DNA of 64,000 bases from Myxococcota bacterium (GTDB lineage: Bacteria > Myxococcota_A > SURF-8 > G963663525), in NCBI GenBank assembly GCA_963676915.2, contig CAXXVK010000057.1, positions 1-64,000 on the forward strand. Direction: 5' to 3'. This document shows positions 1 to 64,000 of this stretch, one piece after another. Both the position numbers and the translations under genes were made by a program. How positions within the stretch are numbered: the stretch's first letter is position 1; each line of letters starts with the position of its first letter. The notes beneath the pieces were generated by a model. That model was not told where the DNA came from and ran no database searches. It saw nothing but the letters and a program-made list of their open reading frames with translations.

Positions 1-1
1 T

Positions 2-753
2 TTTCGTAACGAAATCGAGGAGTTGTCGTCGCTCGACGAACGCGGAGAACATCTGGAGCAGGAATTTCTCGCGGCACTGGAGTCGCTGGATGCCCTTGGC
101 AATGAATTGACCGGCAAACGGCAAAATGCCGCCCGACGATTCGAGCAGGATGTGGAACGGCGATTGGCGGCACTCGGCATGGCAGGCAGCCGGTTTCGGG
201 TGAACGTCGAAGCCTTGGTTTCGCGAGGAGAGGAAAACCTTGCCACCCCCAATCGTGCTTTTAGTTCCACGGGAGCGGACCGGGTGGAGTTTTTGCTTTC
301 CGCGAACAAAGGGCAAGACCTCAAACCCCTGAAAACCGTAGCTTCCGGCGGTGAACTGAGCCGAATCATGTTGGCCGTCAAAGAAGTACTGCTCGACCGC
401 GATCCCGTGGCAACCTGTGTTTTCGACGAAGTGGATTCGGGAATCGGCGGTGTCGTGGCTGGCAAGGTCGGTGACGCTATCGGACGGGTCGCCGGGGATC
501 GGCAGGTGATTTGCATCACCCATCTACCGCAGATCGCCGCCTATGGAGAAACGCACTTCAAAGTGGCAAATACGAACGCGACGGCTCGACCGTCGCCACG
601 TTGACCGAACTTACCGGAGAAGAAACGCGCTTGAACGAACTGGCCCGCATGATGGCAGGCGACGAAACCGGCCCACAGACCCTGGAAGCGGCCCGGCTTC
701 TTCGAGACAGCGCTACCAAAAACCGACAGTCTAAACAGGAGTTGGCCTCGTGA
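2..753 (+). CDS. recN: DNA repair protein RecN, C-terminal part (5'-truncated by window edge; apparent 1-nt frameshift near 570)
   Basis: ASGGELSRIMLA signature, Walker B FDEVDSGIGG and QVICITHLPQIAA in ORF 23..604. The RecN C-terminus (RLNELARMMAG...AA.LL) continues in ORF 511..753 after an A-run (gtggcaaatacgaa). Confidence 0.93.
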
Positions 754-1230
754 CACCGAATGCACTTACCGCTTTTCTGACGGTCTGGGGATCGCTTCCG
801 GCCACATTGTTCCTCGCACTGTGCGCTTATCCTTTAAGTGGCACCCAGGCTGGCAAAGCCGTGCTTGGCGTGGTGCTGGTCTCGTTTTTCTCGAATCTGA
901 TCAAATTCATCCGATTTCGTCCCCGACCGGACAATCCCACGGCACTCGTTTGCCGAACCCCTTGAAAGAAGAAGGCTCGTGGACGCTCAAACGTCTGATT
1001 TCCTTTGCCTTTTACGTAGATCAGGGTTCGTTCCCCTCGGTGCATGCGGCGCGGTCATTCTTATTGGCTGGGTTTTTTCCGCCTGGTTGGACACCGTCGG
1101 ATTGACGCTGTTGTTCTTCCTGCTGGCGACAGTCGTAGCCTGGACACGCGTCATTCGTCGTCGTCACCACATCAGCGATGTGATGGCCGGAGCCTTGCTG
1201 GGGTGTTTGATCGGTTGGCTTTTGATTTAA
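750..1230 (+). CDS. PAP2-family membrane phosphatase split over three frames (two apparent frameshifts)
   Basis: The three PAP2 motifs appear in order in successive frames: KFIRFRPRP (750..965), SFPSVH (821..1105), TRVIRRRHHISDV (979..1230). Hydrophobic segments are present. Confidence 0.8.
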
Positions 1231-1263
1231 CCCGTTCCGTTCAATCCATTTCGTCGTGAAACA

Positions 1264-2448
1264 TTATTTCCGGCAGATCAAAAAGCACTGGACACCGGCC
1301 TGCGGGACGTAATCCTTCAGATGTTTTTTCGATTTCCTCGGCAATTTCCACACCGAAGCGTCAACCGCTTGGAATTTCACGATATTTCGGTAGCCGGTTT
1401 CTACGATGGTAAACCCTGTTTCGTCCGAAACCTGTACCAAGGCTTCCATGGCCAGCGCTTTTTCGGAATGCGATTCACGGGCTTCGGGAAATACGGGTTC
1501 CTCGTATCCGGTAAGAAGTTTCAACGTCTCCAGAATTTCATTGAGATGGAACCGGATGTTGTTGACTTTGGCACAATCGGGGTCTCGGCAAAGATGCGGA
1601 TCGTTGATATAGAGGATGCCGCCCGGCTTTAAAACGCGCTTCATTTCCTCCATGATTCGTTTGGGTTGGCGATAGAAATGATGCAATACCGCTACGGCCG
1701 TTATCGCATCGAAACTATCATCCGCAAAAGGCAGATGTTCGGCATCTCCCCGCACGAACTGAAACCCCACGTTTTTAGAAGCCAGCTGGCAGCCTTCCAT
1801 CGTGATTTCAAGACCGAACCCCTCTAGTTTGTCGCCGTAGCGTTTTTCCAGAAGATAGGGAATCAACCCGATACCGCTACCGACATCCAGAAGCCGCAGC
1901 GGTTCCTCCGAGTCGGAAGCGATTTGATCCAATGCCGGGAAAAACGGATCGATTTTGCTCGTTTGGTACCAAAGGCTTTTGTTGAAATCGAAAAATTCCT
2001 GCGATTGGTAGAGTTCAACGTGGCTGGCGATTTCGTCCACGTGGTCCTCGATGGAATTGGCTGCGGATTTCGGTTCTTCTACGGGAGTCTGCTCTTCTTC
2101 CGCTTCCGGTGTCCATCTGGAGGTTATTTTTTTCAAGACATGGTAGCTTTTTTGCAATCCATGCTTGTAAAGAACCGGCGGAATCGTTTCCTCTGCCAGA
2201 CGAATGGCATACGGTCTGATTTTGGCCATCGGATGGAAAGCTTCGGAATCGTCTTCAGAAGTCTCGGGAGTTGTTTCGATTTCCGGCAGTTCGATGGGTT
2301 CGTTCAATTTGGGATAAAAATCCCAAACATTTTCTTCTTTTGAAAAATATAAGTTGCAGTTCGGACAGAAAAGCTTGTCGTCCACGGTTTGAAGGTCACC
2401 ACCGCATTCCGGGCAGCGAAAAAGATCGTGTTGGATCGTATTCCCCAT
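1264..2448 (-). CDS. Class I SAM-dependent methyltransferase with N-terminal Trm112-like zinc ribbon
   Basis: CPECGG...CPNC at the N-terminus; LLDVGSGIG, GDAEHLPFADDSFD and RVLKPGG motifs. Confidence 0.85.
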   Translation of the reverse strand: MGNTIQHDLFRCPECGGDLQTVDDKLFCPNCNLYFSKEENVWDFYPKLNEPIELPEIETTPETSEDDSEAFHPMAKIRPYAIRLAEETIPPVLYKHGLQKSYHVLKKITSRWTPEAEEEQTPVEEPKSAANSIEDHVDEIASHVELYQSQEFFDFNKSLWYQTSKIDPFFPALDQIASDSEEPLRLLDVGSGIGLIPYLLEKRYGDKLEGFGLEITMEGCQLASKNVGFQFVRGDAEHLPFADDSFDAITAVAVLHHFYRQPKRIMEEMKRVLKPGGILYINDPHLCRDPDCAKVNNIRFHLNEILETLKLLTGYEEPVFPEARESHSEKALAMEALVQVSDETGFTIVETGYRNIVKFQAVDASVWKLPRKSKKHLKDYVPQAGVQCFLICRK

Positions 2449-2501
2449 GTCACACCTTTCCTGACACTTTTTATCCTGCGTTCGTTTTCCGAAATGCTTC
2501 G

Positions 2502-3701
2502 CTATCGGTTTTCCGGGTCCGGAATGATGACCGCCGCCCGTTCGCCGTTACGCAGCACGAGCAGGGACAAGGGTTCTCCCTGGGGATGTTTTTCCAGCCC
2601 TCGTAGCAATTCCTCGAAATTCCCCAACGCTTCATCGTCCATTTCCAGAAGAATATCGCCATGTTGCAGACCGGCGCGTTGGGCGGGCGAGCCTTCGTAA
2701 ACCTTGTTGATCGTTGCTACCGGAGGAATGCCGGGGCCGATTTTCTCTACATCCTCGGGCAACAATTCGGTGATCTGCGCCCCAAGGCGAACGCCCCGCT
2801 TGACGTACGCAGGCGCTTCGTCACCCTTTTCAGCCAGTTTGGCGAGGGTCAGTTCGCCACGCAACGAAGCGAGTATCGAAGCCGGAACGGCGGCGGCCAA
2901 CTGGCCTTCCGGGCGAGGAATCACAAGCCCGGTCACGTGGCCTTCGAGATCCATCAGCACCGATCCGTGCAGTTGCTCGACATCGGGCAAAGCCAGGGTC
3001 AGCAAATGTCCCGGCTGGGCGGGATCGAAGGATTCAAGCGTGGTTTCCACGTTCACACCGGCCACGGTGACCGGTACGGCGACCGGTCCCGACGATGTGG
3101 CTTGCAGGGCAACGAGGTCTTCTCCCAAGGTGGCGGGCGAGGTGCGGATTTTCGCTTCCAGGTTTCCAAGGGCGCTCGATGCCTGCCAGAGCTGCACGTT
3201 CAAACCGTCCAAGGTTTGCACGGCTTCCAGGGTGGCGTCGTATTTGCCGATCTGGTAAACGGCGTAGCCTTCTTTCGGCAGTCCCAGACCGATAACGAGT
3301 TTCTCCGGTCCTCCCAAAATCAACCCTGTTCCCAAGGTGATGCCTTCGGCGGCGTTGCGTTCCGCTTTGGCGATCAGCGGATGCACGTAGCGACCGGCGG
3401 CCCGAGTAACGACCTGGGCACGGTTCGGTTTCTGGTTGGCCTGGGTCACCAACACCACCGGAGGAAGTTTTTTCCCGTAGTTCATCGAGGAATCCGGCTG
3501 AACCTCCGTTTTTTTCTTAACGACGGGCGGTTTCGGTTTCGGCGGAATAGGCTTGTTGGGATCGCGCTTGGGAAAAGCTTCCAAGGCCTGGGTCGCCAAG
3601 CCTGCCATTTCTCCGAGATCCCGGCGATCATGACAGGCACAAAGCAAGCACGACAGGCACAACACGAAAAGCAGCATCAATCTGGGCATGGTCGATCCCA
3701 T
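2502..3701 (-). CDS. Lipoprotein with degenerate trypsin-like (S1C) region and C-terminal PDZ domain
   Basis: Lipobox-like LLCAC; GSVLMDLEGHVTGLV resembles HtrA GGPLVNxxGxVIGI; PDZ motif VYEGSPAQRAGLQHGDILL. Confidence 0.7.
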   Translation of the reverse strand: MGSTMPRLMLLFVLCLSCLLCACHDRRDLGEMAGLATQALEAFPKRDPNKPIPPKPKPPVVKKKTEVQPDSSMNYGKKLPPVVLVTQANQKPNRAQVVTRAAGRYVHPLIAKAERNAAEGITLGTGLILGGPEKLVIGLGLPKEGYAVYQIGKYDATLEAVQTLDGLNVQLWQASSALGNLEAKIRTSPATLGEDLVALQATSSGPVAVPVTVAGVNVETTLESFDPAQPGHLLTLALPDVEQLHGSVLMDLEGHVTGLVIPRPEGQLAAAVPASILASLRGELTLAKLAEKGDEAPAYVKRGVRLGAQITELLPEDVEKIGPGIPPVATINKVYEGSPAQRAGLQHGDILLEMDDEALGNFEELLRGLEKHPQGEPLSLLVLRNGERAAVIIPDPENR

Positions 3702-3702
3702 G

Positions 3703-4122
3703 TTATTTCGATTTCTGAACGGCCTGCACGAAATGAAGGTGCAATTCGTGAAGCAGGCTGGAAAGCATTTTGGCTTCTTCGTCGGTGAGGTTACCCCGTG
3801 TTTTTTCGGTCAGCAACTCCAAAATATCCACCGTGTTCTTCGCCAACAGCAGATCTTTGTGTTTTTTCTGGGTTTCCGGGTTGGGAATTTCCCCAAGCGC
3901 CAGCAATCCCTGCGTGAACAGCGAATAGACGAACGTTGCGAAATCAATGGCTTTCGGCGGGGTATTTCCACCTTTCGGGGGAACCGCCTCTGCTGCCGGA
4001 CGGGGAGTTTCCTCCACGTTTTCACGAACTTCGCCGCGTTCGTCCACACGCCTTTTGTCCGTAACCTTGATCTTTTCTTCCACGTCTCCGGCCTCAGGCC
4101 GCTTGTTGTCGCCGTCGGTCAT
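3703..4122 (-). CDS. DUF1844-domain protein
   Basis: FATFVYSL...LGEIPNP...AKNTVDILELLTEKTRGNLTDEE pattern; ATG at 4122 with GGAGGG RBS. Confidence 0.85.
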   Translation of the reverse strand: MTDGDNKRPEAGDVEEKIKVTDKRRVDERGEVRENVEETPRPAAEAVPPKGGNTPPKAIDFATFVYSLFTQGLLALGEIPNPETQKKHKDLLLAKNTVDILELLTEKTRGNLTDEEAKMLSSLLHELHLHFVQAVQKSK

Positions 4123-4350
4123 CTCAAACCCTCCAAAGGCAGGCAAGAAAGGACATAATTATATATTGAAACGAAAAATAACGAAAGAAGTTTCCTGTTA
4201 CCGACGCTTTGAAAACACCGGTAAACGAACCTTCGATTGATATTGTAGTTACCATCACCGTTTCCGCAACCTCTGTGGAGATTGCATCCTTTACCTTATA
4301 GGATGGGGTCCGGAGGCTGTCAAGAAACGGTGGGTTTCCCACGTTCCCTT

Positions 4351-5640
4351 CTACTCGTGATGATCCCCGCCTTTTCCATGGTTGTGACCGTGGCTGTGGC
4401 GATGTTCATGATCGTGTGTATGGGGACCGTCCGGCGTCGCATCGTGGCTGTGGCCGTGGTCGTCACCCGTCGAGTGATCATGGCTGTGTGCATGAACGTG
4501 CGTATGTTCGTGCTCGTGGGATTCACCCGTATGGACGTGCTCGTGATCCCCACCGTGACCATGGTTGTGTCCGTGGCTGTGATGATGTTCGTGGTCGTGG
4601 CTGTGCGGACCTTCGGGGGCCGAATCGTGGCTGTGGCCGTGATCGTCGCCGGTCGAGTGGTCATGGCTGTGGTCGTGATGGTGAACATGCTCGTGCACGT
4701 GGGGGGAGCTGTCGTGTTCCTGCTCGACATGGGCATGGTGTTCGTGGTCCGAATCGTGGCCGTGGGTATGCCCGTGGCTATGAGAATGCTCGTGGCCGTG
4801 GCTGTGCGGACCTTCGGGGGCCGAATCGTGGCTATGTCCATGGTCGTCGCCGGTCGAATGATCGTGGTCGTGCTCGTGGACGTGGGTATGCGGATGCACG
4901 TGAGGCTCGTCCGGTGTGCCTTCATGACCGTGATCGTGAACGATATCATGGGCATGGGAATGCTCGTGCTCGTGTTTGTGCGGGCCGTCGCCACCGTGTT
5001 CGTGCTTGTGAACGTGACTGTGCGTATGGGTATGCGCATGATCGTGGGTATGCGCATGATCGTGGGTATGCGGATGCTTGTGGTCTCCGTGATGCGCATG
5101 GTCGTGACCATGGCTGTGACCGTGCTCATGGTCGTGATCGTGAGGAATACCCCGAATGTGCTGCATCAGATGGTCGGCGGAACCTTCCACATCATCCAGC
5201 CATCCGCTGTTGGCATCATCTTTGTCGTCCAAGCCCTTGATATATGGCTTGAGATCCAGCACGGGTGTACCGTCGAAGACATCCACGCCGTAGGTGTGAA
5301 TCACGTTTCCTTCGATCTTGACGATGGGTACGATATGCAGACCGATCGGGTTCGGACGTCGCGGGCTGCGCGAGGCGAACAAACCCACCTGCTTGCCTTT
5401 GGCCCATGGGGGAGTTGCCAGGGTTTCGACCGGTTTGGACCCCTGGTCCAGCCAGGTCAGGACCATCACGTAACGGAAGCGGTCCAGATCGCGCAGAGCC
5501 GGAACCCATGCTTCATCGAGTTCGATACGGCAGGCGGCGCCTTCGCGTTCCAGCGGTTGATTGGGGGTAAAATCGGGATCGAATGGACTATGCACGACGC
5601 CGATCGGCGAGAACAACGGTTTTTCGGACGTGTTGGACAT
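4351..5640 (-). CDS. tsaA: TsaA/TrmO-like SAM-binding methyltransferase domain fused to a long His-rich tail
   Basis: PIGVVHSPF, GLFASRSPRRPNPIGLH and GVDVFDGTPVLDLKPYI motifs of the TrmO_N/UPF0066 domain, followed by 263 aa of HxH repeats. Confidence 0.88.
   Translation of the reverse strand: MSNTSEKPLFSPIGVVHSPFDPDFTPNQPLEREGAACRIELDEAWVPALRDLDRFRYVMVLTWLDQGSKPVETLATPPWAKGKQVGLFASRSPRRPNPIGLHIVPIVKIEGNVIHTYGVDVFDGTPVLDLKPYIKGLDDKDDANSGWLDDVEGSADHLMQHIRGIPHDHDHEHGHSHGHDHAHHGDHKHPHTHDHAHTHDHAHTHTHSHVHKHEHGGDGPHKHEHEHSHAHDIVHDHGHEGTPDEPHVHPHTHVHEHDHDHSTGDDHGHSHDSAPEGPHSHGHEHSHSHGHTHGHDSDHEHHAHVEQEHDSSPHVHEHVHHHDHSHDHSTGDDHGHSHDSAPEGPHSHDHEHHHSHGHNHGHGGDHEHVHTGESHEHEHTHVHAHSHDHSTGDDHGHSHDATPDGPHTHDHEHRHSHGHNHGKGGDHHE
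4354..5142 (-). repeat. Coding His-Xaa repeat array with three ~60-67 aa units (HSTGDDHGHSHD(S/A)(A/T)P(E/D)GPH)
   Basis: The unit is seen three times in translation; an identical 36-bp DNA copy lies at 4597-4632 and 4798-4833. Confidence 0.95.
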
Positions 5641-5838
5641 GACGATCTCCCTGTATGAAATGTCGAATCACTCGGAACCTTTTTAGAATAAGAACACTTT
5701 AGGCTCGGGGCAAGCCAAAACGTCACAAGGGATATCGGAAATTCGCTTTCGTCCTCCCTTGACATCCCGCTGAATTGCACCAATTTATCTGAAAAGATTT
5801 CAATGAGAGAATTGATAAATTATTTCAAGGAGGTTCCC

Positions 5839-6303
5839 ATGTTAGAAACCGGACAATCGATACCGTCGTTCTCTTTGCCCGATCAAAGCGGCGAAAACAA
5901 ATCATTTCAGGATCTTAGCGGGAAAAAGGGCTTGGTGCTCTACGCTTATCCCAAGGACAACACCCCCGGATGCACGGTGGAAGCCCAGCAGTTTACCGAG
6001 CTGGTCGGTGCCTTCGAGAAACTCGGGTTCCATGTGGTGGGTATTTCCAAGGATTCCGTGAAAAGCCACTGCAATTTCACGGACAAATTCAACCTCGGTT
6101 TTCCTTTGTTGAGCGATCCGGAAAAAGTCCTGCTCGAACCTCTGGGCGCGTGGGGTGAAAAGAAAATGTACGGCAAAGTGTCGATGGGCATCATTCGTTC
6201 CACGTTCATCGCCGACGCCGATGGAAAACTGCTGAAAGTCTACAAAAACGTCAAAGCCAAAGGCCACGCCGAAAAGGTGCTTGCTTTTGTGGAAGGTTTG
6301 TAA
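5839..6303 (+). CDS. bcp: Peroxiredoxin, BCP/PrxQ family
   Basis: YAYPKDNTPGCTVEAQQF with peroxidatic Cys, GISKDS, IIRSTFI; AAGGAGG RBS before ATG 5839. Confidence 0.93.
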   Translation: MLETGQSIPSFSLPDQSGENKSFQDLSGKKGLVLYAYPKDNTPGCTVEAQQFTELVGAFEKLGFHVVGISKDSVKSHCNFTDKFNLGFPLLSDPEKVLLEPLGAWGEKKMYGKVSMGIIRSTFIADADGKLLKVYKNVKAKGHAEKVLAFVEGL

Positions 6304-6327
6304 GTCGTATCAGGAACCGGGGAAGGA

Positions 6328-6654
6328 TCAACCTTCCTCGTCACCTTCGGGCATGCAGTTGTATAGCAACGTCGGGTAGCCATCCTCGCAAGCGGACGAC
6401 TCGACGCAATCCGCCGTTGCGCGAGAGTAGCCCTCTTCGTTACATTCTTTGACGCAATCGTCCCACACGGGATCGGAAGTGGCGGGCAGGCACTCGCGCA
6501 TTTTGTCGCAAATCCGCTTGCAGTTGAAGGTTTCCTCGTGAATACCGGGAAAGTCGTTGAGTCCGGGCGCACTGCAAGACCCAAGCCCGAAGGCCAGCAA
6601 TCCAACGAATAAAACCTTCGAAATCGCGCCACATCGTTTCATCGAAGTTTTCAC
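6328..6654 (-). CDS. Small Cys-rich lipoprotein
   Basis: Signal peptide ending LGSC; CxxxCxxxxxC...CxxxC...CxxxxxC pattern. Confidence 0.7.
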   Translation of the reverse strand: MKTSMKRCGAISKVLFVGLLAFGLGSCSAPGLNDFPGIHEETFNCKRICDKMRECLPATSDPVWDDCVKECNEEGYSRATADCVESSACEDGYPTLLYNCMPEGDEEG

Positions 6655-6689
6655 CTCAACAATCTGTCAAGCACATTTCCAATGCTCAG

Positions 6690-6752
6690 GTAGGTTGGGC
6701 AAATATCTGGTCCGAAAGTGATGACGTCGGGCAAGAAATTTGCCCGACCTAC
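6690..6752. repeat. REPIN-like doublet of GTAG-type REP hairpins
   Basis: GTAGGTTGGGCAAATATCTGGTCCGA followed by inverted GTCGGGCAAGAAATTTGCCCGACCTAC; the same family recurs across the window. Confidence 0.85.
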
Positions 6753-6765
6753 TGCTTAGAGCTAA

Positions 6766-6857
6766 GGGTGCCACGGTCTTCGATTCGAAGAGTCGATGGC
6801 CGTGCAATCTATTGGAATCTCACGGCCATTGCCCTTCGGGTAAAGACCGTGGCACCC
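6766..6857. repeat. Palindromic REP/MITE-like element (GGGTGCCAC family)
   Basis: Perfect 15-bp terminal inverted repeat GGGTGCCACGGTCTT/AAGACCGTGGCACCC with an inner 9-bp inverted repeat ATGGCCGTG/CACGGCCAT. Confidence 0.75.
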
Positions 6858-6964
6858 ATCGTTACCATGGTTTCCTAATGTTGGAGCAAGACTCCCGTCC
6901 TACTCCTCGTATTTGTCTTATCCCGTTCGTTCAAGCTATCGGGTTGGAGACCCTCTATGCGCCT

Positions 6965-9664
6965 CTACAGGCTTTCCTCCCGGCGAACCATCAGCGCCAG
7001 CACGAACAGGACCAACAAGAGCGGCAACCAATGTCCGGCACCGGTTTCCTGGCATCCGCTGGAGGATTTCTTTTCCTCGTCTTCGTCGCCCGGATTGACC
7101 GTGCCGTCGCTATCCGTTCCGCCGTCTACGGTGTCCGCCGCTTCCAGATCTTCGTCTCCGCCGCTGGACGTTCCGGCGATGGTGAACGTATTGCTGGTCA
7201 GAGGCAGGCCGAGCAGGCTGGAACCGCCAAGATCCACGTCGTCTTCATCGATGATGTAGTAGATAAACCGCCCGGCCTTGGCCAGGTGCGAAAACTCCAC
7301 TTCCATCGTCATGTTGTAAACCTGGCCCGCCGTCAGCGATTTTCCGACGTTGAAGGTCAATTTCTGGTCGTCGGATTCCGGCGTCACTTCCGCAATCAGG
7401 TCGCCTTTGACCCCATCGGCGGTTTCGTACAGCTTGTAGGCTACGATGTCGTCCGGGTCGTAAATGGTTCCTTTGGGCTGCAACGAGAATGCGTTGAACG
7501 TCACGGCTTTCACGGCGGTCAGCCGGAAATCGATCAGATCGTGGGCCTGATCCGCTTCGATGTCGCCCGCCGGAAGCGTCGTATCGGCGATTTCGAAAGT
7601 CGCTTCGGTGGTGTCGTCGGGAATCTGCACCATGCGCGATTCGACGGGAAGACCGCGAACTTTGCCATCGACGGACACGCGGCTTTCTTTGATTTCGAGC
7701 TGCATCTTCGAGTCGGTTCCCGCATCTTCGGAAATATCGACCGCCAGCACCAGGTTGATGTCGTCCCGGTTGGACAGCCTGAACTCCTTGAGGTGTTCGG
7801 CGTTGTTGAAGGTCAACGCATTGCCGGACCACGGAGTTCCCGATTCTCCGAAGAGCGTATCGCCGTCGTCCAGTTGTCCGTCGTTGTTTTCGTCGATGGC
7901 CAGCCACCCTCTCGTGAGCAGACTGGAGTCGAACTCGCCATCCTCTTTCGGCGTGAAAACGAGTGTATTGATACGAACCTGGTCTTCTTCATCGCCTGCG
8001 ACGAACAGGTTGAGTTGCAATACGGTAACTTTTTCTTCACCCGGCAGCACGAAACGATAGCTGGAGTTATGGCTTGCGCCCTGGCTGAAGGTCACCTCGG
8101 CTTCCAGGCTTTCTTCCTGAATGTTGTGCGTGACCGGCTTTCCGCCGTTGGTGAAGTAGACGTTGCCGTCGTTCGAGATGATTTCGGCGGTGTTTTTGAC
8201 GATTTGTTCCTTGTTGGCGGTGGTTTTCACCCGGCAGCGGACTTCCACCTGCTGCTTGTATTCCTCGCCTGGGAAGAATTCTTCGGACAAAAACAGACCT
8301 TTTTCCGTCATCAGCGGGGAAAAGCCGTCGAGTGTGTCCTCCAGGGCGATTTCCACGCCGTTTTTGATCAGAACGGTGGAACCGGCGATGTAATCGACGA
8401 CATCCAGCGGCAGGGTATCTTTGAGGTATACATCGCTCGCCACGTCTTCGCCGCAGTTCTGAATACGAATCACGTACAGGAATTCCTGACCGGGATACAG
8501 GTAGGTTCCATCGGCGACGCTGGCCAGTTTTTCCGGTTCGTCGGGAATGTCGAAACTGGGGTTTTTCGTCTTGATGGCGATCAGGAAATAGTTGGTGAGA
8601 ATCTGATCCTGCCCGGCGGAAATCGACACGTCGGCAAAGGTATCGCCCAGCGTCAACGCGCCGCCGACGGCGAAGGTATCCAGGTCGACACCGTATTGGT
8701 TGATCCGGCAGCCGTTCTCGTTCTCTTCGAGGTGGGCGTTGATCGTACCGTTGAATACGTTGTCGGGAACGTTGCATTCGGTGCGTTCCGGGTTGGGGTT
8801 GTCGGGATCGGTATCGAACAGCAGTACGTCATTGAACCGTAACTCTTCGTTATGCGTAAGGAATCCCGTTCCGCTGATGGCAGGATCACCCTCGCCGATG
8901 AAAAACGTCGCCTTGGCGTCGGGATCTTCCGGCACGGTGAACCCGGAGGGACGTAGTTGCAGCACCGAATCGCGGGTCAATTGGAAATCGGTATAGTAAT
9001 AGATGCGTTTCGCTTCGCCTTCCGGCACGTTGTAGACCAACAGAATCGACCAGCCCGCCAGCGCGGTGGTCAACAGTTTGTAGGGTTCATCCACATAAGC
9101 GCCATCGAAACCGGTGATTTTGTATTCGCCGTTGAGCGGTTTTCCCTGGGTTTCGTGGTGGTCTTTGATCGCGTCGGTGATATCCACCCGGAACGTGAAA
9201 TACTTGAACACCGCGTCCACTCCGGCGGCGTCGGCATCGACGAACTCGATGCTTTGGAACTGCTCGGGGTCGGTCGCGTCGCCGGTAACGAGAATCGGCT
9301 CCACATCGGTCGTTCCCGCCGGTTGAGGCGGAAGAACTTCGATGGTGTTGTCAATGATTCCGGTATCGGGATCGACGGAACCCATCCAGACGAAATAAGC
9401 CTTGAGCAGGTTCACATCGTCGGGAATTCCCAGTAATTTCGCCTTGGATTTGCTAGTCAGGCTGTCTCCCTGGCCGTCCGGGGTACCGAGCAGACAACCG
9501 AAAGCGCTGGCCTGGCACAAGTCTTCCATGAACGTTCCACCGGTGGTGGCATAGTCCACATTGCCTTCCCATTTATCGGTCGGTTCGAGCGCCTGGGCGG
9601 ACGATATCGCGAAAAACATCCATAAAACGGTGGAAAGCAAACACATGCGTGAAGATAGCTTCAT
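6965..9664 (-). CDS. Large secreted protein with DUF11-like domain and MYXO-CTERM-like C-terminal sorting signal
   Basis: Signal peptide (..AQA); PGQEFLYVIRIQNCGEDVASDVYLKDTLP (DUF11-like); acidic linker then SSSGCQETGAGHWLPLLLVLFVLALMVRR. Confidence 0.8.
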   Translation of the reverse strand: MKLSSRMCLLSTVLWMFFAISSAQALEPTDKWEGNVDYATTGGTFMEDLCQASAFGCLLGTPDGQGDSLTSKSKAKLLGIPDDVNLLKAYFVWMGSVDPDTGIIDNTIEVLPPQPAGTTDVEPILVTGDATDPEQFQSIEFVDADAAGVDAVFKYFTFRVDITDAIKDHHETQGKPLNGEYKITGFDGAYVDEPYKLLTTALAGWSILLVYNVPEGEAKRIYYYTDFQLTRDSVLQLRPSGFTVPEDPDAKATFFIGEGDPAISGTGFLTHNEELRFNDVLLFDTDPDNPNPERTECNVPDNVFNGTINAHLEENENGCRINQYGVDLDTFAVGGALTLGDTFADVSISAGQDQILTNYFLIAIKTKNPSFDIPDEPEKLASVADGTYLYPGQEFLYVIRIQNCGEDVASDVYLKDTLPLDVVDYIAGSTVLIKNGVEIALEDTLDGFSPLMTEKGLFLSEEFFPGEEYKQQVEVRCRVKTTANKEQIVKNTAEIISNDGNVYFTNGGKPVTHNIQEESLEAEVTFSQGASHNSSYRFVLPGEEKVTVLQLNLFVAGDEEDQVRINTLVFTPKEDGEFDSSLLTRGWLAIDENNDGQLDDGDTLFGESGTPWSGNALTFNNAEHLKEFRLSNRDDINLVLAVDISEDAGTDSKMQLEIKESRVSVDGKVRGLPVESRMVQIPDDTTEATFEIADTTLPAGDIEADQAHDLIDFRLTAVKAVTFNAFSLQPKGTIYDPDDIVAYKLYETADGVKGDLIAEVTPESDDQKLTFNVGKSLTAGQVYNMTMEVEFSHLAKAGRFIYYIIDEDDVDLGGSSLLGLPLTSNTFTIAGTSSGGDEDLEAADTVDGGTDSDGTVNPGDEDEEKKSSSGCQETGAGHWLPLLLVLFVLALMVRREESL

Positions 9665-9759
9665 TGGTAACTCCTGACCTAAGCTGCTTGTTCGGCGTCT
9701 AATTCCGAATTTCTATATTTATCGTTTCGGCGGGGGGTGTGTCAAATTTTACCGTGGGT

Positions 9760-11166
9760 TTATAGATCCATCTCCGCGTAAAATCGTTCCTTTTTGGTGA
9801 TCAGTTCCTCTCGGGATACTTCACAGGCCGCATCGGCGAGCATAGGTTTTTGTTGGAACAAAGGATTGAAATCACGAGGCAATTTCTCGGGAAGCCAGCC
9901 GTTTCGGCGAGCGGTTTCGAACAAGCGCGTTCCCGGCAGCGCTACGGCGAACTGCACAAGGGGCTTCGCTCCCGTGCGCTCGTGCAATCGGCGAGCGAAA
10001 TCCAGTGTCCGGTCGATCTGTTCGCGGGTTTCTCCGGGTAGACCGATGATGAAATGCAGCAGGCAGGGCAGCTCGAATTCCCGACACCAGGAAGCCGCCT
10101 GTTCGATACGGGCAAGATCCAGCCGTTTGCCGATGACATCGTTGATCACTTCTCCGTCCCCGGATTCCGGCGACAACGAGAGCAGATCGATGCACCCGGC
10201 CAGTCGTTTCACCTGTTCGCGGTTCAACGCATCTCCCCGTAATCCATTGGGAAACGCCGCTTTCAGGTTGGTGCGTTCCAGAAGATCCAACAGGCGGTCG
10301 AAGTGTTCCGGCTGTACGTTCGCCGCCTCGTCGAGAAACACGAGCCGGGTCACCGTCGGCTGACCGGCGAGGTAGGACACGGCGCGTTCGAGATCTTCCG
10401 GCGGTACGGGACGCCAGGGACTTTTCCCACCACGAGCCGCCGATTGTGCCGTGCAAAACAGGCAATGATGGGGACAACCCCGCGAGGCTTTGATAGGAAT
10501 GCAACCGGAGTCGAAACCGAAAGAGTCCGAACCCTCGGGATAGGCTTTCGACAAAAACGAAGCGAAAACGTCGAGATCCAGCGCTTCGTACAGGGAAGCA
10601 TCCAGATTTCGTAGAAATTGCGGGGCTGCACCGTGGCGGATCTCCAAGGATTCGCCACGCTTGGGCAAAGAATGAGCCAGTGATTTCAGGGTGTTATCCG
10701 CTTCTCCGGTGAGGATGCCATCCGGGACGATGGGCCAGGAGGCGACCGAGGCGGGATCGTAGGCGATGTAGTTCATTCCACCGACGTGCATGTCGGCCAG
10801 CCAGATCGGTCGTTCGGGTTGGGCGCGACGCAGTCCGCCGACGATGGCCGCCAACAACTTGTCCGAAGGGCTTTGCACGCTGAAAGGATCGTAGTGAATC
10901 ACGGCCAAATCGCACCGAATCGCTTCCAATCGTGCTAAAAAGGAACGAATCGTCGGCCCCAGCCAGCGATACCCCTGGGCATTGGGTGGTCCGTATGTGG
11001 CATCGGGGAGCAGAAAGGCGTCGAGCACATCCACGCCAAACCCTTCCGCACGCAGATTGGCAACATTCCACCAGCACCCGAATCCGACAAAGGGCGGGTA
11101 GTCGATAGCGTCACGATGCACCTGCAAGGGGGGACGCACCAGCAAAATGTTCGGTTTTCGGACCAC
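9760..11166 (-). CDS. Cobalamin-binding radical SAM protein
   Basis: NILLVRPP N-terminus and TGEAD motif typical of B12-binding domains; SRGCPHHCLFC CxxxCxxC; ESG; FIIGLPGETRE; PGT.LF. Confidence 0.9.
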   Translation of the reverse strand: MVRKPNILLVRPPLQVHRDAIDYPPFVGFGCWWNVANLRAEGFGVDVLDAFLLPDATYGPPNAQGYRWLGPTIRSFLARLEAIRCDLAVIHYDPFSVQSPSDKLLAAIVGGLRRAQPERPIWLADMHVGGMNYIAYDPASVASWPIVPDGILTGEADNTLKSLAHSLPKRGESLEIRHGAAPQFLRNLDASLYEALDLDVFASFLSKAYPEGSDSFGFDSGCIPIKASRGCPHHCLFCTAQSAARGGKSPWRPVPPEDLERAVSYLAGQPTVTRLVFLDEAANVQPEHFDRLLDLLERTNLKAAFPNGLRGDALNREQVKRLAGCIDLLSLSPESGDGEVINDVIGKRLDLARIEQAASWCREFELPCLLHFIIGLPGETREQIDRTLDFARRLHERTGAKPLVQFAVALPGTRLFETARRNGWLPEKLPRDFNPLFQQKPMLADAACEVSREELITKKERFYAEMDL

Positions 11167-11189
11167 GGACGACGTTCCTTATTCCAACC

Positions 11190-14100
11190 TCAGTAGCAGG
11201 AACAATAGGCGAAAGAACCGCTCGCTTGGCAACTGCCGCTTCCGCCGATGGAACAGTATTGCACACAGTCGGTAACCGTCCAAACCCCGTCGAAAGAATC
11301 GCAGGAACAAACCGTCGTGTCGTCCAGGCAATAGTCGTCATCGTAGAAAGAACAGGAACCGGAGCATGTCCCGGACCCGCTGCAGTCGTTTTGGTCCCAG
11401 TCGCAGCCGGAACAGTCGCAATCGTCATCGTTTGCATAACCGCAAGGATCGTCGGTATAGCAGCATTCTTCGTAGGCCGAATGTCCGGGGCAGAGTTGTC
11501 CCGAGGAACCGCCGCAGTCCGCATCATCCCAGTCGCAAGCTCCGTTGCAATCGCATTCGTCGTCGTCGGACCAGCCGCAGGGGTCGTCGCTGTAACAGCA
11601 GGGAGAACTTCCCGTGTATCCGTCGCAAACGTTTGCATCGGCCTGGATTTCCACAGCGGTGAACAGGTAATCGTTTTCGCCGCCCTGCGTGTCGTAATAC
11701 TGCACCGCCACGAAGTACGTCCCGGCGGCGGATGGCTCGAACAGCGCCGTTTCGTTATTGGTCGAGCGGTTGTCGTCATAATGCCAGCAGGAACCGGAGG
11801 TCTGCGAACAGCCCGTACTGTCGTAAATGACGATCATGGCGTCCCAACCGGTGGGATAGACATCGAACCGGTATTTGTACCCGCTACGCGCCGTGAAACG
11901 GAACACCAGTTCCGGTCCGCTGGCGGATTGTGGGGCAAGTTGCCCTTTTTGCGAACAACCGGACACCTGGAGTTCGTCGTCGAGACAGAAGGTCTGCCCT
12001 TCCATGGCGTAGGGGAACGAATCGACGATCAGCGGTTCCTCGCAACTGGCGAGTCCTCCTTCACCGCAGGTACACAAACAGGTGTCTTCCTGGGCCGAGG
12101 CGGAATATCCGCAAGCCGTTCCTTCGGCATAGCCGTTTTCCTGGCAATATTGCGCACAGTTCCATTGCGTGTACTGACTCGTGTCCGAATCGCAGAGGCA
12201 TAAGGTAAGGTCGTCTTCCATGCAATACGGATCGTCACCGTAGCAGTATCCGCTGCATTCATCGCCGCCGGATTCGTCGGAGCATTGGCAGACTTCGTAC
12301 CCGGCCTCCGAGTGATACCCGCAATGATGGAAATAATTGTATCCGGCATTGAGACAACCCGATTCGCAATCCACGACGGTCAACCGGTTGTCGTCTCCAC
12401 AGAAGCACAACGACACACCGTCTTCCATGCAGGTATTGTCCTGGAGGCTGGAACAACTTCCCGAGCATTCTTCGGTACTTCCCGAACAATCCGCATCGTC
12501 CCAGGAACAGGCGCCCATGCAGTCGCAGGAATCGTTTCCGGCCATCGAACAGGGATCGTCGGTCTTGCAGCAGCTATCGAAACCGTTGTAATCGGGACAC
12601 CAGGTCGAGGGGGTCGAACCGTCGCAGCTTCCCGAGGACGGCAGACAGTAGCTGTCCCAATCGACCGTCTGGCAGGTGTAGCCGCTGGGGCAATCGGTGT
12701 TTGAATAACAGTCGTCGAGGCAAAAGCCGTCTACACAATCGAAAAAGCCTTCACAATCGTAAAAACTGCGACAAACCGTGCATTGTTGCCATACGCAGGT
12801 TCCCTCGGACCAATCGCAGGCTTCGCCGGGCTGGCAGTCGTCGTCACTGGTACAACGGCTCGTTCCCGTAACGCATTCGCCGGAATACCAGTCGCAGATC
12901 TGTCCCGTCGGGCAGTCGTCGTCGGAAGTGCAACCCCAGTCGTAGTCGCAGGTTCCCGTGGCCTGATTGCATTCGTAGCCATCGGGGCAGATGCTGGGAT
13001 CATCCCGGCAGTCGGTGGATGAACTGTCCACCTCGCAAAGTCCCGTATAGGGGTTGCAGACATAGCCCAGCGGACAATCGTTGTCGGACTGGCACCCTTC
13101 ATCGTCGCCGACCACGCACAATCCCGTTGTCGTGCTGCAATACGTTCCTTCAGGGCACCATCCCCCCGGCTCGCGGCAGTCGTTGGGTATGCATTCACCG
13201 GTACTGGCGTTGCAGCTCGTTCCGGTAGGGCATACCGACCCGTCGCGGCAGTCTTCCGGCACGCAATAGCCGGTGGACTGGTCGCAGGTGGTGTCTTCGG
13301 AGCATACGGTGTTGGTGCGACAATCCGCCGGGACACACTGACCGCTTGCTTCTTCGCAAACCATGCCTTCATCGCAAACGCCGGTCTGGCGGCAATCGGC
13401 GCTGGTCGTCGGGCAGGTGCGGGAGAATGGAAAACACTGTTTTTGCGAACCATCCTCGCTAACACGCATACAATAGGAATTGGTCATCGTGCAAGGCTGG
13501 TCGTTGGAGCAATCCACGCCGCAAAACGTGCTTCCGGTGGAATCGGGCAGACAAAGGTCTTCCGTACCGCCGCAATCGGCGTCGGTGGTGCAGGGTTCGC
13601 AGTATCCCAATCCTCCGGCGGGAATTTCTTCGCAACGGTTGGTTTGGGTGTTGCAATACTCACCGTCGGGACAACCCGTGACCCGGCATCCGGCCGGAGC
13701 CGTTCCGCAATAGCCGTCCGAGGGACGACAATACATGTTTCCCTGAATGGGTTGGCAGAGGTAGTCATCGGGACACTGGCCGTGGGTTTCGCAAGGAAGG
13801 GCGCAGAAAGAGCCTTCTTCGGGATCGGGCAGGCAGAGCGCTGACGCGTTGTTGCAATCCGAAACGGACGTGCAGACCGCACACAGTTTTTCGAAGGAGT
13901 CTTCCTCCTCGACGCAGCAGCCATCGATGCACTCGTGATCGGGCAATTCGTTGGCGAGGCAATCCATCGTTTCCTGGCAAGTCACCCCCGAGGCGCATCC
14001 GGTATTTTCGGTTTTGTCCGTATCGCCGGGAAGGTTTTCGTCCTGCTCGCACATTCCCGAGGTCAGATTGCAATGGCTTCCATAGCCGCAATCTTCGTCG

Positions 14101-14315
14101 CTCAGACAATCGTTTCCGGTCACCGGTACGATGCAGAAACCGTCGATACACTGTTCGCCGAAGGCCATCTGGCAATCTTCATCCACGGTACAGGAAAACG
14201 TATCTTGCGTATCTGCAGCTACGTTCGATTGGTCGTCACAGGAAACCGCTCCGCCAATCACCAACAGGATCGTCAAACAGATCGCAAACCATGGGATTCC
14301 CGCTCGGGCTTTCAT
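11190..14315 (-). CDS. Very Cys-rich modular lipoprotein (Dickkopf-like CxxDxDC repeats, LNR-like repeats, PPC-like domain)
   Basis: Start MKARAG with GGAGGGG RBS; lipobox AVSC; about 140 Cys by manual count; GPELVFRFTA...WDAMIVIYD...DD...AGTYFVAV PPC-like segment. Confidence 0.85.
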   Translation of the reverse strand: MKARAGIPWFAICLTILLVIGGAVSCDDQSNVAADTQDTFSCTVDEDCQMAFGEQCIDGFCIVPVTGNDCLSDEDCGYGSHCNLTSGMCEQDENLPGDTDKTENTGCASGVTCQETMDCLANELPDHECIDGCCVEEEDSFEKLCAVCTSVSDCNNASALCLPDPEEGSFCALPCETHGQCPDDYLCQPIQGNMYCRPSDGYCGTAPAGCRVTGCPDGEYCNTQTNRCEEIPAGGLGYCEPCTTDADCGGTEDLCLPDSTGSTFCGVDCSNDQPCTMTNSYCMRVSEDGSQKQCFPFSRTCPTTSADCRQTGVCDEGMVCEEASGQCVPADCRTNTVCSEDTTCDQSTGYCVPEDCRDGSVCPTGTSCNASTGECIPNDCREPGGWCPEGTYCSTTTGLCVVGDDEGCQSDNDCPLGYVCNPYTGLCEVDSSSTDCRDDPSICPDGYECNQATGTCDYDWGCTSDDDCPTGQICDWYSGECVTGTSRCTSDDDCQPGEACDWSEGTCVWQQCTVCRSFYDCEGFFDCVDGFCLDDCYSNTDCPSGYTCQTVDWDSYCLPSSGSCDGSTPSTWCPDYNGFDSCCKTDDPCSMAGNDSCDCMGACSWDDADCSGSTEECSGSCSSLQDNTCMEDGVSLCFCGDDNRLTVVDCESGCLNAGYNYFHHCGYHSEAGYEVCQCSDESGGDECSGYCYGDDPYCMEDDLTLCLCDSDTSQYTQWNCAQYCQENGYAEGTACGYSASAQEDTCLCTCGEGGLASCEEPLIVDSFPYAMEGQTFCLDDELQVSGCSQKGQLAPQSASGPELVFRFTARSGYKYRFDVYPTGWDAMIVIYDSTGCSQTSGSCWHYDDNRSTNNETALFEPSAAGTYFVAVQYYDTQGGENDYLFTAVEIQADANVCDGYTGSSPCCYSDDPCGWSDDDECDCNGACDWDDADCGGSSGQLCPGHSAYEECCYTDDPCGYANDDDCDCSGCDWDQNDCSGSGTCSGSCSFYDDDYCLDDTTVCSCDSFDGVWTVTDCVQYCSIGGSGSCQASGSFAYCSCY

Positions 14316-14623
14316 CTCTCCCCTCCATCCGCAAGAAGTTTCATCGTCCGGATTTTTCACAGTCGCACGTCGCTATGACAATTTTTCATTGTAAGGCGAT
14401 ACGAAAAATTATCAAACATGTTTTTCACTGGACGATTCGAAAAATGTAAGCGAAATGTTAGAGATAGGAAAATACCTCCTTCGAAACCTGTTGTTTTTGG
14501 CAAAACCTTGACCCTTTTCGGCGTGGCATGTATTTCTATAGAATTATGGCGGGGAACCGGAAACCCGCGACCACGATCCCAAATCCTTTCGATCGTCTTT
14601 CCGGAGACTGATGGGGACTCTTT

Positions 14624-15991
14624 ATGTATGGGCCTTCTTATCGACCGAACGTAGGTTGGATTTTCACGATTCTGGTGTTTCTGTTCTGTTTTGGATCGGC
14701 TTTTGCACAGGACAACGATACTCCGGAAAGCGTCGATGATAGCGTCGGCACACCTGCCGAAAACGACGACTACGACGACGATGACGATGATGACGACTAC
14801 GACAAAGACGACAAGAACGACGATTCCGAGTACGACTCGGACGACAGCTATTCCTCCGGCGGCTATTATCGGGCGGATGCTTCGGTCAAAGTGCTCGAAA
14901 AACAGGTGAAAGACCTGGAAAAGAAGCTGGAAGAGCAGGAAAAAGACAACAAGATCGCTTCGGCCCGAGCCAAAGCCCTGGCCGCGAAAATGGAGGTTCT
15001 CAAGCAGGAAACGGAAAAATCCGTCAAAGAATCGCTGTTTGACTGGAGTCTCTTTCTGGCAGTGGACGTGATGATGGCCCAAACCGAGGCGGACCCCTCG
15101 GGACTGAGCGTTAAAAAAGCCTCGATTTTGCTCGAAAAAGAAGTGCTTGACGGGAAACTGCAGTTCGTCCTCGAACCCGAATACGTTTACGACGGTATCC
15201 AAAACGATCACCACGCCGGATTCGGAACGGCGCTGGTGGATATTTCGTTGCTTGAAAGAAACGCTACTGCAACCCAAAAACCGGCTTCCACCTACGAAAT
15301 CGGTTTCGATCCTCTCTACGGACGCAATCACGATCACCACGGATCTCGGTATGCCAAAAGCTACCTAGGTTTGCAATTCGGAATGCAGAACATCCCGTTC
15401 GGCGTGTTCGCCCGGTACGACGATCCCAGTCTGATGATGATTCCTTCCGGCGACCTGGTTTCGGAGATGAGCGACCAGTCTTTCTGGGATGTTGCGCTGA
15501 GACTGTACGGCGGGCATGACTGGTTCGTCTGGGATAGCTGGATGGCTCGCGGACGACTGGACCGCTGGTCGGCGGGTGCCCGCTTCGGCGTGACTCCCAT
15601 GGACCGGATGGAATTCGGCCTGTCCTACAAATGCGACTTCCGCAACTTCAGCGACGAAGAGCGGTTTCAGGACGCGGCGGCCTATTTCATGGCCGGTGTC
15701 TGGCGTATAGATTTCCTGGCCCAGTTCCTTTATCAGGAAGAAGCACGAGACAACGGCGACCGGCTTTACAACACCGGTGGAAACCTGGAAGTCCGTCTCG
15801 ACGCCGACCGGCTGTATGGCGCGGCCCGATTCGACGGCATGTACATGGGTGCGGACAAATTCTACTGGCGGTTCACGCCGAGTATCGGCTTCTGGGCCTA
15901 TCCCAAAATCTTCACCATTCGCGCCATGTACCAGATCAATTCGGAAGTCGACGACAATTTGGCGTTGATTCAATTGATGGCCCAGTACTGA
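14624..15991 (+). CDS. Putative outer-membrane beta-barrel (porin-like) with Asp-rich N-terminus and coiled coil
   Basis: Signal peptide (AFA), poly-Asp tract, heptad region, amphipathic beta strands, C-terminal aromatic (QLMAQY). Confidence 0.65.
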   Translation: MYGPSYRPNVGWIFTILVFLFCFGSAFAQDNDTPESVDDSVGTPAENDDYDDDDDDDDYDKDDKNDDSEYDSDDSYSSGGYYRADASVKVLEKQVKDLEKKLEEQEKDNKIASARAKALAAKMEVLKQETEKSVKESLFDWSLFLAVDVMMAQTEADPSGLSVKKASILLEKEVLDGKLQFVLEPEYVYDGIQNDHHAGFGTALVDISLLERNATATQKPASTYEIGFDPLYGRNHDHHGSRYAKSYLGLQFGMQNIPFGVFARYDDPSLMMIPSGDLVSEMSDQSFWDVALRLYGGHDWFVWDSWMARGRLDRWSAGARFGVTPMDRMEFGLSYKCDFRNFSDEERFQDAAAYFMAGVWRIDFLAQFLYQEEARDNGDRLYNTGGNLEVRLDADRLYGAARFDGMYMGADKFYWRFTPSIGFWAYPKIFTIRAMYQINSEVDDNLALIQLMAQY

Positions 15992-15995
15992 TTCG

Positions 15996-17144
15996 GTGAA
16001 AACGTTCATGATTCGGCTATGGTCCAAACCGGCGTTTGTTGCTCTTTTCCTGCTTTTCAGCGTGATGGCCTGCGACAAGGTGGAGGTCGATCCCAACGAA
16101 TTGCGCCTCGACTACCACCCGTCGCTTTCCTCCGACTCCCCAAAAGGCGCAGAAAAAACTCCTGAAAAAACAAGCGCTTTGAACATGGCCAGCCTGGGTC
16201 TGCTCCAAGGTAAGGTCACGGTCAACGAGCATCAGAAACCGGAGCACGGCGAACGATTGAAGGGCGGCGACGTTCTCCACGGAAGCGGAAAAAAAGCGTT
16301 CGTCGAGGTGTCGTTTATCGACGGTTCCTTGCTGCGGGCCGCCGGATTCCAAACGCTGGCGCTCGAACAGGTGGTGTTCAAAGTTCAAGGACAACCTCTT
16401 CGTCGCGTTTCGTTAACAGCCGAAGGCGGCGACTGGTGGTTGCATACCCACGACCTGACCGGCGTTCCGGGGGAAATGGAAGTTAAAACCTCCCGAATGA
16501 CTGTCACCTTGAAAGAACCCGCGACGGTGCGGTTGTCGTTCGGAGTTCAGGGAATGCTGATTCAGGCGCGTGAAGGCCGTGCCGAAGTGACCTGGACCGG
16601 TCTCGAGACGCCGGTGGTCGTGTCTCAAGGCGAGGAATTTAGGCTGCCGATCTCCGGCGAACCCGGAGGAGAGCCGAGGACATTTATCGGAACGGACGCC
16701 TTCACAGACCGTATGCTTGCCTTGGACAAAGGGCTGAAGGCGTTTCGTGATTTTACGAATACCTTGCAAAAACAATCGGTTGCCGCGTTGATCTTTCCAC
16801 CGAACGGACCGGAGACGAAAACCGTCGAAGAAGACGACGGGGTTCAGCTTCTGCATGCCAAAGCGTATTACAGAGCCATGCAACCCCGCTTCGACGACCG
16901 ACAGTGGGCCACCCTCGAACCCAACCTGAGAATCTTCGTGGATAGCAACCCGCGCCCGTCGAGCGTCAAAGCCCGAACCTGGCTGGCCGAATGCCTGCTG
17001 GACCAGCAACGGTACAACGAAGCGGCCCGCGTCGCCGGAGAGACCTTCCGCCGTTTCCCGAAAAACGACCACGCCGAGCGCTTGAAAACCGTTCTGGATG
17101 CGGCAGCGGCGGGGCTTGTTGCCAAAACCAAAGGGCAACCGTAG
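15996..17144 (+). CDS. Lipoprotein with FecR-like domain and C-terminal TPR
   Basis: Lipobox VMAC; GKVTVN...LKGGDVL...VSFIDGSLLR FecR-like pattern; ARTWLAECLL...YNEA...RFPKND TPR. Confidence 0.7.
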   Translation: MKTFMIRLWSKPAFVALFLLFSVMACDKVEVDPNELRLDYHPSLSSDSPKGAEKTPEKTSALNMASLGLLQGKVTVNEHQKPEHGERLKGGDVLHGSGKKAFVEVSFIDGSLLRAAGFQTLALEQVVFKVQGQPLRRVSLTAEGGDWWLHTHDLTGVPGEMEVKTSRMTVTLKEPATVRLSFGVQGMLIQAREGRAEVTWTGLETPVVVSQGEEFRLPISGEPGGEPRTFIGTDAFTDRMLALDKGLKAFRDFTNTLQKQSVAALIFPPNGPETKTVEEDDGVQLLHAKAYYRAMQPRFDDRQWATLEPNLRIFVDSNPRPSSVKARTWLAECLLDQQRYNEAARVAGETFRRFPKNDHAERLKTVLDAAAAGLVAKTKGQP

Positions 17145-17378
17145 ATCCGGAAATTTCATTTCCTTGTGTCGAAAGATAGAACCCAACCTACGATTTTTCC
17201 TACAAAAACGATTCACAACCCTTATCCGTCATTTTCATGGTTTTCTATCGCACCTATCTACGTATAATGGTATTGGTCTTCCGACCTCCAACGGACCGTC
17301 GGGGCACGAGATTCGATGTGATAAAACGAAACAAAAACGAACGATTCGGTCCCAAGACCGAAAAAAGGAGCCTTTTTT

Positions 17379-18731
17379 ATGACGATACCAGCCTGTTTCA
17401 AAGCTTATGACGTACGAGGACGAATTCCCGACGAACTCAACGAAGACCTGGCGTTCGCCATCGGGCGCGCTTATCCGAAGGTGGTGAAAGGCGCACGAAA
17501 GGTCGTTGTGGGCTGCGACGTACGGCCATCGAGCGAAGCCATGCTAGCAGCCTTGACCCGAGGCTTGCGAAGTGCTGGCGTCGATGTGATCGATGTCGGC
17601 TTGTGCGGTACCGAAATGATCTACTTTGCCACAAGTTACCTTGAAACCGACGGCGGAATCATGGTTACGGCCAGCCATAACCCGAGTGATTACAATGGGA
17701 TGAAGTTCGTTCGCGAGCAATCCAAGCCGATCAGCAGCGACACCGGTCTGATGGATATCGGAGCCTTGGCCGCCGAAGGTCCGGGTGAAGCCGCCGAGCG
17801 TGAAGGTACTTTTGAGCGCGTGGATCTCTGGGACGCCTACGTCGAAAAGCTGTTGCGTTTCGTAGAGATCGATCGACTCAAGCCGCTGAAAATCGTCACC
17901 GATCCCGGTCACGGCTGCGCGGGTCCGGTGATCGACCTGTTGGAAAAACACCTGCCGTTCGAGTTCATCAAAATTCATCACAACCCGGACGGCACGTTTC
18001 CCGCCGGGATACCCAACCCCCTGCTAATCGAAAACCGCGATGCCACGGCTAACGCCGTACGGGAACACGGCGCGGACCTGGGTATCGCCTGGGATGGCGA
18101 TTACGACCGCTGTTTCTTCTTCGATGAAAACGGCGCGTTCATCGAAGGCTATTACCTGGTGGGATTGCTGGCCAAACAGCTACTGGCGGACCATCCGGGA
18201 GGAAAGGCGATTTACGATCCTCGCCTGACCTGGAACACCATCGAAATGGTGAAGGAAGCCGGTGGAGAAGCTCTGCAACACCGCTCGGGACACGCGTTCA
18301 TCAAAGAACGAATGCGGCAGGAAGATGCGGTGTACGGTGGCGAGATGAGCGCTCACCACTACTTTCGCGAGTTCAGCTATTGCGACTCGGGCATGATTCC
18401 CTGGTTGCTGGTCGTGCGGGCTTTGAGCGAAAACGGCATGAAATTGTCCGAAATGGTGCGGGATCGTCAAAAACGTTTCCCCTGCTCGGGAGAAATCAAC
18501 AGCAAGGTCGAGGATGCCAAAGCCACAATCGCCCGCATCCGTCGCGATTTCGAAGCCGAAGCGCTCGACATCGACGAAACGGACGGCGTAAGCCTGACCT
18601 TCGAGAACTGGCGGTTCAACCTGCGTATGAGCAACACCGAACCGGTGATTCGCCTCAATGTGGAAAGCCGGGGTGACGAAGCGTTGCTCCAAGAGAAAAC
18701 CCAGGCGATTCTTGCCTGTATCAAGGAATAA
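17379..18731 (+). CDS. manB: Phosphomannomutase/phosphoglucomutase (CpsG/ManB type)
   Basis: FKAYDVRG, TASHNP, DGDYDR, GGEMSAHHYF and RMSNTEPVIRLNVES motifs. Confidence 0.95.
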   Translation: MTIPACFKAYDVRGRIPDELNEDLAFAIGRAYPKVVKGARKVVVGCDVRPSSEAMLAALTRGLRSAGVDVIDVGLCGTEMIYFATSYLETDGGIMVTASHNPSDYNGMKFVREQSKPISSDTGLMDIGALAAEGPGEAAEREGTFERVDLWDAYVEKLLRFVEIDRLKPLKIVTDPGHGCAGPVIDLLEKHLPFEFIKIHHNPDGTFPAGIPNPLLIENRDATANAVREHGADLGIAWDGDYDRCFFFDENGAFIEGYYLVGLLAKQLLADHPGGKAIYDPRLTWNTIEMVKEAGGEALQHRSGHAFIKERMRQEDAVYGGEMSAHHYFREFSYCDSGMIPWLLVVRALSENGMKLSEMVRDRQKRFPCSGEINSKVEDAKATIARIRRDFEAEALDIDETDGVSLTFENWRFNLRMSNTEPVIRLNVESRGDEALLQEKTQAILACIKE

Positions 18732-18770
18732 CCACACGATCGATATCTGAGAAGAAACCGACCTTACCGA

Positions 18771-18795
18771 TGGATGGGGATTTCATCCCCGTCCA
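18771..18795. repeat. Dispersed hairpin TGGA(T/C)GGGGATTNNATCCCCGTCC, copy 1
   Basis: Near-identical copy at 23151-23174; both lie just downstream of a + strand gene. Confidence 0.65.
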
Positions 18796-18862
18796 CATGT
18801 TTTTTCAAAGCAGATCTACAGCCATCATGATTTGGTTTTAGCAATCCCTATCCTTTTCATAA

Positions 18863-18956
18863 GAAGGGTGGCATGGGCGAACCGCAGGTTGCCCATGGTG
18901 ATCGTTCGACCACGGGCAAGCGGACGTTTTACGTCGCTTGGCCAGTGCCACCCTTC
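18863..18956. repeat. Palindromic REP-like element (GAAGGGTGGCA...TGCCACCCTTC)
   Basis: 11-bp perfect terminal inverted repeat with two internal hairpins; the right half recurs at 60146-60196. Confidence 0.75.
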
Positions 18957-19170
18957 GTTTCCGAAATTCTCTATCGCTAACACCAAACAATGACGACTAA
19001 TAGCGGAAACCCATTCTATTTCTCTGAGTGATCATTTTCACCCAAATGAAAATTTTCCTGCGTTTTCCTCTTTTCAGGCACGAGTAACTACAGTATAACG
19101 CTTGCACTCGTTTTCCGTCCGACCCGCCATGGAAACGAGCCGTTTTCTCTACCGAAAAGGTCTTGGTATC

Positions 19171-20577
19171 GTGGAAACCGCATTGCCCAACGAACCCGTG
19201 CAGGAAAAGGAAACGACCTCGGCGGTCGTCACCGAACGGTCCGGGACCATCAAGGAAGTGGTCATCTTGTCCGTGCCGCTGATGGTGTCCTTCCTTTCCT
19301 TCTCTCTGATGTCCATGTTCGATGCCTGGATCATGGGTCGGGTGGGCACCCCCCAGCAGGGAGGAGTTCTGCTGGCGGGAATGCTGATCTGGGGGGTGGG
19401 CAGCCTGTTCACCGGAACGCTCAGCGCCATCAATACGCTGGTGGCTCAGGATTACGGCGCCGGAAGAAACGACAACATCCGCCGACACACCTGCACCGGT
19501 TTCGTCGTCGCACCGATTTTCGCTCTGATCGTCCTTGCCACCATGCCGTTGTTTCCCCACGCGCTGGAGATTTTCGGCACCGACGCCTCCGTCCGGCCCC
19601 ACGTCGTGACGTACACCGACATCGTTTTGTGGGGAATGCCGCTGTTTTTTACGAATTTCGTCGTTTTGGGTTTTTTGCGCGGTCTGGGTGAAATGCGCAC
19701 GCCGATGGTCGTTACCCTGATCGCCAACCTGATCAACGTCGGCCTGGATGTGGTTCTGGTGTTCGGCTATCTGGGATTTCCGGCCATGGGTGTCGCCGGA
19801 GCCGCAGTGGCCAGCGTGATCGCCCGGTCTTTCGAAACCCTGATGTATCTTTGCGTCTACTTTCGGGCCGAATACAACGAAAAATTCCAGACCCGAAGCT
19901 GGCAGAAACCGAACGGGGAAGATTACCGGCGGTTTTTCAAACTCGGCCTGCCTATCGGTTTCACCTGGATTTTCGACATGGTTTCCTGGACGTTTTTCAG
20001 CGTGTACGCTTCGCGCCTTCGTCCCTCGGATTTGTCGGCTCACATGATCCTTTTCCAGGTCATGCATTTCAGTTTTCTTCCCGCCGTGGCGGTTTCGGTA
20101 TCGGGTACGACCCTGGTTGGACAATATTTAGGAGCCAAGCGACCGGATTTGGCCAAGAAAAGCGCCATGACATCGCTGTGGTTCGGTCTGGGGTACATGA
20201 CGTTTGCCGGTGTCGTCATGGTGCTGGCACGTGTGCAACTGGTGTCGTTTTTCAACCCGGACCCGAACGTCGTCGCCGTGGGCGCCACATTGGTGATGAT
20301 CGCCGCTATCTTCCAACCCTTCGACGCCATCGGCATCGTGCTTAGCGGCGTGTTGCGCGGCGCAGGCGATACACGCTTCCCGATGATCGTCTTCGCCGTC
20401 TGCGGGGCGGTGATCTTCATTCCCGGCGTTCTTTTAATGGGCGAAGTGCTCGAACAGGGGATTGTCGGAGCCTGGAAAGCGGCCGTGGTTTACATCGTCG
20501 TCGTCGCCCTGGCCCATGTGGTTCGATATGCCAAGGGAAGCTGGACCGAAATCGAGTTGGAAACGGGCGTTCGGTAA
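19171..20577 (+). CDS. MATE family efflux transporter (start uncertain, 19102-19171)
   Basis: About 12 TM segments; AQDYGAG, GFLRGLGEMRTPM, LVGQYLGAKR and GVLRGAGDTRFPM motifs. Confidence 0.93.
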   Translation: METALPNEPVQEKETTSAVVTERSGTIKEVVILSVPLMVSFLSFSLMSMFDAWIMGRVGTPQQGGVLLAGMLIWGVGSLFTGTLSAINTLVAQDYGAGRNDNIRRHTCTGFVVAPIFALIVLATMPLFPHALEIFGTDASVRPHVVTYTDIVLWGMPLFFTNFVVLGFLRGLGEMRTPMVVTLIANLINVGLDVVLVFGYLGFPAMGVAGAAVASVIARSFETLMYLCVYFRAEYNEKFQTRSWQKPNGEDYRRFFKLGLPIGFTWIFDMVSWTFFSVYASRLRPSDLSAHMILFQVMHFSFLPAVAVSVSGTTLVGQYLGAKRPDLAKKSAMTSLWFGLGYMTFAGVVMVLARVQLVSFFNPDPNVVAVGATLVMIAAIFQPFDAIGIVLSGVLRGAGDTRFPMIVFAVCGAVIFIPGVLLMGEVLEQGIVGAWKAAVVYIVVVALAHVVRYAKGSWTEIELETGVR

Positions 20578-20816
20578 AACCTTGGCGGAGCGCGTCCGTT
20601 TCCCCGTCATTTGCAGTCGAATCGCTGCAACGTGGTGAATTTCCGAAAAAATCGGTTCCTCATCCAAAACAGTCCTTTCCTTTTTTCATTCGTTTGGTAA
20701 ACTGCTAGCACACAATGTGCGGTAGGTTACTTCATCAAGATGACTCTTCTCAGGGATTCCCACAAAAACGTCTGTGCATTAAAGACGTTTAGTGGGTCGT
20801 CGGACGGGACACGGAT

Positions 20817-21470
20817 ATGCAGGGAAGAAAAATCATCGGTGTCGGAATTCTTGTGGGATTGTGCTACCTTATGACGGCAGCTTTCTCATTCGCCGAAGAT
20901 TCTTCTCCCGAGGACAAGCAAGCGCTTCAACGCCTTTCCGCACTGTTTTCCGGGTTCGAGCGGGTGCCGAAACGGGTGGAGATCGAGCAAGCGCTCGGAA
21001 ATCGTCCCGAACGGCTGGCTCTTCTGGCCGATGACGAAGGCCGCAGCCTCGTAATTCGTCAGCGAGCCATTGAGACGATGGCGCTGTATCGTCACGATGC
21101 TTTGCGCCAGTGCCTCGAACGAACGATACGCTCGTCCAAGCAACCTCTGGCCTTGCGTCGTGCCGCCATCGGCAGTCTGGCGAAAGTGGCTCCGACCAAA
21201 GCCGTACCGGTGTTCGAAAAAATGCTCGACGAGTCGAACGTTTATTTGAGAAGCAGCGTTTTGCACGAACTGGTTGGTCTGGGCACACCGGAAGCCCGCA
21301 CGGTCTTGACCGAACGACTCGAACGGGAAACGAATCGCCACTTGCAAGACATGATTCGTACTGCATTGAATAAGCCGTTGAAAACGGAAGCGCTGGAAAA
21401 AGAGACCAAGTCGCTCGAAAAATCCGGCGATTCCAAGCGTTTATCCAACGATCAGGAGCTAAAGGAATGA
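20817..21470 (+). CDS. Secreted HEAT-repeat protein
   Basis: Signal peptide; IRQRAIETMA, LRRAAIGSLAKV and LRSSVLHELVGLG HEAT-like repeats. Confidence 0.7.
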   Translation: MQGRKIIGVGILVGLCYLMTAAFSFAEDSSPEDKQALQRLSALFSGFERVPKRVEIEQALGNRPERLALLADDEGRSLVIRQRAIETMALYRHDALRQCLERTIRSSKQPLALRRAAIGSLAKVAPTKAVPVFEKMLDESNVYLRSSVLHELVGLGTPEARTVLTERLERETNRHLQDMIRTALNKPLKTEALEKETKSLEKSGDSKRLSNDQELKE

Positions 21471-23110
21471 ATGGCAAGGTGTTTCAGGCTGGAGTATGGC
21501 TCGTCCTCGTAGCTGGTCTTTTCATGGTTTACCCGGCGTGGGCCGATGAAGCAGTGGAAAACCAGGAGAGTCCACGGTGGACACCGGCGCTGTTCCCGCC
21601 GATGGCTCAAGGCAAAGCGGCTGAAGAGTTGGCCATGGGCATCGTGGCTCGAGCCAATGCTGAACTGTATGCCACGAATCGCTACAATCACCTGCACACC
21701 AAGCAGGTGCTGAGCATGGCCCGCCACCATGGTTACGATGGTGAAAAGCTCGCCGATCTCGACGTCGCGCGCAAGGCGGCCAAAGTGCTCAACGTAAAAA
21801 GAGCCGGGTCCGGCAAGCTGACCGCGAAAAAAGGCGGAGGCTGGACGTATGATTTCGTCGTCTTTGCGACCGATGGCGACCGGAAAGCGTACAAAAAAGT
21901 CGAGTTGCCCACCGGGACGGCGGCGGCGGTCAAAGAAGGTGGCCATGCTTTGGCCGAAGCAATGGCCGCCCTCGACGGCGTGACGCTTGCGACCGGAAAA
22001 ACCTTGCATCCCGAAACCGATTCGGACAAGGCGATGAAAGCCTATCTTTCCTGCTATGCCACGTTGATTCGCCAGCCGATGGGTATTCGAAACCCGGCGG
22101 TGATCGCGGACAAAAAGCTGCAAAAAGCGGTCAACGATTGCGAAATTGCAACCAAAGCGGACAAATACTTCTATGCGGCATGGGCCGCCCAAAGCCTGGC
22201 GTACTCTCTGCAAGGAAAAGATCGCAAAGCCAGCGTCGCTCTCGTTCCCGCCCGCGACGCTCGCGGCTACCTGCCGTTCTATTACCTGGCTCGTTACTGG
22301 CTAATCACCCGGTATCGCACGGGTTTCCAGGGTGCGCAGGTGATGCGGGTGGCCGTGCAAAAGCATCCCGGCTCGCTGATCTATAAAACCTATCTGGGCG
22401 AACACCTCAACGTGACCCGCCAGTACAAGGAAGCGTTGTCCGTCTGGGAGGACTACCTCCAGCAGTTCCCCGGTAACGCTTTCGCCATGGCCAACAAAGG
22501 CTATGCTCTGGCGCGACTGGGACGCATGAGCGAGTCTATCGAGATTTCCGAAAAAGCGGTCGAAGCCGACCCGATGAGCGACAACATCAAGCTCGAACTG
22601 GCCAGCCGTTACGTCGATGCCGCCCGGCTGGACGATGCGCAAAAGTTGCTCGAACCGCTGGCCAAGAAAAAGAATGCACGCGGGGAGTTGTTGCTTCGCC
22701 TGGGGTACGTCTATTTGTTGAAAAAACAGAACAAAAAGGCCGAAAAGCTGCTGAAACGTGCTTTGAAAGTCGCCAAAGGTCCGGCGGAATGGCGGACGCG
22801 GGGACGCACCAAATACGACCTCGCCATTCTTGCGGTACGCAAAAAACAACTCAAACGTGCCGAGAAATACCTGCTCCAAGCCGACAAAGAAGGCTTTAAA
22901 ATGGCCACGTCGCTGAAGTTCGATCCCGATCTGCTTCAACTTTCCCAGCGAAAAGCCGTCAAGCACCTGTTTATCGAAGCGGGCATCGGCGAAACCTCCA
23001 AAAACCAGCCGAAACAGGCCACGCCCTTCCCGGTAGGACCGGGCGGTGAGCTTCGACCCAACGGCCTGCGTCCCCAGGAACCGGAAGAGTTGAAAAAGCT
23101 GGACGAATAG
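21467..23110 (+). CDS. Secreted TPR-repeat protein
   Basis: Signal peptide (AWA); multiple TPR helices (NKGYALARLGR, LRLGYVYL); ATGA overlap with the upstream gene. Confidence 0.8.
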   Translation: MNGKVFQAGVWLVLVAGLFMVYPAWADEAVENQESPRWTPALFPPMAQGKAAEELAMGIVARANAELYATNRYNHLHTKQVLSMARHHGYDGEKLADLDVARKAAKVLNVKRAGSGKLTAKKGGGWTYDFVVFATDGDRKAYKKVELPTGTAAAVKEGGHALAEAMAALDGVTLATGKTLHPETDSDKAMKAYLSCYATLIRQPMGIRNPAVIADKKLQKAVNDCEIATKADKYFYAAWAAQSLAYSLQGKDRKASVALVPARDARGYLPFYYLARYWLITRYRTGFQGAQVMRVAVQKHPGSLIYKTYLGEHLNVTRQYKEALSVWEDYLQQFPGNAFAMANKGYALARLGRMSESIEISEKAVEADPMSDNIKLELASRYVDAARLDDAQKLLEPLAKKKNARGELLLRLGYVYLLKKQNKKAEKLLKRALKVAKGPAEWRTRGRTKYDLAILAVRKKQLKRAEKYLLQADKEGFKMATSLKFDPDLLQLSQRKAVKHLFIEAGIGETSKNQPKQATPFPVGPGGELRPNGLRPQEPEELKKLDE

Positions 23111-23150
23111 CCGGGGTTCGCGTTTCGAGAAAATTTTCAAGAGATATCGA

Positions 23151-23174
23151 TGGACGGGGATTGTATCCCCGTCC
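23151..23174. repeat. Dispersed hairpin, copy 2
   Basis: TGGACGGGGATTGTATCCCCGTCC; matches 18771-18795. Confidence 0.65.
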
Positions 23175-23213
23175 TCGCGTTTTTCTTTAAGCACAAACGT
23201 GAGGAGAAAGAAA

Positions 23214-23251
23214 GTAGGTCGGACAGATTTTCTGTCCGACAAAAAAATGCT
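23214..23251 (+). repeat. GTAG REP plus linker; 35-bp direct repeat with 24875-24909
   Basis: GGTCGGACAGATTTTCTGTCCGACAAAAAAATGCT is identical at 23217-23251 and 24875-24909. Confidence 0.9.
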
Positions 23252-24055
23252 GAGGCAGCCTGGGCAGTATTTCGATGCAGAAACAGGGTTCTACTACAAC
23301 GGTCAACTGATATGCGGCGGTACAACCGACCGGAGCCTATTGGTCAGGCAGGATCGTTGGATCTTTATATGTACGCGGGGGGATGCCCCGTAATGAGGAT
23401 CGACCCCACGGGGCTTGATCCCGAAGATGCGGACATGATGACCATGGCCGTAGGTTATGAAAAATACAAACATATCCAGTGTGATTACGATACGTTACAA
23501 TGTAGTGGCTTGATTGAGGATCAAAAAACGGGAGAATCCCGTGTTGAATCTTTCAGGCATCCCAAAGGGGTAAGGCAGGACTTGATCGTTGAAACCTTTG
23601 GTAATGCACCGGAAGGGTCAGCAAAGCATACAGTGGGTGCTGTCCTATATATGGCCAATGAACTTACTGCGGAAAGACCTGAAGAAGGCTTAACATTTGG
23701 TGGTGGGATAAAGGCTAAAGGTGCCAAAAAAGGTCGTGAGATATTTGAACGATTTATGTCAAAAACAGAAGCTGATGCTACCCAAAAGGCAAATGGACTT
23801 GTTCCTAAGTTTAAACCACATCAGAACAATCCAAAGTGGATAGGTGATAAAGGTGTAGTCAGCGGAAAATCACTTGGGAAAACAAAGCAATACACTCATA
23901 AAGCAACAATCAAAGCTAAACCTGGAACGAGAGAGTGGCTTAAACAATACGAAATCAAACCATCTAATGAACCTGGCCGTTATGCAATTCCATCGGAAAA
24001 ACTGGATGAATTCAACAGTATGATTGATGAATTGCAGATTGGTCCAAAGAAATGA
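23247..24055 (+). pseudogene. Orphan Rhs core remnant plus intact ~212-aa C-terminal toxin domain
   Basis: LRQPGQYFDAETGFYYN, then after a frameshift/deletion RYNRPEPIGQAGSLDLYMYAGGCPVMRIDPTGL (PxxxxDPxGL cleavage motif, DPTGL at 23402-23416), followed by a lower-GC C-terminal region. Confidence 0.88.
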
Positions 24056-24089
24056 TGGTGGGAGAAACTAGAAATAGTTGGAGGGAAAG

Positions 24090-24497
24090 ATGAGTACGAA
24101 AGAATCATTCAGAGAGAAACTGTGTCAACTACCATCTTGGGGAACAGATGAACCACAAATAGCAAACGATTCCAGATCTTTTATGAAAGCGTTTCTTGAC
24201 TATGGCTCTGAAACACCGGATAACTTGATATGCTTTGAGCATATAGAGTTTGGGAAAGTAAGTGACCAAGATGTTGGGACAGGAGAGGTTGTCGGTTTAA
24301 AATTAAAAAACAAACCAATTTTGCTTTCAACGATAGCTAATGCAATAGAATGTTTAGAATTTCCCAAAGATATTCCAGAAAGTGAAATGGAATACTTTCC
24401 TGATATTTCAAAGGAAGAGTGGGATGCTGCTACGCGTATGATGACAATGGTATTAACTGCGTTTGAAGACTGGCAAAAACCTGAGATTGACATATAA
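24090..24497 (+). CDS. Probable cognate immunity protein
   Basis: Small acidic low-GC ORF directly downstream of the Rhs C-terminal domain; GAGGG RBS. Function inferred from position only. Confidence 0.65.
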   Translation: MSTKESFREKLCQLPSWGTDEPQIANDSRSFMKAFLDYGSETPDNLICFEHIEFGKVSDQDVGTGEVVGLKLKNKPILLSTIANAIECLEFPKDIPESEMEYFPDISKEEWDAATRMMTMVLTAFEDWQKPEIDI

Positions 24498-24747
24498 GCA
24501 ATACCGACACCTGACCCGACAATCCATCCCTGCATAATTATATCAACGTTGTATTCCCTACAGGGACCGTTGGACACCTGCTCTGCACCCTTTTCAAAGA
24601 CGGTTTCGATTTAGGCATCGTGGTTTCCATATGTGTCCAATACCGGTCCCAACCCTCAAGGAATTCTTTCGAAAAAATCTTCTTTCCGGTTCTGGGGTGG
24701 TGAGCCCGAACCTTCATCATCAACTGATCCAACGTTGGATCAGCCGG

Positions 24748-24949
24748 GTAGGTCGGACAGATTTTCTGTCCGACACAGCTTGCTGACAAAGTGGCTTTGT
24801 CGTTTTTGAGCTTCAATAATTTCAATAAGTTACAGACGATAAAATTGTTCAAAGTTGGGTTTGTCAATTGCCTGGGTCGGACAGATTTTCTGTCCGACAA
24901 AAAAATGCTCCAACCGGGAAATGTCGGACAGAAAATCTGTCCGACCTAC
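24748..24949. repeat. Composite REP element: three GTAG-family hairpins with ~100-bp conserved spacer
   Basis: Hairpins at 24748-24774, 24875-24898 and inverted 24923-24949; spacer 24775-24874 matches the reverse complement of 32589-32688. Confidence 0.88.
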
Positions 24950-24958
24950 TACTACTAC

Positions 24959-25198
24959 TGGTTTTCCTCCCGTCGTACTCGCCGGAGTTGAACCCGGACG
25001 AATTGCTCAACCAGGACGTGAAACAGCATATGGGTTCCCAGGCTCCAACGAAAGGAAAAGAGGAGCTACAAAAGAAACTGCGTTCCTATCTGAGAAACCT
25101 CCAACGTAATCCTCGGAAAGTCGCCAACTTCTTCGATGGGACGTTCGTTCAATATGCCAAAGCGGCCTAATGTCGCTTGTTTAGATGCCGGTGTAATA
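24959..25198 (+). mobile_element. IS630-family transposase C-terminal remnant with probable right end
   Basis: VFLPSYSPELNPDELLNQDVK...LRNLQRNPRKVANFF (DDE_3 motif LPxYSPELNPxE); stop at 25170; end ...GCCGGTGTAATA terminates in TA. Confidence 0.85.
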
Positions 25199-26020
25199 GC
25201 TTGGCATAAGAGGCTTTTGTACGAAGACCCTAAAAGGCTGTTTTCGAAGGCTCCGGCCAACGACTACGTACCCAAAGAGCGATACTTGACGCCAGACGAG
25301 TATATATCATTGATGGAATGCCTGCCTCCCAAACGACGGTTTCATGTCGCCTTCCTCGTTCGAACAGCGTGCCGGTGGTCTGAGTCACTGCGTGTTTGTC
25401 CCAATCACATCGATCCATATCTGAAAATACTCAAGATTCCTGGCACGAAGACGAAGCAATCCGATCGTACGCTTCCTTTAACGCCGGATCTTTGGGCAAT
25501 CCTTGAAAAAGCTACAATTCCTTCAGTGGCTTCAGTTGATACCCCCTTCTTTGAAAAATGGACCAACGTTCGACGGGACTTGATAAAAGCTTGCAAAGGG
25601 GCGGGGATTGACCCGATAAGCCCCAACGACCTCCGCCGAACGTTGGCAACATGGATGAAAGCTGCCAGCATTGATTCTGCTGTAGTTGCTCGCTATCTAG
25701 GTCATACAACCACACGGATGGTCGATCAGATCTACGGTAAAATTCCGTTCGAGGTCTTACGCAGAGCTTCGGAGAAAATTCACTTGCCAGGATTGCCCTT
25801 GCCAACGGACTGTAGCACATATGTACAACAACAGATGCAAAAAATGGGACAGAATGGACCGATGGAACCGGACACGAGGGGGGACGCTCCCGTGAGTCAC
25901 GATGGAAAAACCCAAGAAAAAACCCCGACTTCCAAGGAAATCGGGGTTTTATGCGTGGTGCCAAGGGACGGAGTTGAACCGCCGACACAGGGATTTTCAG
26001 TCCCCTGCTCTACCAACTGA
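25199..26020 (+). pseudogene. Tyrosine recombinase/phage integrase catalytic domain, N-terminally truncated
   Basis: RYLTPDE, TACRWSE (R), GTKTK (K), NDLRRT (HxxR variant), YLGH, QIYG (Y). The frame is cut upstream by the IS630 end and runs into the tRNA antisense strand. Confidence 0.88.
25919..25950. terminator. Intrinsic terminator-like hairpin downstream of tRNA-Phe
   Basis: AAAACCCCGA...TCGGGGTTTT stem with U-tracts on both strands. Confidence 0.7.
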
Positions 26021-26031
26021 GCTACCTTGGC
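25956..26031 (-). tRNA. tRNA-Phe (GAA)
   Basis: GCCAAGGTAGCTCAGTTGGTAGAGCAGGGGACTGAAAATCCCTGTGTCGGCGGTTCAACTCCGTCCCTTGGCACCA: 76 nt, cloverleaf, encoded CCA. Confidence 0.98.
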
Positions 26032-26071
26032 CTACGGTAAAAAGAACGTCTCGCCTCGCAGCGAGGAATCT

Positions 26072-26100
26072 TCCATAGCACGGAGAATCGGGGACGTCAA
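26072..26100 (-). promoter_or_regulatory. Sigma70-like promoter for tRNA-Phe
   Basis: TTGACG-17nt-TATGGA with extended -10 TG, about 40 nt upstream of the tRNA. Confidence 0.5.
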
Positions 26101-26171
26101 GAATCCTTTTATTCCAGAACGTCGTTTTTCTTTCCATGCATCGAAAAGATTCGGAATACCTCGGGATGGTT

Positions 26172-26366
26172 TCAAGAAGCGCGGGTGCGGTTTTTCTCTT
26201 CCAGGCGGCGTTGCTTGACGTTTTCCCAGATGATGCACATCTGCCGATGTTTGCAGTACAACGTGGGGTCTTGGCAGGCCATGCATTCTTCGCAAAGATA
26301 GCGATTGTACTTGGCGCAGTAATAGTTTCCTTCACGGTCGGGATGTTTTGTGCAGGAGTGATTCAT
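26172..26366 (-). CDS. Small Cys/His-rich (B-box-like zinc-binding) protein
   Basis: CTKHP...C...LCEECMAC.DP.LYCKHR.MCII; AGGAAGGA RBS. Confidence 0.7.
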   Translation of the reverse strand: MNHSCTKHPDREGNYYCAKYNRYLCEECMACQDPTLYCKHRQMCIIWENVKQRRLEEKNRTRAS

Positions 26367-26486
26367 GGTCCTTCCTGGGAACCGAAGCCAATAAACGTTT
26401 CTCGCCTCCGTTTACATAGAGCCGCCCGGAAAAATCACGTTGCACAATCTACCGAAAAACTTTTACACCTTTAATGTCCTGTAATT

Positions 26487-27582
26487 TCAGCCGTTTTTCA
26501 GCAGGTATTCCTTGACGAAAGGATACAGATCGCCATCGAGAACCGCTTCGGTGTTGCTGGTTTCGTGCTGAGTGCGCAAATCTTTGATCATCCGGTACGG
26601 ATGCAACACGTACGAGCGGATCTGGCTGCCGAAACTGATGTCCATTTTGGCCTGTTCGACCTTCTGGGCTTCCTCACGGCGTTTTTCCATTTCGAATTCG
26701 TACAGCCGCGACTTGAGGATTTTCATCGCCGTGTGCCGGTTTTTATGCTGGCTGCGCTCGTTCTGGCAGGAAACCACGATGTTCGTCGGCAAGTGGGTGA
26801 TGCGCACCGCCGAATCGGTGGTGTTGACGTGCTGCCCTCCGGCTCCGGTGGAACGGTACGTATCGATACGGAGATCGCTTTCGTTGACTTCCACTTCGAT
26901 CGAATCGTCGATTTCCGGGGTGATGAACACCGAGGCGAACGAGGTATGCCGCCGTTTGTTCGAGTCGAACGGCGAGATCCGTACCAGGCGATGCACTCCG
27001 GCTTCGGGTCGCAGGTATCCGTAGGCATACGGTCCGTTGATCATTACCGTCGCGCTTTTGATTCCGGCATCGTCGCCGCTGAGCAGGTCGGCTACCTGGG
27101 TTTCGAATCCCATGCGTTCGGCGTAGCGCAGGTACATCCGCAACAACATGTCGGCCCAGTCCTGGGATTCCGTACCGCCAGCGCCCGAATTGATGGTCAA
27201 AATGGCGTTGTTGGGGTCGGCCTCTCTCGAAAGCATCCGTTGGAATTCGAGATCACCGGCCTTTTTTTCCAGCGTTGCCAGATTTTTCTTCAACTCGGCT
27301 TCCAACGAAGCGTCGTCTTCCATCTCCAGCAATTCGATAATGGCGTCCACTTCATCGGCCAGCGAAAGCACCTCGTCCACCCGATCCACGATCAGGCTGA
27401 GCTGCTTCTTCTGTTTTTGCAATTCGGCGGATTTTTCCGGGTTGGACCAGACTTCCTCGGAGGCCAGTTGTTTGTCCAGGACCGCTATTTGCTCGCGCTT
27501 GTCGGCGTAGTCAAAGATGGTCCCGGAGAGATTCAACCTTGGTGCGCAACGCGGAGGCGGAGGATTTGATTTCCGTTTCCAT
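26487..27582 (-). CDS. prfB: Peptide chain release factor 2 with programmed +1 frameshift
   Basis: SPF tripeptide (RISPFD), GAGGQ, FGSQIRSYV. A short ORF (METEIKSS...RDHL) from 27582 ends at CTT TGA C and continues +1 as DYADKREQ. Confidence 0.97.
27510..27525 (-). promoter_or_regulatory. RF2 autoregulatory frameshift site
   Basis: CGG GAC CAT CTT TGA C on the minus strand. Confidence 0.93.
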
Positions 27583-27696
27583 GGCGGTTTTCTCCCTCAC
27601 GGGCATAAGAGTTCACAACATACGGAGCCGAACTATAGTGGAAGCCTGCCATTCAGGCAAGCGGGAAGGGATTTTTTCTCGAAGGGTGGCATTCCT

Positions 27697-27768
27697 GTAG
27701 GTCGGGTGATTTTCACTCGACAATTTGCGAAATTCGTCTTTACAGTCGGGTGAAATCATCCGACCTAC
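27697..27768. repeat. REPIN-like doublet (GTAGGTCGGGTGA subtype)
   Basis: GTAGGTCGGGTGATTTTCACTCGAC ... GTCGGGTGAAATCATCCGACCTAC. Confidence 0.85.
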
Positions 27769-27809
27769 TTCCTTGTTAAGGAACTATTTTGACGCAAAAT
27801 GAATCGAAC

Positions 27810-30287
27810 TTACAGGTCTTTGACCAGGCGGAAGCCGATGTTGACCGCGCAGAGGTCGCGCTTGCCGCTTCCACGGTAACAGCAGCGGCAGAACATTTCG
27901 TACATGGTCCAGGCTCCACCCCGCAAGGTGCGTTGATCCTCGCTGCCGTCCGGCGGTACGTCGTCCACCCAGTCGCGAATATTCCCCGCTACGTCGCGCA
28001 CACCGTAAGGTGATACATCCGTGGGCGTAGTTCCGACGCGCTTAAGTCGCGGTTTTTCCTGGGTAAAACGCATGTTGGCGAACGAGGGATCGAAGCGGTT
28101 GCCCCAGGGATAGCGTCGGCGGTCGGCTCCGCGAGCGGCGCGCTCCCATTCGGCACTCGTCGGCAGGCGGTAGGTGATGCCGTCTTTTTCGGAACGCCAG
28201 CGAGCGTAAGCCAGAGCATCTTCGAAACTGATTCCCAACGCAGGCCAGTTCCATTCCCAGCGCTCCGCCTCGTTTTCGCCTCCCGGAAGCCCGTACTTGC
28301 CGTCCGCCTCTTTCGGCAGGTACGGCGTATTGGAGCCGTATTCCCTCGGCACGAGGCTTTCGGCCTGTTCGGGGTCGTTCTCGGCCAGATCATTGAGAAA
28401 AGCGACGTATTCCCGCAGCGTTACCGGCACCCGGCCAATGGCGTAATCGGGCAGTTGAACCCGCTGTTCTTCGCCGCAGCCGAACGTTTCCGGGTCGCCG
28501 CCGATGATCTGCTCTCCGGCGGGAATCCAGATGAATCCGTCGCCGACTTCCTCGCGACTCTTCAGTTTCAGATGAATCGCCACACCCCGGTCCCGTTCGA
28601 TCAGCACCGGATAGCGCGCCACCGAGTAGCCGGTCAGGGAAATCACCACCAGATAGCTTCCGCAGTCCAGCGTGACACCGGAAGAAAGGTTCTCCAGATC
28701 GATATCCACCGGTTTCAGTTCCATCCGGCGGCTGCTCTCGTGGTACTGGAACAGTTCGACACGCGCTTGTTCCGGCTCGAAGGTCACCGTCAGATGCCCT
28801 TTGCCGGTCAGCAGCGGCGTGAAGCGGCCTTCGTCGTACTTGGTCACCAACCCGCGCCAGTACAACTGCTGGGTGCGGTTGCGTTCCTTTTCGGCGGCCA
28901 AATATTTTTCCCAGTACAATTCAGCCAGTCGCGCTTTGGCCTGGCTATGATGCGGTTCGAGTTCGAGCGCCATCAGGAAATAGGTGATCGCTTCGTTGAA
29001 TCGCTCCGCCTCATCCTGCTCGATGCTTTCCAGCGCTTCTTCCAGCAGCCAGATGTCTTTTTGCAGCAACCCGGATTCTTCTTTTCCCGAGCGGGTTTTC
29101 AGCGATTGAAGCTTTTTGCTCGTTTCTTCACGATGTTCCACGATTTCCTGGTAGCTGAGGGTTTCCAGCTCCCCCTTTTTCACTTTTTCGTCCGCTTCCC
29201 GTCGGCGTCGTTCGAACGCCAACGTGCCTTCGAAAAAGGCGTGTACGTCGTCGGCCATGTCCTGGGCGGTATCGTAGCGTTCATCCTGGTTGTAACTCAT
29301 CGCCTTGCGAACGATTTCATCCAACTCGCCGGGAATATCCAGGTGGGGCGAACGCCGGGAAGGCAGATCGATATCTCCCTGCAGCACTTCGTCGATGGCG
29401 GCGTACACATCATGCGCCTGGACGGGCGGTGTATAGGTCAGCATTTCGTACAGCAGCGCTCCAAGGCCGTAGACGTCCGTTCGGCGGTCCACGATCGAAT
29501 TCAAGCCCTTTGCCTGTTCCGGGCTGAGGTAGGCGGGCGTTCCGACGATCACCCGGTCGCGCACGCCTTCGTCCCAGGTCAACTCGACCGGTCCCAGATC
29601 CGAGTTGCAGATGCGCGGAACGGCGAGCGCCAGGCCCCAGTCCACCATCAGCGCTTCCCCGTAGTCGCCGACCATCACGTTTTCGGGCTTGATATCCCGG
29701 TGCACCACGCCGCGCGCGTGGGCGTAATCGATAGCGCGGGCGATTTCCTGAAACAGCCGCAGCATACGCAAACGGTTGTATTTAATCGACAATTCCTCAT
29801 CGCCCTGACGAAGTTTCGTAATGACATATTTCAGGGAATAGCCATACAGACGCTTCATGGTGAAGAAAAGCTGGCCGTCCTGGAATTTTCCCATCGAATA
29901 AATCGGCACGATGTTGGGATGTTCCAACTGGCCCGTGATCTGGATTTCCCGCAGCAGCTTGTTGACTTCGCGAACGTTGGTAGCTTTGGATTTGCGAAGC
30001 ATTTTCACCGCAACGTTGCGTTGAATGGCCATGTCCTGAGCCGCGAGAATCCGGCCCATGCCGCCTTCACCGATCTTCGGTCCGAAATCCAGTCCCATCC
30101 GTATCTGGACCGGTTCATTGGCCGGAGGCGTTGGCTTGGGAGGAGGTGGTGGCGGTGGAGCCGCTGCCGGTTTTTTGGCCGATTCGCTACGGAATTCCTC
30201 CAGCGAGGAAAGGGTTTCGAGCTCGCTTAACGAAATGGACAGGCTGTCCAGGCTGGAGAGCGTAAGAGCTGGCGATTTTTCAGTCAT
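27810..30287 (-). CDS. Ser/Thr protein kinase fused to PEGA-like and FGE-sulfatase (SUMF1/C-type lectin fold) domain
   Basis: GEGGMG, VAVK, HPNIVPIY, HRDIKPEN, DWGLA, GTPAYLSPEQ; RLPTSAEWERAARG, YPWG, AGNIRDW, IGFRLV. Confidence 0.93.
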   Translation of the reverse strand: MTEKSPALTLSSLDSLSISLSELETLSSLEEFRSESAKKPAAAPPPPPPPKPTPPANEPVQIRMGLDFGPKIGEGGMGRILAAQDMAIQRNVAVKMLRKSKATNVREVNKLLREIQITGQLEHPNIVPIYSMGKFQDGQLFFTMKRLYGYSLKYVITKLRQGDEELSIKYNRLRMLRLFQEIARAIDYAHARGVVHRDIKPENVMVGDYGEALMVDWGLALAVPRICNSDLGPVELTWDEGVRDRVIVGTPAYLSPEQAKGLNSIVDRRTDVYGLGALLYEMLTYTPPVQAHDVYAAIDEVLQGDIDLPSRRSPHLDIPGELDEIVRKAMSYNQDERYDTAQDMADDVHAFFEGTLAFERRRREADEKVKKGELETLSYQEIVEHREETSKKLQSLKTRSGKEESGLLQKDIWLLEEALESIEQDEAERFNEAITYFLMALELEPHHSQAKARLAELYWEKYLAAEKERNRTQQLYWRGLVTKYDEGRFTPLLTGKGHLTVTFEPEQARVELFQYHESSRRMELKPVDIDLENLSSGVTLDCGSYLVVISLTGYSVARYPVLIERDRGVAIHLKLKSREEVGDGFIWIPAGEQIIGGDPETFGCGEEQRVQLPDYAIGRVPVTLREYVAFLNDLAENDPEQAESLVPREYGSNTPYLPKEADGKYGLPGGENEAERWEWNWPALGISFEDALAYARWRSEKDGITYRLPTSAEWERAARGADRRRYPWGNRFDPSFANMRFTQEKPRLKRVGTTPTDVSPYGVRDVAGNIRDWVDDVPPDGSEDQRTLRGGAWTMYEMFCRCCYRGSGKRDLCAVNIGFRLVKDL

Positions 30288-30545
30288 GAAACGTTCCGAT
30301 TGTTGAATGGACCTTCGGCCCGTGATCCGGTTTGGGAATACCCCGTACATTATCGGGAAATTAAGGATACTTTACAAGACTTACCGAAAATTGGAAACGA
30401 AAATAACCACATACCCGATTTCGAGGGTGCAAATTTTTACGCAGGGAAACGAGAAGTCACCCTATCTTTTCCCTTGATTGTTCGTTCCGAACCCTTACAT
30501 TACATGTCGATGACGTAGACCAGGAAGACGAAAGCCGTTCGGGAC

Positions 30546-32519
30546 ATGGGTGGTTCGACACCGCAGGCAAACAAAAAGTTGGGTTGGCTCTGGGTGGTAG
30601 GGCTTGCTTCGATCCTTTTGATCGGCTGGTGGTGGTTTGCTTCCGACACTCCCCGCAGCGAAGAACTCCCGAATGCCGCCGACCGAAAAGCCGTTTCCGA
30701 ACGTGAACTTCAGGACGATTCCCTGTCCGACAACACAGCGCAACCTGGCGTAAAAGCGAAACAAAAAGGCACTCCCGAGTCCCCCGCGATCTTCGATGCC
30801 GCCCACGGTCTCGGTGGAATCGTAGGAGAAGTACTCGACCAGAACGACAAACCGCTGGAAGGCGTCAAGGTGACGGTCACCGCACCGGGCGACGGGGTGC
30901 CGTTTCTCGATCCGGTGTTTACTCCCGCCGAAGGCACGTTTCGTTTCGACGATCTACCCGCCGGGGAATTTTTGCTGGTCGGCGAGCATCCCTTGTATGC
31001 ACGCAACCAGACCTATGCTTTCGTGATTCCCGGCACCCAGGCCGAGGCGGTGATCCGGCTGTCCAATGCGGGACGGTTGACGGTACTGGTGGTCGAAGCC
31101 GAAACCCGCGAACCGGTTACCGGGCAGCCTGTCGGCCTGCATCCCGCCGAGATGGAGAACGCCCCCACCCAGGAGGAAATCGTTCACGATCACACCATGA
31201 CCCCCTGGGCTACCGAGGAAACCGACGAGACGGGGCGAGCGGTCTTCGACGACCTTCCCGGTGGGAACTATATGATTATACTTCGGATTCCCGGCTATCG
31301 GGTGCTGGTCGATTTCCACAATCTCCCCGCCGGCGGTCAAGCCGAACATACGGTGTCGTTGGCGAAAACCGGCTTCACGCACGGTCGGGTGGTGGATACC
31401 AGCGGAACCCCTCAACCGAACGTCGAGGTCTTTTGCGAGTACTATACCGGCTGGAACCGCTACCGGACGGTTACCGACGAACGGGGAGCGTTCCAGTTTT
31501 ATGCCGCCGATGCTCGGATGATTTTGTATGCGCGGGATGGGGCGCGGGTGTCGAAGCGGGTCAAGGTGGATTGCCAATCGGACACCTGCTGGAAGGAACT
31601 CGTGCTCAGCGGCAGCACGCTGCTTCGGGTCGCAACGGTCGAGGCGGAGAGTTCCAAGCCGTTTCCCGGTGTGCAGGTATGCCTGATTTCCGAGGAAAAT
31701 CAACACTCTCCGTGTTCCTACACCTTGCCTCCGGGTGGCGTCGCCACGTTCGAAGGCGTTCAGCCGGGCCGATATCGGGCGGCGGCATCGGCTCCCGGCT
31801 ACCTCCAGGAAGTTTCCGATGCGTTTCGTCTCGATGCCGGTGAAACCGAGCGCACCGTCTCGCTTGGATTGGAGCCGGGCCGCTGTATCGAGGGTCGCGT
31901 GGAGGACAGCGAGGGCGAACCGGTGAGCGGCGTACGAATCAAGCTCGACTTCAAACGCGACGACATGAATATGCGCGTGGTTTCCAACAATGCTTCCGGC
32001 GGCATTCACCCCTATCACGGCAACCAGCTTCGTTCCGGTGGCCGGAATCTCTACGTACCTCCGGCACTTTCGACGCTTGCTCCCAGTGACCACAAAGGCC
32101 GATTCCGTTTCTGCGGACTGCCGGAAGGCAAGGTGACGGTCGGTGGAGAAAACGCCGTCGCGCCGCGCTATTTCAGCCCGGTGGAGACGGATATCACCGG
32201 CGGCGACGCCACGGGAATCGTGCTCAAAGCCGCCGGGGAAGTCACCATCCAGGGCCGGTTCGTCAATGCCGAGGGAGAGCCTTGCGCCTCGGGGGCGGTC
32301 TGGCTGTCCGGGATGCCCAAAGGCGTGCCGGGCGGCGGCGCGCATATCGGGAAAAACGGCACGTTCACTCTGCATGCGGCGGTGGTCGATTCCGAACTCG
32401 TATCCGGCTCCCCCGGTCGAACCATCAACGGTTCCTGCTTCGGTATCGGTCGGGGTAAAACGGAGCTGTCGCTACCCGATCCTCCTGCCGAAATCGAAGT
32501 GGAACTGACCGTCGAATAA
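30546..32519 (+). CDS. Membrane-anchored protein with tandem carboxypeptidase-regulatory-like (Cna-B-type) domains
   Basis: N-terminal TM; repeated GxVxDxxGxPxxGVxV...TDxxGxFxFxxLPxGxY units. Confidence 0.8.
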   Translation: MGGSTPQANKKLGWLWVVGLASILLIGWWWFASDTPRSEELPNAADRKAVSERELQDDSLSDNTAQPGVKAKQKGTPESPAIFDAAHGLGGIVGEVLDQNDKPLEGVKVTVTAPGDGVPFLDPVFTPAEGTFRFDDLPAGEFLLVGEHPLYARNQTYAFVIPGTQAEAVIRLSNAGRLTVLVVEAETREPVTGQPVGLHPAEMENAPTQEEIVHDHTMTPWATEETDETGRAVFDDLPGGNYMIILRIPGYRVLVDFHNLPAGGQAEHTVSLAKTGFTHGRVVDTSGTPQPNVEVFCEYYTGWNRYRTVTDERGAFQFYAADARMILYARDGARVSKRVKVDCQSDTCWKELVLSGSTLLRVATVEAESSKPFPGVQVCLISEENQHSPCSYTLPPGGVATFEGVQPGRYRAAASAPGYLQEVSDAFRLDAGETERTVSLGLEPGRCIEGRVEDSEGEPVSGVRIKLDFKRDDMNMRVVSNNASGGIHPYHGNQLRSGGRNLYVPPALSTLAPSDHKGRFRFCGLPEGKVTVGGENAVAPRYFSPVETDITGGDATGIVLKAAGEVTIQGRFVNAEGEPCASGAVWLSGMPKGVPGGGAHIGKNGTFTLHAAVVDSELVSGSPGRTINGSCFGIGRGKTELSLPDPPAEIEVELTVE

Positions 32520-32561
32520 TCTTCCCATGTGTTTGTTTCAAACGCTTTTTTCCGAAATCGC

Positions 32562-32715
32562 GTAGGTCGGGCAAATTTCTTGCCCGACACAGGCAATTGA
32601 CAAACTCACTTCGAACAATTTTTCCGTCTGTAACGTTTTGAAATTATTGAAGCTCAAAAACGACAAAACCACTTTGTCAGCAAGCTGGGTCGGGCCAGAA
32701 ATTTACCCGGCCTAC
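32562..32715. repeat. REP-bounded ~154-bp element with ~100-bp conserved spacer
   Basis: GTAGGTCGGGCAAATTTCTTGCCCGAC-spacer-GTCGGGCCAGAAATTTACCCGGCCTAC; the spacer is an inverted homolog of 24775-24874. Confidence 0.88.
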
Positions 32716-33265
32716 TGGATGGTCTGCCTTTGCAACAAATGACAAAAGTCCGATCATTGAAAACTGAATGGTATCAAACATTTTCCGAAGGGACCAAAGC
32801 ACGTCGTTTCGTGTCGTATCACGCCGAATCGGAGGAGATTGCGCAAAAACGACCGGCAGACACGAATCTGTGTTTCCCCCGAAAAACGGCTGTTTTCTGT
32901 CATATATCGCAGAATCCGTCTTATATGACAGCACAATGTGCCGCACAAAGGGTGGTTTTCGAGCACAAAACGGCAGGCTTTGACGTGGTTTGACCCGCAC
33001 AGACGCGACTCACCGCAAGATCGCAGGGTTTTGCGTCATCCCCTCCGATTCGACACGGTTTGACGTACCCTCAATGCGTCTCCAATCGATGCCCCAAGGC
33101 ATTTCAATGGCATAAAACTTTTCATGACTCCTCGGCGGTTTTTTCCCACATGCGAGGCAAAATATGTTAGGGTTTCGAGCGTTCGTGACGTTTCGATAAG
33201 GGGACAAAGCCGTTGAGGACGAAACCGATCGAACCTTTATCCTCCCTAAAACTGGAGAGTTTGTC

Positions 33266-34168
33266 ATGTGGGCGATGCGAGTACGAGCCATCGGATTGAT
33301 GTTATTGTTGACAGCCATGTTGCGTCTGACCGGATGTGGTGGCGAGGACAGCGACCCGAACGATGGGAACGAGCCGATGGCCGAAGCGGATCGAGACGAC
33401 GACGACGAAGCCTCCGACTGTATTTCGATGGGCGGCTCCCCCGACGACCTGACCGGCACCTGGGCGGTGCAATATGCGGCGGCCTTCGAAACCTGGCTGC
33501 CGACACCCTTTGCCGTTCCGGCCACCTTCGTGATTGTCTGGACCGGACGAATGGAGATGGAACAAGAGGCCGAAACCATTGAAGTTTTCAACGATCATCC
33601 TTGCGATTTGCAGGTTTTTGTTGTCGAAGATGTGGACTTCGGCATTATTTTCACCACCGCATCCATCGAGTTGATTCCATCCCATTCCTACAGCGTTTCC
33701 CGCAATGGGGATACTCTGATTTTCCCCGAAGGAATCGATCTGTACGGTGCGGATATCGACGCCTTCGACGATCCTACCACCGACGCGCTCCCCGTGGAGG
33801 ACGACGACCCCCGGCTGGTGGATTTCGAATCCGACGGTCACCCCGGTTTCACCGCCCGAATCACCGGATTGGTACCGGGTGAGGTGTACGTGTCCCTGCG
33901 CTGGATTCGACAACTGCATCCTTCCGTTGTGGATGGCGATACCCTGGAAGGTCCGGTGGATGCCCTGGGTACGCTGGGGACCGTCAATGCCGATCCCTGG
34001 ATGCTGGACCAGGAATTGACCCTCGACGCGCTGGAGTACGAAGACACCAACCGGTTGCAGATGATCCGCATTCCCTCCGAGATGAACTGCTCGGACATCC
34101 TCGACCGGTCCGAATGCATTTTCCGCGATTTCAACCCCGTCGCCAGTGTGCCGCCGATCTCCCGATAG
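33266..34168 (+). CDS. Hypothetical acidic lipoprotein
   Basis: Lipobox LTGC; GGAGAG RBS; DLTGTWA and DFESDGHPGFT (Ca-loop-like) motifs. Confidence 0.75.
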   Translation: MWAMRVRAIGLMLLLTAMLRLTGCGGEDSDPNDGNEPMAEADRDDDDEASDCISMGGSPDDLTGTWAVQYAAAFETWLPTPFAVPATFVIVWTGRMEMEQEAETIEVFNDHPCDLQVFVVEDVDFGIIFTTASIELIPSHSYSVSRNGDTLIFPEGIDLYGADIDAFDDPTTDALPVEDDDPRLVDFESDGHPGFTARITGLVPGEVYVSLRWIRQLHPSVVDGDTLEGPVDALGTLGTVNADPWMLDQELTLDALEYEDTNRLQMIRIPSEMNCSDILDRSECIFRDFNPVASVPPISR

Positions 34169-34263
34169 TACCGCTTTGCACCCAGCCCAATTCTTTTATT
34201 TGGAAATTTGGAAGGAGCAGGATTGCATCCTGGTCCACACGTTTGCATTCGTAAAAAAAGCCG

Positions 34264-35271
34264 TTACTCCTCGTCGGGAGGTTGAAGACGTCGCAGGTTC
34301 GACACGCTGACGTTCAGCATCATGGCGAAGATGGCCCCTAAAGAAATGGTCAACGCCATTTCACTGGTATGCAGCACGACGGCAATGGCCAGCGCTTTCG
34401 AAGCCTCGACACCGAAGACGCCAAGCGCCAGCACGCAGGCATAATGAAACACGCCGAGCGCCGCTGGTGCCGCCGGTAGAGCGGAACTCAGTGCTACCAC
34501 GGCATTGACCAGCAAAGCCCAGCTCAGCGAAGCCGGAAGGTCGAAAGCCTGAAACACCATCCAGTAAAACAGTCCTTCCGCCAACCAGACGGCCACGGTT
34601 GTTAGAAGCGTCCACAAAAGATCCAAAGGAGAGCGGATAACCGCAAGCCCGCGTTCGAATTCCTCGAAGGATTTCAATAGAATAGCGTTGAATTTTTCGG
34701 GAAGCAGTCGTCCGAATTTTTCCAGAACGACCCGCGCCGCTTTGGGGAAAAACGCCACCGCCAGCAGCACACCGCCGCCAAGACCGAAGATCCAAACCGC
34801 CGTCCAGCGAATGGAGCCTAACACCTCGTTTTCCAACTCGGCCAGCGAAAGCACCACCGCCAATTGCAGCAAAACAGCCAGGCCGTCGAAGATCCGTTCC
34901 ACCGCCACCACCGCCAGCGAGGAAGGATAGGGCAGACGGTCCCGCCGGGTGACGAGCCAGGCCCGGTAGAGGTCGCCCAGACGTCCGGGCAGAAGGTCGT
35001 CGAGCACCAGACCGATCACCGTATAGGGAAACAATCTTATCGGGGACAACACCAGCGCAGGGCGCAAAGCGGCACGCCAGCGCACGGCGCGCAACAGGTG
35101 GCTGACCCCGTACAAACCGACACCCGCCAGCCACCAGGACACATGCATACGGCCCAGTGCTTGGAAAAACGCCTGCGGATCGATCTGGTGAACCGCCAGC
35201 CAGATACACAAGATCGTCACCGCCGCCGCCAGCAAGGTTTTCCAGTTGATCCATTTGGGTGTCGTCACCAA
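34264..35271 (-). CDS. Lysylphosphatidylglycerol synthase TM-domain (UPF0104 flippase-like) protein
   Basis: LRAVRW, LPGRLGDLYRA, VERIFD and PAAPAALGVFH motifs; multiple TM segments. Confidence 0.88.
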   Translation of the reverse strand: MVTTPKWINWKTLLAAAVTILCIWLAVHQIDPQAFFQALGRMHVSWWLAGVGLYGVSHLLRAVRWRAALRPALVLSPIRLFPYTVIGLVLDDLLPGRLGDLYRAWLVTRRDRLPYPSSLAVVAVERIFDGLAVLLQLAVVLSLAELENEVLGSIRWTAVWIFGLGGGVLLAVAFFPKAARVVLEKFGRLLPEKFNAILLKSFEEFERGLAVIRSPLDLLWTLLTTVAVWLAEGLFYWMVFQAFDLPASLSWALLVNAVVALSSALPAAPAALGVFHYACVLALGVFGVEASKALAIAVVLHTSEMALTISLGAIFAMMLNVSVSNLRRLQPPDEE

Positions 35272-35324
35272 AAAACCTCACCGGGGCTTGGACGAAAAAG
35301 AAAGAAGGTCGGCTATATTCAGAA

Positions 35325-35458
35325 GTAGGTCGGGCAAATTTCTTGCCCGACGATACCACTTGGTTTTAGATAGGTTGTCGGGTGAAATCACCCGACCTAC
35401 ATCTACTAAAAACAAAGCAAAACCACACATTGTCGGATGAAATCATCCGGCAACCTAC
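35325..35458. repeat. Cluster of three GTAG-family REP hairpins
   Basis: Hairpins at 35325-35351, 35377-35400 and 35432-35458; the last overlaps the TAG stop of the adjacent gene. Confidence 0.85.
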
Positions 35459-36597
35459 TTGATTCGCCATTCGAAACGGGCCGAAACGGGCAGGTGGTCG
35501 GACAGCTCTCCCGCCTCCTGCATGACCCGACCTTCCTGCAATTTCAATCGCGTGGAAAACCAGAGGTAATCCAGGCGACGATTGGGAGCGAACGAAGGAA
35601 ACGTGAAATACCGGGCCTCATCCGCGTAATAGGCTTCCGGGGAGACGATTTCCTCCAACTCCATCATGGTGGAGATCATGAAGGTTTCGTCCTTGCGCAT
35701 ATCCTGGTCCGGTTCGTCTGGAAAGGCGTGCCGCAGTTTCGCTTTCGGAGGCACCGTGTTGAAATCCCCGGCGACGATATTGAGGTACCCGGCCTGTTTT
35801 CGGAAAAACTCCAGCAGCATTTCCGCATGGACCATCCGGTTGGGAACGTCGAAGGCTTCCAAATGCACGTTGAAAACGTTGACGAACGCTTTGCCGATTT
35901 TCAGCCGAGCCATCGTGGCGTGGCGATCGAGATAGAACAGGTTGTACCACCACGGGTTGGCTTTGGGTTTGGGAAAGCGGATCTGACGGGTATCTTGGAC
36001 GGGATAGCGGGACAAAATCACCTGCCCGTTGTTCATCGATCCGTAGTGATTGGAAATCGGCCAGTAAGGAAACGGAATATAACCTTTTTTCCAGGTCACC
36101 GTCGGAACCATGTACCGCAAATTCAACCCTTCGGCGAGGAGCCGCATCTGGTCGATGCCGTAGGTCCGGGACGAGTCGAAATCCACTTCCTGCAACAGCA
36201 CGATGTCGGGATTGTAGCTTTTAAGAACGTCGATCATCCCTTGCAGGATGTTTTCAACCTGCTCTTTCGGTACGCGCTCCTCGAAATCGTCGTACGGTCC
36301 CACGCCGTAATGCATGTTCCAGGTGACGACTTTCAGCATCCCGTTGGGGGGAGCCGGGTCCACCTCGCCCCAGGTTCCTTCGATCACCGGAGAAGGCTGT
36401 TCGACGGCTCCGGGAAGCCCGCCCACGGCCCAGTATGCCGTGACGCCGAGCAATCCGGGCAATCCCAGCAGCGCTCCGGCCAACCAGGCTTTTCGATGCG
36501 ATAACGACTTTTTTTTCGACTTCTTCGTCTCGTTCAACGCGTTTCGTCCCTTCGATCCCCAGGTTTCATGTTCTACGGATTTGATTTTTTTCGACAT
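35455..36597 (-). CDS. Endonuclease/exonuclease/phosphatase family protein
   Basis: VVTWNMHYG, DIVLLQEVD, NVHLE, AGDFN, RLDYLW, SDHLPV; N-terminal TM. Confidence 0.92.
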   Translation of the reverse strand: MSKKIKSVEHETWGSKGRNALNETKKSKKKSLSHRKAWLAGALLGLPGLLGVTAYWAVGGLPGAVEQPSPVIEGTWGEVDPAPPNGMLKVVTWNMHYGVGPYDDFEERVPKEQVENILQGMIDVLKSYNPDIVLLQEVDFDSSRTYGIDQMRLLAEGLNLRYMVPTVTWKKGYIPFPYWPISNHYGSMNNGQVILSRYPVQDTRQIRFPKPKANPWWYNLFYLDRHATMARLKIGKAFVNVFNVHLEAFDVPNRMVHAEMLLEFFRKQAGYLNIVAGDFNTVPPKAKLRHAFPDEPDQDMRKDETFMISTMMELEEIVSPEAYYADEARYFTFPSFAPNRRLDYLWFSTRLKLQEGRVMQEAGELSDHLPVSARFEWRIK

Positions 36598-36623
36598 CCG
36601 TTCGAACCGCTTCAAACCCCTTT

Positions 36624-36992
36624 TTATTCCCAATACGTAGCTCGGGAGCGATCCGTTTCCCATACCTGTACTTTGGAGACGTAGGCACCTTCCTTGTTGA
36701 TCAACGATCCCACCTCACGATAAATGAATGCCGCGAGATTCTCCGCCGTAGGTTCGATGCGATCGAACGGCGGAGTCTGGTTGAGGTCGTGATGATCGAG
36801 CAGCACCAGAACTTTTTTCAAAGCGCCATCGATTTCGTGAAAATCGATCAACATATCTCCCGGACCAAGGTTCTTTCCGGCAACGAAAACCTTTACTTTC
36901 CAGTTGTGACCATGGAGGTTCTCGCATTTGCCGTGGTAGTTTCTCAAATAATGAGCGGCGGAAAACTCGCCGATTCGGTCGATTTCATACAT
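36624..36992 (-). CDS. queD: 6-carboxy-5,6,7,8-tetrahydropterin synthase
   Basis: FSAAHYL, CENLHGHNW, LDHHDLN, PTAENLA and VWET motifs. Confidence 0.95.
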   Translation of the reverse strand: MYEIDRIGEFSAAHYLRNYHGKCENLHGHNWKVKVFVAGKNLGPGDMLIDFHEIDGALKKVLVLLDHHDLNQTPPFDRIEPTAENLAAFIYREVGSLINKEGAYVSKVQVWETDRSRATYWE

Positions 36993-37182
36993 CTCGAAAT
37001 CCTTTTCGTAAAGTTCGTTCGACCAGAGAATAGCATGTCGGCCTTGGAGAGACAAGTTACCGGAAAGGGTAGGATTCACCACGTAGGAACAGGTCGGAAC
37101 ACTTGTTATCCAACCACGAAATGGTGTATTTGCGGATTCAGTGGGTATCGGAAAACAGCTTGTACGTACCTTTGAAGTCTCG

Positions 37183-38226
37183 TTAGTTGTTGCTGTCGAC
37201 TTCGCCCCGTACCGTCAGGGTCGTTCCGTGGTCTACCTGACTTTCGATCTCCAAGGTCATGCCGTGCAAGTCCGCGATTTCCTTGACGATCGCCAGCCCC
37301 AACCCCGTGCCTCCGGTTCGTTTGGAACGGCTTTTTTCCACACGGTAAAAGCGGTCGAACAGCTGGTTTCGGTCTTCTTCCGGGATACCGATGCCGTTGT
37401 CGGCGATATCGAGACGAAAGCCTCCGTCGCCTTGTCGTAGCGATACTTTCACTTTACCGCCTTCGGGCGTGAATTTCACGGCATTGTCCAGCAGATTCAC
37501 AACCATTCGTTTGAGCAGCGGTTCGTTGCCGGTCACCATCGTCTCGTCGATTCGTTCGAGATCCAATTGGATGTCACGTGATCGGGCAAACGGCATGACA
37601 TCTTCGTACGAACGCATCACCGTATCATCGAAAGCCATGCCGGGATTCAGCGCCGGAACCTCTTTGGAGTCCACCTGGGCCAAAAACATCAGATTCTCGA
37701 CGATCGAAGAGAGCTGCCCCACCTCTTGCAACAGGTGTTCCAGGGTATCGCGGTAGGTTTCGGGGGAACGTTCTTTTCGCAGCGCCAGTTCCAATTCTCC
37801 CCTGAGGACGGTCAACGGCGTACCCAATTCGTGGGCGACATCCGCCGAAAACCGCCGAATGCGCTGGAACGAGTTTTCGAGGCGAGAAATCATTTCGTTG
37901 AACGTTTGTGCAAGCTCGCCGATTTCGTCACGGTCGCCCAGCGAATCGACACGCAGCGAAAGATCGTCGGCTGTGATTTTTCGGGCGGTGCGCGCCATAC
38001 GCTTGACCGGTGAAAAAGCCCGGCGAATCACCCACGTACCGACAATGGACACCAGCACGATCATCGCAAGCGCCAGCAGGCTGTGCTCCCAGATCTCCTC
38101 GACCCAGGCTTCGTGGGTCATTTTACCTTTCAGTCCGACGATATCGGTCCCGATGAAAAATATCAGCAAGGCGCTGATGGTGCCGATGTACCAGAGCGTC
38201 AGTTTTCGACGGATGGACGGGATCAT
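37183..38226 (-). CDS. HAMP sensor histidine kinase
   Basis: DEIGELAQTFNEM (HAMP), FSADVAHELGTPL (H box), NLLDNAVKFT, DNGIGI, GTGLGLAI. Confidence 0.95.
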   Translation of the reverse strand: MIPSIRRKLTLWYIGTISALLIFFIGTDIVGLKGKMTHEAWVEEIWEHSLLALAMIVLVSIVGTWVIRRAFSPVKRMARTARKITADDLSLRVDSLGDRDEIGELAQTFNEMISRLENSFQRIRRFSADVAHELGTPLTVLRGELELALRKERSPETYRDTLEHLLQEVGQLSSIVENLMFLAQVDSKEVPALNPGMAFDDTVMRSYEDVMPFARSRDIQLDLERIDETMVTGNEPLLKRMVVNLLDNAVKFTPEGGKVKVSLRQGDGGFRLDIADNGIGIPEEDRNQLFDRFYRVEKSRSKRTGGTGLGLAIVKEIADLHGMTLEIESQVDHGTTLTVRGEVDSNN

Positions 38227-38969
38227 GGAGGCTCCTTGGACAGGCGATATCCGCGCCCGCGAAGGGTGTGAATCAGCGGCAAGGGGAATTCTTTGTCGAT
38301 TTTGGTGCGTAGCCGATGCAGATACACGTTGAGCACGTTGGTTCGAGGATCGAAATCCATGCCCCAGACGTTACGAATCAATTCCTTTTCCGTAACGGTT
38401 TGTTCGGGATGGTGCACGAAATAGTCCAACAATGCATATTCTTTGGGGGTCAGTTCGATCAAGCGCCCCTGGCGACGGGCCGTGTGGCGAATCGGATCGA
38501 GCCGAAGATCTTCGTAGGAAGGACCGGGTTCCGTCAGCAAAAGGTTACGACGAACCTGGGCTTGAATCCTGGCCAGCAATTCTTCGAGAGAAAACGGTTT
38601 CGAGACGTAATCGTCGGCTCCGGCGTTGAGTCCCTCCACCTTGTTTTCGACCGAACTTTTCACGGTCAGCATGATCACCGGTTCCCGGCGGTCCTCCTCA
38701 CGCAGTCGGCGACAGAGGGACACGCCATCGAGTCCCGGAAGCATCCAGTCCAGCAGAATGCAGGAGTACTCACCGGACAACGCCCGCTCCAGACCCGCCG
38801 GACCGTTCTCCTCCCAGTCCACGCGGTAGCCCTCCTCGACGAGGCTGCGCCGAAGCAAACCTGCCAGGGATTCGTCGTCCTCGACGATTAAAATGCGTCC
38901 GTTTTCCACTGCCGTTTCGACGTCTCCGTTTGCGATTTTCCGTTTCTTGAAAAACTCGATCTTATCCAT
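38223..38969 (-). CDS. OmpR-family response regulator (CusR/CzcR-like; true start may be GTG 38909)
   Basis: ILIVEDD, LLDWMLPGLDG, GADDYVSKPF, LTPKEYALL, HTLRGRGY. Confidence 0.95.
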   Translation of the reverse strand: MDKIEFFKKRKIANGDVETAVENGRILIVEDDESLAGLLRRSLVEEGYRVDWEENGPAGLERALSGEYSCILLDWMLPGLDGVSLCRRLREEDRREPVIMLTVKSSVENKVEGLNAGADDYVSKPFSLEELLARIQAQVRRNLLLTEPGPSYEDLRLDPIRHTARRQGRLIELTPKEYALLDYFVHHPEQTVTEKELIRNVWGMDFDPRTNVLNVYLHRLRTKIDKEFPLPLIHTLRGRGYRLSKEPP

Positions 38970-39076
38970 TGAAAGTGACGATTCGTCCCATCTCTTTGGA
39001 TAAACTCTATCCCCGACAAGGGGCCAACCCCAAGTTAATCTTACGTAATCTTCGGGGTGTATTTTTTAGGAAAATC

Positions 39077-39100
39077 GTAGGTCGGGTGACTTCACCCGAC
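39077..39100. repeat. Single GTAG REP hairpin
   Basis: GTAGGTCGGGTGACTTCACCCGAC; partial partner CCGACCTAC at 39200-39208. Confidence 0.8.
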
Positions 39101-39204
39101 AATTTTCGAAAACGTCCTTTGTGTCAACGTCTTCCTAAAAAAACAGCGATTTTTCCCGCACTTTATACTCTTCCGGGTTTCCTGTTTTTTCGTGGAAAAC
39201 CGAC

Positions 39205-39825
39205 CTACCGGATGTCCAGCTTGTCCGGTACGGCTCGGTCGGTTTCGAGGGGGATTTCCCGGTTTTCCATACCTTCGTCGGAGGTGGGAATCCGAACGGG
39301 CATGGGAACATACTCGCGGTATTCCTTGTACAATTCCTTGGCAAGCTCGAATTTGTTGATTCCTTCCGGAGCCACTTTGATATCCAGCTTGGCCAGCGAC
39401 AATTCGAACTCGCTGCGACTTAAAGTATCGATATCCAGGGCGTAGTCTTTCAGCACCTGTTTGAGGACGGAAATCGGAGCGCCTACCATGCGGGCGGCGT
39501 CCTGAAGGCGCGGTTGCCGATAGGTATTGTTTTCCTGGATACCCAGGTAACAGGCACAAAACAGTGCAAAAGGATCGAGGTTTTTCTGAATCGAATCGAT
39601 TTCTTCCGGAATCGGCGTGGTCAATTCCGAATAAAGCTGAACTTTTTGGGAACGTGCTTTCGTTGAATCCATTCTACCGCTTCCATAACCGCCACCGCTA
39701 TGGCGTTGGTTCGAATGGTTCGAATGATTCGAATGGTTTCTGTTCGAGCGACCGTTTCTCTTCTGTTGATTACGGGGTGAAGATGAACCCTTGCGGGTCT
39801 GCTTCTTCGGTTGGCGCCGATTCAT
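39205..39825 (-). CDS. Hypothetical protein with basic low-complexity N-terminus
   Basis: GGAGAAGG RBS; R/N/S/G-rich head with NHS repeats; globular C-terminal part (DPFALFCACYLGI...LDIKVAPEGI). Confidence 0.75.
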   Translation of the reverse strand: MNRRQPKKQTRKGSSSPRNQQKRNGRSNRNHSNHSNHSNQRHSGGGYGSGRMDSTKARSQKVQLYSELTTPIPEEIDSIQKNLDPFALFCACYLGIQENNTYRQPRLQDAARMVGAPISVLKQVLKDYALDIDTLSRSEFELSLAKLDIKVAPEGINKFELAKELYKEYREYVPMPVRIPTSDEGMENREIPLETDRAVPDKLDIR

Positions 39826-40191
39826 TCCTTCTCCATATCCTAGATGTTGTTGGGTCGCATGGAATCAACGCCCAGACATTTCCCCAGGCGTAGAAATCCA
39901 GCGTTTTGGTTCGTGTGCGGCTAAGCGCGTTTCGCGTTCGTTCCGATCCTTGGTTTCGGGTTATACAAACCCTTTAGGATATCAGCATCTCCGTGCCTTC
40001 GGGATCATCGGTCCAGGGGCGGTTCATGAGTCACTACTGCGACCGCCCTTCTCATTGGCCCGAAACTCGCCGGGATGCAAACATATTCCCCACCCTGTGG
40101 CTTCAAAAAAGCTACCCCACTTTTGTGATCGTGGCAAGGTTTTTCGGTTTCGATTTGCCCGCAAAATCCTCAAAAACAGGCTAAAAAAGAC

Positions 40192-40222
40192 AAAAAAACG
40201 GGGCGTTTGTCAACGCCCCGTC
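40192..40222 (-). terminator. Intrinsic terminator
   Basis: GACGGGGCGTTGACAAACGCCCCGTTTTTTT on the minus strand after 40246..41193. Confidence 0.85.
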
Positions 40223-40245
40223 GAATCATCCACGAAAAAGCGGGA

Positions 40246-41193
40246 TTATTCCGAAACTTCTTCCGTCACGCAGGAAGCGCCGGTGGTATCGTCTTCGGCA
40301 CAGACCTGTCCGCCATCGGCGCAGTCGTTGGAGGTCCAGAATCCTCCGACACAGACGTAAATCATCGTACCCTGGCAATAGGGCAGATCATCGTTGTCAT
40401 CGCATTCAGGCGTAGGAGTGATGGTCGAAGTCGGGCTGATTTCCGTCAGCGAAATGTTCCAGTAGGCATCGTCGGTACCCATGATGAAGGTCGGGCTTTC
40501 CGACTGGCCAAGCATCTTGTTGCTGAAGAGAATCGGCAGAACCGCGACTTTGTACGCGCCACCCAGGACGAATTTCTCGGCTGCGAACACCGCAGAACCG
40601 GCCATATCCGTGGTGGCCTGCGCGACGGACAGGCGGTTGCTGACAGCACCCAGGAATTTACCGGCGGTGAAACCGGAGTTATCCTCGGCAACCGGGGTGA
40701 TGATCACGGTTGCGCTGTTGACCGGGGTGTTGGCGTAGGTTACGTAGACCTGGAAAGGCGGGGTTTTGTAGTTGATCGGGAAAAGCTGAATGTTGGCGAC
40801 TTCCGTCGGCTCTTTCAGGAAATACCAATCGCCGAGCACTTTGGAATCGATTTTGATCATGCCTTCGAAGCTCTGGTATCCGTCCGCCGAAGCGAAAATC
40901 GGAATTTCGATGTCAGCGGGCACGTAGGGGAAGAAATAAGCCCCCACAGCCTCGGCGCCATCGCCACCATTGAGTTTCTGTGCTTTCTTCAGGTTTCCGT
41001 CGATCGACAGTTTGACTGTGGAGCCGTCGAGCTGTTTTCCGGTGATCGCATCCACGACCACACCCTGCAATTCACCGTGAATCGCGAATTTGTAGGGTTG
41101 ATTGCTGTTGCAACAATCGTCGTATTCGCCACAGGCAGCGAGTAGCGGCAGAACGGCGATCAAGGCCAAGCCTATCCATTTGATGGTTTTCAT
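40246..41193 (-). CDS. Lipoprotein with carboxypeptidase-regulatory-like domains and C-terminal Cys-rich module
   Basis: Lipobox LAAC; GVVVDAITGKQL; SADGY; strong AGGAGGAGG RBS. Confidence 0.8.
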   Translation of the reverse strand: MKTIKWIGLALIAVLPLLAACGEYDDCCNSNQPYKFAIHGELQGVVVDAITGKQLDGSTVKLSIDGNLKKAQKLNGGDGAEAVGAYFFPYVPADIEIPIFASADGYQSFEGMIKIDSKVLGDWYFLKEPTEVANIQLFPINYKTPPFQVYVTYANTPVNSATVIITPVAEDNSGFTAGKFLGAVSNRLSVAQATTDMAGSAVFAAEKFVLGGAYKVAVLPILFSNKMLGQSESPTFIMGTDDAYWNISLTEISPTSTITPTPECDDNDDLPYCQGTMIYVCVGGFWTSNDCADGGQVCAEDDTTGASCVTEEVSE

Positions 41194-41618
41194 GGTTCCT
41201 CCTCCTAGTAAAAAACTCTCAATTGGATGATGTAACGTGTTTCACAAAGGTAATGCTGCCTTTTATCCCCTTCGTCTATCGATGTCAAGGCAATAGACTG
41301 TCAAATATTGGTGCGCAACATAGTAATTGGATGAATTTTCCGATCCGACTCGATAACATTCGATTATCGTTGGCTGCCAAAGCGAGAATGACCTGTGATT
41401 TCAATGAAAAACAGCGTCTTGGCTAAATATCACCTACCATAAGACTTTAGGAGATTCGATTTCTTCTTCCGTATCGGTTCGGAGTTCCTCGAAGCGGTTC
41501 ATTTTCCTCTCAGACACCCGATTATTGTAAAAACCGGATCTTTTCGGAAACGACACCTGTGTCTTTTCGACCGATTCGGCGTGTTTTTCGATTTGGACCC
41601 TCGTTTCGGAGCCGTCTC

Positions 41619-44600
41619 ATGCACTCTTTCCGTCGTATCGTATTATTACTTCTGTTTGTTTCCCTGTTTTTGTTTTGTATTTCGTGCGGAGAACAAACCG
41701 CGACGGAGGACAGCACCCTTCCAGCCGACAACGACCCGGATACGTCAACCGAAGCCGAAGCGGACCTCAGCGAATCCTTGGAAAAGGACGAAATTGCGGA
41801 AATCATTGAAGAAGATGACGAGGAATCCGACACGGAAAGCGAAATTCCGACGGATGGCAGCGTGCTGGACTCCCTGTGCGACGGCATCTTCTGCTCGGGT
41901 TTCGGCCGCTGCATGGTGTTGAATTCCCAGCCGCGTTGCGTCTGTCAGGAAGGTTTTCACGAAGAGGGAACCGCCTGCGTCGCCAACGACCCGCTCGATC
42001 CCTGCGACGGAGTAAACTGCGGCAACGGCGGAGCCTGCGTGGTGCTGGATGAACTGACGCGGGACATCTCCTGCAGTTGCCCGGAAGGAACGTTTTCCTA
42101 CGAATTGCATTGTCTTCCGCAAGATACGGTAGAAGGCTGTAACATGACGGACATCGGCAACGGGGTCGAGGTCTGCCTGTTTCCGGGAAATCCCATGGGC
42201 GAAGAAGGATTACTTCACTTTCCGAATCCTCCCGAAACCGTTTCCCAGACACGCTCCCTTCTCTCCGTAGTGGATCATCGATCCGACTATCTGAACGACT
42301 ACCTGACCGAACCCGACAACCAGGGAAGTTGCGGAACCTGCGTCGCCTTCGCCACGGTGCATTCCCTCGAAGCGACATTGGCTTCGCGGATGGTAACCAG
42401 TGCCGACATGAGCCAGTCCCACGTCTGGGAAATGGCGGGGCTGTCGCTTTCCTGCACCAACGGCACCTCGCTGGGGCGAATCGTCGCCGCCGTGACCGGA
42501 ACGCGGTTCGTCGTGCCGTCCACCATCTGGCCTTACATCTGTCACTCGTACGGTTCCAGCAATTACAGTTGTTACGGGTGGTTGGAAGACCGTAGCATCG
42601 ACGAGTCCGCCGAGGGATTGTTCCATGGCGTCACGCCGTTCAACGTCATCGGCGGCAACACCGACGTGTTGGAACAAGCCCTGTCCGATGGGTACAACAT
42701 CATCTATGCCGTTCCGGTTTATAGCAATTCGTGGTCGGCCTGGTACCGGCCCGTATTGGTCGATATTCCCACTTCGGGATCGCAATATCAAGGCGGTCAC
42801 GCCGTTTTGATCGTCGGTTACGACCGCGCAAAACAGGAATTCCTCTTCCTCAATTCCTGGAGTGATGCCTGGGGGGATGGAGGATACGGGCGCTTCAGCT
42901 ATCGTTTTCTGTTGGCGTATGGGTACGGTGGAATCGTCGTCCGGGATGTCGTCAGCAATTTTTGCTCGGACGACTCCGACTGTTCCTGCGGATTCTGCGA
43001 CGACGGTTCCTGTGCGCTTCAGCGTGAAATTCTCAACGGACTCGACGACAATTGCGACGGCAAGGTGGACGAAGGCGTGGAATGTCCCGAAGGCGAAACC
43101 CAACCCTGCGGCGGCACGGATATCGGGGAATGCGAATTCGGCATACAGACCTGCACTTCGGGTCGTTGGGGAGACTGTGCAGGGGGATACGTGCCTGCGC
43201 AAGCGGAATCCTGCGATGGACTGGACAACGACTGCGACGGACAGGCGGACGAGAACCTGACGCGGGTCTGCGGCAGCGACACGGGAGAATGTCGCTCGGG
43301 CGTGCAAGCCTGCCTGAACGGTAGCTGGGGTTCCTGCGAGGGAGAAAATCCACCCGTCGAGGAAATCTGCGACAACCTGGATAACGACTGCAACGGTGCA
43401 ACGGACGACGGCCTGTATATCCCCTGCGGTAGCGATGTCGGTCTATGTCAGAAAGGCGTGCAGCCTTGTATCGCAGGAGAGTGGGCAAGCTGCCAGGGAG
43501 GCGTCACCGCTACGGAAGAAATCTGCGACAACGAGGACAACGACTGTGACAGCCTTGTGGACGAAGACCTCTCCCGCGTCTGCGGTAGTGATATCGGGGA
43601 ATGCGTGAGCGGAATCCAGACCTGCCGTTTCGGAAACTGGGGAACCTGCGACGGCCAGACGGGACCGGATACTGAAATCTGCGACAACCTGGACAACGAC
43701 TGCGACAACAGCATCGATGAAGACCTGTTCCGTGTCTGCGGCAGCGATGTGGGAGCCTGTCAAAAAGGGATCGAAACCTGTGCGTTCGGACTCTGGGGTG
43801 CCTGTATCGGAGAAACGTTGCCTTCGCAGGAACTTTGCGACAACGTGGACAACGATTGCAACGGGCAGATCGACAACGCGGTGGACCCGTCGCTCGTCCC
43901 GCCCGAGGAAGCCTGTCCGACCTTTGGAGTCTGCGCCGACGGACAAGCAGTGGATGTCTGCACGACCGGGCAATGGTCCTGCAATCTTCCACCCGGCTAT
44001 GTGGCCGAGGAATGCCCGATTCTGAACGAACTTTGCGAGGCCGGATCGTTCGGCGATGTGACCTGCATGGATGGACTGGACAACGACTGTGACGGCATAA
44101 CCGACGAGAATAACAAGTATTTCTACTGTGAGCAGGCTCCCGATTACTGGAAAATCGAACAGAACCTGGACTGCTACCAGGGACCGTACGGAAAATGTCT
44201 CGAAGAGCCGGGAAGCTACCAGTGTTCCATGTCGCCTTCCAGTTGCGCGGTATCGATTCAATGCACGGGAGGAGCCTATCCGCAAAGCGAACAATGTGAC
44301 GGTCAGGACTGGGATTGCGATGGCTACATTTACGACCGCCACGATGTGGATAACGATGGTTACGGCGATTGTCCCGGCTATGAAGACTGCGACGAAACAA
44401 CCGCACTGAAAAATCCCGGCAGGGAAGAAATCTGCGACGGACGGGACAACGACTGCGACGGCGAGACCGACGAGGGCGGTGTCTGCGATGCCGTAGACGG
44501 TGACGTGGATGACGAAAACAGTGAAGAATTCCAGGAAGATGAGCTTCCCTTCACCGAGCCGGAATTCGTCTGGGTGGACATTCCCGAAGGAACGTTCCGG

Positions 44601-46601
44601 ATGGGTTGCTCGGGTGGCGATACGCAGTGTTACGCCTCCGGCACCGAGGAACCCGCACATGACGTGACGATGCACAGCTACCGGATGTTGTCCACCGAAG
44701 TGACGCGCATGCAGTACCAGTGGATGATGTTCGGAGAGCCGGACCGGTCGGAGTGTCCGAATTGTCCCAAAGAAGGCGTCAGTTGGAACGAGGCGAAAGC
44801 ATTTTGTGAAACTTTGGAAGCTCGCCTGCCTTCGGAGGCGGAATGGGAATATGCCGTGCGGGCCGGAACCGATACCCGTTACTATTGCGGTACCGATTCA
44901 AGCTGTCTCGATATCATCGCCTGGAGAAGCGGTCCTACTCACCCGGCAGGTGAAAAGTGGCCTAATTCCTGGGGATTGTACGATATGCTGGGCAATGTCT
45001 GGGAGTGGGTCGAAGACTGCACACACCCCAATTACGTGGGAGCGCCATCAACCGGAGGCGTGTGGGAAGGCGGCGACTGCTCGACCCGCGTCTTGCGTGG
45101 TGGGTGCTGGATTTGCTCGACGCAAACCATGCGCGCCTCGGCGCGTGCCTCGGGCGACCCGGAAACGCATTACGAACACGGCGTAGGCTTCCGCTGCGCC
45201 TCCGCCTCCCTGCCGCCGGTCGATGGCGACGTGGACGAGGACGACGGAAGCGGCGATGCGGATACGGATGCTTTCGAATGGCCGGAACTACCTGAAACCG
45301 AAGGAGTTTCAGAGATCGACGCAGAAGTTTCGGACGATGCCGAAAGCGTGGAACTTCCCGATGGAGACGACGAAACCACCGAGGAAGACCTTCCCGTCGG
45401 TGACGAAGACGCCCTGGAAATGGATAGCTTTGAAGCCGAATTCCCGGAAACGGTCGATGACGACCCGGATCTTTCCACCGAAACCGAGATGGACGACCCC
45501 CTCCCCGGAGACGAGGACAGCGCAGACGCCGCGTGGGAGCAAGAACAGGATCTGCCAGGAGAAGAACCCGAAGTAGAGACGCCGGAAACCCTGGAACAGC
45601 TCGAAGAAGAGACGGAAACACCTGAACTGACAGAGGATTTTGACGACGAAGCCGTGGAAGCGGAGGTCGTGGAGCAATCCGACACCATAGAAACGTACGA
45701 GGACGAAACAGTGGAAGGCTCCGACGTGGACCTGGATAACGCCGAACTCCCTGAAGTCGATGTGGAAAGCAGCGGGGAAGACGATCCGATACCGGGCGAT
45801 GGCGATTTCGTGGACGGGACGGAACCGGACGGCGACATCCTTGAAATCGTTGACGATCCCAGCGAAATGGAAACCGTGGATAGCGACACGGCGGAAGACG
45901 TTTCCGAGCTGGAATCGGTAGAAGAAGAAATTTTCGAAGACGAAACCGATGGGGACGTTGTGGAGGAAGAAGCCGAGGAAGAAATCGAACTGGTTTATGC
46001 TTACGTCTGTGCCGGATCGTTCGAAATGGGCTGTTCACCCGACGACGACGAATGCATGCCGGACGAGGCGGGAGAATCGGTGGAAATCGACCGAGATTTC
46101 ATGGTCACGCCTTACGAGATCACGCAACATCAATTCGAAATGGTGATGGGCTTCAATCCCAGCTATCGGCGGAATTGCCCGCAATGTCCGGTCGAGCAGG
46201 TCACCTGGGAGGAAGCTGGCGCCTTTTGCGATCTGATGGGTGCAAGACTACCAAGCTCGGCCGAGTGGGAATTCGCCGCTCGAGCGGGATCAACTACCCG
46301 TTATTACTGCGGAACCGACGCCTCCTGCCTGAATGACGTGGCGTGGTATCTGGACAATGCCTCGGATGTCCCGCATCCGGTCGGAGAAAAACAGGCCAAC
46401 GACTGGGGATTGTACGACATGCTGGGCAACGTCTGGGAGTGGGTCGCGGACTGCGCCGACGAAGAGTGCGAAAGCTACTATCATCGTGGAGGATCGTGGC
46501 ACGACGAAGCGCGAAAACTGAGGGTCAGCTACAAATCCAGTCACGCTCCCAACAGCCGCCTGACGACCATCGGTTTCCGCTGCGCCACCGATATCGAATA
46601 A
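41619..46601 (+). CDS. Multidomain lipoprotein: EGF-like + papain-like C1A peptidase + MopE-like metal-binding repeats + two FGE-sulfatase domains
   Basis: Lipobox CISC; NQGSCGTCVAFA / GGHAVLIVGYD / FLNSWSDAWGDGGYG; nine CDxxDNDCxG-type repeats; two RLPSxAEWEF/YA..GLYDMLGNVWEWV..GFRCA domains. Confidence 0.9.
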   Translation: MHSFRRIVLLLLFVSLFLFCISCGEQTATEDSTLPADNDPDTSTEAEADLSESLEKDEIAEIIEEDDEESDTESEIPTDGSVLDSLCDGIFCSGFGRCMVLNSQPRCVCQEGFHEEGTACVANDPLDPCDGVNCGNGGACVVLDELTRDISCSCPEGTFSYELHCLPQDTVEGCNMTDIGNGVEVCLFPGNPMGEEGLLHFPNPPETVSQTRSLLSVVDHRSDYLNDYLTEPDNQGSCGTCVAFATVHSLEATLASRMVTSADMSQSHVWEMAGLSLSCTNGTSLGRIVAAVTGTRFVVPSTIWPYICHSYGSSNYSCYGWLEDRSIDESAEGLFHGVTPFNVIGGNTDVLEQALSDGYNIIYAVPVYSNSWSAWYRPVLVDIPTSGSQYQGGHAVLIVGYDRAKQEFLFLNSWSDAWGDGGYGRFSYRFLLAYGYGGIVVRDVVSNFCSDDSDCSCGFCDDGSCALQREILNGLDDNCDGKVDEGVECPEGETQPCGGTDIGECEFGIQTCTSGRWGDCAGGYVPAQAESCDGLDNDCDGQADENLTRVCGSDTGECRSGVQACLNGSWGSCEGENPPVEEICDNLDNDCNGATDDGLYIPCGSDVGLCQKGVQPCIAGEWASCQGGVTATEEICDNEDNDCDSLVDEDLSRVCGSDIGECVSGIQTCRFGNWGTCDGQTGPDTEICDNLDNDCDNSIDEDLFRVCGSDVGACQKGIETCAFGLWGACIGETLPSQELCDNVDNDCNGQIDNAVDPSLVPPEEACPTFGVCADGQAVDVCTTGQWSCNLPPGYVAEECPILNELCEAGSFGDVTCMDGLDNDCDGITDENNKYFYCEQAPDYWKIEQNLDCYQGPYGKCLEEPGSYQCSMSPSSCAVSIQCTGGAYPQSEQCDGQDWDCDGYIYDRHDVDNDGYGDCPGYEDCDETTALKNPGREEICDGRDNDCDGETDEGGVCDAVDGDVDDENSEEFQEDELPFTEPEFVWVDIPEGTFRMGCSGGDTQCYASGTEEPAHDVTMHSYRMLSTEVTRMQYQWMMFGEPDRSECPNCPKEGVSWNEAKAFCETLEARLPSEAEWEYAVRAGTDTRYYCGTDSSCLDIIAWRSGPTHPAGEKWPNSWGLYDMLGNVWEWVEDCTHPNYVGAPSTGGVWEGGDCSTRVLRGGCWICSTQTMRASARASGDPETHYEHGVGFRCASASLPPVDGDVDEDDGSGDADTDAFEWPELPETEGVSEIDAEVSDDAESVELPDGDDETTEEDLPVGDEDALEMDSFEAEFPETVDDDPDLSTETEMDDPLPGDEDSADAAWEQEQDLPGEEPEVETPETLEQLEEETETPELTEDFDDEAVEAEVVEQSDTIETYEDETVEGSDVDLDNAELPEVDVESSGEDDPIPGDGDFVDGTEPDGDILEIVDDPSEMETVDSDTAEDVSELESVEEEIFEDETDGDVVEEEAEEEIELVYAYVCAGSFEMGCSPDDDECMPDEAGESVEIDRDFMVTPYEITQHQFEMVMGFNPSYRRNCPQCPVEQVTWEEAGAFCDLMGARLPSSAEWEFAARAGSTTRYYCGTDASCLNDVAWYLDNASDVPHPVGEKQANDWGLYDMLGNVWEWVADCADEECESYYHRGGSWHDEARKLRVSYKSSHAPNSRLTTIGFRCATDIE

Positions 46602-46650
46602 TAGAAGTGTGGCAACAAGCTACGTATCCCGTTGATATCATAGAAAAATA

Positions 46651-46689
46651 AAAAACGCCCGTTTCCAGATCATTTGGAAACGGGCGTTT
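46651..46689. terminator. Bidirectional intrinsic terminator between convergent genes
   Basis: AAAAACGCCCGTTTCCA-loop-TGGAAACGGGCGTTT. Confidence 0.85.
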
Positions 46690-46715
46690 GAATTCGAGAG
46701 AAACGCGCAGAAGCG

Positions 46716-48683
46716 TTACTTGACTTCTTTCCACTCGGCGTCGATCACGTCGTCATCTTTGGGAGCCGACGCTTGCGGTTCGCCTCCGGGGGCTCCGGGC
46801 ATCGGACCGGCGGCGTTGGGGTCGAATCCGGCAGCGCTTGGGTCGAATCCCGCCGCTCCCGGTTGCGCTCCGGCTTCGGCGGCGGCTTTTTCGTAGGCCG
46901 CTTTGCTGATGGCGTGGGCGGCCTGTTCCAACTGCTCCTTCAGGCTCTTGATTTCGTCGATGGGAGCTTCGTTTTTCACGGCCTCGTGGATCTTGCCGAC
47001 GATCTCGTTGCAGCGGTTTTTGTCTTCTTCACCCACGGCGTCGCCCAGTTCCTTGATCTGGGATTCGACGGCATAGGCCAACTGCTCGGTGCTGTTGCGG
47101 GTGTCCACTTCCTCACGGCGTTTTTTGTCTTCCTCGGCGTTGGATTCGGCGTCCTTGATCATCTGATCCACTGTGGACTCGTCGAGATTCGAAGACTGGG
47201 TGATGGTGATCTTCTGCTCTTTGCCAGTAGCCTTGTCCTTGGCGGAGACGTTCAGGATGCCGTTGGCGTCGATGTCGAACGATACTTCCACCTGCGGTAC
47301 GCCACGCGGGGCGGGCATGATACCTTCGAGGTTGAACTGTCCCAGACTGCGGTTGTTGGCCGCCATCTCGCGTTCACCTTGCAGGACGTTGATCGTCACG
47401 GCCGATTGGTTGTCGGACGCCGTAGAGAAAATTTCGGACTTCGTAACGGGAATCGTGGTGTTGCGGGTGATCAGTTTGGTCATGACACCACCCAGGGTTT
47501 CGACGCCCAGCGACAGCGGGGTCACGTCGAGCAGCAACACGTCGGTGACATCACCACCGATGATGCCCGCCTGCACGGCAGCGCCCATCGAAACGACTTC
47601 ATCCGGATTGACCGTCTGGTTGGGGTCTTTGCCGGTGATTTCCTTGACGAGATTCTGCACGGCGGGAATGCGGGTGGAACCGCCGACCAGCAGTACTTCG
47701 TTGATTTCACTTGCGGAAAGTCCGGCATCCTTGAGGGAACGGTTGATCGGTCCCCGGCAGCGTTCCACCAGATCGCGGGTCAGTTCTTCGAACTTGGCGC
47801 GGGTGATTTTGGTTTCGAGGTGTTTGGGGCCGTTGGCGTCGGCAGTGATGAACGGCAACGAAATCGTGGCCTGCGGAGTTTCCGAAAGTTCGCATTTCGC
47901 TTTTTCCGCCGCTTCGGTCAATCGTTGCAGCGCTTGCTTGTCGCCGCGCAGGTCGATGCCCTGCTCTTTTTTGAATTCTTCGGCGATGTAATCGGCCAGG
48001 CGCTTGTCGAAGTCGTCGCCACCCAAATGGGTGTCACCGCTGGTCGAAAGCACTTCCACCACGTTGTCGCCGATGTCCAACACCGACACGTCGAAGGTTC
48101 CGCCACCCAGGTCGAAGACCAGCACTTTTTCGTCTTTGCGCTGGTTCAGGCCATAGGCCAGGGCCGCCGCTGTAGGCTCGTTGATAATTCGCAGCACGTT
48201 GAGACCGGCGATGGTCCCGGCGTCTTTCGTAGCGGTGCGCTGCGAGTCGTTGAAGTAGGCCGGAACGGTGATGACGACGTCTTTGATCGTCTCCCCGGCG
48301 TATTTTTCGGCATCCTTGACCAGTTTGCGCAGCACCTGTGCGGAGATTTCCTCCGGCGCCAGGGTTTTGCCACCCAGGTCGAAACGGATGGCGTCGTTGT
48401 CGCCTTTGACTACATTATAGGAAACCTGCTTCGATTCCTCGTCCACCTCGCCCCATTTGCGACCGACGAAGCGCTTGGCGCTGTATACCGTCACCTCGGG
48501 GTTGAGGACCGCCTGCCGCTTGGCCAGTTGCCCGACCAGACGTTCACCGTCTTTGGGATATGCCACCACGGAAGGGGTGGTTCGTCCGCCTTCGGAGTTG
48601 GCGATAACAGTGGGTTTGTCACCTTCGAGGATCGAGATCACTGAGTTCGTGGTTCCGAGATCGATTCCGATTGCTTTACTCAT
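46716..48683 (-). CDS. dnaK: Chaperone DnaK (Hsp70)
   Basis: [62 protein letters not shown]. Confidence 0.99.
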
Positions 48684-49030
48684 GATTGCCTCCCTTGGAA
48701 CTCAAGTCGTAGTTTATGTTTTCGTAACCTTATGAAATCACTAGCTAAATTAATTGCTTTCTTTTCGCTTTTTGAAAGATAAGTCGAAGCTTTGGGATGT
48801 CAAGGGATGGATTGTTGTACAATATCCTCTTGTGGGTGGTCTTTGGCTGGGGAAAATGCGGTAACAGCTTGAAAACAAAGCGATGATTTCGCTTCGAAAA
48901 AGAGTGGAAATCCAAAGCGGGAGATCATTTGATTGTTGATTCCTTTCTTGCACGTCCCGGAACATCGTCCGGGGCCAAAAAGTAGTGGCATGTTCCTGTC
49001 GGTCGTGATAGGTACATTTCAACGTCATAC

Positions 49031-49936
49031 ATGGAGAAAGCGTTGAAACGATTCGTCCATTTTCTGTTTCCGGCCTGCATGGCAGCCGTGGTGCTTTACA
49101 GCCTTTTCACGGTCTGTTCCCCCGTGCCCGATCCCGTGTCGCCGACAACGTGGCAGGCTGTGGAAAAAACCATCGAACCCGAGCGCAAGGACGGCGACTT
49201 GATCGTCGTGCATCCGGCCTGGGAAGACGGTGCGTTGGCCTATTTCAAAAACAACACCCTGTTTTTGGGTAAACCGAATACCCCGAAATACAAAAGCTAC
49301 CTGCGCATCTGGGTCGTTCTGACCCACCAGTCTCCCTTACCGGCGTATCTTTCCGAATTCGTGAAAGTGTTCGACGAGACGGTGCAAGACGCCCGGCTGC
49401 TGCGCTTCGAGCATCCCGACGCCGCGAACGTGCTGTTCGACTTCTATTCGGAAATCCGGCAAGCCAAAGTCACGTTGAAAAAAGGAAAAATCACGAAGCG
49501 CTGCAATGATTTCCAGAACATGCGCTGGGTTTGTCCCGTGCGTGAATGGAACAATTTCGGACAGCGTCAAATGCATGTCGAGGGGGAGTTGGACGCCTGC
49601 CTCTGGATGCACCCCCTCAAAGGATACGTCACGGTGGCCCGGTACGAAAACGTCCCGCTCGATGGTCACTTGAGCGGCAGCTATGCCCTATCCGACGATG
49701 CCGCCAAACTGGTAAACGGAGCACCGGTCAATTTCCGGGTACGGCTCGATGGCAAAGTGATGGGGGACTTCCGAACCGAACAGCAATCGGGATGGCGCTA
49801 TTTCGATATCGATACCACGACGTTTTCGAAGAAAACGGCAGATATCTCGTTCGAGGTCGAAGCGGCCAACGACGGAATGCGGCATTTCTGCTTCCGCGCC
49901 AAAGTGCGAAAAGACAAGCAGAACCGTCCCGAATAA
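49031..49936 (+). CDS. Hypothetical membrane-anchored protein with NPCBM-like carbohydrate-binding C-terminus
   Basis: N-terminal TM; CLWMHP...ALSDDA...PVNFRVRLDG...GW jelly-roll-like pattern. Confidence 0.6.
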   Translation: MEKALKRFVHFLFPACMAAVVLYSLFTVCSPVPDPVSPTTWQAVEKTIEPERKDGDLIVVHPAWEDGALAYFKNNTLFLGKPNTPKYKSYLRIWVVLTHQSPLPAYLSEFVKVFDETVQDARLLRFEHPDAANVLFDFYSEIRQAKVTLKKGKITKRCNDFQNMRWVCPVREWNNFGQRQMHVEGELDACLWMHPLKGYVTVARYENVPLDGHLSGSYALSDDAAKLVNGAPVNFRVRLDGKVMGDFRTEQQSGWRYFDIDTTTFSKKTADISFEVEAANDGMRHFCFRAKVRKDKQNRPE

Positions 49937-50007
49937 CGCAAAACGACGTATCCCTTAGGCAGTATCGTCACCTGCTCTACAGCTAATAGTAAGCCTTCGT
50001 TTTTATG

Positions 50008-51326
50008 CACTGCTGTCCGGTTAATAATTGAATAATTCCAACTGGTTGCCGACACCTTTTTTGTGACTTGTGTAGTCCGGTGGCATTAGAGCCTGTAAAA
50101 TAGGCTTCTTCTCGAACAAAGACACGCTCAAAATCTGTAGAATTGTGTAGAGGCTCAGATCGTCGAGGCCAAGTCGTTTCTTCAGTATTGCCACCAGCAC
50201 ATACACCGAAATCACGATCCAGATTTGCGTTTTGACCGCATTCTCGCTGGTTCCGAAGAATGCCTTGATTCGCAAATGTTGTTTGATCCACTTGAAAAAC
50301 AATTCCACCCGCCAGCGGAGTTTGTAGAGCTTGGCTATATCCAGAGCGGCCAAGACAAAATTGTTCGTCAAAAAAACATAGCGCCCGTTTGTTTCCCGAT
50401 CGACGAATTTCACCACTCGAAGTTTGTCCGGATAATCCTTTTTCGCGTAAAAGCCCGTCAGCACCACGGTCTGATCGCATCGCAAACCCGTGGCTTTGTC
50501 CACTTTTTGCGAATACAGACGACGGTACCTGGTGTTGTGCTTCGTTCGCGTGATGAAAAACGCTCCCTGCCGGTCCATCGTGAACAGTCGTTCGAAATCC
50601 AGATATCCACGATCCATGATGTAGAACGAACCCGCTTCTACCGGCAACAGATCCAGCGCGTTTACATCGTGTACGTTGGCGGGAGTGACATGTACCCAGC
50701 AGGGAATGTCGCCTCGCAGATCCAACAGCGTGTGGGCTTTCACACCGCCTTTCGTTCGGCGAAACGTTGCCCATGGAAACAGCGACAGACAAAGATCGAT
50801 GGTGGTGGAATCGAAAGCGTAGGCGGTTTCTTCCAGTTCCACACCGAAGGCGTCTCCGGCATACAGATTCCTCGCCTGACGAATCAAGACCATTGCGAAA
50901 TCCATCCAGATGCGCCAGTCGCGCCGCTCGTTGGCATCGGCCAGTGTACTTCGGGAGACTTTGCCGCGAATGCCCATGTGGTACAGCTTGGGCTGCATGG
51001 ATCGCAGGCAGCATTCGATGTCTCGTAGACTTTCTCGATACGCGAGTTGGGCAAACGCCATGCACAGGAATTGGTCCATGCAGGAAAATCGTTTGACGTA
51101 ACGTTCGCCCCGGTATCGTTTCACACAAGCGGCGAACGATTTGTACGGCAGAACCTCCATGACTTGTGAAAAAATGGTACGTCCAGAATTCATCGGCGGC
51201 CTCTCGGCAAATACCGAAAGTATGCCACCTGCCGAATTTCAAATCGTTCCCTTGCAAGTTTCCTCTATTCTTGCGTGATTCCAACAGGTTATCTCATGTC
51301 TCAGCAGTTTTTACCGGACAGCAGTG
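50008..51326 (-). mobile_element. Complete IS4-family insertion sequence (1319 bp)
   Basis: Terminal inverted repeats CACTGCTGTCCGGT (14 bp perfect) and 9-bp target duplication GTTTTTATG at 49999-50007 and 51327-51335. Confidence 0.96.
50021..51193 (-). CDS. IS4-family DDE transposase (DUF4372-like N-terminus)
   Basis: SRSTLADAN, FDSTTIDL, MDRGYLD, YKLRWRVELFFKWIKQHL (YREK motif). Confidence 0.96.
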   Translation of the reverse strand: MNSGRTIFSQVMEVLPYKSFAACVKRYRGERYVKRFSCMDQFLCMAFAQLAYRESLRDIECCLRSMQPKLYHMGIRGKVSRSTLADANERRDWRIWMDFAMVLIRQARNLYAGDAFGVELEETAYAFDSTTIDLCLSLFPWATFRRTKGGVKAHTLLDLRGDIPCWVHVTPANVHDVNALDLLPVEAGSFYIMDRGYLDFERLFTMDRQGAFFITRTKHNTRYRRLYSQKVDKATGLRCDQTVVLTGFYAKKDYPDKLRVVKFVDRETNGRYVFLTNNFVLAALDIAKLYKLRWRVELFFKWIKQHLRIKAFFGTSENAVKTQIWIVISVYVLVAILKKRLGLDDLSLYTILQILSVSLFEKKPILQALMPPDYTSHKKGVGNQLELFNY

Positions 51327-51525
51327 GTTTTTATGGAAATTTTATCCATCGATAGTGTGCCATAGTCTCACGGACCGAGTCCGGGAGGCTGTGCAATCCA
51401 TAGGGAGCACAGCCTTCCTCGCTTTGCGAGGTGGATTATCGCACACTCGTTCGACGATTTTTCACATTTTCAATGAGTGATGAACTCGCCAACGAACCGG
51501 TGTCGCCACTATCCCGTTCAAATGA

Positions 51526-53853
51526 TTATTCCGTGGCTTCGGTGCTGTCCTCATCGCCTCCGGTGGAGGACTCGCCGCTATCCGCAGAATCGTCCGTTTC
51601 GGTTTCGCCTTCGAAGTTCGGCGAAATGGGAGTGAAAGCGTTGTCCCAGGAACGCAGGCTCGGGTTTTCGATGCGCAGATGATAGATACCCTGTCCGTCG
51701 CCGTAGCCGAACCAGATTCCGTCCCGGAAATCCACCTTCACAGTGGCTCCGCGAGCCGTTTCGAGATCGATCAGCAGCCCTTCGTCGTCGGAGGCATCGA
51801 GAGGCGTTCCCATCGGATCGTGAATCAGCAAGCCGCCTTCTACGAAGTAAACCAGCCTGCCGGCGGAATCCATATCGAAAGAATACGAAGGCTTTTCAAT
51901 CTCGTAATTCACCTGTTGATCGTCATCGATGGAGAGGGTCGAAGCGGTGTCGTAATACAGCAATCCTTCCAGCGTCATCACCCAGAAACCGCCGGGATGA
52001 TCGGGGTCTTGGCGAATGGTTTTGACTTCCCTCGACTCCTCCAGAAGCCCCGAGATCCCAACATCGTCGGACGATTCGACCAGCGATCCGCCGCAATCGT
52101 AATAATGCAATCCCAGCGCATTGCCGATCAGGCCGTGGCAGTCATCGAAAAAGGCCATGTCGTTGGACAAAAATCCCGAGGTCTGCGCCCCGAAAAATTC
52201 CGTGTCGATTTCATTCCAGGAGTCGTCACCGATGCTATCGGGTGTTCCCTTGCTGTTGTAGACATCGAAACTGCCGAACGGCAAGCCGCTGATGTACTGG
52301 ACAGAACTTACCCAGATGTAGTTTTGGGGACCGACTGTCATCCCTTCGATCCCGGAAGGCGCTCCGCCACCGTTCCAAAGAATCGGATCGGCTTCGGGAG
52401 GTAGATAACCCAGGTTGTACCCACCGAACAGCACGCCCTCTCCATAATCTTCCATCATCTGGACGGCAAAAGGCACCGCCGAGTCCGCACGACGAATCAC
52501 GTGATAGGTGAACTCGTAATCGGTCGGTTCGGCGTCGGTTTCGATACCGATTTCCATCACTCCGCCGGGACCGCCCAAAAAGACTTTTCCGTCCTGCGTG
52601 GCAAACCCCGATAGATCGTTGAATGGAACTTGTCCCAAAGAGCTGTAATCCCTGCGGGTCCATCCTGCGGTTTGCAACGTGTCGTCGAATTCGAGAAAAC
52701 CGAAATCCATCCGGCTGCTGTACCAGAGTCCTTTTCCCGAGAGGTAGGCCGCCGATTCGAGGCGGTTGTCCAGCCCGGTGAACCCCTGGTCTTCGAGTTC
52801 TTCGAGCACGTTGTCCGTGTCGTCGTCCAGATCGACGATATCCAACAGGAAAAGATGGAATCCGTAATCTTCGAAAGCCAGCGCACGACCGGAATCGAGC
52901 GGGTACAATCCTTCCAGCTTGATTTCGGCATTGGCGAACGTTACGAGTTTGTCGTCGGTGGTGTCGCTCAGCGTTCCTTTATGGGCAAGATAAACGGCGG
53001 TCTCGTCGTTGATAAACCACACGCCGTCTTCGCCATCGGTGTCGATGGTTTTGGGCGCGAAATTCAGTGCGGGAAAGCGGTGTTTTTCCACGAAATCGAA
53101 ACCTTGTCCACCGATAGGAGCCAGCCGAAACGCCTGAATTTCCGCGTTACCGGAGTCGGTTACCTGGGTCCAGAGCCAGCCGTTGGTGTCGGTGGCGAGA
53201 GGATACGGACGACCTGCCAGCAAGGTGCCGGAATCTTTGTAATCGGCGATACGGATCACGTTCGCGCCATCTTGATCCGTTTCCTTCAGGAGAGCGATCA
53301 AACCGCTGCCGGTGGATAAAAACAGCCCGTTGCCGCCCTTGTTGCAGGTGGCGGCGAGGATTTCCCGGTTGCCTTCCATGTAGGAGGAAACCGGGGCTTC
53401 TTCGAAACTGTCGTCCGATCCACTGGTGGAGGTATCGCCCGTATCGTAAACGAATACCTGGGTTTTGGTACCCATCCAGATCGTGTCCGAGGCATCGATG
53501 CACAGCCAGCTCATCGATTTTTCCGGCCAGTTTTCAAGGGTTTGCGAGTTTTGCAGCACCAGTGCGTCGTCTTCGGTGTCATCCCAGTCCATTCCAGGAT
53601 TGAAGCCGGTCAATCCGGCACCGGAAACGGCCCATACCGTGCCGATGGAATCCACGGCAATCGCGGCTTCCTGGGCGTTGTGGTACTGAACCATGTCTGT
53701 TTTGTTGTAAACCACGGTCGGTTCGTTTTCCTGGTCGCCGCCTTCAAGGGAAACTTTTTCATTGCTTTCGCAACCGAAAAAGCCCCACGTGGTCAGGACC
53801 GCCAAAAACAGAACGAAAAACGGGATTCGACAGGTTACGCTCATCAACCTCAC
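51526..53853 (-). CDS. Acidic beta-propeller lipoprotein with repeated GTxxDxxDD loops
   Basis: Lipobox FFGC; blade motifs (IAVDSIGTVWA, IDASDTIWMGT, DTNGWLW, DGEDGVWF, DFRDGIWFG). Confidence 0.7.
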   Translation of the reverse strand: MRLMSVTCRIPFFVLFLAVLTTWGFFGCESNEKVSLEGGDQENEPTVVYNKTDMVQYHNAQEAAIAVDSIGTVWAVSGAGLTGFNPGMDWDDTEDDALVLQNSQTLENWPEKSMSWLCIDASDTIWMGTKTQVFVYDTGDTSTSGSDDSFEEAPVSSYMEGNREILAATCNKGGNGLFLSTGSGLIALLKETDQDGANVIRIADYKDSGTLLAGRPYPLATDTNGWLWTQVTDSGNAEIQAFRLAPIGGQGFDFVEKHRFPALNFAPKTIDTDGEDGVWFINDETAVYLAHKGTLSDTTDDKLVTFANAEIKLEGLYPLDSGRALAFEDYGFHLFLLDIVDLDDDTDNVLEELEDQGFTGLDNRLESAAYLSGKGLWYSSRMDFGFLEFDDTLQTAGWTRRDYSSLGQVPFNDLSGFATQDGKVFLGGPGGVMEIGIETDAEPTDYEFTYHVIRRADSAVPFAVQMMEDYGEGVLFGGYNLGYLPPEADPILWNGGGAPSGIEGMTVGPQNYIWVSSVQYISGLPFGSFDVYNSKGTPDSIGDDSWNEIDTEFFGAQTSGFLSNDMAFFDDCHGLIGNALGLHYYDCGGSLVESSDDVGISGLLEESREVKTIRQDPDHPGGFWVMTLEGLLYYDTASTLSIDDDQQVNYEIEKPSYSFDMDSAGRLVYFVEGGLLIHDPMGTPLDASDDEGLLIDLETARGATVKVDFRDGIWFGYGDGQGIYHLRIENPSLRSWDNAFTPISPNFEGETETDDSADSGESSTGGDEDSTEATE

Positions 53854-53874
53854 CCTTGTGACTTGACGAAAAAG

Positions 53875-55218
53875 TTATCTTGTCGCGTTTTTGCGACGGA
53901 GAATTCCAAACAAGATCAGACTCATAACAGCCAACAACGAAGCGGCGGCACCGTTTTCGGCCATCTGACATCCCCCGAAACCGTATTCGGGATCGTAGCT
54001 TTCGGTCGCGGCGGCACTGCCCGGCAGTTCGTTGTTGTCATCCGGGTTATCCGTTCCGGCGTTCGGATCGTCGCTTGCAGCAACGACTTTTTTGGAACTG
54101 ACCCACTCGAACGTTTCCAGCACGCGGCCATCCGGGGTTTTTGTAACAGCCGAAATGTTGGGGCCGTTGATGTCGAACACCACGTAATGATTGACCTCTT
54201 CGCACATGTGATTGAAGATGCCGTATTCTTCACGAGGTTCGCATTCGTACAGACCCGCACCGCCACCACCGCTGACGATGAAGTTCAGCCCGTTGGCGGC
54301 TTCTCCACGATAGTAGTGGTGGTCGTGACCCGAAAGTATCGCCGTTACGTTGTAATCTTTGAGCTGGTCGATGACCGCTCGCAGATTGGCATTGCCGTTC
54401 CGGCCGGATTTGGCGGTGTACGGACCTTCGTGAATTCCAAGAAAAATATGAAGGATTTCAGGGTTTTCCGCCGCATCCTGCAACACGGCCATCAGCCATT
54501 CCTGCTGGGGAGATCCCACCGCCAGTGAAGCCACCTGGTCGTCCAGACCAATGAAACGGGTGTTGCCGTAATCCTGGAAATAATAATGTTCGTCGAAATG
54601 GTTGTCTTCGTCTCTGGAAAGCTTTGGCAGCGAGAAAAACTCTTTGTACATATCGCAGTTGCCGCTGTTGGTGTCGTGGTTGCCGATGATCGGAAGCAGC
54701 GGGGTGGTGGCCATCAGTTCTTTTTCGATGTTGAAATGTTCCTGCCAGCCTTCGGCATCCGTTCCCGTTCGTACGATATCCCCGCTGTTCATGTAGATGT
54801 CCGGGGATTCCTTGACCATCGCGTTGACCACTTTTTGATGGTCCAGATAATTCGAGCGGGAGTCGCCGTAGGCGATGAAGCGGAACGGTTCGCTGGCCGG
54901 AATCGCCGTCCAGAACTGAATCGGCTCCGACTCTTCCCCGTCGCTGGTCACTTTGTAGGTGTAGGCGGTGTTTATCTCCAGGCCATCCAAGCGGACTTCG
55001 TGCATAGCTCCTGCGGGTGCTTCGATTTTCTGCGTCAACGTGTCGTTGATTCCGTATTCGAGAGTTCCGCCGCTATCGGATTCCGTCTCCCAGACGATCG
55101 TAACCCCGGTTTTTCCAAGCTGCTGAACATACGGACCTTTTTTGATCCCGGCGCTGGCCGTGCTCCAAGCCGACATCACAAGTGCAAACGCCACAAAAAA
55201 CGTTCCCATGCGTTTCAT
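53875..55218 (-). CDS. Purple-acid-phosphatase-like metallophosphoesterase with FN3 domain and MYXO-CTERM-like tail
   Basis: KGPYVQ, YGDSR, GDIV, GNHD, SGHDHHY, SGGGG; C-terminal GGCQMAENGAAASLLAVMSLILFGILRRK. Confidence 0.9.
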   Translation of the reverse strand: MKRMGTFFVAFALVMSAWSTASAGIKKGPYVQQLGKTGVTIVWETESDSGGTLEYGINDTLTQKIEAPAGAMHEVRLDGLEINTAYTYKVTSDGEESEPIQFWTAIPASEPFRFIAYGDSRSNYLDHQKVVNAMVKESPDIYMNSGDIVRTGTDAEGWQEHFNIEKELMATTPLLPIIGNHDTNSGNCDMYKEFFSLPKLSRDEDNHFDEHYYFQDYGNTRFIGLDDQVASLAVGSPQQEWLMAVLQDAAENPEILHIFLGIHEGPYTAKSGRNGNANLRAVIDQLKDYNVTAILSGHDHHYYRGEAANGLNFIVSGGGGAGLYECEPREEYGIFNHMCEEVNHYVVFDINGPNISAVTKTPDGRVLETFEWVSSKKVVAASDDPNAGTDNPDDNNELPGSAAATESYDPEYGFGGCQMAENGAAASLLAVMSLILFGILRRKNATR

Positions 55219-55286
55219 GCTTTTTTCTCCTTCGGTGTACATTGCGAATCTTCTTAAATGAAACTTCTACAAACTAACAATAACAT

Positions 55287-56687
55287 CTAAATATGGACTT
55301 GCAAAAGGAAAACCACTTCATCATTGGCTACATCTTTCAGGCGTGAAGCGGAGTATTCTTCCGCTCCTGCCGATTCGAGTTCCTGCTTGTGAGTATAGTT
55401 GACCATCAGCCGCATCAGGTTGATGGGCCACCAGCTGAATCCTGCCGTAATCCAGCGCCGCGCCTGATTGGCGTTTTGCGGAATGGGTTTGTCCAGGTTG
55501 GTGTCGTCCGGATCCCACCACTGGTAACGAACGGCGAATTCGTATTCCCGTTTGGGGAAAGAATATCCCGCGTACACCTGATATCCCATGGCTCGGGTGG
55601 TGGCGTCTTTGTAATTCGCCACTTTGTAATCGATGGCGCGTTTCTGGTCGTCCATGGTCTGCATGGCCCATTCGCCTCCCAGAAATGCTCCGTAGACATA
55701 CAACCGGGCATCGGCGCTCATCGCATAGCGGCTGTTTTCGAGAATCTGCGGCATTTTCTTTTGGTAGAATCCACCGCATCCGGCCTCGATCCGCACTTTT
55801 TCGTGAATCCAGTCGATGCTGTTGAACGTGAATCTTCCGGCGAACACGTTGGTGCCCCAGACTTCTTCCAGCGGTTTGGAAAGACCGGTATAGATGCCGC
55901 CTTCCAGGGAAAACGCCTTGTCCAGCGCGTGCAGTTGCAAACCGATGCCTGCATGACGTTTCAGTCCGATATGGACCAACTCCTTAAGATAGGACGAACC
56001 ATAAGGTTTGACGTACTGGGGCCGGTCGTAAAAGTACATCAGGTGATCGGAGACCAACTCACCGTGCAAAAACGGCACTTTCGACACACCGATACGCAAT
56101 TTCGCGCCAAACGCCGACGAATAGACCTCGGTTTCGCCGTAGGTGTCGCTGATTTCGGCTCCACTGGCGAAGTTGGCTTTGGCGGCATAGCGTACGGCCA
56201 GTTTCCATTTTTGCGCGAAAGCATACTCGTCAAGCTGTCCGATGAACCCGAATTGCGCGTCGTACAGCTTGAATCCCGCTTGTCGAAGCACGCGGTTGGT
56301 TTTGTCTCGTTCTTCGTTGATCAGACCGGAGCGTAGCAGGATATGGGGTTTCATATACTGCCAGATCTTCCCGGAAGAGGTCTGCTCGTCGAAAAATTCG
56401 CGAACGCCCAGCCGGTCCGGTCCGCCTACTTCCGATTCGGTCGAAGCGGTCGCTTCGGTGTTCGGCTCGGCTTCAACCGTTGGATTTTCTTCTGTTTTCT
56501 CTTCGTTTTCGATATCCGCCAGAATCTGGTCGATGTTCTCCGGCGTCACGGCTTCCGACGGCGGTTCCGTGCCATCTGCGGTTTGTTGGGCAAACCCTGT
56601 CGGCAGAAACAGCAAAGAAACGAACAAAACGGAAACGCCTGCAAAAAGGCGCGACATCCACGGCAACCGGTGACTCGTCGCTGTCAT
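55287..56687 (-). CDS. Outer-membrane porin (OprO/P-like)
   Basis: Signal peptide; ISDTYG, RIGVSKVPF, FAGRFTF, AVRYQWWDPD, ITAGFSWW, RLMVNY; C-terminal LLQVHI. Confidence 0.72.
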   Translation of the reverse strand: MTATSHRLPWMSRLFAGVSVLFVSLLFLPTGFAQQTADGTEPPSEAVTPENIDQILADIENEEKTEENPTVEAEPNTEATASTESEVGGPDRLGVREFFDEQTSSGKIWQYMKPHILLRSGLINEERDKTNRVLRQAGFKLYDAQFGFIGQLDEYAFAQKWKLAVRYAAKANFASGAEISDTYGETEVYSSAFGAKLRIGVSKVPFLHGELVSDHLMYFYDRPQYVKPYGSSYLKELVHIGLKRHAGIGLQLHALDKAFSLEGGIYTGLSKPLEEVWGTNVFAGRFTFNSIDWIHEKVRIEAGCGGFYQKKMPQILENSRYAMSADARLYVYGAFLGGEWAMQTMDDQKRAIDYKVANYKDATTRAMGYQVYAGYSFPKREYEFAVRYQWWDPDDTNLDKPIPQNANQARRWITAGFSWWPINLMRLMVNYTHKQELESAGAEEYSASRLKDVANDEVVFLLQVHI

Positions 56688-57105
56688 GGTCCCTCTTTCG
56701 AATACGAATCAAGGCACGTCGAGAATTTTGGAGTTTAGCAACGCAACCTCGCAAAAATCCTCGGGAAGTATGAACTATCCAACGTATAGCCAGAGAGTCA
56801 CGGAGATGCAAACTTCTTAAGATATTTTTTCGTTAAAATTTCAACAGGGTCAGTGTTTTGTACAAATATCCAGTCTTTACAATGCCTTGTGAGGTTGTTA
56901 AGTGTTTCTATATTTCATAGTTTACACTACGTCACAAAGTCTTGTCTTTAGGGTCTTTTTGTTCCGGAAATCCGTCACAAAGGGTGGGGAATCGGGAACA
57001 TTGTGCCGAAACTCCAGCTTGCGATCTGCCAGCCTGTGAAAACGAAAACCGCCCGAAACCAAGTTCTCGATTCCGGGCGGTGCGAAAGAGGCTTTCCCGT
57101 CGATA

Positions 57106-57873
57106 CTATCCTTGCATCAGGAAGAACGTGTAGCCGTAGAGGTCACCGTAGCGATGAAACAGGTCGAGTTCCTGTCGGTGGTGAGCCACGACGGCCATGG
57201 CGTCGGGGTTGTCGGCGTATTTGCGTTCGAACCCTTCGAGTTGCTTGGATACCGGAAGATAGTAGGCATCCCACCATCCCTCACGTGGCAACGTGAACTC
57301 GTCGAGCAGCCGGTATCCGGCTTCGCCAATGACGCGCCGACGACCGTCGAGGGAGGCGTCTTCTTCGGGGTCCATCAGGCAGAATTTGCGCAACTCGGCG
57401 GGTGGATCGTCCGTAAGCCAGGTCAGTTCGGAGACCACCAGAAAGCCACCCGGTTTCAACAACCTTCGCCACAGGTCGAGACCTCGCGCAAATCCTATGA
57501 TGAAAATGGACCCTTCCGCCCAAAGGACATCGAAGGACTGATCCTCGAACGGCAATTCGGCCATGTCGGCCACTTGCGTCGAGATTCGATCCGAAAACCC
57601 TTCCCGTTCGGCCTGGCGTTTCAGGATCTCCAGAAACGGCGGGTACAGGTCGGTGGCGACGATCTCGACGGCGCTTTTTCGCGCCAATTCGAGGGTCTGC
57701 TTGCCAACGCCGCAACCGATATCCAACAAGCGCTGATCACGGCGCAAGGGTGGAAGAAGGTTTAGCGCTTTTTCGGTGCAGACGTCGAGGCCCGGACCTT
57801 GTCGTGGTGTGGATTCGTACAGTTCGAGAAAATAAGCCCAAAAGGAATCTTTGGACATGGAATCGCTGGACAT
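57106..57873 (-). CDS. Class I SAM-dependent methyltransferase
   Basis: PRQGPG, LLDIGCGVG, DMAELPF..SFDVLWAEGSIF, LKPGGFLVVSE, YGYTFF. Confidence 0.92.
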   Translation of the reverse strand: MSSDSMSKDSFWAYFLELYESTPRQGPGLDVCTEKALNLLPPLRRDQRLLDIGCGVGKQTLELARKSAVEIVATDLYPPFLEILKRQAEREGFSDRISTQVADMAELPFEDQSFDVLWAEGSIFIIGFARGLDLWRRLLKPGGFLVVSELTWLTDDPPAELRKFCLMDPEEDASLDGRRRVIGEAGYRLLDEFTLPREGWWDAYYLPVSKQLEGFERKYADNPDAMAVVAHHRQELDLFHRYGDLYGYTFFLMQG

Positions 57874-58130
57874 TGGAATACTCCTTGATAACTCGATTCA
57901 CTACCGGACGGGCAACACAACGCCCTCCGGCAGCAGTGCCGTTGAAATCGCTCTTCGAGCGAATTCGAATTTTCTAACTAAGCCTTACGAGCAAACAAGG
58001 AGCGCAAGCATCAAAACTCTTTTCGTATCCAATGTTTCAACATGGCCGCAGAAACCCTCTGCAGCACGTGCGTTTTTATGACGAGTTCTCGGAGAAAAGT
58101 CAAGAATTTGTTCAGGTTCCTAACGTCGGG

Positions 58131-58331
58131 GGGTGCATCACAAAATAGTGCGACTTTCGTAAAATCCTCTTTTTTCGTAGCGGCGAGGCGTAAGCCCGCC
58201 GTTTTTGCCTTTTGAAAGTTGCTTTTACGCCCCCAATCTCCCTTTTCGGCGGGCTTACGCCTCGCCGCTACAACCAAATGAATGAATGATTCAATATTAT
58301 TGGGCCAATTCGCACCATTTTGTAGTGCACC
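58131..58331. mobile_element. MITE-like non-autonomous element
   Basis: Imperfect 22-bp terminal inverted repeats GGTGCATCACAAAATAGTGCGA / TCGCACCATTTTGTAGTGCACC, flanked by direct repeat TAACGTCGGG (58121-58130, 58332-58341). Confidence 0.8.
58177..58271. repeat. REPIN-like doublet inside the MITE
   Basis: Perfect 25-bp inverted repeat GTAGCGGCGAGGCGTAAGCCCGCCG / CGGCGGGCTTACGCCTCGCCGCTAC. Confidence 0.88.
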
Positions 58332-58660
58332 TAACGTCGGGCTGGAAATCCGACATGAAACGAAGGGGTCCGGGTGAAGGACAATGGTACCCCACTAAAA
58401 TTCTCTCCCTGACCTACCCACCTCCAAAGGAAATTTCCTAGTCTTATCAGTATATTATAAAGAGTGGTACCTAAAATACGTATCACCAATTTTCGATACC
58501 CCCACGATTTATTAGATAAATCATATTAGCTTGACGCCGCTGTGAAAAAATGTTAGCGGATCAATGGCCTTGTAAAAGGACTGCGATAACGACCTTGAGC
58601 GGGAGGAACCCGCATGTGCCATATTTTTTTCCGAATGAAAACATTGGAAGGAGAACAGGA

Positions 58661-59851
58661 ATGATTAAGCCTCATGGATCCGAAACTCTGAACCTGCTGT
58701 ACGTCGAGGATGATGCCAAACGCGCCGAGCTGGAAAAAGAAGCCGCCGGACTGCCTTCTATCGTCGTTTCCTCGCCCGCAGCCGCCAACGCCGTCATGAT
58801 GGGTAGTGGCTACTTCAACCCGCTGACCGGTTACATGAATGTCGCCGATGGTATGTCCTGCGCCGGTCGCATGACCACCCAGGACGGCCTGTTCTTCCCC
58901 GTGCCGGTGATGAACCTTGTCAACGACATTTCCGCGATCAAAGACGCCAAGCGCATCGCTCTGCTGGACCCGAACGTGGACGGAAACCCCGTGCTCGCCA
59001 TCCAGACCGTCGAAGCCATCGAAGAAGTCACCGACGCGCAGATGGCCTACATGACCGATAAAGTCTACCGCACCGACGACGAAGCCCACCCGGGCGTCAA
59101 AGCCTTCAACAGCCAGGGCAAATTCGCCGTTTCCGGTCCGATCGAAGTGCTGAACTACTCCTACTTCGCCACCGACTTCCCCGGCACCTTCAAAACCGCC
59201 AAGGAAATCCGCGATCAGATCGAAGCCAACGGCTGGAACAACATCTGTGCCTTCCAGACCCGTAACCCGATGCACCGCGCCCACGAAGAGCTGGTTCGTA
59301 TGTGCATGGATCGTTGCGAATGCGACGGTGCCGTGATTCACATGCTGCTCGGCAAACTGAAAGCCGGCGACATTCCCGCCGACGTGCGCGACGCCGCCAT
59401 CCGCAAGATGGTCGAACTGTACTTCCCGCCCAACAGCGTGGAAATCACCGGATACGGCTTCGACATGCTGTACGCCGGTCCCCGTGAAGCCGTGTTGCAC
59501 GCGCTGTTCCGCCAGAACATGGGCTGCACCTGGTTGATCGTCGGCCGCGACCACGCCGGTGTCGGCGACTACTACGGCCCCTTCGACGCCCAAGACATCT
59601 TCGATTACGAAGTGCCCGTCGGAGCGATGGAAATCAAGATTTTCAAGGCCGACCACACCGCGTACAGCCGTGAGCTGAACCAAGTGATCATGCTTCGCGA
59701 AGCCCCTGAAGGCCACAAGAAGGAAAGCTTTGTCTTCCTGTCCGGCACCAAGGTCCGCGAAATGCTGTCCAACGGCGAAGACCTGCCGGTCGAATTCGCC
59801 CGCCCCGAAGTGGCCAAGATCCTGGGTGAATACTACCAGTCGATCAAATAA
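58661..59851 (+). CDS. sat: Sulfate adenylyltransferase (ATP sulfurylase)
   Basis: AFQTRNPMHRAHE, YAGPREAVLHA, VGRDHAGVGDYY, LSGTKVREML; AGGAGA RBS before ATG 58661. Confidence 0.97.
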   Translation: MIKPHGSETLNLLYVEDDAKRAELEKEAAGLPSIVVSSPAAANAVMMGSGYFNPLTGYMNVADGMSCAGRMTTQDGLFFPVPVMNLVNDISAIKDAKRIALLDPNVDGNPVLAIQTVEAIEEVTDAQMAYMTDKVYRTDDEAHPGVKAFNSQGKFAVSGPIEVLNYSYFATDFPGTFKTAKEIRDQIEANGWNNICAFQTRNPMHRAHEELVRMCMDRCECDGAVIHMLLGKLKAGDIPADVRDAAIRKMVELYFPPNSVEITGYGFDMLYAGPREAVLHALFRQNMGCTWLIVGRDHAGVGDYYGPFDAQDIFDYEVPVGAMEIKIFKADHTAYSRELNQVIMLREAPEGHKKESFVFLSGTKVREMLSNGEDLPVEFARPEVAKILGEYYQSIK

Positions 59852-59876
59852 TTCCACTTCAGGAATTCAGTGAATG

Positions 59877-59907
59877 AACGGGACGTCGAAAGGCGTCCCG
59901 TTTTTTT
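59877..59907 (+). terminator. Intrinsic terminator after sat
   Basis: AACGGGACGTC-GAAA-GGCGTCCCGTT followed by a T-tract. Confidence 0.9.
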
Positions 59908-60145
59908 GTGGGAAGTTTTTACGAAATTTAGCCCGCATTATTCATGAAAATCGTAGCGAGACGCCGGAAATCGAAGATATTTCATGACGTTGGAGCGATT
60001 TTTACCCGCAGGCATACTGAACAGTCTGTCGAGGATGAAAATCGGGAAACAAGTGAAAGATCGAGGATTTTCAAGTCGTAGCAGATTCTTCATGAATTAT
60101 GCGGGTTAGGTGGTTGGGTATCGACCCGAAGGGTGCTTATGGATT

Positions 60146-60196
60146 TCGTTCGACCACGGGCAAGCGAACGTTTCACGTCGCTTCGCCCGTGTCCCC
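60146..60196. repeat. Partial copy of the 18863-18956 palindromic element
   Basis: TCGTTCGACCACGGGCAAGCGAACGTTTCACGTCGCTT versus 18902 TCGTTCGACCACGGGCAAGCGGACGTTTTACGTCGCTT. Confidence 0.8.
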
Positions 60197-60396
60197 CTTT
60201 GTTTTCAGGGGTTCCCATCGATAACGCCAAATCATAACGGCGAAACAAGAAATATCTCAAGATTTCGTGCTTTTTCAATTTCTGCCCATGAGGGGCGCTC
60301 TGGAACTTGACCCTCCTGCTTAAACGAGCTATATGCAGATTTCTCGGATTTTGTTTTTTATTTGGGGATTCGCTTCCATCCAAGAAAGGAACCGCC

Positions 60397-61341
60397 GTGA
60401 ATTTCCAGGATGTGATTTTGTCGTTGCAGAAATTCTGGAGTGAGCAAGGATGCCTGGTCGTCCAGCCTCACGATGTGGAAACCGGGGCCGGAACTTTTAA
60501 CCCGCATACCTTCCTTCGCTCTATCGGTCCCGAACCCTGGAAGGCTGCTTACGTCGAGCCGTCCCGCCGTCCCACCGACGGACGATACGGCGAAAATCCC
60601 AACCGGATGCGGCGTTTCTACCAGTTTCAGGTTTTGTTGAAACCCTCTCCACTACACGTTCAGGAACTGTATCTCGATTCCATGCGAGCATTGGGGCTGG
60701 ACCCGTTGCAGCACGATGTGCGTTTCGTCGAGGACGACTGGGAGTCTCCGACGCTGGGTGCTTGGGGATTGGGTTGGGAAGTCTGGATCGATGGTATGGA
60801 GATTTCTCAGTTTACCTATTTCCAGCAGGTTGGCGGGATGGACTTGCGGCCCGTCAGCGCCGAGTTGACCTACGGTCTCGAACGCATCGCCATGTATCTG
60901 CAAAACGTGGACAACGTATATGACCTGGTGTATTCGCCGGGCGTGACCTACGGCGACGTTCACCACCGGGATGAAATCGAGTGGAGCCGCTTCAATTTCG
61001 ATGCCCAGAACACTAAGTTGCAATTCGAACTGTTCGATCGCTACGAAAAAGAATGCGAACGGTTGCTGACGCAAGATCTCGTGCTCCCGGCCAACGATTT
61101 CGCTCTGAAAAGCTCCCATGCTTTCAATCTGCTCGACGCGGCCGGAGCCATCAGCGTAACCGAACGCCAGCACTATATCGCACGGGTAAGAAAACTTTCG
61201 CGGGGTTGCGCCGAAGGATGGGCGCTGTTGCGTCACAAGATGGGCTATCCGCTGATGGGCGAGCAACGCGACCCGGAAGTGCTGGAACACTGGGACCGCA
61301 TCGTGGCCCGTCTGGAGAAAAAACGCGCGAAACAAGGCTGA
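60397..61341 (+). CDS. glyQ: Glycine-tRNA ligase alpha subunit
   Basis: [51 protein letters not shown]; GTG start at 60397. Confidence 0.98.
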
Positions 61342-61374
61342 AACGCCTGAAAATACGAAAGAAAGGGGTGCGAC

Positions 61375-63438
61375 GTGCCCGAACTGATTTTCGAAATCGG
61401 CAGTGAGGAAATTCCCGCCGGGATGATCGGCCCGGCTTTAGACTTCATGGCGGACGAGATCCGAAAGAAACTCGGTGATGCCCACCTGGAATGCGGTGAG
61501 ATTACCACTTTCGGTACGCCGAGGCGGCTGGGATTCGTCCTGGACGGACTGGCGGCGGCGCAGGCCGACCGCGAAGAGACCGCCACCGGACCGAAAGTGC
61601 AATTCGCCTACGATTCCGAAGGCTTGCCGACAAAAGCCGCCCAGGGATTTGCTCGGGGACAGGGCGTTCCGGTAGAGGATCTGATCCGGGTGGAAACGCC
61701 GAAAGGCGAGTGCGTTGCTGCACAGAAAACGGTGAAAGGCAAACCGACCGGAGAGATTCTGGCCGAGATTCTGCCGCAGATGGTTCGACGCATTCCGTTT
61801 AGAAAATCCATGCGTTGGTCGGATCGCGCCGAAAGTTTTGTACGTCCCGTGCATTGGATCGTCGCCCTGTTCGATAAGCAGGTTGTGCCGTTCGAGTTTG
61901 CAGGCATCGCCTCGGGTCATCAGAGCCGTGGACATCGCTTTATGTGCCCGGAATCTTTCGATGTCGGGTCGGCCAAAGAATTTCTGGCGACTCTACCCGA
62001 AGTTCGCGTACTGCCCGATCCCGAGGAGCGTGTGAGACAAGTTACCGAAACCACGAAAGAATTGGCGAAAAAAGCCGGTGGAAAACCGGTGGTCGAAGAG
62101 GCATTGCTGCGGGAAATCGCCAACCTCGTGGAGTATCCGTTTGGACAGGTGGGATATTTCGACGAAGCGTTTACCGAGGTTCCAAAAGAAATCCTCATCG
62201 ATTCGATGACGAGTCACCAGCGTTACATTCCTATCGTTCGCGAGGATGGAAAGCTGCTGCCTTGCTTCGTGATGTTCAACAATACCGAAGTTGCCGACCC
62301 CGAGGTTTCCGTTGCAGGAAATCAACGGGTGCTGCGTGCCCGGTTGGCAGATGCCCGATATTTTTACGAAACCGACAGTAAAAAGAAGCTCGAAGATTTT
62401 TCCGGGGGACTGGCCAAGGTGACGTTCCAGGAAAAACTAGGGTCCATCGGCGACAAAATCGCCCGGATGCGTGGTTTGCTGGAATTTCTCGCTCCCCTGT
62501 GCGCCCCCGAAACTCTTGAAAACGCTTCGCGTGCCAACGAACTGTGCAAGGCCGATCTCAATACTTTGGTCGTCAACGAATTCCCGGACTTGCAAGGCAT
62601 CATGGGGCGGATTTATGCCACGAAAGACGGCGAGGCTGGGGAAGTCTGTCAGGCGATCGAGGAGCACTATCGGCCACGTTTCGCCCAGGACGAAATCCCC
62701 GAAACCACGGTGGGAGCGCTCGTGGCGATGGCGGACAAAATGGACACCATCTGCGGTTGTTTCGGTGTCGGCCTGATTCCTTCCGGTACGGCGGACCCCT
62801 ACGCCCTGCGTCGGGCCGCACTCGGCGTGCTGCGTATTCTGTCGGGCAAGGGTTGGAAGATCGATCTGCCCGAATTCATTCATGTTTCCGTAGAAAAGGT
62901 TGGTGAAAAACTCACCCGTCCGGCGGATGATGTCGAAACGGACGTCAAAGCCTTTTTCGAGATGCGTTTCAGAAATATGGTTTCCGCGCAATACCCGCAG
63001 GACATCGTGGACGGCGTTTGCTCGGCCCGTTTCGTCTCGCCGGTCAATGTTCTTCAACGAATTCAAGCTCTTGCAGATTTCCGGGGTCGCGAAGGTTTCG
63101 AGGATCTGGCGATGGCCTTCAAGCGCGTGATGAACATTCTCAAGGAAGATCCCGGTGTGGAAGTCGATCCCGGATTGTTCGATCAGGAAGCCGAGACTTT
63201 ATTGCACGATGCGGCAAAAGGAATCGCCGACCGTATAGAGGGTTGGGTGAACGAAGGAAAATTCCTGGACGTGCTCGAAGCTCTGGCGACGTTGAAAGCT
63301 CCGGTAGATCGGTTCTTCGACGACGTACTGGTCATGGACAAGGACGAAGCGAAAAAGAACAACCGCCTGGCGCTCTTGGGTTTCGTTGCCAAAATGCTCA
63401 ATACGATTGCAGATTTCCGCAAGCTCGGTACGGAATAG
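61375..63438 (+). CDS. glyS: Glycine-tRNA ligase beta subunit
   Basis: EIGSEEIP, TPRRL, KSMRW, FVRPVHW, EFPDLQGIMG, DPYALRR, NRLALL. Confidence 0.98.
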   Translation: MPELIFEIGSEEIPAGMIGPALDFMADEIRKKLGDAHLECGEITTFGTPRRLGFVLDGLAAAQADREETATGPKVQFAYDSEGLPTKAAQGFARGQGVPVEDLIRVETPKGECVAAQKTVKGKPTGEILAEILPQMVRRIPFRKSMRWSDRAESFVRPVHWIVALFDKQVVPFEFAGIASGHQSRGHRFMCPESFDVGSAKEFLATLPEVRVLPDPEERVRQVTETTKELAKKAGGKPVVEEALLREIANLVEYPFGQVGYFDEAFTEVPKEILIDSMTSHQRYIPIVREDGKLLPCFVMFNNTEVADPEVSVAGNQRVLRARLADARYFYETDSKKKLEDFSGGLAKVTFQEKLGSIGDKIARMRGLLEFLAPLCAPETLENASRANELCKADLNTLVVNEFPDLQGIMGRIYATKDGEAGEVCQAIEEHYRPRFAQDEIPETTVGALVAMADKMDTICGCFGVGLIPSGTADPYALRRAALGVLRILSGKGWKIDLPEFIHVSVEKVGEKLTRPADDVETDVKAFFEMRFRNMVSAQYPQDIVDGVCSARFVSPVNVLQRIQALADFRGREGFEDLAMAFKRVMNILKEDPGVEVDPGLFDQEAETLLHDAAKGIADRIEGWVNEGKFLDVLEALATLKAPVDRFFDDVLVMDKDEAKKNNRLALLGFVAKMLNTIADFRKLGTE

Positions 63439-63859
63439 GCGTTTTCAAGCAATCTCGGTTCGTCGATAGATCAAATTCACAATCTGGGAACCGCTTGAAA
63501 GAAAAGACGCCGTTTTTTTAAAAAAAGTTCATGCTTTTTCCCAAAGTGTGAAACCAAAAAGAGGGGAGAGGATTCACCGAATCCTCATGTGTAGTACGCG
63601 AAAATTCCTTGGAAATTCCAGGGGGCTGCGCTACACTCCTTCGACATTTATTTGCACGAACCTTTCATTTGGAAATGGTGTGTTTCGAAACGTTTCTACG
63701 GTGACCTGAAAAGGGGGAAAAGATCCGTGGAGATCACGGGCCGATTCTTCGGGTATCGTGACTCGACAAACGGACCGAGAACGAATTCACTCTGACATTT
63801 CATGATGAAAGATTCGAAAGGGTATACTCCCCACTGTTTCTGTTAGCGAGGAGAAGTCA

Positions 63860-64000
63860 TTGAATACGCAATGTTCTATCAGCCCGGACGGGCGAGAATT
63901 TCCGCTTCCCGGACCCGAAGATTACAAAGCGGAATGGGAACGATTACAGGGTATCGCCGCCCGCGAGCGGGAAGCCGGTAAAGAAATCGTTGTCGTGATG
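63860..64000 (+). CDS. N-terminus of a probable nucleotide-sugar dehydrogenase (truncated by window edge)
   Basis: GAGGAG RBS, TTG start, open frame ..SISPDGREFPLP..EIVVVM. This ends where a GxGxxG Rossmann motif would begin, but that motif lies outside the window. Confidence 0.55.
   Translation, partial: MNTQCSISPDGREFPLPGPEDYKAEWERLQGIAAREREAGKEIVVVM

Follow-up and report, generated by a model that had tools for sequence, protein, structure and literature searches.

A histidine-tailed TsaA/TrmO-like barrel protein from a Myxococcota bacterium and the association of its clade with the nickel insertase LarC

The genome of a Myxococcota bacterium (assembly GCA_963676915.2) encodes a protein in which a TsaA/TrmO-like beta-barrel is followed by a long array of alternating histidines. 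Our favored reading, held with about even confidence, is that this protein serves as a nickel reservoir or donor, probably for LarC, rather than as a tRNA methylase. The barrel is part of a group of TsaA/TrmO-like proteins that share a terminal histidine motif, and members of this group are fused to LarC, are encoded beside nickel-cofactor genes and co-occur with LarC across genomes.

Gene structure and genomic context

We analyzed a window of 64,000 nucleotides (contig CAXXVK010000057.1, positions 1 to 64,000), in which the following features of the tailed gene were identified.

4351..5640, minus strand: whole gene, TsaA-like barrel then His-rich tail (ORF list and translation; orthologs)
5647..5651, minus strand: Shine-Dalgarno-like GGGAG, 7-11 nt 5' of the ATG (read from the sequence)
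5227..5568, minus strand: TrmO_N (PF01980) beta-barrel core, residues 25-138 (Pfam E 1.8e-31)
5140..5172, minus strand: clade motif H157-x3-H161-x2-G164-x-P166-H167 (HLMQHIRGIPH; alignment A2)
4354..5148, minus strand: His-rich tail, residues 165-429, with 105 His and 83 HxH
4738..4905, minus strand: repeat unit 1, 79% identity to the middle unit (repeat search, family D3)
4537..4704, minus strand: repeat unit 2, the reference copy (repeat search, family D3)
4354..4521, minus strand: repeat unit 3, C-terminal, 77% identity to the middle unit (repeat search, family D3)
4330..4342, minus strand: weak terminator-like hairpin (stem of 5 pairs, then a T-rich stretch), 9 nt past the stop (consensus scan)

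The open reading frame is intact (429 codons plus stop, starting with ATG, by the ORF list and its translation), and its start context, REIVMSNT, is shared with the ortholog of a same-genus relative (G001). A sigma-70-like promoter was not found at the gene by sequence scan. The hairpin after the stop suggests that the gene may be a single-gene unit; it comes from a consensus scan only, in which 5 sites were seen against 2.6 expected. No nickel-, cobalt- or SAM-responsive riboswitch was identified upstream at the seven loci scanned, where the two matches in total (E 0.0068 and 0.56) each scored below the gathering score of their own family. No RNA run is listed as containing the stretch, and next to none of the sampled words are present in sequencing runs X2 and X3.

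Genes near the tailed gene encode a bcp peroxiredoxin (divergent), a DUF1844 protein, a PDZ protein and a 394-aa Methyltransf_11 protein. Orthologs of the tailed gene occur in six order-level relatives (G001, G003, G004, G005, G007 and G012). This locus has bcp and a small Cys-rich ORF, but nothing else, in common with that of the genus relative, and it has no gene in common with those of the five others; the ortholog neighborhoods have no common theme, and conservation stops at the genus. Genes for Lar proteins, nickel transport or other metal functions adjoin neither the tailed gene nor its six orthologs, and the same holds for the FmdE and Ni/Co transporter genes that the sequence-only reading had proposed to look for there.

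The barrel domain and its AdoMet pocket

As first described, the protein carries TrmO_N without the C-terminal domain of E. coli TrmO: PF01980 is the sole Pfam family found in its 429 aa, and Pfam identified neither TrmO_C (PF18389, the DPRxxY domain), residues 165-429 being the His array, nor PF01969 (LarC). The AdoMet contacts of the E. coli enzyme are Gln25, Arg92, Asp125 and Lys136, which correspond to Gln22, Arg82, Asp111 and Lys122 of Archaeoglobus fulgidus AF0241 (PMC4132733). Residues Q28, R91, D120 and K131 of the tailed protein, all within the barrel core, align to these AF0241 residues and are invariant across the 13 clade sequences of alignment A2. Because all four AdoMet-holding residues are kept, the barrel probably remains able to bind AdoMet or a similar nucleotide that bears a carboxylate. 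The earlier suggestion that metal status is linked to a SAM-type domain is compatible with this pocket and may be called plausible. PF26551 is the N-terminal domain in 63 of 120 near-length relatives, among the matches listed.

An ordinary TrmO/TsaA making m6t6A37 in tRNA-Thr(GGU), with a His tail of little consequence, is the reading that the annotation invites. The protein passes the NCBIfam equivalog model TIGR00104 (107.5 bits, cut-off 93.25), keeps four of four AdoMet-contact residues and has a predicted fold that matches TrmO structures (7bu1, 7btu and 7btz in the structure comparison, next to 2nv4, 3okx and 1xqb), and its relatives are named TsaA or TrmO in their source records. We nevertheless consider this reading improbable. 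The protein is without the TrmO_C/DPRxxY domain, in which D194A/R196A abolishes m6t6A formation by the E. coli enzyme (PMC4132733). The genome also encodes a second, tail-less TsaA paralog, which outscores the tailed protein on both TIGR00104 (138.1 bits) and PF01980 (136.2 versus 112.4 bits). Placement of the barrel in a tree bears on the same question and is given below. This canonical-type paralog, the separate clade and the nickel link through LarC all go beyond the sequence-only reading.

A separate clade marked by a terminal histidine motif

In alignment A2, H157, H161 and G164 of the terminal motif are invariant and H167 is nearly so; residues 154-163 are predicted to be helical, at low confidence (pLDDT about 55-62). 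The motif is present in 108 of 267 retrieved proteins. In 81 of these 108 there is no tail and the chain stops at the motif, the point at which the tail of the Myxococcota protein starts. In a FastTree tree of 163 rows, built from the barrel core with motif and tail removed, all 46 rows with the motif or a His tail fall within one 73-tip clade (support 94), whereas none of the ten TrmO_C-bearing proteins does, nor does the tail-less paralog of this genome; resting on FastTree and the barrel core only, this separation deserves moderate trust.

The motif-bearing barrels thus appear to form a distinct, widespread and so far undescribed clade, including forms from Methanosarcinales/ANME, Asgard archaea, Desulfobacterales and Firmicutes. 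In a sister sub-branch the pocket Gln is gone and His-rich linkers remain. By eye, the N-termini of three clade representatives (P0125, P0127 and P0135) resemble lipoprotein signal peptides.

Several of these observations argue against m6t6A formation by the tailed protein: the exclusion of all TrmO_C proteins from its clade, the presence in that clade of forms inserted into LarC, and the lipoprotein-like N-termini, which would exclude a tRNA substrate.

They also bear on whether the barrel methylates its tail or other HxH proteins, or whether the metal load of the tail switches methyltransferase activity. An AdoMet pocket and an HxH array do lie on one chain, and the conserved histidine motif is beside the barrel. 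However, the 81 clade members that end at the motif have no HxH array, the sister sub-branch without the pocket Gln still keeps its His-rich linkers, and METTL9, the eukaryotic HxH methyltransferase, is of a different fold class, no domain of which was found in the tailed protein. We regard this reading as very unlikely, and we see no support for the tail as a methylation substrate, as had been suggested, most of the retrieved motif-bearing proteins being tail-less.

Association of the clade with LarC

The LarC Ni_insertion family (PF01969) was identified above cut-off in 17 of 150 library representatives of the motif clade, 90 of which were scanned and the remaining 60 of which are shorter than 195 aa. 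One further fusion falls below cut-off, and two more (P0084 and P0092) came from the other search. The fusions come in two arrangements: in one, the barrel follows LarC1 (P0134, P0140, P0152 and L066); in the other, it interrupts LarC at about position 105-117 of the PF01969 profile. In this inserted form the C-terminal junction aligns with the FHE of LarC (H118 of M. thermoacetica LarC), and the N-terminal junction follows AExxxH, which, equated by motif, would correspond to E104/H108. Some insertions fall between the nickel-site histidines of LarC. Nickel is proposed to bind at the LarC1 histidine cluster, on which LarC activity depends, H108A and H118A nearly abolishing it, and a 2026 cryo-EM study saw no nickel at this cluster (PMC13510736). 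Other fusions in the clade involve NicO (P0186), Fur plus LarC (P0159), an ABC ATPase (P0143) and, at the cut-off, CooT (P0197).

LarE, LarB, LarC2 or HypB/HypC are encoded as neighbors in 6 of 41 motif-clade loci. LarE (TIGR00268, above cut-off) is directly upstream in three (L031, L034 and L038) and nearby in a fourth (L051), a LarC1-barrel fusion is followed by LarC2 and LarB in L066, and HypB and HypC are directly upstream of the clade gene in L036. Across the wider clade, the gene most often found as a neighbor encodes a class I SAM methyltransferase (in 11 of 41 loci) and is not a Lar gene. We considered whether the methyltransferase at 1264..2448 of the window is this recurrent neighbor and rejected it, the likeness being generic only (30% over 100 aa).

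LarC is present in 38 of 41 genomes with a motif-clade gene versus 15 of 37 controls, drawn from the same scan and having a fetched TsaA without the motif (Fisher p = 6e-7, a value to be read with the genomes not independent and with taxa differing between the two sets). Among 41 relatives the difference is not significant (6 of 7 carriers versus 19 of 34 others, p = 0.22). LarC does not need the clade, because 19 of the 25 LarC-positive relatives lack it.

The genome studied here encodes a larE-larB-larC operon on contig C26, which is not the contig of the tailed gene, and a LarA-type Lar_N gene on C6; no [NiFe]-hydrogenase was found above cut-off. Its LarC has an HxH run of its own, of about 50 aa, whose end coincides with the equivalents of LarC H70/H72, and LarC and the tailed protein are the two most His-dense ORFs in the genome. 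Other His-dense ORFs are on C22, C30 and C60 (without a Pfam family) and on C19 (an FtsX/MacB permease).

A relative of the same order, G003 (single contig, 93% complete), encodes a 372-aa ortholog with 91 tail His, and searches for LarC, Lar_N and [NiFe]-hydrogenase found none of these. Thus, the tailed protein is not LarC-dependent everywhere. It could instead be a general buffer or store for divalent metals (Zn, Co, Ni) without a specific tie to LarC, the barrel having an unrelated SAM job or acting as a dimeric scaffold. Besides G003, the absence of metal-pathway neighbors at the tailed gene and its six orthologs fits such a function, as do the acidic, His-rich tail and the fast shifts in tail size among relatives (12-105 His), which are expected of a capacity trait. 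Tail composition (H, D, G, S, E) would by itself suit zinc-binding loops as well as nickel sites. The barrel clade itself, however, is tied to LarC by two independent fusion topologies, by LarE, LarB and LarC2 as neighbors and by the excess of LarC among carriers over controls, and its tail-less members retain the terminal His motif. On this balance we find a general metal buffer possible but rather doubtful.

The histidine-rich tail

Counted from I165, the tail is 265 aa long, slightly different from the 263 aa first given, and its 105 His (40%) agree with the earlier estimate; it also contains 32 Asp, 29 Gly, 23 Ser, 21 Glu and no Cys. HxH occurs 83 times, overlaps included, and alternation is strict in 16 runs, each of 5-29 residues. 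The turn-like linkers GGDGP (one), STGDD (three) and APEGP (two) that had been noted are all present, along with one TPDGP. In the assembled sequence there are, as reported, three repeat copies, each of 168 nt, and the ortholog in the same genus has one unit fewer. The description of these units as recently duplicated was overstated: because they are 77-79% identical, the duplication was probably not very recent.

When the tail is aligned with that of the same-genus ortholog, identity is 73 of 75 for His and 55 of 117 for non-His residues, and in the barrel it is 138 of 159 for non-His residues; the aligner favors H-H matches, so part of the contrast between His and non-His positions is due to the method. 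Across relatives, His positions in the tail are conserved while the spacers drift. The tails of the six relatives contain 12-91 His, and five relatives, in assemblies of 1-5 contigs, have tails of 94-207 aa with 33-91 His. His tails also occur independently in Desulfitobacterium, Desulfosporosinus and Acididesulfobacillus. Because the tail His are so well conserved within the genus and tails recur in relatives and other lineages, the tail appears to be under selection rather than junk. The view of the sequence-only reading that it is a metal-binding region is supported by the conserved His positions and by the clade context (LarC, NicO, Fur, HypB and LarE).

We find it scarcely credible that the tail is an assembly expansion or that the gene is decaying. 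The only public run that contains the stretch (X1, probably the source sample) yields contig pieces that break at the repeat borders, none covering all three units, at a depth of 3-4, and the same-genus ortholog is one unit shorter. Yet four X1 pieces tile the stretch with no differences, the 429 codons are in an open frame and the units are not exact copies. Since relatives assembled in 1-5 contigs carry tails and the His positions are conserved, the tail is not a short-read artefact.

Proposed function

We predict that the tailed protein is a cytoplasmic member of the motif clade that works in nickel handling rather than in tRNA m6t6A formation. The terminal motif H-x3-H-x2-G-x-P-H would be a metal site beside the barrel, which in this lineage may have been lengthened by repeated unit duplication into the 265-residue HxH array. 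The array could bind many Ni(II), and perhaps Zn or Co too, thereby serving as a reservoir or antenna from which metal would pass to the motif site and on to a client. The most likely client would be LarC, which inserts nickel into the nickel-pincer nucleotide cofactor in a CTP-dependent manner; besides LarC, this genome encodes LarB, LarE and a LarA homolog.

More tentatively, and with somewhat less than even confidence, we suggest that the motif clade as a whole could represent an accessory factor so far missing from the pathway of nickel-pincer cofactor biosynthesis. It might dock at the LarC1 His cluster and supply nickel there, or the former AdoMet pocket, with its carboxylate-binding Arg and Lys, might accommodate the pincer nucleotide in its dicarboxylate or dithiocarboxylate form. 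If so, no nickel antenna seen so far on a factor of this kind would match the 105-His tail in size, TsaA/TrmO would be a wrong name for thousands of proteins annotated that way in anaerobes and methanogens, and the nickel supply of LarC would become testable.

With respect to how LarC acquires nickel and coordinates its distant sites, a domain that is fused to LarC1 in two ways, once between essential histidines, makes a specific candidate for a partner not yet accounted for. A large group that is probably not engaged in tRNA modification is also covered by the equivalog name TrmO. Whatever its client, the tail is an extreme natural HxH array in which the His appear clearly selected, and it may be useful for studies of high-capacity metal binding.

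Literature searches on TsaA/TrmO with a His-rich region, and on LarC or nickel-pincer with TsaA/TrmO/YaeB or methyltransferase, returned nothing relevant. Those on TsaA-like/TrmO-like and COG1720/UPF0066/PF01980 returned nothing relevant besides a 2010 note of an FmdE-UPF0066 fusion (PMC2954224, in excerpt). The main text of Wolfe et al. 2026 has no occurrence of TrmO, fusion or methyltransferase.

Comparison with known systems

E. coli TrmO (YaeB/TsaA), the m6t6A37 methyltransferase and a class VIII AdoMet enzyme, shares the N-terminal single-sheet beta-barrel with the tailed protein, which retains the equivalents of Gln25, Arg92, Asp125 and Lys136 and matches structures 7btu, 7btz and 7bu1. 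The E. coli enzyme has a DPRxxY C-terminal domain needed for activity (PMC4132733), which the tailed protein is without. The latter differs further in its clade, in the association of that clade with nickel genes, in its terminal His motif and in its 265-aa tail.

The best PDB match is A. fulgidus AF0241 (2nv4), an archaeal YaeB homolog crystallized with AdoMet, both in sequence (E 1.9e-21) and in fold (E 5.7e-11, target-based TM 0.69). Like the tailed protein it is a short form without TrmO_C, and Kimura et al. argued that short forms could act on a different substrate, given that no m6t6A has ever been detected in archaea (PMC4132733). AF0241 (147 aa) ends shortly past the barrel and its alignment reaches query residue 138, so it shows no counterpart of the motif or tail.

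LarC is linked to the motif clade through barrels fused to, or inserted in, LarC1 at its His cluster, and the LarC of this genome has an HxH run in the same style as the tail. The two remain separate genes here, LarC being on C26, and the tailed protein has no PF01969 domain.

METTL9, the HxH methyltransferase, has a class I (seven-beta-strand) fold. No class I domain was found in the tailed protein, whose sole domain is the class VIII barrel PF01980.

Further parallels may be His-rich chaperones and stores for nickel (HypB, UreE, SlyD, CooJ and Hpn), which like the tailed protein have a low-complexity His stretch, there attached to or acting with the assembly of a metal center. A genomic or physical link to such assembly is seen for the motif clade, in its LarC fusions, in its neighbors and in its co-occurrence with LarC, and is not seen at the tailed gene or its orthologs; HypB, together with HypC, directly adjoins one motif-clade member (L036). 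Their His stretches are far shorter, with a few to about 30 His, and their scaffolds are a GTPase, a PPIase or a small protein, whereas here the scaffold is an AdoMet-binding type of barrel.

The gene and its tail

The His-tailed protein is encoded in the window by a gene with the following features:

4351..5640, minus strand: open reading frame of 429 aa with an ATG start (six-frame ORF list)
7-11 nt upstream of the ATG, minus strand: GGGAG (sequence inspection)
9 nt past the stop codon, minus strand: weak terminator-like hairpin

TrmO_N is the sole Pfam family in this protein (residues 25-138, E 1.8e-31), and the NCBIfam TsaA model TIGR00104 matches above its cut-off (107.5 bits; cut-off 93.25). 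The tail runs from I165 to the C-terminus (265 residues) and contains 105 His, no Cys and 83 overlapping HxH, with 16 strictly alternating runs of 5-29 residues each. Every linker named in the sequence-only reading is present. That reading also described three recently duplicated units; a 168-nt unit does occur three times in the tail DNA, but the copies are only 77-79% identical, so the duplications are not very recent.

The same reading would have been undone by a tail that arose as an assembly expansion. Tailed orthologs with conserved His occur, however, in other assemblies. The ortholog of a same-genus genome (G001, 4 contigs) has 356 aa, is 74% identical across 345 aligned residues and has one unit fewer. 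Five more relatives from the same order or phylum encode the same barrel and His tail, with 91 (G003), 78 (G004), 76 (G007), 33 (G005) and 12 (G012) tail His; the first four are assemblies of 1-5 contigs, and the G003 tail consists of three near-perfect repeats. Tail His are identical to the G001 ortholog at 73 of 75 aligned positions, versus 55 of 117 for other tail residues, a contrast partly built in, as the alignment method favours H-H matches. One public sequencing run, probably of the source sample, contains the stretch as four contig pieces that tile it with no differences; these break at the repeats, so the three-unit count in the window's genome rests on that genome's own assembly. 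We thus regard an artefactual tail as extremely unlikely. The long HxH array has been selected for its histidines.

Comparison of the barrel with TrmO

The barrel retains all four AdoMet-contact residues: Q28, R91, D120 and K131 align with Gln22, Arg82, Asp111 and Lys122 of AF0241, the E. coli equivalents of which (Gln25, Arg92, Asp125 and Lys136) are reported to be required for activity (Kimura et al., PMC4132733). The predicted structure, of moderate confidence (mean pLDDT 67.7), matches AF0241, RPA0152, P. aeruginosa TrmO and HI0510. Unlike E. coli TrmO, the His-tailed protein lacks a C-terminal DPRxxY domain, mutation of which is described as abolishing m6t6A formation in E. coli; the same account allows that short archaeal forms may have another substrate (PMC4132733). 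The genome also encodes a second TsaA protein:

L001 1423..1905 (contig C3), minus strand: tail-less TsaA paralog of 160 aa, adjoining holB (DNA polymerase III delta'-like gene)

This paralog likewise lacks TrmO_C, and it outscores the His-tailed protein on both PF01980 (136.2 versus 112.4 bits) and TIGR00104 (138.1 versus 107.5 bits). The His-tailed protein is not a canonical TrmO and, despite its intact pocket, it is improbable that it is a true one.

A clade defined by a terminal histidine motif

Relatives were gathered from two large protein libraries. The nearest (45-56% identity) have in common 'PPW' ahead of the RSPxRPNPIG loop, 'LDxKxDANxGW' past the barrel and a terminal H-x3-H-x2-G-I-P-H-[DE]-[YH]. 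The terminal motif follows the barrel in 108 of 267 retrieved proteins, a sample biased by length filters; 81 of the 108 end no more than 6 residues past the motif, 7 carry an evident His-rich tail and the other 20 extend in some other way. In a FastTree phylogeny of the barrel core (163 rows, motif and tail trimmed off, fragments below 110 aa excluded), all 46 rows with the motif or a His tail belong to a single 73-tip clade (support 94, which we trust moderately), outside which are all 10 TrmO_C proteins and the tail-less paralog. Named genomes with the motif clade include bacteria (Desulfobacterales, Calditrichaceae, Bacteroidales, Atribacterota, Spirochaetota, Desulfitobacterium and Desulfosporosinus) and archaea (Methanosarcinales/ANME-2 and Asgard archaea). 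Long His tails have at least two origins, one in the order of the window's organism and one among Desulfitobacteriaceae-type Firmicutes (P0015, P0145, L044, L045, L063).

Many clade members of Methanosarcinales or Desulfobacterales type carry a helical N-terminal domain of ~100 aa (PF26551, precomputed table) in which a stretch 'HW..HN..H' is conserved. In a sister sub-branch, His-rich linkers precede the barrel, the terminal motif is absent and the pocket Gln is often missing (examples of both kinds are P0005, P0008, P0026, P0151, P0153 and P0237). By eye, clade representatives P0125, P0127 and P0135 have lipoprotein-signal-like N-termini (L-x-[GA]-C), yet their pocket residues are intact. 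As export of an AdoMet enzyme would be odd, these proteins hint at a possible ligand other than AdoMet.

Fusions with LarC

Fusions were sought in 90 of 150 library representatives, the remaining 60 being too short for a second domain. The LarC 'Ni_insertion' family PF01969 scored above cut-off in 17 and below it in one more; P0084 and P0092 are two further fusions beyond the library's 17. In one topology LarC1 precedes the barrel (P0134, P0140, P0152). Locus L066, from a Thermotogae MAG, encodes such a LarC1-barrel fusion, with LarC2 and LarB as separate genes after it; all of these exceed their NCBIfam cut-offs. In the other topology the barrel interrupts LarC1 near profile position 105-117. 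Mapped on M. thermoacetica LarC via PDB 12bi (chain offset 18, derived from H70/H72), 'LHEAQDILIDIVG' past the insert aligns with 'FHEVGAVDAIVD', giving H118, and 'AEREAH' ahead of it corresponds by motif to 'AEGQVH', giving E104 and H108. The LarC1 histidine cluster has been proposed as the nickel site, and H108A, H118A and H160A are reported to nearly abolish LarC activity (Wolfe et al. 2026, PMC13510736). Barrels are also fused to a NicO-type permease that has a His loop of its own (P0186), to Fur plus LarC (P0159), to an ABC ATPase (P0143) and to CooT, the last scoring at its cut-off (P0197). An HMA fusion (P0188) lacks the motif and falls outside the clade. The motif clade is tied to nickel, and above all to LarC.

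Gene neighbourhoods and co-occurrence with LarC

Among 41 motif-clade loci, LarE is directly upstream in L031, L034 and L038 (196 bits; cut-off 150) and a little further off in L051, L066 has the LarC2 and LarB genes given above, and HypB and HypC are directly upstream in L036. The commonest neighbour is a class I SAM methyltransferase of ~215 aa, within 5 kb in 11 of the 41 (L024, L026, L028, L030, L031, L034, L038, L051, L054 and others). Nitro_FeMo-Co-type proteins, MinD/4Fe-4S ATPases and DUF1684 are further repeated neighbours and often accompany the methyltransferase; homocysteine S-methyltransferase recurs at 3 loci.

LarC is present in 38 of 41 genomes with motif-clade loci (37 of 40 if the fused L066 is set aside), compared with 15 of 37 genomes from that scan in which the TsaA gene fetched has no such motif; L055 and L058 were excluded as ambiguous. 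Fisher's p for this clade-level link is 6e-7, which overstates the case because the genomes are not independent and the taxa differ between sets. Among 41 relatives the difference is not significant, LarC being present in 6 of the 7 carriers and in 19 of the 34 non-carriers; 19 of 25 LarC-positive genomes thus lack the clade, and its protein is at most a facultative helper.

Also against a strict link to LarC speak the lipoprotein-like proteins and the sub-branch that loses the pocket Gln. No LarC, LarA or [NiFe]-hydrogenase was found in G003 (one contig, 93% complete), which encodes the 91-His ortholog and a NicO-family gene. A metal buffer that operates independently of Lar is an unlikely reading, though the strongest of the rivals.

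Two further points count against a strict LarC link: the surroundings of the gene in the window are uninformative and not conserved, and a riboswitch search upstream in 7 loci found none. Next to bcp is a small Cys-rich ORF (6328..6654, minus strand) whose start resembles a signal peptide; it has no Pfam family and is conserved in the same-genus relative (73% identity). A radical SAM gene (9760..11166, minus strand) is flanked by genes for proteins of 899 aa (6965..9664, minus strand; no Pfam family) and 1056 aa (11190..14360, minus strand; weak PPC match only).

Nickel genes and other His-dense proteins of the genome

In the window's genome, contig C26 carries a larE-larB-larC operon and contig C6 a gene of LarA type. 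No [NiFe]-hydrogenase was detected above cut-off, and no NicO-family transporter was found. Its LarC carries an HxH run:

L101 1471..2808 (contig C26), minus strand: LarC of 445 aa with an HxH run of ~50 aa

The run stops precisely where the equivalents of LarC H70/H72 lie. It is missing from the same-genus LarC and from LarC of 15 other relatives, so His arrays seem to expand and contract quickly in the genus. In a six-frame scan of the whole genome, LarC and the His-tailed protein are the two most His-dense ORFs; the organism's HxH arrays are thus concentrated on two proteins, one a proven nickel enzyme and the other the His-tailed protein. Three more His-dense ORFs have no Pfam family: C22:42970-46005 (1012 aa), C30:54941-55741 (267 aa) and C60:37589-39061 (491 aa).

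Proposed role and relation to known systems

We favour a role as a Ni(II) reservoir that serves LarC, and give this proposal about an even chance of being correct. The HxH array would hold many Ni(II) ions, and the terminal motif, predicted in a low-confidence model to begin on a helix that sets H157 and H161 a single turn from each other, would form a defined transfer site. The client would be the histidine cluster of LarC1, the point at which related barrels are physically inserted. The pocket could bind AdoMet or, because its Arg and Lys bind carboxylate, the pincer nucleotide precursor. Methylation directed at the tail or gated by metal, which the sequence-only reading had entertained, is very unlikely.

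In the literature searched (few subscription journals, no supplements) we found neither His-tailed TsaA proteins nor LarC-TsaA fusions described, and barrel-LarC fusions go unmentioned in the main text of the 2026 LarC structure paper (PMC13510736). The only related statement found dates from 2010 and mentions the existence of FmdE-UPF0066 fusions (PMC2954224). Neither the fold nor the concept of a His-rich nickel tail is new in itself; the combination of barrel and His tail, the clade and its link to LarC appear to be new.
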